The position numbers were made by a program, and so were the translations under genes. Of a DNA stretch of 64,000 nucleotides, positions 1 through 64,000 are shown one piece after another. The stretch is taken from positions 57,660,001 to 57,724,000 of the forward strand of contig CM069144.1 of NCBI GenBank assembly GCA_035221665.1. The letters are read 5' to 3'. Below the pieces are notes generated by a model. It searched no databases. It was not told the DNA's origin and saw nothing but the letters and a program-made list of their open reading frames with translations. Origin of the DNA: Okamejei kenojei. Lineage: Eukaryota. Each line of letters opens with the position of its first letter. Position 1 is the first letter of the stretch.

Positions 1-54
1 CAGCCTTTTGTGTAACCCTCGATTCTCCAGCATCTGCAGTTCCTTCTTTAACCC

Positions 55-500
55 AATGAACTTATCATTGACTTCAGAAAGAGGAAGTCACGAGACCACA
101 TTTCATTAGCGGTGGAGAGAGTTAGCTGTTCCAAATTTTTAGGCGTTAACATGTTGGATGGCCAACATCCTGGACCCAGCACATAGATGTGACCACGAAG
201 AAGGCAGGTTAATGCCTGCAGTTAGAAATGTAAATAGATTTGGCATGTCACTGAGTACACTAATTAACTTATATTGATGCACCGTCTTTACTAATTTTAC
301 CATGGCCTGGTACAGAAATTCCAGGAATGCAAGATGGGCAGAGAGTGGGGTCAGCACTCCCCTTCATCAAAAGCATGTACACGAGCCTGTCTCAAGAACG
401 AGGCATCTATCATCAAGGACCCTCACAATCTGCCAGGTCTAATCTCATTGCTACCATCAGGCAGAGGTACAGCAGCCTGAAGACCCACACCACCTGCCAT
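55..500 (+). mobile_element. Degenerate Rex1/Babar-type LINE 3' fragment
   Basis: Colinear with the RT C-terminal region at 61755-62400 (GTGGAGAGAGTTAGC..., ...GGCAGAGGTACAG), many stops. Confidence 0.6.
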
Positions 501-958
501 TATTTAGTAAAGGTATCACATTTGCTACCATCCAGTCATCTGGCATCTCATTTGTAGCCAGTGAAGATTTTAAAATCTTAGAGTCCCTGGAGTCACTTGC
601 CTTTCTCTCTACAGCTACTTGGGATACACCTCATCAAGCCTTGGATTATATTGCTATATATACTACATTATTATGCTACACTAAATGAGACCAGTTCACA
701 TGGGAGGGCTGGTCCCCCAACGCAATATTCCACCTCTCCACCAATTCCAATATTGGTAGCCATTGGCGGGGGTGGGCGGGCTTTCTGCAGCGCTAGTATG
801 GGCGTTGTGGGCTGAAGGAACAGGTTTCCAGAGGGCTAGTATGGACATTGTGGGCCAAATGGATTCTTGGGTTGGCAGCTCAGTCACTCAAGCCTGATGT
901 GCTGGCAGCTCACTCATGGCTGGTGGGCTGGCAGTTGACTCACGGTTATTCTTTGAAT

Positions 959-1456
959 CCATTTCAAGCAGGGTGCAAGGCTACCAAATTCAAATGCAGT
1001 TTCATGCCATTTCAAACAGGGTGCAAGGCCACCAAATTCAAGTGCAGTTTCATACCACTTCAAGCAGGGTGCAAGGCCACCAAATTCAAGTGCAGTTTCA
1101 TACCACTTCAAGCAGGGTGCAAGGCCACCAAATTCAAGTGCACTTTCATGCCATTTCAAGCAGGGTGCAACGCCACCAAATTCAAGTGCAGTTTCATACC
1201 ACTTCAATCAGGGTGCAAGACAACCAAATTCAAGTGCAGTTTCATACCATTTCAAGCAGGGTGCAAGGCCACCAAATTCAAGTGCAGTTTCATACCATTT
1301 CAAGCAGGATGCAAGGCCACCAAATTCAAATGCAGTTTTATACCATTTCATGCAGGGTGCAAGGCCACCAAATTCAAATGCAGTTTCATACTCTTTCATG
1401 CAGGGTGCTGGGCCACCACTTTCTAATGCAGTTTCATACCATTTCAAGCAGGGTGA
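959..1456 (+). repeat. 48-bp minisatellite, about 10 copies
   Basis: Unit CCATTTCAAGCAGGGTGCAAGGCCACCAAATTCAAGTGCAGTTTCATA; gives 16-aa periodic ORFs. Confidence 0.95.
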
Positions 1457-1852
1457 AACCACCATAAAACCACACAAAACACCACAAACACACCACATAA
1501 ACATCACACACAGTTCAGTAGACATTCAGTGTGTTCAGTTGATTCACAGCTCAGAGAGAGTCGTGACCTCTCCCTCCCCATGTTACTGAGCCACACCCAC
1601 ACCCACACTTCCGGGTTTTATAATCCCTCCCCCCTCGCATTGGAAGGGGCGTGGCCTTCATGGCGTGATTGATAGGAGAGAGATTCTTATCATTTTTTAA
1701 ACACTAAAAACACTTTTATTTTTCATTGATGGGATGAATCCTCTGCACCTGATGAGCAGAGGGGGACTGAGTAAGATGGCCAAAAATCACAGCTGTAAGT
1801 GGTAGCGTTTTATCTAAAATCAATATACAGTGCAAACAGGCAGTTGTGAAGT

Positions 1853-1975
1853 AACCACCACCAACAGCCATTTGCTGTGCTTCACTTCAAACCAAACACC
1901 ACCAACAACCATTTGCTGTGCTTCACTTCAAATCAACCACCACCAACAGCCATTTGCTGTGCTTCACTTCAAACC
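1853..1975 (+). repeat. ~41-bp tandem repeat, 3 copies
   Basis: ACCACCAACAGCCATTTGCTGTGCTTCACTTCAAA repeated three times. Confidence 0.9.
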
Positions 1976-2525
1976 GGGGTGGGAGATTGCAACCTTCACA
2001 TGGTCTGCCCTGTCTCGACGAATGCAATCAACCTGGTGTGCACAAATAGGATCAAATAGAACAAGTTGTCCTACAACTTTAGGCTGTGCACGCAGTACGC
2101 AAGAAGAAGAACTTCAAACCAACCACCACCATTTTCATTTTCAAACCACATTAAGGGCACTCAAGGTCAGTAAAACCAAACTCACAGTTTAGTAGACATG
2201 TGTTCAGTGTTATTCACAGCTCAGACTGAGAGACGTGTCCCTCTCGCTCCCCCATCTTCCAGAGATTGACTGAGGCACTCAACACTTCCGGGTTTTATAG
2301 TCCCTCCGGAAGAGGCGTGGCCTTCAGGAGAGTGAATCTCAACATTTTTTAAACACTAATAACTCTTTTATTTTTAATCGATGGAAAAATCGTCTTGTCC
2401 TGCACAGCGGAGGGGGACTCTGAGTAAGATGGCCAAAAATCACAGCCGTAAGTGGCAGCGATTTTCTAAAATCAAGATACAGAACAACAGGAAGTGGTCA
2501 AGATCAGACTTTTGTTAATATAGAG

Positions 2526-2916
2526 GACTAAAACTCTCATCTTGTTTGTATGTATGCGTGTGTGTGCATGAGTTCATGAAACCCCACCAAAACGGTACAC
2601 GATAGCGCTTCAATTTTTTGGCCCACCTTACTCACCGTTGTCCTTGGATGTGCAGTACCAAGTTTTGTTCAGATTGATGTTATATTTTACAAGCTATTGA
2701 CATTTTAAACTTTACAAAATCACTTTTCAAATCACTTTTCCTCTTGCCCTGCCCTGCCCGTCACGGGTAAGTTTCCTTCCACTTTACAAATGCCCCCACG
2801 GGTCCTCTATTCACTTTAACTTAATTTCAGCCATCAACGGCACAACTTAGAATGTGGCAGTTTGGTGGAATATTGCGTTGGGGTAATGGGCCCAATTGGT
2901 CCGCACTTGGTCTAGT
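2526..2916 (-). mobile_element. Helentron/HINE-like element, copy 2 (tail-to-tail with copy 1)
   Basis: Reverse complement starts ACTAGACCAAGTG, contains CCCCAACGCAATATTCCACC, has a block homologous to 31360-31445 and ends in a CA-rich run plus AAGATGAGAGTTTTAGT. Confidence 0.55.
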
Positions 2917-2949
2917 AAAACCTTAAAAGTATAAAACCATAAAAGGTAT

Positions 2950-3232
2950 GAATATTGATTTCTCTAACTTCAAGTAACCCCAGCATTCCCTCTCTTCCAT
3001 CCCTCCCCCACCCGTCGCACCAGTTTCTTGTTTTCACCCAACAAACAGCTAACAATGTCCAGCTCCCTATATCATCGTTACTTTTTTGCATATCTTTCAT
3101 TCATTGCCTATCTCTCGTTTCCCTTTCCTGTGACTTTCATTCTGAAGAAGTGTCTCGACCCGAAAAATCACCCGTAACATCTCTCCAGAGATGCTGCCTG
3201 TTTCTTTGAGTTCCTCCAGCTTTTTGTGTCTT
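2950..3232 (+). mobile_element. Penelope-like element pLTR remnant
   Basis: Similar to 5340-5575, including CTGAAGAAG.GTCTCGACCCGAAA. Confidence 0.6.
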
Positions 3233-3920
3233 TCAAAGGGTTCAAAGGTTCAGCGGTCTGTTTATTCTCACGTGTACCAAGTAAAGTACAGCAAAACTCG
3301 ATTTACCATACACCCATACTAAAAAAGGCAACAAAGCACACAACTACGTAAAAGTTAACTTAAACATCCACCACAGTGGAATCCCCACATTTCTCACTAT
3401 GATGGAAGGCAATAAAGTCTAATCTTCCTTCTTTAATATCCCACGGTCGGGGGAGTCGGACCTTCTGCAGTCGGGGCGATCGAAGCTCCCGTAGCCGGCG
3501 ATCAAAGCACCTGCTTCGGGGCGATCGAAGCTCCCGCGATTGGGAAGGTTGAAGCTCCTGCGGCCTGGAGCTCCCGAAGTCGGTCCCTAGCCAGAGACCA
3601 CGAGCTCCATGATGTTGAAGTCCGCATGCTCCCGCGTTTGGAGCTTCCGAGGTCGATCCCCAACAGGGACTGCCAGCTCCACGATGTTAAGACCTGCAGG
3701 CTCCCACAGTTGGAGCTCCCTGAAGTTAGTCCCTAGTAAAGGGACCGCCAATTCCACGATGTTAGACCACAGTGCGGACGGAGATGCGATACGGAAAAAG
3801 TTGCATCTCTGGCGAGGTGAGAGATTTTAAAAAGTTTCCCCCAACCCCCCCCCATAAAACAAGCTGAAGAACACTAAATACATTTAACACACACCATAAA
3901 ACAACAAAGAACGAAGGGAT
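3233..3920 (-). mobile_element. Unclassified GC-rich non-autonomous retroposon with internal short repeats
   Basis: Repeated GATCGAAGCTCCCG, GGAGCTCCC and CCACGATGTT motifs, homologous to 31445-31960; simple-repeat tail at the left end. Confidence 0.5.
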
Positions 3921-4089
3921 GAGCGATCTCTGCTTTAAACCAGCATCTGCAGTTTCTTCCTACACATAAAAGTATTTAATATCTGTAACATCAACAATTT
4001 TTGGTTTTTCTTAGAATTTCATCGATCTAATTATGAAAACAGATGAGAAACATTAATGTTTAATAAAGATATAATAAAATAAAGATACA

Positions 4090-4468
4090 AAATGTGGATA
4101 ATGGAAATGTCGGAGACCCTACACCTGGAAAGAATCAGATTTGTCTTTATGGGCAGTTAGAATATGGTCTTCATTCATCGATTATTTGAAGGGGTAGATT
4201 GGTTCAGCACGGGAACCTAACTGAAACTTGAACTCAGGATTAGATGAAAAGTTATACTTTATAATCTTCGAACCTATCTCCAATGATGTATTATTAGTAA
4301 ATAAATCCTTTTTTTTTATCTTGACATTTGTGGGTTTTTTTTCTTTCTTTCGATTAGAAGCAGAATGAATCCACAATTGATAATATTAATAATGTATGAT
4401 TGATACATATGAAATGTTTTTACCATAATATGTGTTTGCTTCTAATAAAAATATATTAAAAAAATTAA
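4090..4468 (+). mobile_element. L1-like LINE 3' end (ORF2 terminus, 3' UTR, A-rich tail)
   Basis: Highly similar to 50695-51122; TSD AATAAAATAAA(G/C)ATACA at 4073-4089 and 4469-4485. Confidence 0.8.
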
Positions 4469-4601
4469 AATAAAATAAACATACAGAGTGGAAACAAGCC
4501 CTTCGGCCCACTGAGTCCACCCCACCAATGTTCACTCCATACTCCAGATCTATCCTACGCCCCAGGGACAATTTACAGAAGCCAATTAAGCTACAAACCT
4601 G

Positions 4602-5610
4602 GGGTACACAAAAGGCTGGAGAAACTCAGCGGGTGCAGCAGCATCTAAGGAGCGAAGGAGATAGGCGATGTTTTGGGTCGAAACCCTTCTTCAGACTGGT
4701 CAGGGATCAGGGAAACGAGAGATATAGACGGTGATGTGGAGAGATAAAGAACAATGAATGAAAGATATGCAAAAAAGTATCAATGATAAAGGGAACAAGC
4801 CATTGTAAGCTGTTTGTGGTGTGAAAATGAGAAGCTGGTGCGACTAGGGTGGGGGAGGGAGATAGAGAGAGAGGGAATGCCAGGGCCCGAGGGCTGAGGG
4901 AGAGGTGGAGGAGACAGCAAGGGTTAACAGAATTGAGAAAATTCATTGTTCAAGCCCAAAGGATGCAAACTCCCCAAGCGGAATATGAGGAATATGACCC
5001 AAGCAGTCCTTCCAGGTCCGACAGAGGTTCATCTGCACCTCCTCCAACCTCATCTACTGCATCCGCTGCTCCAGATGCCAGATGATCTATATCGGTGAGA
5101 CCAAGCGGAGGCTTGGCGATCGTTTCGCCGAACACCTCCGCTCGGTCCGCATTAGCCAACCCGACCTCCTGGTGGCTCAGCACTTCAACTACCCCTCCCA
5201 TTCCGTATCCGACCTCTCGGTCCTGGGCCTCCTCCACGGCCAGAGTGAGCAACACCGCAAGTTGGAGGAACAGCACCTCATATTCCGCTTGGGGAGTTTG
5301 CATCCTTTTGGCTTGAACAATGAATTTTCTCAATTCTGTTAACCCTTGCTGTCTCCTCCCCTTCCCACCTCTCCCTCAGCCCTCGGGCCCTGGCATTCCC
5401 TCTCTCTCTATCTCCCTGGCATTGTTCTTTATCTCTCCACATCACCGTCTATATCTCTCGTTTCCCTGATCCCTGACCAGTCTGAAGAAGGGTCTCCACC
5501 CGAAACGTCGCCTATCTCCTTCGCTCCTTAGATGCTGCTGCACCCGCTGAGTTTCTCCAGCCTTTTGTGTACCTTCGTTTCTCCAGCATCTGCAGTTCCT
5601 TCTTTAACAC
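4602..5610 (+). mobile_element. Penelope-like retroelement (GIY-YIG C-terminus plus inverted pLTRs) inserted into an HE1-like SINE
   Basis: ORF 5082-5342 IYIGETKRRLGDRFAEH...HFN...LEEQHLIFRLGSLHPFGLN; 4604-4990 is an inverted copy of about 5277-5572; 15-bp TSD TAAGCTAC(A/C)AACCTG at 4587-4601 and 5611-5625. Confidence 0.9.
5482..5514 (+). ncRNA. Hammerhead ribozyme motif in Penelope pLTR
   Basis: CTGAAGA-A-GGGT ctcc ACCC-GAAA-CGTC; core intact, helix I weak. Confidence 0.6.
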
Positions 5611-7171
5611 TAAGCTACCAACCTGCACGTTTTTGGTATGTGGGAGGAAACTGATGCACCCGGAGAAAACCCACATAGTCACAGAAAGAACGTACAAGGT
5701 CAGTACAGACGGCACCTGTAGCCAGGGTCAAACCCAGGTCTCTGGTGCTGTAAGGCAGCAACACTACCACTACGCCACTGTGCTGCCCCAATGTAAGACC
5801 TCACCCATATCCTGCAGCATCAAACACAAAATATAAATTTGAACATCCTCTCTCCCTCGTTACCCTCTTGCCCTTAATATACATACAGGGTTTGGGGATT
5901 TTTATTTTAACCTTGCACACCAATATTATTTTACTTATTTTTCCCTCCCGATATCTTTTCTCAAGTACCATCATCCACTTTCTATCAAGCCTCCTCAATT
6001 TCAGTTCTCAGTAGCTGCCACATGATCCCTTTTTTCTGTATCCAACCCTTGAGAAGCAGGGTTGCTTGGACTCATGGTCCTTGCCTTTCATCTGTGCAGG
6101 AACACCTTGGCCCTGAAAGATCACATTATTATGTCTGAAAGAATCCCACCTGTTGTACGTAGTGTGACCTGCAAGTAGCTGCTCCCTGTCTACTGTTATT
6201 AGTCCTGCTTTATGATCTTAGAATTGGCTCTCAATTTCAGACCTTAATTTGAGTTATTTTTTCCCATAAACACTTTGAAACTTACATTGTGCTCACTGTC
6301 CTCAAAACAATATCACACTGGTCTGCTTCATTTTTTCTGAGATTAATCCAGTAGTTCTAACACCATTTGGACAGTGGATCTAAATGTTTGCCTGGATGTA
6401 ATTAAAAAAATAATTATTTGATTCTTCCACATCCTGAAGAAAGTAGAGTTGACAGATATAATGCCAAAATAACAATGATTAGTCTGCAATAAACTTAATT
6501 AGAAAAAAATAATGATTAGAATGCAGGAGACCATGATAAGAAAGGTTAATCATGTCCTTTATTCCAGTTCTTGGATAGCGATCAACCAGTGAACAAGCCA
6601 TAAAAGCGAAAAACAAATGTGCTGAAAATCTTGTGCTTGCGGCTAAAATCATAATTTGGGATCATTTATAAAATAAAATTCTGTTGTCATTACAACATGT
6701 TATCTAAAGTGAGATGAAGTCGTTATTCACTACCAACATTAATGAATTGGTCAATTGTTCAATGTTCAACTGGATGTATAAACTTCTTAACTGAATAAAG
6801 TAATACCTTTATTAAAACAGTAAGAACATTTCATTAATGAGCACTTGGAGAACTATAAATTATATGGTTATCAACGTCCAATCTTAGACTGATCAACGGC
6901 GAGCAGCACAGTGATGAAGATAATAGAGCTGTTGGTTCACAACTCCGATGATTTTGTTTCAACCCTGACTATCCTGACATGGTGTTTGTATATTTTCCCT
7001 GTGATCAAATGAGTTTGCTCTCATATACTAAAGATGTTTGATTGGTCAACTCCTGATGATAAATTGTCCTTAGTGTATAAGCAAGTGGTTCAATTTGGGG
7101 GCATTGACGGAATGTGGGGAGAATAAAGTGTGCTCAGTGTAGGATTAGTGGGCCAAGATGTGTTATCCTGT

Positions 7172-7268
7172 GTACACAAAAAGCTGGAGAAACTCAGCGG
7201 GTGCAGCAGCATCTAAGGAGCGAAGGAGATAGGCGACGTTTCGGGTCGAGACCCTTCTTCAGACCCAG
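7172..7268 (-). mobile_element. ~95-bp Penelope-derived mini-element with hammerhead core
   Basis: Near-identical to 4604-4697; TSD TGTGTTATCCTGTGT at 7159-7173 and 7269-7283. Confidence 0.85.
7230..7268 (-). ncRNA. Minimal type I hammerhead ribozyme motif
   Basis: Reverse complement UGGGU-CUGAAGA-A-GGGUC UC GACCC-GAAA-CGUC-GCCUA: conserved core, helix II hairpin, GUC cleavage triplet, and UGGGU/GCCUA able to form helix I with wobble pairs. Confidence 0.7.
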
Positions 7269-7768
7269 TGTGTTATCCTGTGTTGAGTGTGTTATACATG
7301 TGTTATCATGTATGTGTCCATGGCTCTATGCACATGATGGATCACAATCAGTGAGGATAGGTGACAGAATATCCTCCACAATAATTGTCAACACACAACG
7401 ATGCCTTCTCAGCCCCTTTCTATAATTCTTATAGAGTTATGACTGCGGCCAAATTCTGCTCTAACATTTTATTACAAGTTTGCAGATAACACCATTGTTG
7501 TAGGCTGGATCTTGAACAATGATGATAAGGAATATAGGAAGGAGATCGATAACATGATGTCAAGACAATTATCTCCCCTTCAATGTCAGCACGATGAAGG
7601 AGATAGTTATTGACGTCAGGAAGCAAGGTGGAGTATATATACCAATCAGCATCAATGGTGGAAAAGTGGCAATGTCAAGAACTTCAAGCTCCTAGGTGTA
7701 AATAGCACCAATTTGTTCTGGATCAACCACATTAAAGCTGCAGCCAAAAGGCACACCAATATTTGGGG

Positions 7769-8070
7769 GTGGCACAGTGGTGGGAGTTGCTGCATTACAG
7801 CACCAGAGACCTTTAATCCTGACTACAGATGATGTCTGTACAGAGTTTGTACGTTCTCCCTGTGACTGCGTGGGTTCTCTCCAGGTGCTCCAATTTCCTC
7901 CCACACTCCAAAGACATGCAGGTTTGTAGGGTAGTTGGCTTCGGTAAAAATTGTAAATTGTCCCTAGCGTGCAGAATAGTGCTAGTGTACGGGGTGATCA
8001 CTGGTTGGCGTGGTCTCAGTGGGCCAAAAGGCCTGTATCCACGTTGTAAGTCCAAAGTCTAAAATCTAAA
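7769..8070 (+). mobile_element. HE1/V-SINE-like SINE
   Basis: tRNA-like head, V-domain GTTTGTACGTTCTCCC...TTTCCTCCCACACTCCAAAGAC, CTAAA tail. Confidence 0.88.
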
Positions 8071-8095
8071 CATCCCTGCTTCCTCAGGAGACTGA

Positions 8096-8239
8096 AGGGC
8101 CTGTTCCACTTTTGCGACCTTTACAGGCAACTGCTGGCACCTGTGATACGTCGCCGAAAATGTAAACCTTGAAAATTTTGCCGACCTATCACGGGTGCCG
8201 GCAGTCGCCTGTAAAGGTTGCGTAAGTGGGACAGGCCCT
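8096..8239. mobile_element. Palindromic MITE, PIF/Harbinger-like
   Basis: ~58-bp imperfect inverted arms AGGGCCTGT...ACAGGCCCT; flanks TGA and TAA (TWA-type TSD). Confidence 0.75.
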
Positions 8240-10639
8240 TAAGGGAGATCATCATGTTTCTTAGCAACTTATGCAGATGGACTGTAGAAAGCACCAGGTT
8301 GCATTATGCTTGGTTTAGGAACAGCTCTTCTCAAGACCCCCAAGAAATTGCAGAGAGTTGTGGTTGTAAGTTTAGTTTCAGTGTATGAGCAGTGAAACAT
8401 TTTTGTATGTGTGCTACCCAGTCAAAGAAAATACTATACATGATTACAATGCACAGATTTACAATGAAGGGTACAACATGTGCTGCAAGATAAAGTCTGA
8501 TTAAAGATAGTTCAAAGATCTCCAAAGTAGCCCAGTTCATCACACAGACCAATCGCCCCATCATTGGCTCCATTGATATTTCACAGTGCCTTGGGAAAGC
8601 AGCCAACATAATCAAGGACCTTTTCCACTCAGGTCATTCCCGCTTCTGTCCTCACCCTTCAGGCAGACGATACAAAAACTTGAAAGCACATATAACCAGA
8701 TTCAGGAACAATGATAGTCGATGCTGCTTGATTGAGGAACCATGATACTCAATGATAACAGCTTCTCCCCTTTTTATGAGACTACCGAATTATCCTCCTA
8801 TAAACTAGGGCATAATCCCAATCTTCCTCCTTACGGACGTTAGACATTTCTTTGTAACTGAAATGAAGTAATGTTGTAAAACTATATTCTGCACTCTGGT
8901 GTTTTTTTATCTTTCCATTACCTATTGCACTTGGTTTTGGCTTGATTTTACTCATGTATACTATGATTTGACTTGACTGGATTGAATGCAAACAAAAGCT
9001 TTTCACTATATACATGTGACAATAATCACTGCATGTGACAATAATAACCTATACTAATACATCATATCAAATACTTCCTGAGAGTCTACATTTATAAATT
9101 GACCTATTTAGCCATATGTTACAATTTGCTTGAAAATATAAATTTATTTATGAAAAGATGACCAACCTGCACTGTTCTAATAGCTGGTCAGAATAGCTCA
9201 CCTACTTAAATAGAAGGTTCACAATCTGTAGTTCATCCTTCAAGTTACTTCCTTTGCTGTACTTTTTAGACCAAATCTTTTTCCACTCAAGAAAGGCTAA
9301 CAGATCAGTTGACAATCGGCTCTAGATGCTTTCACAAGGATAATGTCTTTACAGTCAGAAAGATGATGTCTGTTCCACTCAGAAGGACTCGAGCTCTTAT
9401 TTTCCTTCTGTTTCTGGTTAGTAGCGCCTCTGCTATGTTACTTTATACAAAGAGCAGACCAACTTTCTTTCGGAAAAGGGTAACCCATGTGCCACCACAA
9501 CATGTTTAAAAGCTGCAAGACCTTGCACAGCCCATCCTCCTGGGCACCTCAAGCCTCTTCCCTTTCCCTCCAGAGTGCTGATGTGCTGCACACTTCATGT
9601 CAATTCTACTGTCTTGTTAGTCACACACCTGTCATCAGCCACCTAATGGCACCTCGTTTACTCATACCTCAGGGAAGGAAACTACTGCAAATAGGCCACA
9701 TTTCAGACAGCCGTTTATCAAAACATGTTTATTAGCAAAATGTAACATGCATAATATTTGCTTTAAAATGAACGTTTTTCAGAAATTTGACCTCTTCAAT
9801 GACCCGGTCCATTTCTGTACAAAGGAAGGCAACATATTACTTACAGACCCTGGAGAAATATATACAATACAAACAAGGTCATATTTTTCCACATAAATTC
9901 TATAAATATCAGTCCAGAATAAATCATCACTGATTAAAACAAAAGCATAAAGTAGATGGTCAGAATATTATGACATCACTGAATTATTAACAATAAATCT
10001 AAAAGTAAATTTTACTTTTGACATTTATTTTTTCTATTGTTTGTATTAAAAAATAGCTTGAAAATGACTCACTTGACAACTACCTTTTAATTTTTTTTCT
10101 AACCTTCTGAAGTCACATTCAAATATTATGTCCTTTTCTTCTGCTTGTTTCCCAATGAAATAACAGCTCTGATCCTTGACACAAACTGTACATAATCACC
10201 TCTTATATGCTTGAGGTGGGAAAGCCATTCTTCACTGCTCTGTGTTGGCAACCTGCCTTCATGGCAACCTGCTGCACCCCCACCATCTGAACCCATTTTC
10301 TACCACATTCCTTTCATATCTAAATCCCTTTCAGATTTGGCTACTCCAATACAGATCCTTCACCCTCCATGAACTCTGCTGCTTATAATGCTATTCTGTT
10401 TCAACTGCTGATTGTTCATCAACTTTGTCAACTTTGTCTTTACCAATTTATGTTATTTCCCAGTTACTCCAACACATGGGCTCATCCTTTGCGACCTATG
10501 TTATCCCCTCCAGTGTCACACTCTAGAGATGTAAAATTAAAACCCGAGTTGAACTCAGTAACCTGAACCTGACGCCAGCCCAATGGGTTAGAAACAGCAC
10601 CATATGGTCAACAGTAGATATGTCCCAAATCCTGGAAGC

Positions 10640-10900
10640 AATGGATGTACCCAAAGTGGAAATCTTCTAAAAACAAGAGTTCCACTGGAGACAAACGGAT
10701 TATTTTTGGCAATTTCAATGCCAGGATTGTATGTCAAACCTCTGGAAAGTCCTGGATGGCTGGGATAGAAGCCAGGAAAGCATACTCGAAAGGATTCTAT
10801 CCTTTGATGAAATGTCAGGACACAGAAAATAACCAGCATCCCGTCTCATCTGAGCAACAATTACAAGAAGTCATGTCAATCCCTGAAACAGTGAAGGTGA
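10640..10900 (+). mobile_element. Highly degenerate RTE-like LINE endonuclease remnant
   Basis: IIFGNFNARIV resembles the LGDFNARVG AP-endonuclease motif. Confidence 0.4.
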
Positions 10901-13900
10901 ACTATTGAATTAATTTAAGGCTGAGACAGATATATGGACTATAGGAGAGGGGGGGTCAAGCATAATGGGGAGCAAGTAGGAATACAGAGATGATTTCAAG
11001 AATAAATCAGCCATTAATCGATTTGGTGTCTGCAGCCTGAAGCAACTATATGGCTTATTCTCATTGTTAATTTATCATATTAGACCGGTTCCACCATCTA
11101 GGCCCCTAAATGTCAAGTGCAGAAAAATCTATAATAATGGCTCAAAGACCCAATCAACTGAAGAATGGCATCTAAAGTACGTTTAGCCCTGAAATCCACA
11201 AGAAATGGCCCCTGTGGAGAAACTCGGTTTCTCCACAAGAAAGTACTGAGGTTGGTTTGATGAGAATGACTAGGAGATTTATGAGCTTGAAACCATCATT
11301 TATTTCAAGCATACAAAGGGATAGGCTCCCTTTAAAGCATACAATAAAGCTTATAAAGGGAGAGGCTCACATTAAACCTCCGGGAAAGCAATCTAGTACA
11401 CTGCAGTACATTGATTCCTGACAATCTAGATCCAGCTCTAGACCTTGGTCAACAAGGAACACATCCCATATCGTGAAAGGCCTTACTTGGACAGACATGG
11501 GCAATGAAATCCACCACTACTTTCACCATGCCAGCATAGTTTTCAGCCACCCAAGGAAAATATCTTAGGCCTGGCACCAAACTCATAATCTATTGTACAG
11601 CAGTGAATTCCCACCTTCCTGTATGTGTAAGGGGGGATCCAGTTCATGGGGATGGGTGGTATCCTGCCACTGGTACCCTTTGTCCCACATCTGCGTTGTT
11701 TTGAAATTACCACACTTTGACAGTCCTGGTGAAATTCCACTTCCCAAAGGTTGTGGTGTAGCTAGACCTTTCCCCGTGTCACCAAGGATGGAAATATCTA
11801 ACTAGCCTAAATGATAAAACGTTTCTTGCATGGACCCCATACAATGAATCACATCAATGGTGCATCACATTTTTGCGGAGAATACTAATTCACAATTCAA
11901 GCACCTTCTGAAAGCCACCGACAAGAAATGCGTTTTATTTTACCCAAATGTAAGCGTGTACAGATAGGTTTGGTCATGCGCTGATTTTCACTGCTTCATT
12001 GACTGCCTCCTTGATACTCTACTTGCCTTGTCCCCAGTGCTCCTTTCCATCTTGCCAATTACATCAGCATTTCCCATTCATTGTTGAAAACATTTGAATA
12101 ACATGAACCACAAATAGTACTTCAGTCAATGGAAATTGGAAAGTAAGCACGATGAGCATTATGCATCATTCATTATAAGCAAATCCTGCAAAGTGGCCAA
12201 GGTGCATGGATTGGTGTAAAATAGACCCATGGTTCATTGCCCTTTACTTTGCTTACTGTATTTACATAAGACCAGTCCCAACCTGCAGCCTGTGTGATCC
12301 ATGATCATAAAGTTACTGACGTTTGTGCAGTTATTCACGACCGTTCTCCAAATGCAACAATGTCCTTCCAAGCTGAAGAAAGGAGCATGGACCCTGAGAA
12401 GGCTACAAAACTGCAGTACTAATTTTCCACTCAAGAAACATGCAAATATGTGAAATTAAACTCTGTTTTCTTATTCCCTTTTGTAAGATGTTCCAGAAAG
12501 AAATAAGGGAGTGAGGGAAAACAATAATTTCATGTAACCTTCTTTCCCATATTGTTGGCCAAAATATTTTGCATTCCTCATTTGTTATCATCGTTAAAAG
12601 CCTTGGGTATTTTTTTCCCCATTTCCACTTGACTGAGAGATTGCCTAGTGAGTTCTGTCACAGGTGGTTAAATATGTGCAGAATATTAGGTTTTCAATTC
12701 CACTGCGGTATGGGAATTAAAAAAAATTAAGTTCTAACTAGTCAGTAATGTTGGGAAATATCCTGGAACTTATAATGAATGTCTGAAAGAAATTACAATT
12801 CCATTCCTCACCCACAAACTGATTGTTTGATTTGATTTAATGTTAGAGGGAGAGTTCGATACATTGTAAACACTGGTTAACCGGTGGAAATGATTTAACG
12901 GTTTCTGTTTTAAAGAGCAGAACTAATTATGAAACTTTTCTCTAATAACTTAGAAACATAGAAACTTCTATGCAATCTCATTATTTATCAGAAACCACAT
13001 TATATTTTTCTTTAACCACAATCAGCTTTCTTTGGCATTATTATTAAGCATAACTAGAGTAGTTATTCCACAGAGTATGTTTTCATAAATCACAATGATT
13101 AGGACTCTACCCTGCTTTACCCAAGGTCATAATTAGTAGTATTCTGCTTGTGCTGACTCTTGGGATTCATTTTAAATGTCACGGGAATGTCAGGCTTGTT
13201 ACTTCCCTTTATTCAAAATATCATTAAAGTACTAAGAGACTGTCGCAAGTTTGTTTCCTCCGTCATAATAATCCCAATTTTTTATTTGTTCCACCAGAAT
13301 ATTTGTTCCTGGCATTTAAATGTTGAGGAATTAATGGAAAATGAGCAAATGGAAAAAAAATCACTAAGGGCTGTGACATATAACATTGGAGGAGCAGGGA
13401 GCTCAAGGTTTCAGGTAGCCCTGTGAATAACTTGAGTCTTCAGATGACTTTGTTTGGAATCCAAATTCGGCAGAAGTTCCATTCTCTTTGTGCGGTTCTT
13501 GACAGCAGATACGAATGATTGTCACAGATAGCACCTGAAATTTATGTTAAAAAAAATTAGCAATTCAAAGGAGTTTATTAATTCATTCTACCGTTATGAA
13601 TAAAGTAAAATTTCCTAAATAAAATATATAGAGTGCACTCACACCATTGGCAAGTCTATAATCATCTGATGATTAGTTTTAGTTAAAACTAAAGTTACTT
13701 AGAGATGCATATATGTAATTTATGAAAGATCATTATAAAATATCTTCCTGCTGTATGTTGAGAATAGAGTGTAGTACAGTGTATTGTGTCTGTGACAAAC
13801 AATAATCTTGTCTCAACAATGGTTATTTTCAGTTTGATGTACAATAGTAATTTTATTGGTAAAAATCTGAATTAATAGAAGAAGATATGACCAACCTTTA

Positions 13901-13912
13901 TAAGGCCTTGTT

Positions 13913-14038
13913 TTAAACGGGTGGAAGTTGAAATATTTTAACAGTGGCTGGTCCTTTCCCAGTTGTAGTCAAGACTTGAACCTGAATCCAATATGTGGTT
14001 GAAGGTCGAAGTTTGGAGATTGTTGTAAAAGGCTGATC
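13913..14038 (-). CDS. ANOS1: Anosmin exon 13 equivalent, end of FNIII-4; reads to a TAA stop as assembled
   Basis: CAG acceptor at 14040-14039; DQPFTTISKLRPSTTYWIQVQVLTTTGKGPATVKIFQLPPV* (human [36 protein letters not shown]). Confidence 0.88.
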   Translation of the reverse strand, partial: DQPFTTISKLRPSTTYWIQVQVLTTTGKGPATVKIFQLPPV

Positions 14039-15215
14039 CTGAAAATACACGATTATAGTTGAGCAATCAGTGGAAGATTAATCATTTATAATCTAACCTA
14101 GGTCTCAGATGTTTAAAAACATTGAATCGTGGTAAATTGGTTAAATATCCAGGACATGCTAGAGGTAGCAATATACAAATCCCCAACAGCAAAGGTCACT
14201 GAAGAAATATACAAAGGATAGGTACAGTCAGAAGTAAAGGGAATTACTTAATAAAGCTAGGCAATGTCTGCCCACTAAATCAGTCCTCACATTCTATTGA
14301 CATTAACATCTGAGTAGCTTTATGATTCTGGATATAATTTATAGTATGGTGAACCATAAATAAGGGACAAAAGGTAAAAGTCATCAGTGCCAGCACAGCC
14401 AGAGAGCATATGTGCCAAATTAAAGCTGCTGCTCTTTATACCTGTAAAGGTGGTAAAGAGTCACCAGCCTTAATAACACGTAATATGGAGATTCAGACCT
14501 TTGATTTTTTTCCCAGAATGGAAAATTTCAGTTTAAACTGAATTATCAAGGATGTTGCTTTTCTTACAGTAGAAACGCAAGTTGCATGTGTTGTGATCGT
14601 AGAGGGATTGCCATGAAAGTCTACAACATAGATTAGAGTCTGTTTTATGTCTTTGCAAAAACAATTTTAACTGAATCTTTCTGTTGCTCCTTATGTTACT
14701 CAGTGTCAGTTCTACTTCAAATATCTGTCCACTAAAGGAAGCTTTACAACTCATGCCTAAACCACTTCCTGCTGTAAAATATTCTATGCTCTGAAGTCCT
14801 TCCATCTAGAAGATTTTCCAAACTTCTCTCTTCCTCCTGCAGGCAGTTTTAAATTGTTCACTATTCAGCACTGATTTGCTCAGCACAGGAAATAGTCTCT
14901 CTTTAATCACAACCAAAAACATCCTCACTTTGGAAACTATTTGGGATTCTCCACAGAAGTAATTTAAGTAATTAAATGTTTCCCTTATAGATGTAACTTT
15001 TCATCCTGCTATCATCCTGATGAACCGACACCAAATGCTTTGTTTTATAATATGGTAAATTTATTAAATTAGATGTTAAAGTATTATTTCAGAAAGATAT
15101 AATAATTTTAGAAGCTCATTCAATAAATTCATGTAGGCATGTTACCCACCCACTTTGCATCAATTTAGGGTGTCAAATTACTTCCAATTCCTTTACATAA
15201 TATCAGTAACACTAG

Positions 15216-15422
15216 AAATAGACACAAAATGCTGGAGTAACTCAGCGGGGTAGGCAACATCTCTGGAGAGAAGGAATGGGTGATGTTTCGGGTCTGAAGA
15301 AAGGTCTCGACCCGAAACATGACACATTACTTCTCACCAGAGATGGTGTCTGTCCTGCTGAGTTATTCCAGCATTTGTGTCTTTATTTTCGGTTTAAGCC
15401 AGCATCTGCACTTCCTTCCTAC
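15216..15422 (+). mobile_element. Fold-back Penelope-derived mini-element with central hammerhead core
   Basis: Inverted arms around GGGT-CTGAAGA-AAGGTCTCGACCC-GAAA; TSD ATATCA(G/A)TAACACTAG at 15200-15215 and 15423-15438. Confidence 0.8.
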
Positions 15423-15534
15423 ATATCAATAACACTAGTGTTTATCAACATCTGTAAATAAAATTGCAAACTTTCCACACAGGTGAAATAAAGCTGAAGG
15501 TTTTCTACCCTTCCCCATGATTCACACCACAAGG

Positions 15535-15755
15535 TACGGAGTTTGCACGTTCTCCCCGTGACTGCGTGTTTCCTCCGAGAGCTTCGGTTTCCTCCCACAC
15601 TCCAAAGATGTATAGGTTTTTAGGTAAATTTGCTTTGTATAAATGTTAATTGTCCCTAGTGTGTGTAGGATAGTGTTCATATGCAGGGATTGCTAGTCGG
15701 CGCAGACTCGGTGGGCCGAAGGGCCTGTTTCCGCACTGTACTTAAAACAAAAAAA
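15535..15755 (+). mobile_element. 5'-truncated HE1-like SINE
   Basis: V-domain and GGGCCGAAGGGCCTGTTTCC tail. Confidence 0.85.
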
Positions 15756-15767
15756 CTACAAACTTAC

Positions 15768-16006
15768 TGGTGGCAGTATCTGAAACTGGGAAATGGTCTT
15801 GTTCGGCATGACAACCGGTCTGTTAGCAGTTAATATCTCTGACCAATTTATTTGGTACCCAGTGACTTGCTGATGATGTTGGCTTCGTAAAACCTGCCAG
15901 TGAAACTCTCCATTGACTGAGCCATTTTTGGCAACAAAAGTCGCAGTTAATTTTTCTGCTTTCAATGTAACCTTTCGGGAAGTTTTAATGGATGTCTGGC
16001 GAAGAC
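15768..16006 (-). CDS. ANOS1: Anosmin exon 12 equivalent, FNIII-4
   Basis: CAG acceptor, GTAAGT donor; 239 bp; GLRQTSIKTSRKVTLKAEKLTATFVAKNGSVNGEFHWQ...VTGYQINWSEI...MPNKTISQFQILPP. Confidence 0.92.
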
Positions 16007-17439
16007 CTGAAATCAAAACATAAGAATCTTAGCATTGTTCACTTACATGTTTATCTCATAATGCACAAATATATATGCATATATTTTTCTTCTTATTGAA
16101 GTTATTTAGATAATCTGCAACAGTACATAAAAATACTTGCCATTATACATTTGTCTTCCATTTTTACCTCTTGAAAAGAACTTAAATAAATTAGAATACC
16201 ATAAAAATGAACTGAATGTAATCAGAACCACACTTCTAGTCTGCCGCTAGGAATAAGCAACTTCATTCAACTAAATCTGTATTCAGACAAAACCTGCTTT
16301 GTTTCCTTCTCATGCATTTATTTATTTAATGTCTGTGAACACTGCATCCAATTCCCACCATCTCAGAATACTATCATCAGCAGCATGCAATTGATAATTT
16401 ATATACCATAATACAGTATCACAAGACATGGTTTGTCCTCAAAGGTTCATAGGTGTAGATTTGAAGCTTAAAAATTTTGAAATGTTTTCCTGTACCAAAA
16501 CAACGATTATGCATTGTAAGCAATATGGGTTATCATAAAACTAGTGATGCAACTAGTAGAATTAATGAAAGAAATGTCAGATCTGAGTTAAGTAGTAAAT
16601 AATGACGGCTTCCAATGTTGGAAATAAACACCCCTTATTCTCTAGTGCTTTGTTTTATGAAAACATGAAAACAAAGGAAAGAATATGATATTAATGCAGG
16701 CAGAAGAATTTAGTGCAGTGGAGAACAGCTGCTGTTCTGCATTCACAGTATGTTTGTTAAAATATGTCATCTTGAATCATTTATACTATTTCACATCCAC
16801 TTGCCAGTCACAAACAAAACTAGGACTAATGGCTGCATCCACTCCAACCGGCAAATCATCCTGGTCTAGGACTAAGCTTTTTTAGACTTCACTCTGCCTT
16901 GCTTGTTTTAATGAAGATTATTTTTGCTTCTCTTCGGTGATTGAAGGCTTGTTGTGTGGGGAAGGTTAGAGAAGTCATTGTTGGGTCTGATACAGAACCA
17001 AGAGCTGAAGTTCTATACAGAGACATGAATTTAATGCAGCTGGGGCTTTTAAAATCAAGTAATTACCTACATCTAAAATTATACTGCTTCAGAAATGGTG
17101 AAATTTGTATAATAATGTTAGGCCAATGGGCTTCACCAATATTCTTCAGGAAGGAAACCTGCCATTCTTATCCAGTTGGACCTACAGTTGACTCTAGACC
17201 CTGAACTTTCCTGTTCAGTTTATGGGCCACTAGAGATCGGCAGCTTATGCCAACATCACCAGTTAAGTTCACATCTTGGATGCATAAATAAAAACAATAG
17301 ACTTCCAGCTTAACAAACCAACTATCCCCCCCCCCCACCAATTTACTGTTTTCACAACTTGCCTGAAGTTTGAATTGGATGAGAAGTAGTACACAAAGTT
17401 GAAGCAGTGAGGCAGTGAACATAAGAATATTGATGACAT

Positions 17440-18010
17440 TACATAGAACATAGAACAGTACAGCACATGAACAGTTCCTTCAGCCCATAATATCTGTAGC
17501 AAACATGATGCCAAGACCATAATTTATCTACCCATGTGTAATGCATATCACTCCATTCCCTGCATATTCATAACTCTATCTAAAAGTCTTTAAATGTCAC
17601 TAATGGATCTGCACCAAACACCACCCTGGCAACACATTCCAGGCACTCACCAGCCTCTGTAAAAAACCTGTCCTGCACATCTCCTTTAAAACGTTGCTCC
17701 TTTCACCTTAAAGCTGTCCTATAGTATTTGATTTTTCCATCCCGGGAGATTCCGACTGTCTTTCCTATCCATGCCTCTCATAATTTAATTGATTCTATCA
17801 GGTCTCCCTACAACCTCCGGCATTCCAGAAAAAAAACAATTCAAGTCTGTCCAACCTGTAGCTAATATCCCCTAATCCAGGCATCATTCTGGTAAAATTC
17901 CTCTGCACCCTTCCACAACATTCGTCTAATGGGGCGACCAGAACTGCACACAATATACTAAATACGCCTAACCAGTGTCCTATAGAGCTGCACCATGACT
18001 CTTACACTCT
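17440..18010 (-). mobile_element. CR1/HER1 LINE 3' fragment
   Basis: CATAGAACATAGAA tail; CCAGAACTGCACACAATA (EYCVQFW) motif. Confidence 0.75.
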
Positions 18011-18404
18011 ATACCCCTTTTTACAGTAACACTTTAAACAGTTGTTAGATGGGTGTATTGCTTTATATGAGAACTGAGAATTGTATGGAAGTCAGTTATT
18101 GCACTTGAAGATATTGCTTTAAGTTGATGCAGTTATTCAGAGAGAATGATTTCAGATTACTGATTTTCAAACCTCTTTCCAGATATTCCTCTGTACATTA
18201 TGTCCTGGCAGTCCAGAAAATATCTTAGTACATTAGTTTCTCTGCTTTTAAGTACATACGCAAGGCAAATGCCAAACAGTCAAAGTTTAAGGCATATATG
18301 AAATGTTACAGAGCTTAAGTGATTTTATGGGTCGAACACTGATGCTAGAGTTCGAAAATACTATTGCATAGAATGAGCAAGTAATTAAATGTAAGTAGAT
18401 ACAT

Positions 18405-18700
18405 CGAGTCATAGAGTCTTGCAGCATGGAAACAGGCTCAACAAGTTGCGGCCCAACTTGACCACACCGGCCAACATGTCCTATCTACAGTAGTCCCACC
18501 TGCCTGTGTTTGCCCCATATCCCTCTAAACCTGTCCTATCCCTGTACCTATCTAAATGGTTTTTAAATATTGCAATAGTACTTGCCTCAACTACCGCCCC
18601 CGGCAGCTCGTTCCATACACCCACCACCCTGAAAAGTTACCCCTTAGGTTCCTATTTAATCTTTCACCCCTTACCTTAAACCTATGTCCTCTATTTCTCG
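18405..18700 (-). mobile_element. CR1/HER1 LINE 3' fragment
   Basis: RGHRFKVRGERLNRNLRGNF in ORF 18591-18782; tail resembles the SINE tail. Confidence 0.75.
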
Positions 18701-18770
18701 AAGTAAGTTCAGAAAATGTAGCCGGGGTCACATGACAACCATACAGTGAAACCTTTCCAAACATACTCAC

Positions 18771-18942
18771 CCTTTTTTGCACAAAATAGGCGTTTTAACA
18801 CTTTGGCTTTAATTGAATTGCTGCAATGTGGAGTTGTCACATAGGTTATGGCCTGCGGTGCCTGTCCCTGGAGAATGATGGGTTGCACTGTCACCTTATA
18901 GTCACAAGCAAATAAGAGACCACTGATAATGAAATGAGTGCC
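18771..18942 (-). CDS. ANOS1: Anosmin exon 11 equivalent, FNIII-3 C-terminal part
   Basis: CAG acceptor, GTGAG donor; 172 bp; GTHFIISGLLFACDYKVTVQPIILQGQAPQAITYVTTPHCSNSIKAKVLKRLFCAKK. Confidence 0.92.
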
Positions 18943-19499
18943 CTGAAGGAAAAAAAAATCAATAAATAGCAGAATGAAGAATATCAGGTTGTTTTTCTAT
19001 TTAGATTCAACATTAGATGCAAAGAGAAGCAATTAATAAAGCTGCACCGTCTAATGTTTACTGAACAGCAAAAGCAAACACATCCGTCTTTGCTCTGGCA
19101 ACATTACACCAGATTCTTATATATGTTGATATAATTTCAAAAACATAGGCATTCCTGCATGTGAGTAGCACTGAAATTTATGATGTATTTAGAAAAATAA
19201 TTAAACAGCCCCATTTCTAGACTACATCTGGGATTCAGCCACGTGATCCGGAATATCTGGAATCAAGGTGCAGAATAAAATCAATTTAAGGAACCCCCAA
19301 ATTGGTAAAAATGCATTCTGGTAATTGTTTTTCTTTGAAGAAATCAGTCACTTCTTCAGACTCAAGAAGGGTCTTGACCCGACACGTTACCCATTCCTTC
19401 TCTCCAGAGATGATGCCTGACATCTCTGGTTATAAAAGGCTTGAATGCGGAACAACAAATAATTTGGAAAGTTAACTGTTTGATTAATTTGAAAAGAGA

Positions 19500-20040
19500 A
19501 ATGAATTCACATGTGGGGAGGTTATGCTTCAATTATATGGACTATTGATAAGAGCTCATCTGGATAACTGAGCAGTATGATGTCAATGCATTGGATGTTG
19601 ACCAAAGGAAGTTTGCAAAACTGATACATGAAATAGATGTGTTATTCTTTGAGGAGTGGGTAAGCTAGGCTTCTATCCAATGGATTTGGGAGTGAGAGGG
19701 GCATGATTGAAGCATGCAAGATGATGAGGGGGTAGAGCAGATGCAAAAAGGATCTTACCTATTGTGAGGCAATCTACAACCTAGAGTCACTTCAAAAATC
19801 ATTAGTCACCTGTTTAAGTCTGTGACGAAGTGAATTGTTTTCTTTCACTCTTCCTCAAAATGTGGTGGAAACAGAGTCTTTGAATATTTTTGAAGCATAG
19901 GTAGATACTTAATAAGCAATGGGGTAAAAGTTACCATGGGTGGACTAGAATGTGAAGTTGAAATTACACTCGGGTGAGTCATAATTTTATTGAGTGGTGG
20001 AGCAGATTCAGGGGGCCAAGTAACCTACTCCTAATTGTGT
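19500..20040 (+). mobile_element. Old, degenerate CR1 3' fragment
   Basis: Colinear remnants of the CR1 RT C-terminus and 3' UTR. Confidence 0.55.
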
Positions 20041-21611
20041 ATTGCGTACCTATCTGTGGGGTTCGCATACAGGATTAAATATCATGAGGGTGGCACTGGA
20101 TACTTTTGTGCACTTTCAGTGCCTCTGTGTTTTAGTGTGTCAGGTGCATAGAGGGCGCAGATTATTTACAGATTACAGCATGCGTTAGATCAGACATGAT
20201 TGAATCGTGGAGTAGATTTGATGGGCAAAAATTGCCTATTTCTGCTCCTATCACTTATGAACACGAGTTCCAAATTTCAATTAATGAAAGATTTTCACAA
20301 AATTCAAATCACTTTTTTAAATGGATTCTCAGATTGTGGACATTACTGGCACCATTAGTATTTAATGTCCATCCATAATTGTGGCTGAACAGAGGAATTG
20401 GGTAAAAATCAACACACTGATGGGTGTGAACTCACATACAGGGCAAGCAAGATGGAGGATTTCCTTTGCGGAAGGACATCAAGAAACCAAATGGGGTTTG
20501 ATGAAAAGCCAGTAGTTCCTTGGTTACTGAGACCATCGCTTAATACATGATTTAAATAATTACTCAAATTTACACAAATAATTACTCAAAGCCCTGGTGG
20601 GATTTAAACTTGTATCTCTGAATCAATCATCCAAATTGCTAGCTACTAGTCCAAACAGTAACATCCATCGTGGCATATTTTAATTTTGTGCAATGTAATA
20701 GAGCAGTTGTTAAGACGACAAGAATGGGTGGATGCTGCCGGTTTAGTGGAGAGCGTTTGGTAGGATAAACTGAGCAGTGGTAATGGTCAGTTTATGTGTG
20801 ATTACATACCTTATTTAAATTATTTTTTCAGGTGGAAGAATGAGCAAGGGAACTCAAAAAAGATTTAAGGATAGATCCATTGTTCTAAAGTGAACACATT
20901 TCAGATATTCCTTGATGTCTTTATGGGAAGAAACCAAAGATAGATCTTGATAATGTTATTGGTAAGGCACACTGATTACAGACTTGTGACATTGAGTTTT
21001 CCCTGTTATTGTGTTTGGAAAATGGGTATCCTAGATGGATGTGGAGGCAATTTGTGACACTATTCCTATTTAAAAAGATCCAAAATACAGTTACTTTTAA
21101 AATACTAGTCCTGAACATTGACATGGAGATTCATCCAATGAATGTTTATTAAAGTAACGCAATCTATTAAGAGACTTCTTCAGACCTTGGCAAGAAAATA
21201 ATTTTATTTAAAAGTGCCTAGGATTTTGTTAGTGCAATGCTCTGTGCACTACTGAACAGGCCTTACACAAAGTAAGAAGCTTCCTTCTTTAAATATTGTA
21301 GGGTTATGACAGGAGATTCATATACAGGATGGAGAGCATAAGGTATGTGTGGAAAGAGGGAGTGGCAGATTGAAAGACCGCTACCATCATTCTGGTATCC
21401 ATCAGTACTGGTATAAGGTTTCTTCTATTTTTGTGGGTCAAGGGACTGCTGGGGCAATTGTGGAGGGGAGGCTGGTGGTAGGGAAGGGCTGAGGGCATAA
21501 AGGTAAATTATGTTAAAGGGACCTACCTAATTCAAATTCACAGTGATTGTTTGAAACATGCCCAGGTATGTCCACTTTAAGATATACAGAAGCCAGCTTC
21601 ACTGGCACGAG

Positions 21612-21629
21612 TGGCCTGCAGATGGCGCA
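21612..21629 (+). promoter_or_regulatory. Candidate CTCF site
   Basis: TGGCCTGCAGATGGCGCA resembles the CCAGCAG(A/G)(T/G)GGCGC consensus; motif only. Confidence 0.35.
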
Positions 21630-23419
21630 GTCAAGCCTTAAATCAGTGAAAATCCAGAAATGGTATCTAAGCACATATCCCACATTGTTGGAAGACACTG
21701 TCAATTCCAGGATCCATGATTTAATTTGCTGTTCTATTAGTTGCACAGCACAGAAACACTTGGAACTACACAGTTCAATTCTGGGCATTATTATGTATTG
21801 AGCCTTTTTCCAGGTACTAACATATTGAATGAATTGTGGCTTTGAATTGGAACAACAGAGGATGCAATGCTCTGAAATGATTTCTAATCCTGTAAAGAAG
21901 TAGAGTTCATTAAAATAATTTATTGTTTTAGTAGTAAGGAAGACAAATAAAACTTTTAAGAATCGTAGGTAGGATATTTTTAAATTTAATTTTGGTTCTT
22001 ATTTAATAATTTCTTCAATTTTTAGCCGGAATGTTTGGTTGTGGATAGGTACCTAACTTCACGCTAATAGATAGGTAGATAAGTACTAACTTCAAACTAA
22101 TATCTGTACAATATCAGCAACAAGACTGCATTCACCCTCAACACCTTCAAAAGCACTCTGCCAGACTGCCTGTGTACATGCCCCTAAAATGTAATGGAAA
22201 GAATGCTGTTTGTGATCAAAAGACCAGTTTCCTATGTGACTAAATAATTTACTTTACTAGTTGGGTAAATCCTCTGTCAACATAAGAATGATGGATGCAT
22301 ACACTGGGTTCTTTAAACAGTGTTGTATGATAGGTTTCAGTGAACAAGCGATCCATCTGTACTTTATTATAAACAGATGCCAACTTCAAACATGTTGTAA
22401 TATGACCAACGTCACTGGCTGCAATTTCACAGTTAACCGTGAAAAATAGAAGTATTGCCCTTGACAAACTTAAGAAATTCCCTCAAAATGTATCCAAGAA
22501 CACTCCGATTCATAAAAGAAAGCTACAGCCACAGCGTATTCTGAAAAATCCTATTGTTGCAGCAATTTGTAATCCAACGGATTTTGATTCAACCCCAACT
22601 ATCATTCAGATGGAACTTTAAAGATGCTTAAGAAGAAATATTACAATTTCATTCACAACTGAAGCATTAAGCGGTTGGACGGGAATGCAAATTGCAATTG
22701 CATTTATAAGGGATTATTCAGTGAAGAGTTACAACAGTCCTCGCAGGATGACAAGGACCAATTAAGGATAAACTAAATACACGGGTATTTTTATACTGCT
22801 GTACGTTTAGTAAAGAAGTTTTACAAAATAATTTTTAGTTCAGAGAACGAAAATTGAAATATGTTCAGAAAGCTTGAAGTCATATCAAAATAAATTAAGT
22901 TGATCATAGGTTCAGCTTTTTAGCCAGGCAATGGCTGTAAAGAATATCAACTGGATGAATTGAAATAGATGGGTATTTTACAATGTCATGGTGGCATCTT
23001 TTACTAAGGCTCTGAACTATATTGCTGGATTCATAGAGAATATTTCAACCATGTTAACTCTGTGTCTCCGTCTCTTTCCAGCTAATTGCTTCACATCATT
23101 TTCTATTTTAAACTGTGATCAAACATTCACGTTTTCCCTCATGCAATGTAATCTGGATATTGTGGAAAATGCGTCGGTGAGTTGGTGATAAACTTTGAAA
23201 CATCTGACCCCCTTTGAAACTTTGTGCCTGTAAATGCTGTTTTTTTAAAAATGAACGAAAAGGTCTGGTGAACAATCGTGCAATACTACTCATTTAAACC
23301 ATAAGGGGAAATAATGGAGAAGCCAAGTCCTTTTCATAGAAATAGACAGGAACATTAAAACAATACTTTCTTCTTGAATTTTACGATATTTAAAAACCAA
23401 TCAGGTGTGTATTCCCAAC

Positions 23420-23514
23420 CTTGACAGTTGCATGTTGCTGCATTTGTGAATTGTTCTTGGCACAAGATTCTGGCATCCATGTTAGCAGGTAGGTATTGTG
23501 ATCCTTGAGATTCT
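23420..23514 (-). CDS. ANOS1: Anosmin exon 10 equivalent, FNIII-3
   Basis: Polypyrimidine tract plus CAG acceptor, GTTGG donor; 95 bp; ENLKDHNTYLLTWMPESCAKNNSQMQQHATVK (human RYHVRWFPEACAHN); phase 1 to 0 fits. Confidence 0.85.
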
Positions 23515-24254
23515 CTGAGGGAAACAAGGAAAGATTCTACATTGATATAAAAGCACAGGCATGCACACACACAACACGCACGCACACACATAAAAGTCAC
23601 AACTTCAATTTGCTTTTTAATTGAATTACTGACCTCAGGCAGATAACTGCATGGTAAAATATACAGTGTGCACTGCATTCAGCTCACCAACAAAACTGGT
23701 GCTGACGTGCTGTGCTTCACTTCCAAGTTGGTTAATCTTTTTTTATGTGAGGAGACAACACTGTCTACTAGCATTAGGGTAATACAAAAATTAAGTTTAA
23801 AACTTGCAGAGTTCTTTTTGAAGTGTGAGTTCATACTAGGGCAAAGCACAAGTAATGCCAGGCCATCTAAGATGTGCTGTCAACAGCCAAGTTGACTGCT
23901 AATTTCCCATGAATGCACTGATGTACATTGGGAAAACTCACTGCCCAGATGCAAATGAGAAAGTAAAGAGAAGTCATTCATTTTGGACTCTCTTTGGAAT
24001 CAGACTTGCAAAAATATCACTTTGTGGCCCAGTTCACAGCATTAATTATTTTTAACTCCTTTGTAAGACTGCTAATCATTTATAACAGTGCAGGAAACAT
24101 TCTTGTATGACCAATATTCTGTTATGTTGAAGCTGATGACCATCAGCAAGCTGTCTAACAATAAATATCCCTCTTTCTCAATAGTCGTTTCATTTCTGAT
24201 TGAGGATAAAAGAGAAAAATTTCCACTGAAATTTAAATTAAAAAATCCTCACCT

Positions 24255-24272
24255 TAGTGCCCCCTGCTGTGA
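24255..24272 (-). promoter_or_regulatory. Candidate CTCF site
   Basis: Reverse complement CACAGCAGGGGGCACTA is a strong consensus match in non-repetitive intron sequence. Confidence 0.45.
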
Positions 24273-24489
24273 ACATCTCCTTCTATAGATGCCCATTACT
24301 GTACAGCTCATGGCGCTGACTTCTCCCTCCTAACAATGATGTGTGCTGAATGCAGCTGAAGCACCAATCTTGGTACATGTATTAAGTATCATAGCGATCA
24401 AAAGTGTTATTTCAGCACATCAACGTTCCACATTATTAGATTTTGTGTGGCAGCCTGGCTCTCATTGCATGCACGATGCCTGCATTTTT

Positions 24490-25095
24490 TAGTTTTTTAA
24501 GTTTAGAGATACAGCGCGCAAACAGGCCCTTTGGCCCACCAAGTACGTGTGGACCAGGATCCTCGCACACTTGCGCTATCCTACACTCAAGGGACAATCT
24601 TATATTTATACCAAGCCAATTAACCCACAAACATAAATGTCTATGGAGTGTGGGAGGAAACCGGAGAAAACCCATGCAGGTCACGGGGAGAACGTACAAA
24701 CTCCGTATAGACAGCGCCCGTAGTCAGGATTGAACCCGGATCTCTGGTGCTGTAAGGAAGCAACTCTACCTCTGTGCCACCATGCCGTGCATTTATAGAG
24801 ATTCAGTGTGGAAACAGGCCCTTCGGCCCATTGAGTCGACGCCAACCATCGATCACCCACACACTAGTTAACCCACTTTCGTACCCTACACACAAGGGCT
24901 AATTTACAAAGTCAATTAATCTACAAACCTACACTGTCTTTGGAATGTGGGAGGAAACCATAGCACCTGGAGGAAATCTTTGTGGTCACAGGGAGAACGT
25001 AGAAACTCCACACAGACAGCACCTATAGTCAGGATCGAAGCTGGGTCCCTGGCATTGGGGGTTATCGGATCTACCACTGTGCTACTGTGCCACCT
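24490..25095 (-). mobile_element. Two tandem HE1-like SINEs (about 24490-24790 and 24795-25095)
   Basis: Each has tail, V-domain and tRNA head in reverse orientation. Confidence 0.85.
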
Positions 25096-25114
25096 TTGTG
25101 ATATTTATTGGATT

Positions 25115-25995
25115 ACTAGACCAAGTGGGACCCGTTGGGTTCTGTCCCCTCAACACAAGGTTGCGGGGGGGGGGCACAGCCTGTGACGTCACACACACAC
25201 TAACGGGCTAGAAAGGGAAAGAGGGGCAGAGAGAGGGAGGGCAGAGAGAGAGAGAGGGCAGAGAGAAAGAGGGGCAGAGAGAAAGAGGGGGCGGGCAGAG
25301 AGAGGGGGCAGAAAGAAAGAGAGAGAGTGGGGGGGCAGAGATGGGGGGCAGAGGGGGGGGGCAGAGGGGGGGGGCAGAGGGGGGGGGCAGAGGGGGGGGG
25401 GCAGAGGGGGGGGGGCAGAGAGGGGGGGTAGAGAGGGGGGGCAGAGAGGGTGGGGCAGAGAGGGTGGGGCAGAGAGGGTGGGGCAGAGGGGGGGGCAGAG
25501 GGGGGGCCTGACCCGAGGACCTGACCCGACCTGAGGACCCCACAGCCGGTGCCGTCCCCTCAAAGAGGGCAGAGGGGGGGGGGGAGGACTCTGCGCGCGG
25601 GACGACCGGGGCAGGCCCGACTTGCTCGTTCTTTCTACGTCTTTTGGAGCGGGGGGCGGGCAGAGTCTTGAATAACGGGGGGGGGGGGAGGAGGGAGAGG
25701 TCAGGGGGGTGACGTCACTCGCAGCTTGAGGAAGAAGGGCACGCAGACCAATTGTGACGTCATCAGCGAAAGACAGTTGTTTTTAGTTTTGTCAGATTTT
25801 TGAACATTTTCCGTAATAACTCGAGAAATAAAGTATGAAATTTTCAGATAAGGCGATTTCGGACTCCACGGGAAAAATCTCTACTGGAATATGTAAATGT
25901 TTTACCATTAGCGCGTCATTTTTTCGAGAAGATGTGATTATACACAAACACACAAATAAATACACATCCAAGATCAGACTTTTAAGTATATAGAT
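25115..25995 (+). mobile_element. Helentron/HINE-like element, copy 3 (both ends present)
   Basis: Starts ACTAGACCAAGTGGGACCCGTTGGG and ends CA-rich...AAGATCAGACTTTTAAGTATATAGAT; central G-rich array. Confidence 0.6.
25220..25510 (+). repeat. G-rich (G)nCAGA minisatellite, G-quadruplex-prone
   Basis: Many GGGG+ runs separated by CAGA or CAGAGA. Confidence 0.95.
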
Positions 25996-26833
25996 GAACC
26001 AGCATTATTGGCTATGTCATAAAACGCACCCCTCATATTCCAGTAAGTATCCTCTGGTTGCCTTAGCAATGGTTTCCCCAGAAGGAAGCATCATGTCTGT
26101 GCTGGGCCAAAATATTGATTTACTGCCATAGACCTGCTGAATATTGAAGGATTGCTATCCTTCCTGATTTCAGCAGAGAATATGGGGTAATACAGAGGCA
26201 GGCAGTAGCAATGTGGGATAAATTGCAACCTTAGCAAAGCCATCTACTCTCATTGTTTGCTAGGACTTGATAAAATAAAATTAGATGTAATTAGTTTTCT
26301 CCTTATATTGTGTTTCAGTGATATGATGTTAATAAATCTTGTTTCATCCCTAAAGGGGTTAGATACATAGAAGTTCATTGTCATGACAGCTTCTGGCAAT
26401 GCTGTCCTTGCCATGCTCTATAAGATTGCAGCAGTGACTTTAATTGATTTAATTGAGACAGTTCTTATTTAAGTGCCAATGTTTCTTGGTAGGTGAATGG
26501 CTGAAGTTCAAGCAAGGGAATTTTTTGGGCACATATGGCCTTCTGCAAAGAGCTCTTCCCTAATCCTCCTCTATTCCTATACTAGCAACATGTCCTACTC
26601 TCCATCCTCCAGTTGTACAATAACCTGAAGTAATCATCTACGGGTGTCAGGGGTTATGGGGAGAAGGCAGGAGAATGGGGTTAAGAGGGAAAGATAGATC
26701 AGCCATGATTGCAGATTAGACTTGATGGGCTGAATGGCCCAATTCTGCTCCTATCACTTATAAACATCTACCAAGCACCATGTCCGGAAGCAACTGGTCT
26801 TGGCATCTATCACTTGCCTTTGAAGACACCTAT

Positions 26834-27026
26834 GGGTGGCACAGTAGCACAGCTGGTAGAGCTGCTGCCTCACAGCACCACAGACACAGGTTTGATCCTA
26901 ACCTAGGGCGCTGTCTGTGTGGAGTTTGCACATTCTCACTGTGGGTTTCTTCCGGGTGCTCCCGTTTCTTCCCACATCCCAAAGATGTGGGGTTTGTATG
27001 TTAATTGCCCTCTGTAAATTGTCCGT

Positions 27027-27057
<31 letters not shown>

Positions 27058-27180
27058 TAAGCAACTATTGTGAGTGCCTAATTCACACTAACCCTAACCC
27101 TAATGGTTGCCATGGACTTAGTGGGCTAAAGGGCCTGTTTCCATGCTGTACCTTTAAACTAATCTAAACTTAAACTAAAT
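26834..27180 (+). mobile_element. HE1-like SINE containing a (TG)n microsatellite
   Basis: tRNA head GGCACAGTAGCACAGCTGGTAGAGC; (TG)n at 27027-27050; CTAAA tail. Confidence 0.88.
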
Positions 27181-27955
27181 ATCTGCAACTTGAATTTGCA
27201 ACTATGGACAACGCCAAACCTTTGCAGAACTCCAGCAATTGACAGAGGTCGACAACCAGAAACTAGCAGTCCAGTGGAGAATATTTTAAAATGTTACCTA
27301 GTGAGGTCCTTTCTGCTACTGAATGTGTGTTCAGTCTTAAGTAGCTAAGACTGATGGAGTCAGCTGGAACTTTTGAGCTAATGTCAAATCATCTTGGCAC
27401 AATGACTTCCTGCCAGAGGGTATTCAATGTGTACCTGTTACTGCCCTCACTAAACAAAGTGCTTGAAGGGATGTGTCCTTAAAACTGCTGCTGTGCAACA
27501 CCAAAAGTTATCCATTGACAATTCCAATTGCTCACTAGAATGGAGCCGAAATCTGCCCCAGAAGACAGTTAACAGAATTTATTTGGAATTGTTATTGTGT
27601 ATTGCACAATCCTTTGTCCTGTCATTGAAATATAACTGCATAGAGATCAACACCCAGTCTCCTGCTCGCTACAGTTGTAAAGCCCAAAACTGGATAACAA
27701 GAGATGGTGGTTCACTGGTACTTTATTACCATGAATACCCAAGTACAGTGACATTCTTTCTTTTAATACTGTTCAATGACAATCCTACTATACATTAGGC
27801 ACAATCATACCAAGTATAAGAGTGTTATAAGAGTATACCACTGCTGACTACAGCAGTAATTATATTGGTCCTTTTAATTAAAGTTTATGGAGAAATCTAG
27901 AAGAAAAAAAAACTAGAGCAATTAATTATTGTTAAAATTAGCTTGGATGTCTTAC

Positions 27956-28111
27956 CTTCTTTTGCTTTTTTCCAGTGCACTTTAACTTGCAGCTGGTTGC
28001 CATGGTAATATGGGTCTGCAGCCTCTAGACTTCCAATGTCAAACATTTGATGAATGTGTGGAAGTTCATTGGACACTTCTGCTGTAGTGATAGCTTCATT
28101 TGTTGGGATGT
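27956..28111 (-). CDS. ANOS1: Anosmin exon 9 equivalent, linker and start of FNIII-3
   Basis: TAG acceptor, GTAAG donor; 156 bp; DIPTNEAITTAEVSNELPHIHQMFDIGSLEAADPYYHGNQLQVKVHWKKAKE (human [21 protein letters not shown]). Confidence 0.9.
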
Positions 28112-28368
28112 CTAAATAAAGGAACTTAAGTCAGGAGCTTTTTTTTCTCGTGCCCAACACTTCCAAATTTTGATTTTCACAACAAAGAGAAATATTTGCA
28201 TAAACAGTAGCAGTAGATAGACTTAAGATAGAAAAAATAATTTAGTCTCACTCACACTATCAGGATTGCTTGTGGCATGAGAATATGTAAAGGCTTGTAC
28301 ACTTTTATGGAGGAATCTGCAAATTGTTGCGTTAATATGCAATTTTACTTGATTGCACTTGTATTGTA

Positions 28369-28546
28369 CCATAGAATCACAATTACTGGGAAAAAAGGGC
28401 ACCATTAATAAACATCCTGTTTCTTACTGAGTTGTATCGTTGTAAGCTAATTGTAGTTTTTTTAATTAGCTTGCAACGATACAACTCAGTAAGAAACAGG
28501 ATGTTAATTAATGGTGCCTTTTTTTCCAGTAATTGTGATTCTATGG
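28369..28546. mobile_element. Near-perfect palindromic MITE with TA flanks
   Basis: TA|CCATAGAATCAC...GTGATTCTATGG|TA; ~84-bp arms and an 11-nt spacer. Confidence 0.8.
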
Positions 28547-28785
28547 TACATTACATAGAAGTCTTATTGCACTGTTCGATTGAAAACCTTGGGCGTTTTG
28601 ATCAGCTAAGTTTCTGATCTCTCTGGGTATAACGGAGGGGAAGATCCAACAGGGATTACATTTTTCAAAAAGGCCTTGCTATCTAAAGGCCATCTTTAAC
28701 AAACATTCCAGCATTGTAAGCAGATTAGAGAAAAACACAAATGATTTCAGCACTCCAATGGCAAGAAGGGTTTCAGTACTCTTAC

Positions 28786-28921
28786 CTGTTGAAGGTGTAG
28801 TAAAGAAAAACAGGGCTTTACTGCTCTTTAATCGCTTTTGTCCCCAATTGGCCACTGATTGTACTTGGACCAGATATTGTGTGTTTGGCTGAAGGTCTTC
28901 AATTTCAACTTCATCTTTCAC
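28786..28921 (-). CDS. ANOS1: Anosmin exon 8 equivalent, FNIII-2 C-terminal part
   Basis: AAG acceptor, GTAAG donor; 136 bp; VKDEVEIEDLQPNTQYLVQVQSVANWGQKRLKSSKALFFFTTPST; phase matches neighbours. Confidence 0.9.
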
Positions 28922-29477
28922 CTTAAACAAGATGCATAATTTGAAAGGTTTTAAACTATTTGGAATTTTATCATTATTAACGTAAAGGGCGTTTCCTGAT
29001 AGATATTTCTGCTTTATCAGTGTTGGGACATATTTCTATTGAAACTCTTCTTCACAGTTACAAGAATGGGATAAGCTTGAAACATGAACTGTTTGTAGGT
29101 TACAAAGGCAATCCTCAAGAAGTCCGGAGGTTAATTCACAAGAGGCACCTGTCAGGTCAAACAAATAATAATAATTCCCTTTGCAACAAGTTTAATCTGC
29201 TCCTAAGTCAAGTTCCTTCCCTTATCCAGACATTTACAATTTTGGTGGCGGCATCAGTGGATCTTCCAGAATCTTTTCTGCTTTTAAACCTGGTTAGTGT
29301 TTTGCCAAAATATCTTTGACTGTACTTCTGAATCTTAATTCAACTTTCCACTTGAACCTGCTTTTTATAACTTTTATATAACTTCACAGAAAATATTCCA
29401 TGAAATGCCCAGATTAAAGCTCGTCACATAATCAAATTCAATACACAGTCTACGGAACAAGTGCACTGTAAGCACAA

Positions 29478-30152
29478 TTGACAATAGACAATAGAAAATA
29501 GGTGCAGGAATAGGCCATTCGGCCCTTCGAGCCAGCACCGCCATTCGATGTGATCATGGCTGATCATCCCTAATCAGTACCCCATTCCTGCCATATCCCT
29601 TTACTCCGCTATCTTTAAGAGCCCTATCTAGCTCTCTCTTGAAAGCATCCAGAGAACCTGCCTCCACCGCCCTTCTGAGGCAGAGAATTCCACAGACTCA
29701 CAACTCTCTGTGAGAAAAAGTGTTTACTCGTCTCCGTTCAAAATGGCTTACCCCTTAGTCTTAAACTGTGGCCCCTGGTTCTGGACTCTCCCAACATCGG
29801 GAACATGTTTCCTGCCTCTAGCGTCTCCAAACCCTTAACAATCTCATATGTTTCAATATCCCCTCCTATCCTTCTAAACTCCAGAGTGTACAAGCCCTGC
29901 CGCTCCATTCTCTCAGCATATGACAGTCCCACCAACCCGGGAATTAACCTTGTAAACCTACGCTGCACTCTCTGCAAGAATGTCCTTCCTCAAATTAGCG
30001 GACCAAAACTGCACACAATACTCCAGGTGTGGTCTCACTAGGGCTCTGTACAACTGCAGAAGGACCTCTTTGCTCCTATCCTCGACCCCTCTTGTTATAA
30101 AGGCCAACATGCCATTCGCTTTCTTCACAACCTGCTGTACCTGCATGCTTAA
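29478..30152 (-). mobile_element. CR1/HER1 LINE 3' fragment
   Basis: VRPHLEYCVQFWS, QRRFTRLIPG, SRTRGHSL; (CTATTGT)n tail. Confidence 0.92.
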
Positions 30153-30635
30153 TGTGGAATTCCAAGCTTGCTGAATTGATCCATCCCTGGAATATGCTGT
30201 TCCCACCCATCTTTCCACTGTGCCAAAGAGAGAGAATTTGGAATGATGATTGAAACTGGAATGGTGGTAACAGTTGAACAAAAGAAAGAATGAAATAGAA
30301 ACATCACAGCTGTTGAAAAAGCAGGTATGACAGAACTCAGAGAAGGGTAAGGAATTATTTATTTGCAATTTAACATTAAGAAGCTGCTCATAAATAAACA
30401 GATAGACAGACAAACAAACAAACAAATAAATAAATACATAAATATTATAAAATAGAAATAATTGAAATATATGAAATCCATTCAAAAATCTACAGTTTAT
30501 ATAAAAGATAAATTAATTAATATTCAAAATTGATAAATAAATAACTTCAGTGCATCAAATATATCTGTAAAGTAACCTGGCTGTGACTGCAGAATGTAGT
30601 CTTTTGTGATATTGATTTTAGTATATAACTATATA

Positions 30636-31445
30636 ACTAGACCAAGTGGGACCCGTTGGGTCCCTGTCACATGGGAGGGCTGGTCCCCAAATGGAATATT
30701 CCACCACTCACCCATAGCCCCCCAACTGCGCAGGCGTGGCTGACGGGTTCCCGTTGTGACGTCAGAGATCTCCATTGTGACGAGAGTCATGGCAACCCTC
30801 TCCAACTGCGTCTCGCCATCCCGCTTCCTACCCCTATCCTTCTCCATTCCCCCTTCATCCCCCAACACTCCCTCCCCCTCCTCCCTCTCTTCTCTCCCCT
30901 ATCCTCCTCCCCCACCTCTACCTCCCACTCCTTTCCCCTACGCCCAGTGACTCCCTCCCTCCATAACCCTTCTCCCCGCATATCCCCTTTCTCTCCCTCT
31001 ATCCCCTTGCTCCCCCACTCCTCACCTCTCCCCTATCTCACTCCCCCACTAAACACAATGTTTAAATAACATTTCTCCTCTCCTCTCCTCTCCTCTCCTC
31101 TCCTCTCCTCTCCCCACCCTCCGTCTCCTTACAACAATGTAACAAATTGTTCATTGCACTGGGTGGAACACTGTTGATGGGCTGTTTATGTAAATGAGAT
31201 CCCATTGTGATGTAATATGCTGCTAACTGCCAGTGGAACACTGGTGAGGGGCAGTTTATGTAAATGAGATCCCATTGTGACATCACAGCTGTTAACTGCC
31301 AGTGCAGATGAAAGCTTTTTATTCAAAGTGGAGTTCTGTAAAGTTAAAAATGTGAATAACTTGTAAAATATAACATAATTCTGAATGAAACACACCACAG
31401 GACAATGGTGAGTAAAGAGGTCCAAAAATTGTAGCGCTATTCGGT
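30636..31445 (+). mobile_element. Helentron/HINE-like element, copy 4
   Basis: ACTAGACCAAGTG followed by hairpin GGGACCC-GTT-GGGTCCC (30648-30664); pyrimidine-rich and (CCTCT)n arrays; 3' block homologous to the reverse complement of 2590-2700. Confidence 0.6.
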
Positions 31446-31960
31446 AAGTCCCGCGGCCATTTAGGCCGTGCTGGGCGATGTAAGGCCCCGTTCTGGGTCG
31501 ATTTAAACCCCTCGATTCGGGCGGGCAAAGTTGTCGTTGCGGGAGCTCCGAAAAGCGGTCTCCCACCAGGGACCCACGAGCTCCCGATGTTACCGTCCAC
31601 AGGGCCTGCAGCCGAAGCCTCCAAAGCTCCGTAGTCGGGTCGCAGCTGCACGCCACCACAACTCTCCGCGCTCCGAAGTCAGCCAACTCCGTGATGGTGA
31701 GTCTGCAGGTTCTGTGACTGGAGCCCCAGGTCGATTCCGGTTGGAGGCCGCTGGGTCCACAATGTTAGGCCACAACGACAACGGAGACTCGACAGGGAAA
31801 AGGTCGCGTCCCCATTCCGGGAAGAGATTAAAAAGTGTCCCCCCCCCCCCCAAATATACACAGCTAAAAATAAAGTAAAACTAAAACCAAAAACATACAC
31901 CTAACAGGATAAAAAGAAGGAAAAGACAGATGGATTGCAGTCGGCCGCTGCCACAAGGCG
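31446..31960 (-). mobile_element. Unclassified GC-rich repeat, same family as 3233-3920
   Basis: Shared GAGCTCCCGATGTT, ATGTTAGGCCAC and poly-C/AAAC blocks. Confidence 0.5.
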
Positions 31961-32984
31961 CTGCTGATGGACTCAGGATGTATAGATTAGTAATATGGAT
32001 TAGGATTATAGACTAGGATATATAGATATAACGTGGAAATGTTAATGGCAATAAGTGCTCTGACTCAAGATTTTACTGGAGTAGACAGACAAAGGGCGGG
32101 GAAGAATAATGTCGATAGCTTTGTTTCAGAACATTGTTACACCACATAGGGGTGCAGAGGTATTGATAGAAAATTGAAAGTTAAAAGGGTAGAGGAAGCT
32201 AATATGTGCAGATAATGCAAGGTTTGCAGGAGTTGATTTGGCTTACCAGGAAACACCAGCTAACTATAGATATAATGAAGTTGAATGGGTAGAAAGTTAA
32301 TGGAGCCCCATAGACAGGACAGGAAATCTATGGTGTAAGTAGGCTAGGGTTTGCAGAAAGGTAAGATTGTTCTGGGGAATTTAGTTATTCTCTGCATTTG
32401 AAATCAAGTGTCCAGAAGGGTATTTTGCTAAAGGATGCCTCGTTTAGGATAGAATGAGATGTGGTAAAACAGTAGAATTAATTGTTTTGATCCATGTCAG
32501 AACAAACAATGCAGGAAAGTCTGGAATGACCTGGTGTACATGGCAGCAGCACCCCTGCTCATTACCAATGAATACCATTTCCACAGAAGCTACCCTATCC
32601 ATCCATCTGTTATCTGACCTCACTGCATTGATCTCTAGTTTTGATTCTACTTATCTCCTGGGCAACTCTCTTCCAACCATCTTATCTCATCTCCAATCAA
32701 TTTCCTACTCCATTCTCCTTAAAGATCTCCCCACCACAGTCTGCCCCATGCTGTAATAGCCATATTGATTCTTTGCAGCTGATTACAACATCACCAACCC
32801 CCCCTCCCAAATCCACAAGGGCCTTCCATAAACCTACAAGTTTTGTTTTTTTCCCAATCTGATACTATTACCCCCACCCCTCATGGACCCGGAGTTAATT
32901 TACTTGATTTCCCTTCGGTGCCTGCAATAGTGAAACACAAAGGAAAGTCCTTTTATAGTAGACGAGCTTTTCAGTAGTACGTTT

Positions 32985-33280
32985 TTTACTTTACGTTTTA
33001 AAGATAGTGTGGCCCACCGAGTCCGCGCTGACCAGCGATCCCCGTACACAGGCACTATCCTACACACTAGGGACAATTTACAATCTTTACCAATGCCAAT
33101 TAACCTGCAAACATATATGTCTTTGGAGTGTGGGAGGAAACCGGAGCGCCCAGGGAAAACCCATGCAATCACGGGGAGAATGTACAAACTCAGTACTGAC
33201 AGCACCCGCAGTCAGGATCAATCCCAGATTTCTGGTACTGTTAGGCAGTAACTCCACCGCTGCACCACCATGTTGCCCGA
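32985..33280 (-). mobile_element. HE1-like SINE
   Basis: Consensus match in reverse orientation. Confidence 0.85.
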
Positions 33281-33783
33281 ATGGCTTCTTGGACTACAAG
33301 GGCCATTGAACCTTGGAACAGATGGTCCAGATTTGTTGGTTCAACATGTACCCTCCTGTTAACATGCTCAGATTTACAATATCTGCTGCTTTTTGTTTGT
33401 CAATTCAATTTCATTGTCTTGGTCTGGACTCAGTACAATGTTAAAATTTGTAGATGATACTAAATTGGACCACATGTGTCCAAACATATAAGAATGTATT
33501 AAAATACATGAAGATGCAAACCGGCAAGGTGAATGTGGATAAATGGCAAATAATATATCAACTGCCTTTTGATATAATTCTCAGCAAGTTAATTTAAAAA
33601 TAAAGTTAATATATTTTATGAAACAAGCTTCTGGAGGTAACAAGTTAATAGTCTGCAAATGATCTTTATTGAGATGAACAAAAAGCAAAGTGCTGGAGAA
33701 CTCAACAGGTTAGGCGACATCAGTGTTCCTCCAACAGTTTATATTTTGCTCAAGGTTGCTGCAAATCACAATTTCTGGTGTCT

Positions 33784-34662
33784 TAGAAACATAGAAACAT
33801 AGAAATTAGGTGCAGGAGCAGGCCATTCGGCCCTTCGAGCCTGCACCGCCATCCAATATGAACATGGCTGATCTACCAACTCAGTATCCTGTACCTGCCT
33901 TCTCTCCATACCCCTTGATCCCTTCAGCCACAAGGGCCACATCCAACTCCCTCTTAAATATGGCCAACGAACTGGCCTCAACTACCTTCTGTGGCAGAGA
34001 ATTCCACAGATTCACCACTCTCTGTGTGAAAAACGATTTTCTCATCTCGGTCCTAAAAGACTTCCCCCTTATCCTTAAACTGTGACCCCTTGTCCTGGAC
34101 TTCCCCAACATCGGGAACAATCTTCCTGCATCTAGCCTGTCCAACCCCTTAAGAATTTTGTAAGTCTCTATGAAATCACCCCTCAATCTTCTAAATTCCA
34201 GCGAGTACAAGCCGAGTCTATCCAGTCTTTCTTCATATGGAAGTCGTGCCATCCCAGGAATCAATCTGGTGAACCTTCTCTGTACTCCCTCTATGGCAAG
34301 AACGTCTTTCCTCAGATTAGGAGACCAAAACTGTACGCAATACTCCAGGTGTGGCCTCACCAAGACCCTGCACAACTGCAGTAGAACCTCCCTGCTCTTG
34401 TACTCAAATCCTTTTGCTATGAATGCCAACATACCATTCGCTTTCTTCACAGCCTGCTGCACCTGCATGCCTACTTTCAATGACTGGTGTACCATGACAC
34501 CCAGGTTTCGCTGCATCTCCCCTTTTCCTAATCGGTCACCATTCAAATAATAGTCTACCTTCCTGTTTTTGCCACCAAAGTGGATAACCTCACATTTATA
34601 GTGGATAACCTCACATTTATAGTGGATAACCTCACATTTATAGTGGATAACCTCACATTTAT
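33784..34662 (-). mobile_element. Young CR1/HER1 LINE 3' fragment with open RT C-terminus
   Basis: ORF 33881-34759: KCEVIHFG...VRPHLEYCVQFWSP...QRVVNLWNSLP; (TTTCTATG)n tail. Confidence 0.95.
34579..34662. repeat. 21-bp perfect tandem x4 at the CR1 5' truncation point
   Basis: AGTGGATAACCTCACATTTAT repeated four times. Confidence 0.95.
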
Positions 34663-36289
34663 TGAGGTCTTCATTGAGTTGTGTTTTGTTGAATTGCCAA
34701 CTTGCATGTTGAAGATCAAATTGTTTTAAATGCCTGGCAGTTACACCTATTATATTCACCGTTTAATTGGGTTTGGTCATGTTTAGCTTTGACTGTCATT
34801 TACAGACTATTACAAGGGATTTCCTCAAACTACCCAATGCATTACTGTTGAAAACAAATTCTGTCATCTTTATTGCACTTGAATCTGTAAAGCAGTTGGG
34901 TTTTGATATATTAAATAGCCAATAATCAGATAGAACATAATATATACAATGGCTATTGAATTTATAGGCTATGTCAATATGTGTTGCTCTAAATGCAAAA
35001 TTAAACATGAAATGTAAGATTAACTGCTTCATCCATAACCACCCGAGGCACCAGGAAAACAGAATCAAGTTGAAAACCATCCAAATAAAACAATGTATAA
35101 AAATAAATAGTTTTGTTTCATGCTAGTCAGTTAGTTAGTATTCAAGAATGGCCCTTTTGTTTTAAGAAACTAATGTTGAACATCTGGTAGAAAATCTGAA
35201 AACCAGAATAGTCAAAACAAAAGTGATTTGTGTCATGGCCAATATTGGAAATAGGAACTCATTCTTCCATAATTGGTCTTTCGTTATATCCTAGTCAAAA
35301 TATGAAAACAGCAACCCAACTCTTATGGACCATTTGGAGAAGCTACTTTATAATACATTGATTTGAAATAGTTTAGCAAAACCAGTGAATGAAAAGTTTA
35401 ATTATGGAATGCAATAATTTCAAATTGCAGTTTAGTGAATGTAACCTGCGGCAGTAATAATGGATTGAATACCAGAACCCAGGCCGTTCCTAATTTAGTT
35501 GGAAATCATCAGGGTTACATTCAAAAAGACTAATTTGCCTTCCGTTCCGTTGTTGAGGAAATAACTTAATAGTTTCTTTGACAATCACATGTCAACCTCA
35601 ACAAACCTTGAGCTACAACTCTCTCTCTGATTTAACTCTCTCCTGGAAACCTTAGCTGAGACTCTGGGTGTGAAATAGAAACAGTGTGGAGTCCTGTCAC
35701 CATGTTGTGATACAGTACCTTATTGCTGTACTCACATTATCTCCAAGTACATTGAATAGCTTATACTCAACAATTGTGCTTGGAATAATGAGACATTTGG
35801 TTGACACAGTTATATGGAACTACTTCTGATAATTTAACAAATCTGCTGTACCATATCAGACTAACCATACAAGAAACAGCTAAAATTTCTAACTGGTGGT
35901 ATGTACCTTCTACTATATTTGACCCATTTGTGCTGAATTGTTCGTGATGAATTTCTCATCGGTAAAACCATACTGATCAACTTTCACTTCTGGTCTCCCT
36001 CAGTCAACACAGGTCAAATAGCCATAAAACAGGCTAGAATGCAAGATTGTTGTCACAGATAGTTTTACGATCCTATGAATTATTCTCACGTCTATCTTTA
36101 AGCCAGATGTACAGATGAAAGATTTTTTGATAATGTTGTTCGTGCTCCAGAAATACATCTACAGCAAATGCCTGAAGGGACTTTGGGATGTCAAAATGCA
36201 TTTTTATCAGTTCCCATAGTGACATCTTGCAAATATACTTTCTATTGCTGTCTCCTTCATCACTTACAATGTCATACTTCACTACTAGA

Positions 36290-37060
36290 TTTAATCCTGA
36301 CAAGTGCCATGTGATGCATATTTGTAAGTCAATTAGGCTTAGACCATAAACAGTAAATAGTAGTCCTCTAAGGAACGAACAGACAGACCTTGGGGTTCAA
36401 GTTCATTGTTCCCTGAAAGTGACAAGACCAGTAGATAAAGTGACGAAGAAGGCATATAATGACCTTCCTAGGTCAGGCACAGAAGAAAAAAGTTTCGGGG
36501 GGATGTCATGTTGCCACACTGGTTGGACAAACCAGAAGTAAATTGCAGAATTCTGGACATCATACTATAAGGATGTGGTTGCACTGGGACAGTGCAGAAG
36601 AGATTCACTAGGACATTGCTGGATTGGAGGAGTTTACTTATGGGGTGAGATTGGAGAAGATGGGCATTTTTTTTCTGGAGCAAAGGAGTGGAGGGGCTGA
36701 CAAGATTGAGGTAAATAAGATTATAAGAGGCACACAAAGGGTGGATAGTCAGTTCCGCCCCCCCCCATTATAATGGTATCATAAATAAGCAGGCATAAGT
36801 TAAAGTTAAATGAAGTACATTTCAAAGAGCTCCTGCTTTCATTATTCATTATCAACCACTCTCCCCTCAAGCCTCATCACCATAGAAGGTGAAAATCAGA
36901 TACAATCACTATATTTAAGGAACATTTAGACAGACACTTGAATAGGAAAGGAATAGATGGATACAGACCTAATGCAGGCAACTAGGATTAGTGTGGATGA
37001 GCAAAAGGGTCATGTTAAATGTAGTAGGATGAATGGCTGTACTAGGATGTATAACTATGA
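36290..37060 (+). mobile_element. Old CR1 3' fragment
   Basis: Degenerate KC.VMH, DLGVQV and QKRFTR motifs. Confidence 0.65.
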
Positions 37061-37707
37061 TTCTAGTACAGCTATATTTGCAGTAGTTTAATTCATTTGA
37101 GATTAATGTGACATATGAACTCCTCAAGATTATCTCATCAAGGCAGGTTCAGCGATTGTAGTATGGAGAGTGATTTCTACAACTTGTGTCTGGTAATAAA
37201 CCAGTTTTCTTGATGCATTTCCTTAAGAAAGATAATTATTTCTCTCCAATTGGCTCGCACAGTGTTGGCTGACCAGAAGATTTATATATCCCTGCGATGG
37301 TCTGTGCTTCTGAAGAGCAGTAGGATTTTTTCTTTGGGCTTTCCATAATGAGGACTAACTGTCTGTAGCAGATGCCTTGGGGAAAAATCAAGAAGCCTTG
37401 CAAGATTCAATTCAATTCAATTCAATCTTTATTGTCATTGTGCAGTGTACAATACAGAGACAACAAAATGCAGTTGGTATCTCCGAAGGGCAAACTTACG
37501 AATAACAAGTAATACATATACATATGCAGTGGTGTCCGTGCAAGATGCACCTCAAGGGGCTTTATCCCCCTCCCCCAACAACCCTTCCTCCACCTGCTCC
37601 ACTCCAAATGTGAATACACAGCAGCATGGGGCACATCAGAGTAACTGGACATCTTTGCGCTCATCCGGATGGTGTCCTACCTCAGAATGGCTGTCCCAGT
37701 GCTACTG

Positions 37708-37866
37708 AAGAGAGAGCTAGATAGGGCTCTTAAAGATAGCAGAGTCAGGGGATATGGGGAGAAGGCAGGAACGGGGTACTGATTGTGGATGATCAGCCAT
37801 GATCACATTGAATGGCAGTGCTGGCTCGAAGGGCCAAGTGGCCTACTCCTGCACCTATTGTCTATT
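37708..37866 (+). mobile_element. CR1/HER1 3' end
   Basis: GATCAGCCATGATCACATTGAATGG...CTATTGTCTATTG. Confidence 0.85.
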
Positions 37867-38047
37867 GAATGGTCCCAACTTGATAATTTAATCTTTACAA
37901 CAGCTGACCACCAGTAAGCATTCATTTGATCACTGATTGCAAAGCAGTGGATTGGAGTGTATTCATTATAAAAATAGGTTGGACTAACTGGTATTGTTTT
38001 CTCTGAAGTGTCAGAGCCTGATGGGAACCCACATAGAAGTATAAAAG

Positions 38048-38420
38048 ACTAGACTAAGTGGGACCCATTGTGACCCAGTCACAGGGGAGGCCTGGTCCCC
38101 CAACGCAACCCATTCCCCAACGCAATATTCCACCACTCACCCGTTCCCCCAAGGCAATCCGATCCCCCAAGGGTGGGTTGTGGGGTCGTGAGGGGGGTTG
38201 TGGGGGCAGGGGGTTGTGGGGGCAGGGAAGGGGGTTGTGGGCGCAGGGGGGTTATGGGGGAGAGTGGGTTGTGGGGATGGGGGTGTGGGCGGGGGGGGTG
38301 TGTGGGTGGGGGGGTGAGGGCTGCGGGGGAGGTTTGGGGGTGTGTGTGGGGGTAGGTGGGTGTGTGTGGGGGAGGGGTTTGTGGGGGCGGGGGGTGTGTG
38401 TGGGGGGGTGTGTGTTTGTC
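38048..38420 (+). mobile_element. Helentron/HINE-like element, copy 5 (truncated, GT/G-rich array)
   Basis: ACTAGACTAAGTGGGACCC...CCCCAACGCAATATTCCACC followed by a GGGGTTGT-type array. Confidence 0.55.
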
Positions 38421-38492
38421 TGAGCCCAAGAGGTTAAACTCTGAAGAGTACTCTGGCTACTCGCCTCAGGCATCACGGCCTTTGCTAGGTCA

Positions 38493-38936
38493 GTGGAGCC
38501 TCTCTCAGATACACAGCAGGACGTGATGGCATTAATGTGCAATGCACATTTTGAAATCAATTGCATTAGAAAGAATGCCCTCCGTCCTGCCATAAATCCT
38601 AAATTTGCTGGGCTGTGTAAGTCGGGGAATGTACAACAACCAAACCTCCTGTTCGGAGAAGACCTGACGAAACAGGTTAAAGAACTTGATGAGGAGTCAA
38701 AGACTGTTGGCCTCATGAAGGTGCCTCCGAAGGTATTGACTTTCCGGAGACTGTACCCCTACCCTCCTCTGCATACCAAACAGATCGCTGGCAATGGCGG
38801 ACGTGGTGCTGAGCAACAAACACAGAGGCCTTTTTTAGGGCAGGGCCAAAGCCGGGCCATGTTCAAGATGCGGCGCCCTCCAGCAGCCCTACCCCCCAGA
38901 CCTCGGGGGCAGAAGCAGCGACCTTACCGCCGATAA
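38493..38936 (+). CDS. DIRS gag-like ORF1, C-terminal part
   Basis: LLFGEDL motif, basic C-terminus, position upstream of RT. Confidence 0.75.
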   Translation: MEPLSDTQQDVMALMCNAHFEINCIRKNALRPAINPKFAGLCKSGNVQQPNLLFGEDLTKQVKELDEESKTVGLMKVPPKVLTFRRLYPYPPLHTKQIAGNGGRGAEQQTQRPFLGQGQSRAMFKMRRPPAALPPRPRGQKQRPYRR

Positions 38937-38959
38937 ACTCTAAGGTAAGTGAGACTGCA

Positions 38960-40267
38960 ATGGATACATTACAAGTTGGGGGGAGATTGCAATTTTTCTT
39001 ACATGAATGGCAGTGGATAACATCTAACCCATTTATACTGCATCGTATTCAAGGTTTCCAAATTGAGTTCATTTCTGACTTGCCTCCACCCACTCAGCAT
39101 ACACCTGGCTGTACATTTGTCTTTTCACAACAGGAGTGTATCAGTGCACAAAGAGAACTTGACTCTTTGTTAAAAAAAGGGGTAATTGAGAGAGCAAGGC
39201 GTGAGTCTTATCAGTTTGTGTCCAATATCTTCACTAGGCAAAAGAAGGATGGAGGATGTAGAATTATTCTAGATTTGACAAAGCTTAACACCTTTGTGCA
39301 GTATAAACATTTCAAAATTGAAACTTTTGTCACTGCTAAACAACTGCTTTCCAAGGGATGTCATATGGCAAGCATTGACCTCAAAGATGCTTACTATTCA
39401 GTGGCCATTCATGAAAAGCACAGGAGATTTTTGAAGTTTAACTGGATGCATCAGTTGTGGCAGTTTAAAGCATTGCCTAATGGATTAACCTCAGCTCCCA
39501 GACTATTCACAAAATTGCTAAAACCAGTCCTGCGGTTACTCAGAGCACAGAATCATATTGTCATGGCATATTTGGACCACATTTTAGTCATTGGGAGGAC
39601 TTTCGAATTAGCTGAATTATCTGTGTCAGCTACAAAACTCGTTTTCGAAAAGATAGGTTTCATAATCCATCCAGTTAAGCCTAAATTGGTGCCATCTATG
39701 ATAATTGACTATTTGGGATTCACCATTAACTCAGTACACATATCAGTGACTCTGCCTCGGGGCAAGCAATTAGAGTTAATTGAAGCCTGCAGGAAACTCA
39801 TTGTTGATAATCACCCTTCTATTAGACATGTGGCTCGGGTAATTGGAAAATTAGTGGCAGCATTCCCAGCTGCTCAGTTTGGGCCTTTGCACTACCAAAA
39901 CTTACAGCGTGCAAACGAACAGGCACTTAAGCTTCAGAGAGGTCGTTTCGATAGACCCATGCAGCTACCAGCTGAGGCTTTGGCTGAGTTACAATGGTGG
40001 ATTGCCAATATTCAATGCTGCTCTAGTACCATTTTAATCAATACACCATCAGTTATCCTGCAGACTGATGCCAGTGCACTAGGATGGGGTGCTACCGATA
40101 CCGTCTCGAGCTGCGGTGGCAGATGGCATCTGCGGGAAGCATCCATGCTTCAATCACACAGTATTAACTATTTAGAGTTGTTGGGAGCACTCAATGGGTT
40201 AAAGGCTTTTTGTACCAACAGGCATCATGTGCATGACGGCTTCAGATTGAGAACACTACTGCAGTAG
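38960..40267 (+). pseudogene. DIRS reverse transcriptase/RNase H (mutated)
   Basis: VGGRL, IDLKDAY, ALPNGL...PRLFTK, YLDH in place of YLDD, TDASALGWG, INYLEL; frameshift near 40235. Confidence 0.93.
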
Positions 40268-40319
40268 CGTACATTAATCACATGGGTGGATAAATCATGA
40301 GTCTGTATCCTGTGATAGG

Positions 40320-40838
40320 TTGTCAAATCTCCTCTGGCACTGGTGTATTGCGAGAAACATCTGGGTTTCAGCTATCTATCTACCAGGTAGATATAACATG
40401 GTGGCAGACACTCGATCACGAAAGTTCAACGATAACAAAGAATGGATGTTAAATCACAAAGTGTTTAATGATATTGTCCTTCGTTATGGTGTACCGGACA
40501 TTGATCTGTTTGCTTCCAGGCTTAATCAGCAGTTACCAATTTATGTGTCATGGGAGCCAGACCCAGGGGCAGTAGCGGTAGATGCATTCTCGCTACACTG
40601 GGGTGGGAAATTTGTGTATGTTTTACCCCCATTCTGCCTCATTACTCGATGTGCGGCAAAAATTCAGCACGATTCCGCTACTGGCATTTTGGTAGTGCCG
40701 GACTTGCCTACTCAGCATTGGTTCCCTCTGGTTCTAGCCTTAATTACACAGCCTTTTATGGCAGTGCCCAAGAGCAGAAATCTGCTGGTACACCCAGTGA
40801 CAGGGGACCGTGTAAATTTGTTGGTTTGTAGATTCTGA
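40320..40838 (+). pseudogene. DIRS RNase H end plus Dam-like DNA adenine methyltransferase domain
   Basis: N..AD..SR, IDLFAS, DAFSLHW, YVLPPF and ILVVP motifs typical of the DIRS MT domain. Confidence 0.85.
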
Positions 40839-41844
40839 GCAGACCGTTCCTGGGGCTCGGGCTTTCAGAACGTACCATTGATGTAATCACTGTGGCCTGG
40901 AGGATGAGCACACAGAAACAGTACATCTCTCACATAAGAAAATGGGAGATGTACTGCCACTCTCACATTTCTTATCACTCAGCTTCAATCACGGATGTTT
41001 TGGAATTTCTTTTGTCACTTTTTCACGATAGCAAACTTAGTTACAGTGCCATTAACAGAGCCCGGAGTGCTTTGTCCAATTATTTACAGCTAGGGTCAGC
41101 AAGCCACTCGGTAGGGTCCCATCCTTTAATAACCAAATTTATGAAGGGCGTATTTAACTCCACTCCACCTAGACCTAGGTACACACACCTATAGGGTGTC
41201 AGCGTAGTCCTCACGCTGCTCCGTCAGTGGGCACCAGTTTCATCTCTGTCCCCACACCATCTTACATTGAAAGTAGTCATGCTCATGGCCCTGGCCTCAG
41301 CACAATGGGTCCAGACTCTACAAAAACTCAGACTGGACAGTATGGGTTTTTCCTGCAATAACATCACTTTTTCGTATGGGATCTTGTCAAGCAGAGCAGG
41401 CCAGGGGCACAGGGGCTCAAATTGAGTTTTATGGCATACCCCTCAAATCCACGAGTGTGTGTAGTGTCATCTATAACCCAATACATAAAGGTCACCAAGA
41501 GCTTGAGAGGCTCGGAACTCGCCTTCTTTGTCGGCTACACCAAACCTCACAAACAGGTTACGGTGCAGACCATCTCTAGATGGATTAAACAGGTTCTGGC
41601 GTGTGCAGGAGTGGACACTGACATTTTTAAACCTCATTCCACCAGGGCTGCATCAACATCAGCAGCAAGGGATATAGACATACCTCTTGACCACATTCTG
41701 GTGGCTGCGGGATGGTCGAATGAGAGGATGTACCAGAGGTTTTATAATAAGCCTATCGCCAGATCCAGGATTTTTGCTGATTCTGTTTTCACAGTTTCCC
41801 CCTGGGTGCGAGGGGTCACTGTTTATTTTCTTTCTTGTTATTAA
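40835..41844 (+). pseudogene. DIRS tyrosine recombinase (disrupted)
   Basis: LSYSAINRARSALS, HPLITKFMKG, HSTRAASTS, GW...FY; TAG at 41192-41194 and later frameshifts. Confidence 0.9.
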
Positions 41845-42599
41845 AGCATTAGTATTGTTAAACATGTCATGTTTTGAATGCATTAATTTTCTCACTCGTC
41901 CTGGTCAATTGATGCAGCTGCGACGCGTGGACTCGTTCCTCGGCATGAAATCACAGACCTTCAAAGTCTTCCCGTAGTCACTCACGTGACTCTGAAGTAA
42001 AATAGTAAGATTAAACGATAACTTACCAGTTTGAAGTTTGATCGTTATTTTATGAGGAGTTACGTTGAGGGATTACGTGCCCTGCACTCGTAACATAACG
42101 ATCATCTGGTAGTTCTAGTCATCTATAATCTTATTATGTTAGTTCAACAACATTTTCTTTGACTTTTCTTTGACATGCTGCTGCTTTGAAGATTGACATG
42201 CATGCGTGGGGACGGCCTTCTTCACGTAATCCCTCAACGTAACTCCTCATAAAATAACGATCAAACTTCAAACTGGTAAGTTCTCATTTAATCTTACTAT
42301 TTTATCATTTAAATGCTAATTATATCTTATTAACCGTTAATATTTATATACTGCAATTCATTTGTTTTTAAAATATTCTTGTTCTTTCTTTGTCTAGTTG
42401 GTATTAAAACCCTACAAATAAAATTAAACTTTGCAAGTTAGAAACATTTTGATTTGGCAACATCTGCAGTTTGATTGTAATTTGCAGATATTACTGTCAT
42501 TTGAATTTGGGTTTGAGCTCCCTCAGCTGTCCACCTTCCTTTCCTGAATGTTCTGCTATTCACTGAGTGTCGTTCTAATTAGTTGTGGCTCAATACTCA

Positions 42600-43030
42600 G
42601 CAGCCACAGTCTTTTATTGTGCCCAGTTCATCACGGGGAATGATGTCCCTACCATCATACAGATGTACAGCATCATCAGAGACCCACACCACCCTGGCCC
42701 CTAACTCAGTTCAATGCTACCATTTGGAAGAAGGTACAGGAGCCTGAAAACTGTAACGTCCAGCTTCAGGAGCAGCATGTTTCCAACAACCATCAGGCTA
42801 TTGCACACTACAACCTCCAACGAAACTCCAACAAACTACATTGTTTTTGTCTTTGCAGTACTATTTTATATATACACTAAATGTTTTTTTAATATATATA
42901 CTGAACTTTTTGTGGTTTATTATGGTGTTTACAGAGTACTATGTTTACATATCTGATGTGCTGCTGCAAGTAAGAATTTCATTATTCAATTTTGGGATAA
43001 ATTACAATAAAATACTCTTGACTCTTGACT
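42600..43030 (+). mobile_element. Rex1/Babar LINE 3' fragment
   Basis: LPFGRRYRSLKT...FRSSMFPTTIRLL; ACAATAAA plus (CTTGACT)n tail. Confidence 0.75.
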
Positions 43031-43587
43031 ACGAATCCAAATGCAGTATATTCAAATCTTAATCCGGAGACATGAAGATAAAAATCCAGGATGACAACCC
43101 ATTATATTAGTTGACTTTGTTTGAGTGAGACATTAAACCAAATTCCTCTCCAATGGATATAAACAATCCCACAATGCTATTTTGAAGGAGAGGGGAATTA
43201 TTTATGGTAATTTAACCTTTAGTTATTATTATCTTACTATTTGTGAACATTTCCTGTGCGCTAATTGGCTGTGATGCTTCCTACATTATATCAGTGATTG
43301 CACTTCTAAAAATGTTTCTTCTGCCTAAGGACCACTTGGGATATACTGAGATCATTAAATACAAAATAGTAAGAGAAATAATTTGTTCTTCTTACCTAAT
43401 TTGTGGCGCATTCAAATAATGCAAATCCAAAATATGTTCTTACAATGAGGTTGTTCTATATTTATTCAGCGTAAAACTGACGAATTGTAAAGACATTTGG
43501 AGAATGGTTGAGATATCACCTCATTGCTAAAAACATCCACTCATTACTATTTTCCACATTGGAAGGAGAAGCCAGGAAATCAGATGT

Positions 43588-43830
43588 CTTAGTTTAGTTT
43601 AGAGATACAGTGCGGAAACAGGCCCTTCGGCCCACTGAATCTGCACCGACCATCGATCCCCGTACACTATTACTATCCTACACGAGTGTGGAACTGAAAC
43701 CAGAGCACCCGGAGAAAACCCATGTAGGTCACGGTGAGAATGTACAAACTCCACACATTCAGCACCTATGGTCAGGATCGAACCTGGGTCTCTAGCGCTG
43801 TAAGGCGGCAACTATACCACTGTGTCAACA
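43588..43830 (-). mobile_element. HE1-like SINE with internal deletion
   Basis: Tail and head match consensus. Confidence 0.8.
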
Positions 43831-44159
43831 TGCGACAGAGTTCCATCCTTTCATAGAAAATGCGAGAATGGAAGAAAACGCAAATCGAAAAATAGGTAAT
43901 GCATAAATAAAATGGTGCAGATGCTGAAAATCTAAAATAAAAGCAGATGATACGCATAGGTGAAGCAGGAAGAGAAATAAAGTTAATGTTTTGGGTCACA
44001 GACTTTGCATCAAAACCAATGAAGGCCATCAACCCAAAGTACCAATAGGACCTCACCCCATCTATGAAAACTCTGCTTGACCTACTGGGTATTTCCAGAT
44101 TTATTGTTCGCTCATACTCCCCGCATCAGAGTTCATAATTCAGCCTGAATAATTAATAG

Positions 44160-44380
44160 AGAGACACAGGGAATTGGCAATGTTGGAATCTTGAACAAAA
44201 CATAAAAGGCTGGTGGAACTCAGTGGGCCAGGCAGCCTCCGTGGAGGAAATAGACAGGTGACGGTATTGGTTAGGAACCTTCTTTTGAATGTAAAAGGCT
44301 CCCGACCAGAAACGTGCCCATCCATTCCCTCCACAGATGCTGCCTGGCCCGCCGAGTTCCTCCCGCACTTGTGTGCTTTG
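44160..44380. mobile_element. Older fold-back Penelope-derived mini-element
   Basis: GCTGGTGGAACTCAGTGGGCCAGGCAGC...GATGCTGCCTGGCCCGCCGAGTTCCTCC inverted arms; decayed hammerhead core. Confidence 0.6.
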
Positions 44381-44557
44381 CTGAATATTTAAAAACTAGC
44401 TATTGCATCACTTAGCATTTCCAGGATACATATAGTAATTGATATATGTAAATTTCTAGTAGATTATATAGATAATATAGTAAATAGTTTTCCAAAATAA
44501 AGGTTAGGGTTAAGGCTTAAAGAGACTCAATCATTTTAGATCAAATTCAAAACTTAC

Positions 44558-44763
44558 CCCATCAATTATCTTCCAGTTTTCCTTCTTTGTGAGTAAAACA
44601 GTTTTCCTAGAAACCCATTGACTCCAGTACATTTTGTAATGGTGAATGTAAAGATCTTTCTCTTGGGGTGGATCCCAGTGAATTCTCAGATTGAAAGCGC
44701 CATTGTGCCTTGCAGTGAAGTTGCCTTTTCTCAAATTACTCGGTGCATCTGGTGGTGAAGGAT
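44558..44763 (-). CDS. ANOS1: Anosmin exon 7 equivalent, FNIII-2
   Basis: CAG acceptor, GTAAG donor; 206 bp; DPSPPDAPSNLRKGNFTARHNGAFNLRIHWDPPQEKDLYIHHYKMYWSQWVSRKTVLLTKKENWKIIDG. Confidence 0.93.
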
Positions 44764-46984
44764 CTGTAAGGAATGTTAAATAACAGCAAATTACAAAATG
44801 GTACAAAGTTGATGAAATGGAATGAAAGGATTGGGGAGGAGGGTTGGGGCTACTCATGTGTAAAATATCACATGGCATTTGATAAAGACTCCTAGTTCAC
44901 AGTGTTTGATATTCTCCCACTGTTAAAGATTACCATCCATGTTGCAGACTGCTGTCAGAAACTCGGGATCCCGAGTGGTTTATGTTACTGTGAAAGCTTC
45001 CGTGAGCGCAGGCCATCTGAATGAAATGTAACCCTGGGTTTTTGGCTTTGACTTACTCCAGTCTCTCCGGTTTATGGGTAATAATCAGGCTACATTTGGG
45101 TTCTTTACTTGTCTTTAATCACAGGCAATCACAGCAGCAGGTAACTCAACATGCAGTCTCCACGTGTCCTCTCAGGGACTTCTGCACACATTAAGTCCCC
45201 AATACAATTGCTGGTAGGAACAACAATTAATGTGGGGCTAGACTGACTAACCAAAATCCCACACAAAAATAACAATATAATTAGTAGTCATACAATAATA
45301 ACTATAGCAATAATATTTAAAATATATTATGATAGAACAAAAATAAATCCAATACAATAAACTTACATTTTACTTCAGAGTCACATGAATGACTATGTGA
45401 AGAAGCCCGCCAAAGCGCACGCGTGTCATTACGTCTAGCACATGCCGCGATGACTGACTGGCAGGCGAGCTGCACCTGCCAGCGGTAAGTTTAAACCTGC
45501 AAGGTAAGTTTTTAAACTTATTCCCAAGGTTGTGTTTTCTTTTGCAGGATTCTCTGTTTACAGAATCCCAGTCAGCCGGCAGGGAATCCTGGTCATGACC
45601 TCGGGGAATCCCGGCCACGGACCGCGGGGAACCCGCTACTGAGACCGCGGAAGTGCGGGTAGCGGGCGGCGGTCGACCGCTTTCGAGTCGCTGGCGGTGG
45701 AGCCAGCGGCTTCAGACTGGTGCAGGTAGCACCTGGGCAACCCCGTTTGGAGGGTTAGCCACAAAATTATATCTCCCTCTCTGCGGAGGGGGAGCGTAGG
45801 GAAGAGGCCCGTTCATTCAAACAACTCGGGCCAGGAGCACCTAGGCAACTCCGCTTGGAGGGTTAGCCACAAAATTATATCTCCCTCTCTGAAGAGGGGA
45901 GCATAGGGAAGAGGCCCTGTAACTCAAACGAGCCAGGCCAGGAGGATTCCTGATGGAGAGGATCCCCTCCTTCAATGGGTAACGTCTTTGAATGTGCTAA
46001 ACCAACATGGAGCACCTGATGGAGAGGTGCTCCACAATTATATACTCTAAAGGAGGGAGTTTTCAGCACGGGTCTCCTCGGGAGTCCGTGTCAGCGGCAC
46101 CTGTTTCAGGGCTGCACAATGTCTCCCTCTCTGAGGAGGGGAGCATTCAGGGTCAGTTTCAGTCTGACTCGGAGCAAAAATCCTGACATAGGTCCAAAGG
46201 AGGGGCCATGTCAGCGCAGGTATCCTCAGGGACCTGCGGCAGCACCTCTTCTCAGGGCTGCCTATGCATCTCCCTTTCTGTGGAGGGGAGTGCGAGTGGT
46301 CAGTGTGTAACTGACTTCAAATTCAACGCAGGTCCGTGGAACATACTGGAGTACATGTATGTGGCTCCAAGGAAATACTCGCAAACGAAAGGGTTACTGC
46401 CATGGGCAGAAAACCCGGAAGGGGCCAGACTTCCCCTCACGGCCGGCAGCGAACAGCGCTATCAGGGGTGACATTGGGGAAAATAGACCAGCCGCCAAAG
46501 CTTCTCTTCAGGTAAGGCTTATTCCAACAGGTATACCTGGATGCGGAAGCAAAAGCTGTTGGACCAATCAAGATACCAATGACGAACAAAGCTTCATCGT
46601 TTCGGCGACGACACGCCCCACGCCTCATTGGCAGTGAGCAGTTCACTGAAGCTGATGGCAGCTTGAAAGCTGGGCAGAGGTCTTTCAGGCCAAGGTCCAA
46701 GCCGGTCTCAGGAAATATGGAATCCACACAAACTACCAGTCCTACTCTTCAATCAAGGACCGGAATAGAACCCACATCAGGGGCTCTTGGGCTTGCCATA
46801 AGACCACAGGTAGCCATGGAGGTAGGTGGGTCTGGTTCTTCCGACACGTGGGGTATGTGGACCATTTACAAGTTGGTAATATTTATGCTTGTGTTTTGTA
46901 CAAATGACAATGATAACATGAGATTCAGATTCATTGATAACATGTGATTGGTTTATTTTTGCACAATATAACAAGAGTTCTAAG

Positions 46985-47240
46985 CATGGCTTGGAATTAG
47001 GGCCAGAGTTGCCTTTCGAGGCAGGCTCAGTGTGACGGCCAGGAGTGCCATCCGAGACAAGCTCGGAAATATGGCCCAGGCTCAAAATTATGGCTGGAGT
47101 TGTCTTTCGAGGCAGGCCCAGTATTATGGCCAGAGTTGTCTTTTAAGGTCGGCTCAGTAGTATGGCCAGAATTACCTTCAGAGACAGGCTCTGGAATTGG
47201 GTCAAAGTTGTCGTTCGAGGTAGGCACGGAATTATGGCTG
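46985..47240. repeat. ~39-bp imperfect tandem array inside the copy B RT region
   Basis: TATGGCCAGAGTTGTCTTTCGAGGCAGGCTCAG-like unit, about 6 copies. Confidence 0.8.
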
Positions 47241-47612
47241 GTGTGGCCTGTTCATTGAAAATGGAGGATGTCGGTTCATCTTTGATTAAATCGTATGTGC
47301 AACAGAGACTTTTCAGAATGTGGAATTTTGTTCCTGTTAAACAACTGATTTCCATTCTCAGGGATCGTTGGAGACATTTGAATGGGACAATAATAACAGT
47401 TAAGGCATTGCAAAATGGGCTAACTTCAGCTCCCAGGTTATTTACCAAATTATTAAACCGGTGCTTGGACTGCCAAAAGCTAAAAAACACTTGTTCAGAC
47501 TTATCTGGATGGTATTTTACACGCTGTTTCAGCTGCAAATTATAATTAAGAAATTGAGGTTCCTCATCTATCCAGTTAAATTTTTAGTTGATACCAACTA
47601 CTGTTATTGATT

Positions 47613-47731
47613 GTACACAAAAAGCTGGAGAAACTCAGCGGGTGCAGCAGCATCTAAGGAGCGAAGGAGATAGGCGTCGTTTCGGGTCGAGACCCTTCTT
47701 CAGACTGGTCAGGGATCAGGGAAACGAGAGA
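47613..47731 (-). mobile_element. 119-bp Penelope-derived mini-element with hammerhead core, nested in DIRS copy B
   Basis: TSD TGTTATTGATT at 47602-47612 and 47732-47742; near-identical to 4604-4722. Confidence 0.88.
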
Positions 47732-49706
47732 TGTTATTGATTATTGGGGTTTACCGTTAATTATTTGTCTGTGACTACGCCCTGGGGCAAGAGATTGGAA
47801 ACAATTGAAGCTTGTAACAACCTTGTTGTTATAAAGCAGCCTTCTATACATTAAGTGTAATTTGCAATTAGCAGCAGGGTTTCAGCTGTGAAAATTGGAC
47901 CTTTGCATTATCATAACTTACACCATGCAAAGTAGTAACTTCTCAGGTGCCATGTAGGTCATTGTTAACAGATCTATGCAATTACCAGCTGAAGTCACCA
48001 AAGTCACAATGGTAGACAGACAGTATTCAGCATTGCTCCAGTACTTTTGGTCATTTAACCTTCAGTTATGTTACAAACTGATGCTAGTGCTCAAAGATGG
48101 GAAATTACTATCCCATCTCTAGTCACAGAGGCGGATGGGATGTGCATGAGTTACCACTCCCTCAGTTATGTGGTATCAACTACCTAAAATCACTAGGTGC
48201 ATTCTATGGGTTAAAGGCTTACTGTGCGAATATGCATATCTGCATGCTCACCTACAAGTTGACACACTACGGTGGTGGCATATATTAATCACATGGGTTC
48301 AATCAAGCTAATATCCTGTGATAGTTTACCTAACCTCATTTGGCGCTGGTGTATCATCACGTAAATCAATGACAACACAGAATGGATGTTGGATCACAAA
48401 GTATTTAATGACATTGTGGATTGATGGAACGCCAAATATCGATTTTTGCATCTAGTCTCAATCACCAGTTGCAAAATATCAGGCATGGCGGCCATTCTCA
48501 GGGGCAGTGGTGATGGATGCATTCTCGCTACACTGGGGAGGAATGTTCGTTATGTCTTTCCTCCATTTTACCTCATCAGTCGGTGCTTGCTTAAAAACTA
48601 GCAAGACTCCGCCTCAGGCTTGATAGTGCCTGACTGGCCTACACAGCCATGGGTCCACTCATACTGCAAATTATAACAGAGCCTTTTATGGCTGTTCCCA
48701 AATGCAGAAATCTGCTGGTTTATCCCGTGACTGGGGAGAACCATCCTCTGCATGAGCGGATCAAATTGTTGGGTTGCAGACTATGAGAAGACCTTTCCTG
48801 GGGTACGGACTGTCAGATTGTGCGGTGGATGTAATCACTGCGGCCTGAAGAGATAGTACCAAGAAACAGTACATCTCCTATATCAAGGAATGTAAGTTTC
48901 CTGTTTACAGTCCAATATATCGTATGACGCGGTATGTATAACAGATGTCTTGGTATTCCTCTCAAAGCTATATTTCACGAGAGATGGAGTTACAGTGCTA
49001 TAAATTGTGCTAGAAGTGTCTTGTCGTCATACGTCCTGCTGGGGTCGGGACACCGCGCTGTCGGGTCTCGACCTCTGATATCCAGATTTATGAAGGGTAT
49101 CTCCAACTCAAATTCCCCCAGGCCCAGGTACTCGGAGATATGGGATGTTTATGTCCTGCTGACACTGCGTCGCCGGTGGGCTCCAGCTACATTCCTGTCC
49201 TCGGTCTAAATCACCTACAAAGTGGTTATCCTCATGGCGCTGGGTTCAGCGCAACGGGCCCAGTCGTTGCATAAGCTACGACTGGACAGGATGGTTACAG
49301 CTGCAAATAATATGATACTTATGTTCATGACTTAGTCTTGCAGAGTAGATCGGGTCAGGTCTCATACTAGTTTCATGGCATACCCCATGGACCTTTGGTT
49401 GTGTGTGTGGTCACACATCTATACAGTCATTATGTCACCTAAAGCCTTAGAGGCTCTGAACTAGCAATGAACTAGCAATGAACTAGCAATGAACAAGCAA
49501 CAACATCAGCAGCAAGGGTTATGGATGTTTCGCTGGACCTCATCCTAGTGGCTGCAGGATGGTCACACAAGCAAATTTCCAAATGTGTTATAACAAATCC
49601 ATTGCCAGACCGGGGGTATTTACCAACACTATTTTTAGGTTCTATTTTTTAATTCCTCTTGGATGAGTGGGATTACTAGAATTATCATTTCATCATTAAA
49701 AAGCAT

Positions 49707-51122
49707 TGGCTGGAAGAAATGGATCGACAACCAGACTGGTTAAGGATGGAAAAGGAGGACTGTTTACCTTTTGAAATCGGTTCGATTATATTTGCACCGA
49801 CAAAATTGCACAAAAAAACCTAAAGGGAAAACCGTATAATAGATAGTGGTACACGAATCTGGAAACAACCAAAAAAGGCTTTAAAATTGGATAATATACC
49901 ACTCTGCCTCCCTATTGTAAACAATCCCTTATTCAAACCTTCCATGCTGGATAAAGGTTTTACACAATGGAAAAACTATGGAATCAAAAATATGGAACAC
50001 CTTTATAAGAAAGGCACTTTTCTTTTATTTCAGGAATTACAACCGATTTATGGATTACACTCAAATATTTTTTTTCGATATCTACAACTCAAGAGATTAT
50101 GTTAAATCAAATACACAAGATTATAGGAATAAGGAACCAGAAATCCTTGATGAATATTTGAATAAGCATCCTAATACAGAAAAACGAACAACTTATATTT
50201 ATAATACCCTTTTAGATAGCGAGATACCATCGACGGAATCATATAGACATACATGGGAAAATGAAATAACCAACCCATAACGAAAGAGATATGGGACAAA
50301 AGTTTACAATATATACACCAATGCTCGTTAAATACCAGACATGCTTTAATACAATTTAAAGTATTACATAGATTACATTACTCAAAAGTTAAATTGAATA
50401 GAATCTTCCCACAGGTCTCCTCTATCTGCGATAAATGTCAGCATCCAGAGGCTAATTTAACACATACTTTTGCAAATTGTATAAAAATTAAGAATTTCTG
50501 GACTGAAATTTTTAGAATAACTTCTGAAGTTATTAATAATAAATTGGATCCGGACTCAAAATTAATAATACTTGGAATATCAGAACAAAGTTTAACACTT
50601 ACAACAAGTCAAAGAAATTTCCAAGATTACAGTATAATAATTGGGAAGAAATTAATATTAAAATTTTGGAAAGGCCCTATATCCCCCACAATTAAAATGT
50701 GGATTACGGAAATGTCGGAGACCCTACACCTGGAAATAATCAGATTTGCCCTAATGGACAAACAAGAAGTTTTCGTTAGAATATGGTCTTCTTTCATTGA
50801 TTACTTAAAAGGGTAGATCGGTTCGGCAGGGAACCCTAACTGAAACTTGGACTCAGGATTAGATGAAAAGTTATATTCTATATTCCTTGATCTTATCTCC
50901 AATGATGTATTAATGGTAAATTATTCCATTCTTAATGATTTATTTTTGATTTTTCTTTGATTTTTCTCTGTTTTTCTCTCTTTTTATTAAAAAATTCATT
51001 TGTGACAAATGATTCATTTGATAATATTAATAATGTATGATTGTTGTACACAAAATATTGCTATCATAATATGTGTTTGCTAATTCACTGCTTACCTACT
51101 CTAATAAAAATATATATTAAAA
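49707..51122 (+). mobile_element. L1-like LINE 3' fragment nested in DIRS copy B
   Basis: ORF2 C-terminal CDKC...H...C knuckle (50394-50816), AATAAA plus A-tail, TSD AAAAAGCAT at 49698-49706 and 51123-51131, TT|AAAAA target. Confidence 0.9.
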
Positions 51123-52329
51123 AAAAAGCATCAGCATGTTTGAATCTATGTCGTGCTTTATTAAATATCACTCATCCCTGGTAAATTGATGCAGTGTGTG
51201 ACGCATGGACTCGTTTCCATGGCATGAAATCACAGAGCTTTGAAATCTTCACGGAATCACTCACTTGACTCTGAAGTAAAATAGTAAGATTAAATGAGAA
51301 CTTACCAGTTTGAAGTTTGATCTTTATTTTATGAGGAGTTACGATGAGCGATTACGTACCCTCTGCTCCCAACCCTCGTATCATAAAGGTCATCTGGTAG
51401 TTCTAGTCTTCTCTAATATTACTATGTCACTTCAACTACTGTTATCTGTGATTTCACACCGCTGCTTTGAAGATTGACGCGCATGCGGGCTGGCGGGTTC
51501 TTCACGTAATCCCTCATTGTAACTCCTCATAAAATAAAGATCAAACTTCAAACTGGTAAGTTCTCATTTAATCTTACTATTATAGAAATAATTGTCATCA
51601 CTATCCATTGTCTGCATACAATTTTAATTAAAACTAAATTTTAATCACTTGAGCAGCTCCTACCACTTCTAGTCTCCTGATATTAGAACATGGACAACAC
51701 TATAACTGTGATGGAAACCCTAGAGGATCACACCTGGAAAACAATGGCTCAACCATGAAAAGAAAAACACTGGAAGTGAACAGTGAATAAATAAGCCTGG
51801 TGAACTTTTGGAATCCCTTTGGGAAATATTTTAATTTTGTGAGTATGATCCATTGATCATTTTAATCCATGAGTAGACTCTATGAGGCAGCAGTCCTCAG
51901 ATTTGAAGTCTTATTCCTCATGTTTTAGTTTCTTATAGATACACCATGATGCCATAAAACATTGATTCTGTTCATCCCAGGAATAATTTTGGGAGGACAT
52001 TTTATATATGATTCAAGAACCAATTCTGTGTCCTAGGATTTGGCATGTGCTATATTATTTTTTACCCCCAATGTACTGTGTGTGGAAATTGTTTTTTTTT
52101 CACCCAAGAGTGGAATGCAATTATGATGATTTCCAAGCTGAATAATACTACTCTAGAAATTTAACAGGGCAGTTTCATTTGTGAACCACCATTGTCTGAT
52201 GTCATGTTTTTCTAGGTCAGGTGTGCACCCCATGAATGATGTTGTACAGGGTTGCCAGGGAAGCTAGGACGGAGGCTTTCTTGTTGTTGTGTCCTCCCAG
52301 AATAACCAGGTTGTACCAGCACCAGCTTC

Positions 52330-52640
52330 TCTGCCGAACCATGATTTAGAGCGAGGTCTCTGAAAAGATCCCAATATGACTCAGATGAGTCAGAGATGTT
52401 GAGATATTAAGTCGGAGGTAAGAGAGAATAAAGAGGGACCTGCCGTGGGGGGGTGAGGCCGAGTACAAATAGGGACCCGTTTTGGGGAGGGGGGAGCACT
52501 GAGAACTAAAAGGGACAATTGGGATTACGTTGAACACTTTGTAACTGTCGGTGCCCTATACATAACGACTCTTTGCATACTTTGTGTATGGTTTGCAAAG
52601 CAAAGAATTTCACTGTGACATGTCACATGCGACAATAAAG
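52330..52640 (+). mobile_element. Non-autonomous retroposon 3' end
   Basis: CTTTGTAACT...AAAGAATTTCACTGTG...GACAATAAAGTA shared with 61437-61550. Confidence 0.55.
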
Positions 52641-54235
52641 TATCATTTATTCATAAATCCCTTCAAGTGAATTATTTATCTGCAGTCTCCATTTCCACCC
52701 ACCTTTCCCTAGCTCACCGACTTCAACAGGCAACTCACACAAATCAAGCTTCCAACCATGTGCACTTGATTCTTGACAATCAATTCCAGATCCATGACTA
52801 TTCTAGATCTTCAGACCATGTTTCCCAACTCCATTCCCAGCCAAGCCACAAACTATGTCCCATCTCAACACCTCAGACACTGACCAACAAATGCCTTTCC
52901 TAATCCAGTGACTCCTCTCAACTCCAGACCCTTTAAGACAACCTGATTTCGACCATAAAGCTTCATTCCCCTTCATCAGAAGTAAGCTGTATACCAATGT
53001 CTAGGGTCTCAGATTTTAGTGAATTTTCAAGAGGTGCACCCACAACCAAACTGGTTCCTGAGCTGAGATTCTTTACTGCACCTTTTCAGCACTGATAAAT
53101 AAATAATTAAATTGCCTCTATGATGTGGCACAATGGTAGATGAAATTCAATATCCCAAAATTAAATGAGCATTGGAGTTGTGTCCTTACATTTTTCTTTA
53201 CCTGATTTATCAGATTGTGCTGAAGAGTAAAGGCTGACAGCTCCTTTATCACTCAGGCCAGGGCACTAGAAAAGTACAGAGGCTCATTGTCACAATTCCA
53301 GCTTCAAGGCTTGGCCTTTTGCTCATACTTTCTGCTTTTTTTTTTGCCAGTGCTGGGGTTTGTGAGAATGCCGTCTCAGAAAGCAACAAACAGACCGAGA
53401 TCTTAACTTTATTTGAAAAATGATCAATGAAATCTTTATATGGTTAATGAAGAAATATCAATCAGTAGTTCTATTAAAATCCTATTGCACCTGTTTAGGT
53501 TATGATCCTTACTCAAGTCAGGATGAACTCTATAACCTTTAACCTAGGGGCAAATGTTTCATGTGATGAAAAAGAGTAAGTCACTGCTGGAACAAAGGAT
53601 TATTTTATATTAAGAAAAGTGATAAATCTTTGATAACATCAAGGCTTGGTTGAGTTTTCAGACCAGAATGTCCAGTTGTCAGTTGTTTTTTTCTACACCC
53701 CATTATCACCAAGGATGTCTTTCATCAGGAAGACTTTTGGGGTTATATGTGGGAAGCCGCTGAGTGGAACTTCTGACCTACCATTTTCTTATTTATTTCA
53801 AAGGAGAAGTGTAAAACAGCTGTTATCAAGTTCACTGCAGGCTCTGGCTTTGCAACTCTTTTAGCTTCTCTCCACACCTGGACTTCCTGCTTTGTTCGCA
53901 CCCAATTTATAGAGCAGCTGGTGGGAAAAACTCAATGCTATAGAAATCAGCACCATGAAACTTTAATACCAAAATCGATATATTTTATATTGCCTTTTAC
54001 AACCTCCAAACTCTTTGCTGTCAACAAACCATTTCCTGAAACAATAGAATGAAAACCAACTGGTACAAAACAGGCTCCAACAAAAAGTAATATGATAATG
54101 ATCAGGAATGTGCTTTGGCAATGTTGATTTTCCAAAAATGTGGACAAAAGTCGCAGTGGCTGAGAGGATGGGGTAAACAGCCAAAATTAAACATGGAACT
54201 AGGAAAGGGAAAGGATTTGAATCTCGGCTGTGGTC

Positions 54236-54862
54236 TTAAGAAGCACACCAATGCGTCGACTTCCTAAGATGACTGAAGAAATTCGGCATGTCTTCACATT
54301 TGTGCTGATGCACCACAGAAAGCATACTGTCGGGTTGCCTCACAATTTGGTTTGGGAACAGCTCTGCCCAAGACTGCAAGAAATTGAAGAAAGTTGAAGA
54401 TATAGTCCAGTTCATCACACAGACCAGACTTCCACCATTGACTCTGTCTACACCCCATGCTCTCTTGGAAAAGCAATCAACATAATCAATGATTTGTCCC
54501 ATGCCGATCATTCCTTCTTCTCCCTATTCCTGCCTGGCAGAAAGTACAGCAGCTGGAAAAGCACACACCTCCAGACTCAGGAACAGCTTCCTGCCTCCTG
54601 TTATCAGGCTTCTGAATGATCCTTCCATAAGCCAAGGTACTGTCCAATTCACCTCTGCCCCTTGCGGACATTTGATTTTGTCTATGGATCTGATGCTGAG
54701 AACTATATTATGCACTCTATCTCTTCTCTTTGCTCTAATTATTGTACTTGAATTTGACATAATTGTATTTATGTACAGTATATGTGCTCTGCTTGGATAA
54801 CATGCAACACAAAGCTTTTCACTGTACCTTGGTACACTTGGCAATAATAAACCTAAACCTAA
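54236..54862 (+). mobile_element. Rex1/Babar LINE 3' fragment
   Basis: WFGNSSAQDCKKL equivalent; RLRNSFLPPVIRLLN; (CCTAAA)n tail. Confidence 0.8.
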
Positions 54863-55611
54863 GAGAAATCCAGATACTTTGTGTAACATGGTTCAGGTGG
54901 AGGAAATGATTTGGGAAGGGAATAAATCAATATTAAATATGTTGAAATCAATTATTTTGGTCTCCCTGATGTTCGTGTTATTGAAAGGTGCCATCGTTCA
55001 AAACCATCCTTCCAGGAATTTTGAGGCAATCCTTTAAATCATAATGCTTTCAAGCATAGAAAGAGGCCTTTTTTTTCTATTGTGAGTGTGCTAGGTAGTT
55101 GTTAAAGAAAGGGTTAAAAAAGGTTTATTTAGCCCTCCCTATAACCCTGAAAATGTTCAATTATACATTTTGCAAGTTACAAGCATGCTTTTAGGCAGTA
55201 CATCCCATTACTCACTGACTGTGTTAAAGAAAATAGTTGGAATGGTTTTAATCTCAAGTCAGGCCAAGTTGAATTTATAGTCATATGCACAAATATGATG
55301 AAGTACAATGAAAATATACCTAAACGTAATGTATACCTACATTTATGCCAATATAACTAGATAAATGTTTTAACTCATACTTGTTTACCAGTCATACAGA
55401 AAACAGAACCTGTCTGTATTAGTAACTGTGACAATTATTTTCTGTATTCCAACATTCATTTAAATTGATCGCTGTAATCTGAATGCACTCTTGGTTTCAA
55501 GGAATCTGCAGATTGGAATGTGAGTGCACTGGGGAGGGAGTCATTGATATCTGATGGCTCTCCTTTTCAAGCAAGAATGGTAATTATCACTATTTAGCAG
55601 CAATCACTCAC

Positions 55612-55741
55612 CTCGCGAGGAGTGGAAGTGTTTACTGGGGGTGGTGAAACCTCGGGTTCCGTGAATGTTGACGGCAGCCACTCTGAACTGGTACCATATG
55701 TTTGGTCTCATATTTTTCAGGCCAACATGCTCCTCTGTTGT
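55612..55741 (-). CDS. ANOS1: Anosmin exon 6 equivalent, FNIII-1 C-terminal part (absent from the ORF track)
   Basis: CAG acceptor, GTGAG donor; 130 bp; [43 protein letters not shown]. Confidence 0.95.
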
Positions 55742-56079
55742 CTGGGATTTTGGAAAAGGGGAAATGAAGAACAATTACTCACTGTGGCCTTCAGTGCCAC
55801 ATATTGTTTGGACCCATAGGGACTAAATTGATGAATGGTGATTTTGTTTTGTTACATCTCAGGCATTCCAAAATTAAATGTCAATTTCTCTTTACAATAA
55901 TTCATTGCAATATGATTAAATGTTTTAATGGTATTACTCATTACTAAAAATTAACATATTTAGTGGTAGTATCAATAAGTACTGGGACTGCTGCCAACTT
56001 TAAAATAAATTACTTTTTCAGAGATGTGCAGATTACAAGGGCAATTATTGCTAATAAATGATAAAATATTCCATTGTTC

Positions 56080-56822
56080 AACATAGAAACATAGAAATTA
56101 GTTGCAGGAGGAGGCCATTCGGCCCTTCGAGCCAGCACCGCCACTCATTGTGAGCATGACTGATCGTCCCCAATCAATAACCCGTGCCTGCCTTCTCCCC
56201 ATATGCCTTGATTCCACTAGCCCCTAGAGCTCTATCTAACTATCTCTTAAATCCATCCAGTGACTTGGCATCCACTGCCCTCTGTGGCAGGGAATTCCAC
56301 AAATTCACAACTCTCTGGATTAAAAAGTTTTTTCTCACCTCAGTCTTAAATGGCTTCCCCTTTATTCTAAGACTGTGGCCCCTGGTTCTGGACTCGCCCA
56401 ACAATGGGAATTTTTTTCCTGCATCTAGCCAGTCCTTTTATAATTTTATATGTTTCTATAAGATCCCCCTTATCCTTCTAAACTCCAATGAATACAAGCC
56501 TAGTCTTTTCAATCTTTCCTCACGTGACAGTCCCGCCATCCCAGGGATCAATCTCGTGAACCTATGCTGCCTCAATCACAAGGATGTCCTTCCTAAAATT
56601 AGGAGACCAAAACTGGACACAATACTCCAGATGTGGTTTCACCAGAGGCCTATACAACTGCAGAAGAACCTCTTTACTCCTATACTGAAATCCTCTTGTT
56701 ATGATGCATGATTTCCCTTTCATAGATCCATGTTGACTTGGACTAATCCTTTTACTGCTATCTAAATGCTCCATTATTACCTCTTTAATAATTGACTCCA
56801 GCAACTTTCCCAGCAAAGTCAG
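56080..56822 (-). mobile_element. CR1/HER1 LINE fragment with internal deletion
   Basis: GKLLESIIK...SQHG.MKGKSC fused to LLQLYRPLVKPHLEYCVQFWSP; CATAGAAA tail. Confidence 0.88.
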
Positions 56823-56907
56823 GCTAACTGGTCGTTTCCGTGCTGACGAAACATAGTAATTTCAATAAAATGACTATATGACTATAGGCCTCGTGTATCA
56901 AGCTTAC

Positions 56908-57092
56908 ATAAGCAACCGTCTCCCACTTGCTCGCATCATCTTCACTTGGATACATTCCTGAATTCCATCTTCTCTGCAGTATATAAAATACTGGCTCCAT
57001 GGAAACATTGAACCGAGACATCCATGCAACTGAGAGCTTTCCACTTTTGTCTTCTGCAAAACTCAATTCTTTCTTGGGTCTTAATGGGACCC
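56908..57092 (-). CDS. ANOS1: Anosmin exon 5 equivalent, FNIII-1 N-terminal part
   Basis: CAG acceptor, GTAAG donor; 185 bp; [62 protein letters not shown] resembles human GVPLKPRKELRF...PSEDDATHWQTVAQ. Confidence 0.95.
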
Positions 57093-58674
57093 CTGAAAAG
57101 CAAAAAGCAGCTTTTTAAATGTAGGTTCCCAGGAATTGATGCCCAGTTGGTAGACTCCAGAACAATTACATTTTGGGTGTGCAATAGGATGCACAACTCC
57201 TTTTTTTTTTGCAGTTCATATTTCCGGCCAGCAAGTACATTTCTAGGCAAATTGCATGAATGAAAAACGATATTTGAGATATGACAATTGAATTATTGAG
57301 AACGAGATGTAAGTGAACAATAGCTTATGGTACATTTAGATGTTAGGGGCATCGAGAGACTTGTTTTCAATGCAAAAGACAGTGCAGTTAAAATGCTGAA
57401 TAAGTATCAGCTATATTAACAGTTACCTATTCTTAAATTACTTTGTTAAGAAAGTATGATGTTACACACTTAGGATGTGTGCATTGAAACATTGCTGAGC
57501 TTTGCATAAGAAAAATAACAGCAGATGGTTAATGAAATACCGTGTACGATGCAGAAAATAGGTTGATCACACACACACACGTGCGGCATAAATTGTGTTT
57601 AAACTGTCAAAGGCTCCTCAAATGAAGATATTATCCAGTAACGGCCATTATATGGGTTTGATAATAATGAGAGAACCATAAAGCACTGTGTGGAATACTA
57701 GCTGGACAACATCTTTATATGTGTTTTTAATTAATGAAAGAGACACATGTGATTTGCTGTTTTAGACTTTTAGGAGGTGTGAGGATATTTTAAAGCAGCC
57801 TCATGGAAGTTCTTCCAGAGAAGCAGCATAGGCAATGTTGCTCGCCATGTGGTTTTCCTCAAAAGAACTGCTGTTTTTATGGGACAATGTCAGCGACAAG
57901 TGTGTCGGGTATGGATTTGAATGCATCAAAGCCCTAGGGCAGAATTCCTCGATCCAAGGGACTGCCCAAGAAGAAAAAGAGGGTAGAATTCTTTCTTGAA
58001 AACTTGACAGTGCATATCTCCTGGGGCCATCACAGAAAAACATGGGCTGTAATATAGAACTGTAGAGGAATCTGCTGAGTTTTCCCAACGTTAAGTTGAT
58101 GGAAATTAAATTGTGAGATGTCCTTTGCCAGTGTGCAACGTGACCAGCACTGTATGTGCTGTGCTTAGTACTCCCCAGCACAGCCCCAGGAAACTCTCCC
58201 TATTGCTACGAGGAACTCAATATCAAATAACTCAGGGTCATGTCAGTCATGAATGCTGCCTGGAGGATAATATTATTCTAGGAATTCTGGAATGCTGCCA
58301 GCTATAGAAACGGATACAGTTACGACTTTATAAAGAGATTTGGCCAGATATATGGATGGGAAGGGTTTAGAGGGCTGTGGGCCAAATGCTGGCAAATGGA
58401 GCTAGCAGTTTGTCTATTTGGTTGGCATAGATAAAGTGGGCAGAAGGGCCGATTTTATGCTGTACAGCTCTGTATATCACTCTAAGCATTGTCACAACTT
58501 GAACCATAAACATGGGAACATTTCTCTTTGAAATAAACTATTCTCTCTATGTATTCTATATGTTAAAAATACAATGCATTTATTGAAAAAGTGAAATGAT
58601 GAATTTCAGCCATCAGTAGAGACAAGTAAACCCTGGAGTTGTTACCTTGCCCGTGTTCTAAAAGCAATGATTTT

Positions 58675-58960
58675 GGGGCGGCAGTAGAGCTGCTGCTTTG
58701 TACTGCCAGAGACCGGGGCTCGACCCTGACTATGGGTGCTGTCTGTACAGAGTTTCTATGTTCTCCCTGAGCCACGTGGGTTTTCAACAGGTGCTTTGGC
58801 TTTCTCCCACACTCCAAAGACGTGCAGGTTTGTAGGTTAATTAGCTTTGGCAAAATTTGTAATATCGTCCCAAGTGTGTAGGATAATGTTAGTGATCACT
58901 GGTGATCGAGGACTTGGTGGGCGGAAGGGCTTGTTTCCGTACTGTATCTCTAAAATAAAC
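58675..58960 (+). mobile_element. HE1-like SINE
   Basis: Consensus match. Confidence 0.85.
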
Positions 58961-59510
58961 TAACCTCATCCATAGCCCCATTCTACTGGTCCCAAACAGA
59001 TATTCAAAAATAGAAAAAAAATACCTATTTGCAAGCGGGCAGTCCCATAGTTTGAATCAGATTCAAAGACTCATGAAACGTTACATTGCAGACCACATAT
59101 TTCATATATTCTGAACCAGTGGATTCTACCAAGCACCATCTAACCCAAGAAAACATAGTCCACATGCTCCACATGCTCTTAAATATCACACACACCCTGC
59201 TTAAAAGAGTTTTTCTCTGTCTAAATGTAGATTTTTAGAAAGACCAAATTTCTCCAATTCATTTTTAAATTTTTAGTCTAAATTTGCGTAATTATTTCAT
59301 TCCAACTCATCTGCATCTGTGCAAAAACAAAACTTCACATTACACGAGGGAAATATATGTACAGCTTATAAGTCTGCATTATTTTCGGTGGAAGGTATCT
59401 AGCAGAAAAATACCTAGATTGAAATAAATATTCTGAATTATATAGCCACCAAAATAAATAAAAGTTCACAAAAGACTAAGGACATAAAGGACTAAGCAGC
59501 AGCTGATAGT

Positions 59511-59806
59511 GTTTAGTTTAGTTCAGTTTAGAGATACAGCGTGGTAACAGGCCCTTCGGCCCACCAAGTCCGTGCTGACCAGTGATCCCTGCACACAAGC
59601 ACTATCCAACTCACACTGGGGGGACAATTTACAATTTTACTGAAGCCAATTAGCCTACAAACCTGTACGTCTTTGGAGTGTGGGAGGAAACTGGAGCTCC
59701 GGAGTAAGTCACGGGGGAGAACGTACAGACAGCACCTGCAGTCATGATCAAACCTGGGACTCTGGTGCCGCAAGGCAGCCACTTTACCGCTGCACCACCA
59801 TGCCAC
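59511..59806 (-). mobile_element. HE1-like SINE
   Basis: Consensus match, (TTTAG)n tail. Confidence 0.85.
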
Positions 59807-59819
59807 CCAGTCTCACAGT

Positions 59820-60130
59820 GCCAGTGCCTAGTGCTCCTGTCTCACAGCACCAGAAACACAGGTTCGATCCTGACCTTGGGTGCTGTCTGTGCAGAGTTTG
59901 CATATTCTCCCCGTGACTGTTTGGGTTTCCTCCAGGTGCTTCGATTTCCTGCCACATACCAAAGGCGTGCGGGTTTGTAGGTTAATTGGCCTCTATAAAT
60001 TGCCCCTAGTGTGCAGATAATGAATGAGAAAGTGGGATAACATGGAACTAGTGTGAAAGGGGTGATTGATGGGCAGCATGGGCTCAGCAGGCTGAAGGGC
60101 CTGTTTCCATGCTAAATCTCTAAAACTAAA
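59820..60130 (+). mobile_element. HE1-like SINE, head-to-head with the preceding copy
   Basis: B-box GGTTCGATCCT, V-domain, tail. Confidence 0.85.
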
Positions 60131-60167
60131 ATACAATGACTTTATCACATAACTGTAATATTCTTAC

Positions 60168-60375
60168 CTTTGAACATATTTGTTGGTGTTTGGCAAGTTT
60201 GACCACAACCATTAGGACAACATTTCCTGATACTGGGGCACTCGGTATCTACGTTGCAGCTTTGGATACAAGCTGCAGCAAAGCCGGAGGCTCTCTGGGG
60301 TGCTGGACAATTCCCTTGCTTCACCGTTTGAATGGATCTCAAAAACTCACAGCTGGTCAAACATTCATGGTGCTT
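60168..60375 (-). CDS. ANOS1: Anosmin-family exon (equivalent to human exon 4): end of Cys-rich region plus WAP domain
   Basis: TAG acceptor (60377-60376), GTAAG donor (60167); 208 bp; [69 protein letters not shown] with all 8 WAP cysteines. Confidence 0.93.
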
Positions 60376-60569
60376 CTATAACACAGAAACAAGATGCAAT
60401 CCGCTGAATTAAAAAGACACCTTAAAAGATTATTCAAGGTTGATTACTTGTTTAGTGCAGCAAAAATAAAATACACAATTTTGTTTCTCTGTGTGTATAT
60501 GGCGTTAAATCAGGGAGGTTCTAAGGCAAAAGCCAGAGACATTCAGTTGCTTGTGGGACATAATAAGTT

Positions 60570-61550
60570 CATGTCATAGGAGCAGAATTAGGCCATTTGG
60601 GCCATTGCGTCTACTCCGCCATTCAATCATGGCTGATCTATACTTCGTTCTCAACCCCATTCTCCTGTCTGCTCCCCGTAACCTTTGACATCTTTACTCA
60701 CCAAGAACCCGTCAATCTCCACTCTAAAAGTACCAAATGATTTGGCTTTCCACAGCCATCTGTGGTAAAATGAATCCCACCGATTCACTGGCTGTAAATT
60801 CCTCCTCAAATTCCTCTAAAGTACTTCCTGATGGGCTGCACAGCCAAAAGGCTTCCCGGTGGGCCCTGTGGCTGTGAACTGGGAGCGCGGCCGGAGGATT
60901 TTATTGAAGCGCCGTAGTCTAGATGCCTCCCGGATCGCTGCATAGAAGCCCGGGTCGGAGCCCAGCCGGGGCCTCGCGGGTCGGAGTCTGGGTCTGCGGC
61001 TGGGGCCTGGATCGGCACCACGGAAGTGAAGTGGGGGCATCAACCCCTTAAAGATAGCAGAGTCAGGGGATATGGGGAGAAGGCAGCAACTGGGTACTGA
61101 TTGAGGATGATCAGCCATGATCACATTGAATGGCAGTGCTGGCTCGAAGGGCCGAATGGCCTACTCCTGCACCTATTGTCTATTGTGTATTGTCTACAAC
61201 AACGGCGGCAGCGGTGAAGCCTCGCGACGGCAATGCCTAGTGGGTCGACCCGCAGTCAACGGGTGATGAGAGCGTGGGGTACTGCTGTGAGGGGAAGAGC
61301 AATGGAGGACCCGGCGTGGGGATCACCGTGAGGGGGAGGGGGAGAGAACAATGGACAATACAGGGGGGACAAAGGACCCGGCGTGGGGGAACGGTTGGGG
61401 TGGGGGGGGGGGGAGACAAAAGGGGGAGCCGGCGTGCTTTGTAACTTTGTCAGCGCCTTAGGTGGCTGCTATTTGCATACATTGTGTATGTAAGTAAAGA
61501 ATCTCACTGTGCCTAGTCACATGTGGCAATAAAGTATTCCTATTCCTATC
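60570..61550. mobile_element. Composite repeat block: CR1 3' end (-, about 60570-60810), GC-rich retroposon (+) and nested CR1 3' end (+, about 61047-61195)
   Basis: CR1 3' UTR motifs in both orientations; tail shared with 52330-52640. Confidence 0.6.
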
Positions 61551-61751
61551 CTTTTATTCTGAGGCTGTGCCTTCTGGTCCTAGACTAGTACATGCTTGAG
61601 TGCAAGTTCCGCAGGTCCATCAATGCACAGGTTGAACAGTATTGCAGACGTAAACCTTACCTATAAAGATGAGATCTGCTTCAGTGATACTTAAACAGGA
61701 GTTGTCTGAGATTGGCGCTGGGCACCAGGTACAGATGTACACCAGGTATAC

Positions 61752-62590
61752 ATCAAGTTTGCTGACACAGTGGTGGTGGGCCTGATCTCCAATAACGATG
61801 AGAAGGCCTACCTGGAGGAGGTGGCTGACCTGGCACTTTTGGTGTCAGAACAACAGCCTCCTCTTGAATGTCACTAAAACTAAGGAGCTGATTGTAAACT
61901 TTAGAACGGCATAACAACTGAGGACGTACATGCCACTGGGTATAAATGGGACTACTGTGGATAGGGTGAGCAGCTTTAAATACCAAATCACAGAGGATCT
62001 GACATGGACAACACACACCGCTGCACTGGTGAGAAAGGCAAGGCAGCGCCTTTACCACCTCAGGCAGCTGAGGAAATTCAGAGTCTCTCTGAGGATCCTT
62101 CAATCCTTCCACTCTGGTGCTGTAGAAAATATCCTGACCGGAAACATCTCGATCTGGTTTGGCAACAGCTCTGCCCAGGACAGGAAGGCTTTGCAGAGAG
62201 TAGTGCGTTCGGCTGAACGCACGTTGGGAACTACAGGACCTATACACCAGGAAGTGCAGATCCACAGCCAGCAAGATCATGAAGGACCCCAACCACCCCA
62301 GCAACGGACTGTTCCAGCTGCTACAGTCAGGCAAGCGCATCCGCTGTCATGCTGAAAAAACAGAAAGGATGAGACGGAGTTTCTACCCACAGGCCATCAG
62401 GACAGTAAACTCTGATCTCACTGGGGTGTAATTACTGTTGTGTCTTTTTTTTAAATGTAAATACTGGTTCTGTTCTGTTCTGTTCTGTTCTGTTCTGTTG
62501 TTTTGCACAATCCCGCAAGCATTGCCACTTTCATTTCACTGTACATCTTGTATGTGTATGTGACAAATAAAGTTGACTTGACTTGCCTTT
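61752..62590 (+). mobile_element. Rex1/Babar LINE 3' fragment
   Basis: KFADTVVVGLISNNDE, KARQRLYHLRQLRKF, WFGNSSAQDRKALQRVV; AATAAA(GACTT)n tail; internal (TTCTG)n. Confidence 0.88.
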
Positions 62591-62891
62591 AAGTTAAAAA
62601 TGCATGCCTCACTGTAAGTTGCCATTGGGAATCAACTTTATCCCTCTGTCTCCCAAATGCAACTTCGTCACCACCCCACACTCTCACAGCTAGTCCACCT
62701 ATCCTCAAAATCCTGACTTCCTTCTGACTGACACTTCACAACTCTACTGATATCAGTTCCCTTCACAACATCTAAGAAAATGAGGAAAGGTTTTTGCACT
62801 TGCTAAATGTACATGGAATTCGCTATCATGCACGAAACATTTGCTGACCTACCACACATTTTGTGCATCTTCACAAAGCCGATGGATTTAT

Positions 62892-63681
62892 CAACAATAG
62901 ATAATAGACGCAGGAGTACGCCATTCGACTGCCGTTCACTGTGCTCATGGCTGATCATTCACAATCAGTACTCCGTTCCTGCTTTCTCCCCTTATCCCTT
63001 GACTGCTATCTTTCAGAGCTCCATCTAACTCTCTCTTGAAACAATCCAGAGAATCAGCCTCCACTGCCTTCTGAGGAAGAGAATTCCACAGATTCACAAC
63101 TCTCTGGGTGAAAAAGTTTTTCCTCATCTCCGTTCTAAATGGCCTACCCCTTATCCTTAAACTGTGGCCCCTGGTTCTGGACTCTCCCAACATCGGCAAC
63201 ATGTTTCCTGCCTCAAGCAAGTCCAATCCCTTAATAATCTGAGATGTTTCAATAAGATCCCCTCTCATCCTTCTAGGTTCCAGTGTATACAAGCCCAGTC
63301 GCTCCATTCTTTCAACGTATGACAGTCCTGCCATCCTGGGAATTAACCTCGTGAACCTACGTTGCACTCCATCAATAGCAAGAATGTCCTTCCTCAAATT
63401 TGGAGACCAAAACTGCACACAATACTCCAGGCGTGGTCTCACTAGGGCCAGTTCAACTGCAGTAGGATCTCTTTGCTCCTATACTCAACTCCTCTTGTTA
63501 TGAAGGCCAACATGCCATTAGCTTTCTACACTGCCTGCTGTACCTGCATGCTTACTTTCAGTGACAGATGTACACGAACGCCCAGATCTCGTTGTACTTC
63601 CCCTTTTCCGAACCTGATACCATTCAGACAATAATCTGCCTTCCTGTTGTTGCCACCAAAGTGGATAACCTCACATTTATT
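62892..63681 (-). mobile_element. CR1/HER1 LINE 3' fragment
   Basis: ORF 62945-63442 RPRLEYCVQFWSP...QRVVNLWNSLP. Confidence 0.93.
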
Positions 63682-64000
63682 CTAGACTTTTAACTTTTAT
63701 TTAATCAATGACTATATTATTAAGTTGAAATATCGCCAGACTATCAGGATGTTCCTCACAGATGCTCAATGGCCAGGTTTATTTGCTGAAAACAGTATTG
63801 TATTTATATGATTTCCCAACGACAGAACTAGCTGGAAATATATAAAAAAAGGTTACATCCTATTTAAAATGAATGCTTAACAAGAATAACAAAACTAAAT
63901 GAGATTATAGATTTTTTTGTAAGCATTCTTACGTACCCTAAAGCACAGTGCCACTGTGTAAGAATTACTGAGCTGCACCTCTGATTTGTCCTTTCATACC

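Follow-up and report, generated by a model that had tools for sequence, protein, structure and literature searches.

The window, by which we mean the whole analysed stretch of 64,000 nt from Okamejei kenojei, contains an anosmin-like gene on the minus strand (13916-60375) together with short hammerhead-bearing insertions, hereafter called mini-insertions, and their relatives (Table 1). Scanning 258 of the 264 minus-strand frames of at least 45 aa located a WAP exon at 60148-60375, matching anosmin-1 aa 89-159 (E 8e-30), and an FN3 exon at 13916-14077, matching aa 592-631 and followed by a stop. This stop lies near human residue 632, and the C-terminus may be shorter than that of human anosmin-1. 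Since the gene is confirmed on the minus strand by its WAP and FN3 exons, the copy at 47613 lies in one of its introns and the copy at 7172 lies 6.7 kb beyond its stop, as a preliminary description of this DNA had proposed. That description also stressed the common orientation of copies and gene; the strand is indeed the same, but this is uninformative with two solo copies, plus-strand arms in the window as well and genome-wide strand counts of 16,287 versus 16,227, and no evidence for an orientation bias was found within the anosmin-like gene. Elsewhere in the window a tandem array with a 48-bp unit (856-1527) and two copies of a MITE-like element (41936-42304 and 51215-51584) with 81-bp inverted arms ~145 bp apart were observed. 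Two long hairpins (28396-28520 and 8116-8219), whose scores against the plant miRNA models MIR7504 and MIR1883 stay below the gathering threshold, are probably fold-back repeats.

Element coordinate 0 denotes the last C of the common end ...TTTTGTGTAC (GTGTAC), so that CUGAAGA starts at -90. On the minus strand the copies at 7172, 47613 and 4604 all terminate at ...TTTTGTGTAC, and their similarity to a long copy is 97-99%; both solo insertions were found with the 15-bp and 11-bp TSDs ascribed to them earlier. In the TSD of the 7172 insertion 13 of the 15 bp are unambiguous and 2 bp are common to the element 3' end. A sequence check likewise bore out that CUGAAGA-hairpin-GAAA is intact in the 7172 and 47613 copies and that the GUC triplet is kept by the former alone, the latter carrying GAC; the arm at 4604 has lost G12 of GAAA. 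The motif occupies only ~35 of ~95 bp, which does not agree with insertions consisting largely of a hammerhead. Although the inverted arm at 4604 ends at the common sequence as described, its fuller identity is one half of a 1-kb head-to-head insertion of a Penelope-like element (PLE) with a GIY-YIG fragment (Pfam GIY-YIG E 2.5e-4, below the curated cut-off).

Table 1 Mini-insertions and related features in the window.
Feature	Position	Strand	Remarks
Solo mini-insertion	7172..7268	-	Element positions -92..0 (7264-7172), with 4 untemplated bases, the last a G, added at the 5' junction
TSD of the 7172 insertion, left copy	7159..7173	.	15 bp
TSD of the 7172 insertion, right copy	7269..7283	.	15 bp
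Minimal type I hammerhead motif of the 7172 copy	7233..7264	-	CUGAAGA 7262-7256, 4-bp helix II, GAAA, CG loop, GUC
Solo mini-insertion in an intron of the anosmin-like gene	47613..47731	-	Element positions -118..0; triplet GAC
TSD of the 47613 insertion	47602-47612 / 47732-47742		11 bp
Head-to-head PLE insertion, tail-less arm	4602..4990	-	Element positions -396..+2; hammerhead core mutated
Partner of the 4602..4990 arm, tail-bearing	4996..5610	+	GIY-YIG fragment 5004-5339; internal deletion
Hammerhead with intact core in the 4996..5610 arm	5480-5511	+	
Tail of the 4996..5610 arm	5573-5607	+	~35 nt
Whole ~1-kb head-to-head composite insertion	4587..5625	.	TSDs included; 15-bp TSD, 14/15 identical, 4587-4601 / 5611-5625
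Older relative, head-to-head pair	15222..15427	.	Joined at the hammerhead 5' edge; tail on one arm
Older decayed pLTR relative	3109..3229	+	73% identity
Older decayed pLTR relative	19330..19416	.	With short inverted piece at the hammerhead 5' edge
Older decayed head-to-head pair	44200..44375	.	71-76% identity

The parent element

The mini-insertions represent the terminal (pLTR) module of a PLE of the Neptune type, which is 3,993 bp long and has reverse transcriptase (RT), Cys linker and GIY-YIG endonuclease (EN). The Penelope origin and the recent activity supposed in the preliminary description are thereby substantiated, as the insertions are identical to the end of this autonomous unit and diverge by ~1-2% in a sample that is biased to young copies. 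In L153 and L332 the unit is ordered pLTR, hammerhead, position 0, tail, ORF, 3' UTR and pLTR, and the tandem hammerheads of L332 lie 3,993 bp apart. Because the pLTR stands directly ahead of the ORF in tandem copies, the mini sequence both opens the unit and closes each insertion. L332 matches RVT_1 with E 2e-6 and GIY-YIG with E 5.6e-4, both just under the curated cut-offs, and the sampled long copies are frameshifted. A C-x4-C-x2-C linker precedes the GIY-YIG motif in L032, L009 and L063; the available part of PMC8557442 gives a CX2-5CxxC linker between RT and EN as the criterion of EN+ PLEs. Several features of the Neptune/Nematis type of EN+ PLEs are present, namely RT followed by a C-terminal GIY-YIG in one unit, the linker, the pLTR, partial tandems, the inverted partner and a 30-40-bp tail. 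The linker and the report of Neptune and Poseidon in sampled vertebrates would favor Neptune over Nematis.

The start of the long ORF apparently lies near +70, downstream of the tail. An ATG at -40 was rejected as its start, being unsupported in L319 and opening a 58-codon frame only. A 25-mer spanning the junction between tail and ORF matched its source copy alone. Long copies are rare, since a 28-mer of the RT region has only 473 matches genome-wide; it is outnumbered by a 27-mer of the ORF start (873 matches). Partial tandems in which +100..+480 is fused to a pLTR are frequent among L302-L351, and in several copies the sequence ends immediately beyond the tail, at +34..+54.

Genome-wide, the 32-nt 3' end is matched exactly at 32,514 places and its reversed control at none. 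From the first 100 among the matches listed for it 98 loci were fetched, and after overlapping loci and the duplicated L086 had been dropped, 97 arms with the exact anchor, all from the first 7 Mb of one contig, made up the sample analysed below. Genome-wide pattern counts include sister families and are inflated by passive multiplication of mini-insertions inside other repeats, which was recognized by common flanks (L092, L095, L097; L106, L108, L112, L120; L273, L276, L292, L299) and concerned 7 of 30 loci inspected in one set.

The ends of the copies

A common 3' end and a variably truncated 5' end had been described for the insertions. The 3' end is indeed fixed and non-random, but it is bimodal, as 61 of the 97 arms end at 0..+7 (about +2) and 36 carry a ~35-nt tail (+35/36). 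The truncation at the other end is not random either: 52 of the 97 arms stop within the 15-nt window -83..-97 at the 5' edge of the hammerhead, which corresponds to 3.9% per nt compared to 0.13% per nt at -98..-200, a 29-fold difference. The remaining arms stop at -65..-82 (7), at -60..-64 (1), closer to the 3' end (1), at -98..-200 (5) or beyond (31), the long class including four read-throughs of a sister subfamily and two split alignments that were reassigned by hand. Genome-wide, exact 36-mers drop from 28,873 at -85..-50 to 14,823 at -97..-62, and junction-type matches amount to 3,664 at -93, 4,170 at -92 and 1,009 at -94, compared to 191 at -62. The edge is sharp on the upstream side, and loose ends at the same position were found in contigs of two other organisms (runs X1 and X6). 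The pile-up is present for both 3' ends (37 of 61 tail-less and 15 of 36 tailed arms) and is reached by two of eight ORF-crossing copies (L315 at -86, L319 at -88), the other six stopping elsewhere, three of them at +42..+54. Its occurrence in both 3' classes and in ORF-crossing copies suggests that the template, rather than the RT start, is responsible for it. Ribozyme cleavage is ruled out as the source of the main 5' end by the single arm at -60..-64. A spliced template was rejected as well, since the hot-spot arms do not have a common upstream exon, yet CAG (-94..-92) after a pyrimidine tract resembles a splice acceptor.

An untemplated G precedes -93/-94 in seven of seven same-strand jump junctions compared to 2 of 21 at -95..-971 (Fisher p 3e-5). 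Both sides of such junctions are element sequence, hence the filler is unambiguous; the seven originate from six insertions, L326 was read by eye, and 16 reference-wrap rows, seven rows inside the ORF and L229 (a sister read-through) had been dropped from the set. At A/G-CAGTC junctions (-94) G occurs in 70 of the first 100 of the 1,009 matches, compared to 42% expected from base composition. Four of 30 inspected -94 loci represent one passively amplified flank, and after removal of this flank and of read-throughs G remains in about 16 of 25. By eye, a modest excess was also found before -93 (38/100 compared to 27% expected) and before -92 (42/100 compared to 30%), and many solo mini-insertions lack the extra G or show longer fillers. 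Among the best 12 joints of a longer list from contigs of the public run X15, in which the kind of joint is not shown, 11 enter -88..-94 via a linker ending in G. The initiator consensus is YYANWYY, which is fitted by CCAGTCT at the predicted RNA start. Accounting for these end statistics, the RNA would begin at C-94/A-93 within this initiator-like sequence under a promoter in the pLTR, and the untemplated G would be the copied mRNA cap. Such a G is taken as copied cap in L1 according to the available part of PMC9341517, and for D. virilis Penelope that of PMC2377424 describes an internal Inr/DPE promoter.

Exact duplications of at least 8 bp flank 56 of 96 insertions and measure 13-15 bp (the mode) in 31 of these; a few of the duplications are due to chance. 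In all 20 clear head-to-head pairs, two broken ones being left out, exactly one arm carries the tail; the L360/L361 pair from another set has tails on both arms. This layout with a one-armed tail is already known for PLEs (PMC3846280, PMC8557442, as far as available), and the ~35-nt extension represents the tail known from PLEs; in Anolis PAc this tail is bracketed by two internal RT start sites (available part of PMC11167929). The fixed 3' end most likely represents the RT start, and by analogy with PAc the two 3' ends may correspond to two such sites.

The hammerhead and its predicted cleavage site

All features of a PLE minimal hammerhead were found, i.e. CUGANGA, GAAA, UH, helices I and II and a palindromic helix III region, the latter as an ACGU palindrome, in line with the short palindromic helix III to which the preliminary description had referred. 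Pairing was observed in 90.8% of the cells over six pairs in 51 copies compared to 5-53% in slid controls; U-G and U-A pairs numbered 27 and 21, and covariation did not clearly exceed that of the shuffle control (39-81 of 500). The native helix I has 2 bp, and the 5-bp helix of the 7172 copy is supplied by the junction filler. Folding z-scores ranged from 0.07 to 1.07 for six tail-less stretches. An Rfam covariance-model search of the whole window and of a 151-bp stretch, which had been suggested as a check on the motif, gave no hammerhead match.

The scissile bond is predicted between -63 and -62, which in the 7172 copy would be between 7235 and 7234. The core is intact in 27 of the 34 arms starting at -97..-90, and since the mini-insertions retain the whole motif, their template RNA was uncut. 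In the available part of PMC11167929 uncleaved RNA is the dominant substrate for PAc in vitro. Thirty of the 191 loci matching a -62 junction were inspected and represent 22 independent insertions, 16 of which fit a start at -62 (some ambiguous by 1-2 nt), besides four small deletions, one odd case and L364. Starts at -62 thus make up roughly 1% of arms, with a background control of only two events from a local sample. L364 (G000:C1, near 164,173,067) is TSD-flanked, with an A-rich tract of 34 nt precisely between -63 and -62; it looks as though copying had passed from the 3' cleavage product to a polyadenylated 5' product. Furthermore, L376-L379 (G000:C2, 137,651,882-137,652,106) form one insertion of four tandem units each starting at -62, and L331 contains two tandem units each starting exactly there; later duplication could explain both arrays. 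The starts at -62 and the A-rich tract of L364 give a weak hint at rare hammerhead cleavage in vivo. Same-strand hammerhead duplications 40-47 nt apart and joined by G were seen in L282, L036 and the X15 joints, and L282, with three hammerhead cores in tandem, would be a natural substrate on which to test dimer cleavage.

Origin of the mini-insertions and known systems

With a probability of roughly 0.7 we regard the mini-insertions as terminal-module insertions of a young EN-bearing PLE, likely produced by an RT that starts ~95 or 130 nt from a capped 5' end and runs off. The capped RNA would be transcribed from about -94 by the pLTR promoter, and the element protein would nick both target strands ~14 bp apart. 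Internal priming at +2 and/or +35 followed by run-off at the capped end would yield strong-stop-like inserts of 95 or 130 bp from uncleaved RNA, priming of both nicked strands would give head-to-head pairs with the tail on one arm, and a jump of the RT to a downstream point after run-off would create partial tandems. Long copies may originate from read-through RNA or from a second pLTR. As the pile-up is 15 nt wide, run-off must be supplemented by trimming or microhomology. Since the template is nearly always uncleaved, the ribozyme would be a passenger in mini copies and would probably be cut only rarely. The mini-insertions are probably by-products of the autonomous PLE rather than a separate ribozyme-driven element, because half of them stop just before the hammerhead, likely by RT run-off at the capped end.

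The separate retrozyme/SINE-like family proposed in the preliminary description is not borne out: the mini-insertions are identical to the end of the autonomous element with the same variants and divergence, they form no tandem family, and their ends are not at the cut site. As a SINE-like family that is transcribed from a promoter inside the pLTR and mobilised again by PLE protein acting in trans, they would have a promoter in every copy, if it is there, and the discrete-looking 5' boundary, the very high copy number and the existence of non-autonomous PLEs such as MRC1 (available part of PMC8557442) fit such a family. We nevertheless consider it unlikely, given that mini-insertions are distinguished from long copies neither by variants of their own nor by age: 49 mini-insertions and 30 long arms, a small sample, revealed no private variants over 51 nt, with divergences of 1.8% and 1.3% (p 0.57) and a common C/T variant at -12 (p 0.24), and mini-insertions carry a helix II variant found in a sister long subfamily. 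In addition, ORF-crossing copies have the same 5' boundary, and most mini-insertions terminate at the first RT start, lacking the downstream RNA needed by PAc, whose minimum RNA passes both starts (PMC11167929, available part). Re-mobilisation of tailed mini-insertions is possible, as an internal RT start would leave no 3' flank in DNA.

A second explanation, in which the RT is blocked or captured at the 5' edge of the hammerhead by RNA structure or a bound protein while the RNA does not end there, has a similarly low standing. In modeled folds an RNA ending at the tail pairs the tail with the CUGAAGAAGG core at a probability of 0.9-0.99, spanning -92..-80, and palindromic junctions are common; however, the pairing drops to at most 0.03 in two natural copies once the ORF start is added, and the long-range helix was rejected. 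Covariation support for it is absent, RNAalifold on 51 decayed copies giving four pairs unrelated to it, the stop position is no different in arms that start in the tail or cross the ORF, and the untemplated G is not predicted. A non-LTR retrozyme of tandem 130-170-bp units, cut by dimeric hammerheads, circularised and reinserted, is highly improbable in spite of the intact cores, the ACGU palindrome, the derivation of retrozymes from pLTRs (bioRxiv 10.64898/2026.07.22.740005, as far as available) and head-to-tail joints with short spacers in contigs of other organisms, because the 5' end of the copies is upstream of the cut site instead of at it, the native helix I is short, an Rfam match is absent, and the absence of tandem arrays already counts against it, only 74 tail-to-hammerhead junctions with 8-45-nt spacers and no common spacer family being present in 2.76 Gb and none of 30 inspected belonging to a long array. 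In runs X1 and X6 head-to-tail joints of a -94..+35 unit with 12-36-nt spacers were observed, possibly retrozyme-like units.

Returning to run-off from a capped RNA, the tens of thousands of young copies bear on the still poorly understood integration of PLEs and on the role of their minimal hammerheads, and provide end statistics that predict an RNA start at C-94/A-93, two RT starts, the use of uncleaved RNA and a rare cut at -63/-62. More tentatively, and at somewhat less than even odds, the genome may be a fossil read-out of the PLE cycle, with the cap at the hammerhead, half of the integrations of strong-stop type, tandems formed by RT jumps from the cap, ~15,000 mini-insertions with the start site and ~1% of the templates cut in vivo. 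If so, a metazoan minimal hammerhead would for the first time have left evidence of its activity in vivo. In genomes of this kind, high-copy hammerhead 'SINEs' should be viewed with caution, as they can be by-products of autonomous elements. A literature search, to which subscription papers, Repbase and Dfam were beyond reach, found no paper on a 5' pile-up or cap signature in PLEs; a cap-bounded pile-up is not mentioned in the available part of PMC12910113, and pile-up terms are absent from the text supplements of PMC11167929, whose Fig. S2 (PAc genomic coverage) may bear on the question.

Metazoan non-LTR retrozymes resemble the mini-insertions in being non-coding and PLE-related and in their type I hammerhead, but are described as tandem units that have canonical ribozymes and form circular RNA (available parts of PMC7229834 and bioRxiv 10.64898/2026.07.22.740005), whereas the mini-insertions, known here from DNA alone, are non-tandem, have a minimal ribozyme and ends that are not set by cleavage; isolated hammerhead duplications do exist (L282, L036). 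Metazoan PLE minimal hammerheads, as far as PMC4209133 is available, have the CUGANGA/GAAA core, the extra nucleotide before helix II and the palindromic 15.2-16.2 region in common with the skate motif, as well as thousands of dispersed single or opposite-strand copies, there ascribed to truncated PLEs; the skate helix II (4 bp) and native helix I (2 bp) are shorter than the 7-8 and 4-5 bp of Schistosoma. EN+ PLEs of the Neptune/Nematis type (available parts of PMC8557442 and PMC3846280) are alike in RT, Cys-rich linker, GIY-YIG, hammerhead pLTR, 30-40-bp tail, inverted 5'-truncated partner, partial tandems and TSDs, whereas ~95-130-bp run-off units with a sharp 5' end and a cap-like G, which constitute half of the arms here, are not described in those parts. 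PAc, a Poseidon of Anolis carolinensis, belongs to a different clade and its RT starts lie inside the ORF, whereas the long ORF of the skate element apparently follows the tail; a 5' pile-up is not reported in the available part of PMC11167929, according to which PAc is alike in two internal RT starts bracketing the tail, extension of both strands, a hammerhead shortly upstream of the RT starts and uncleaved RNA as the main substrate.
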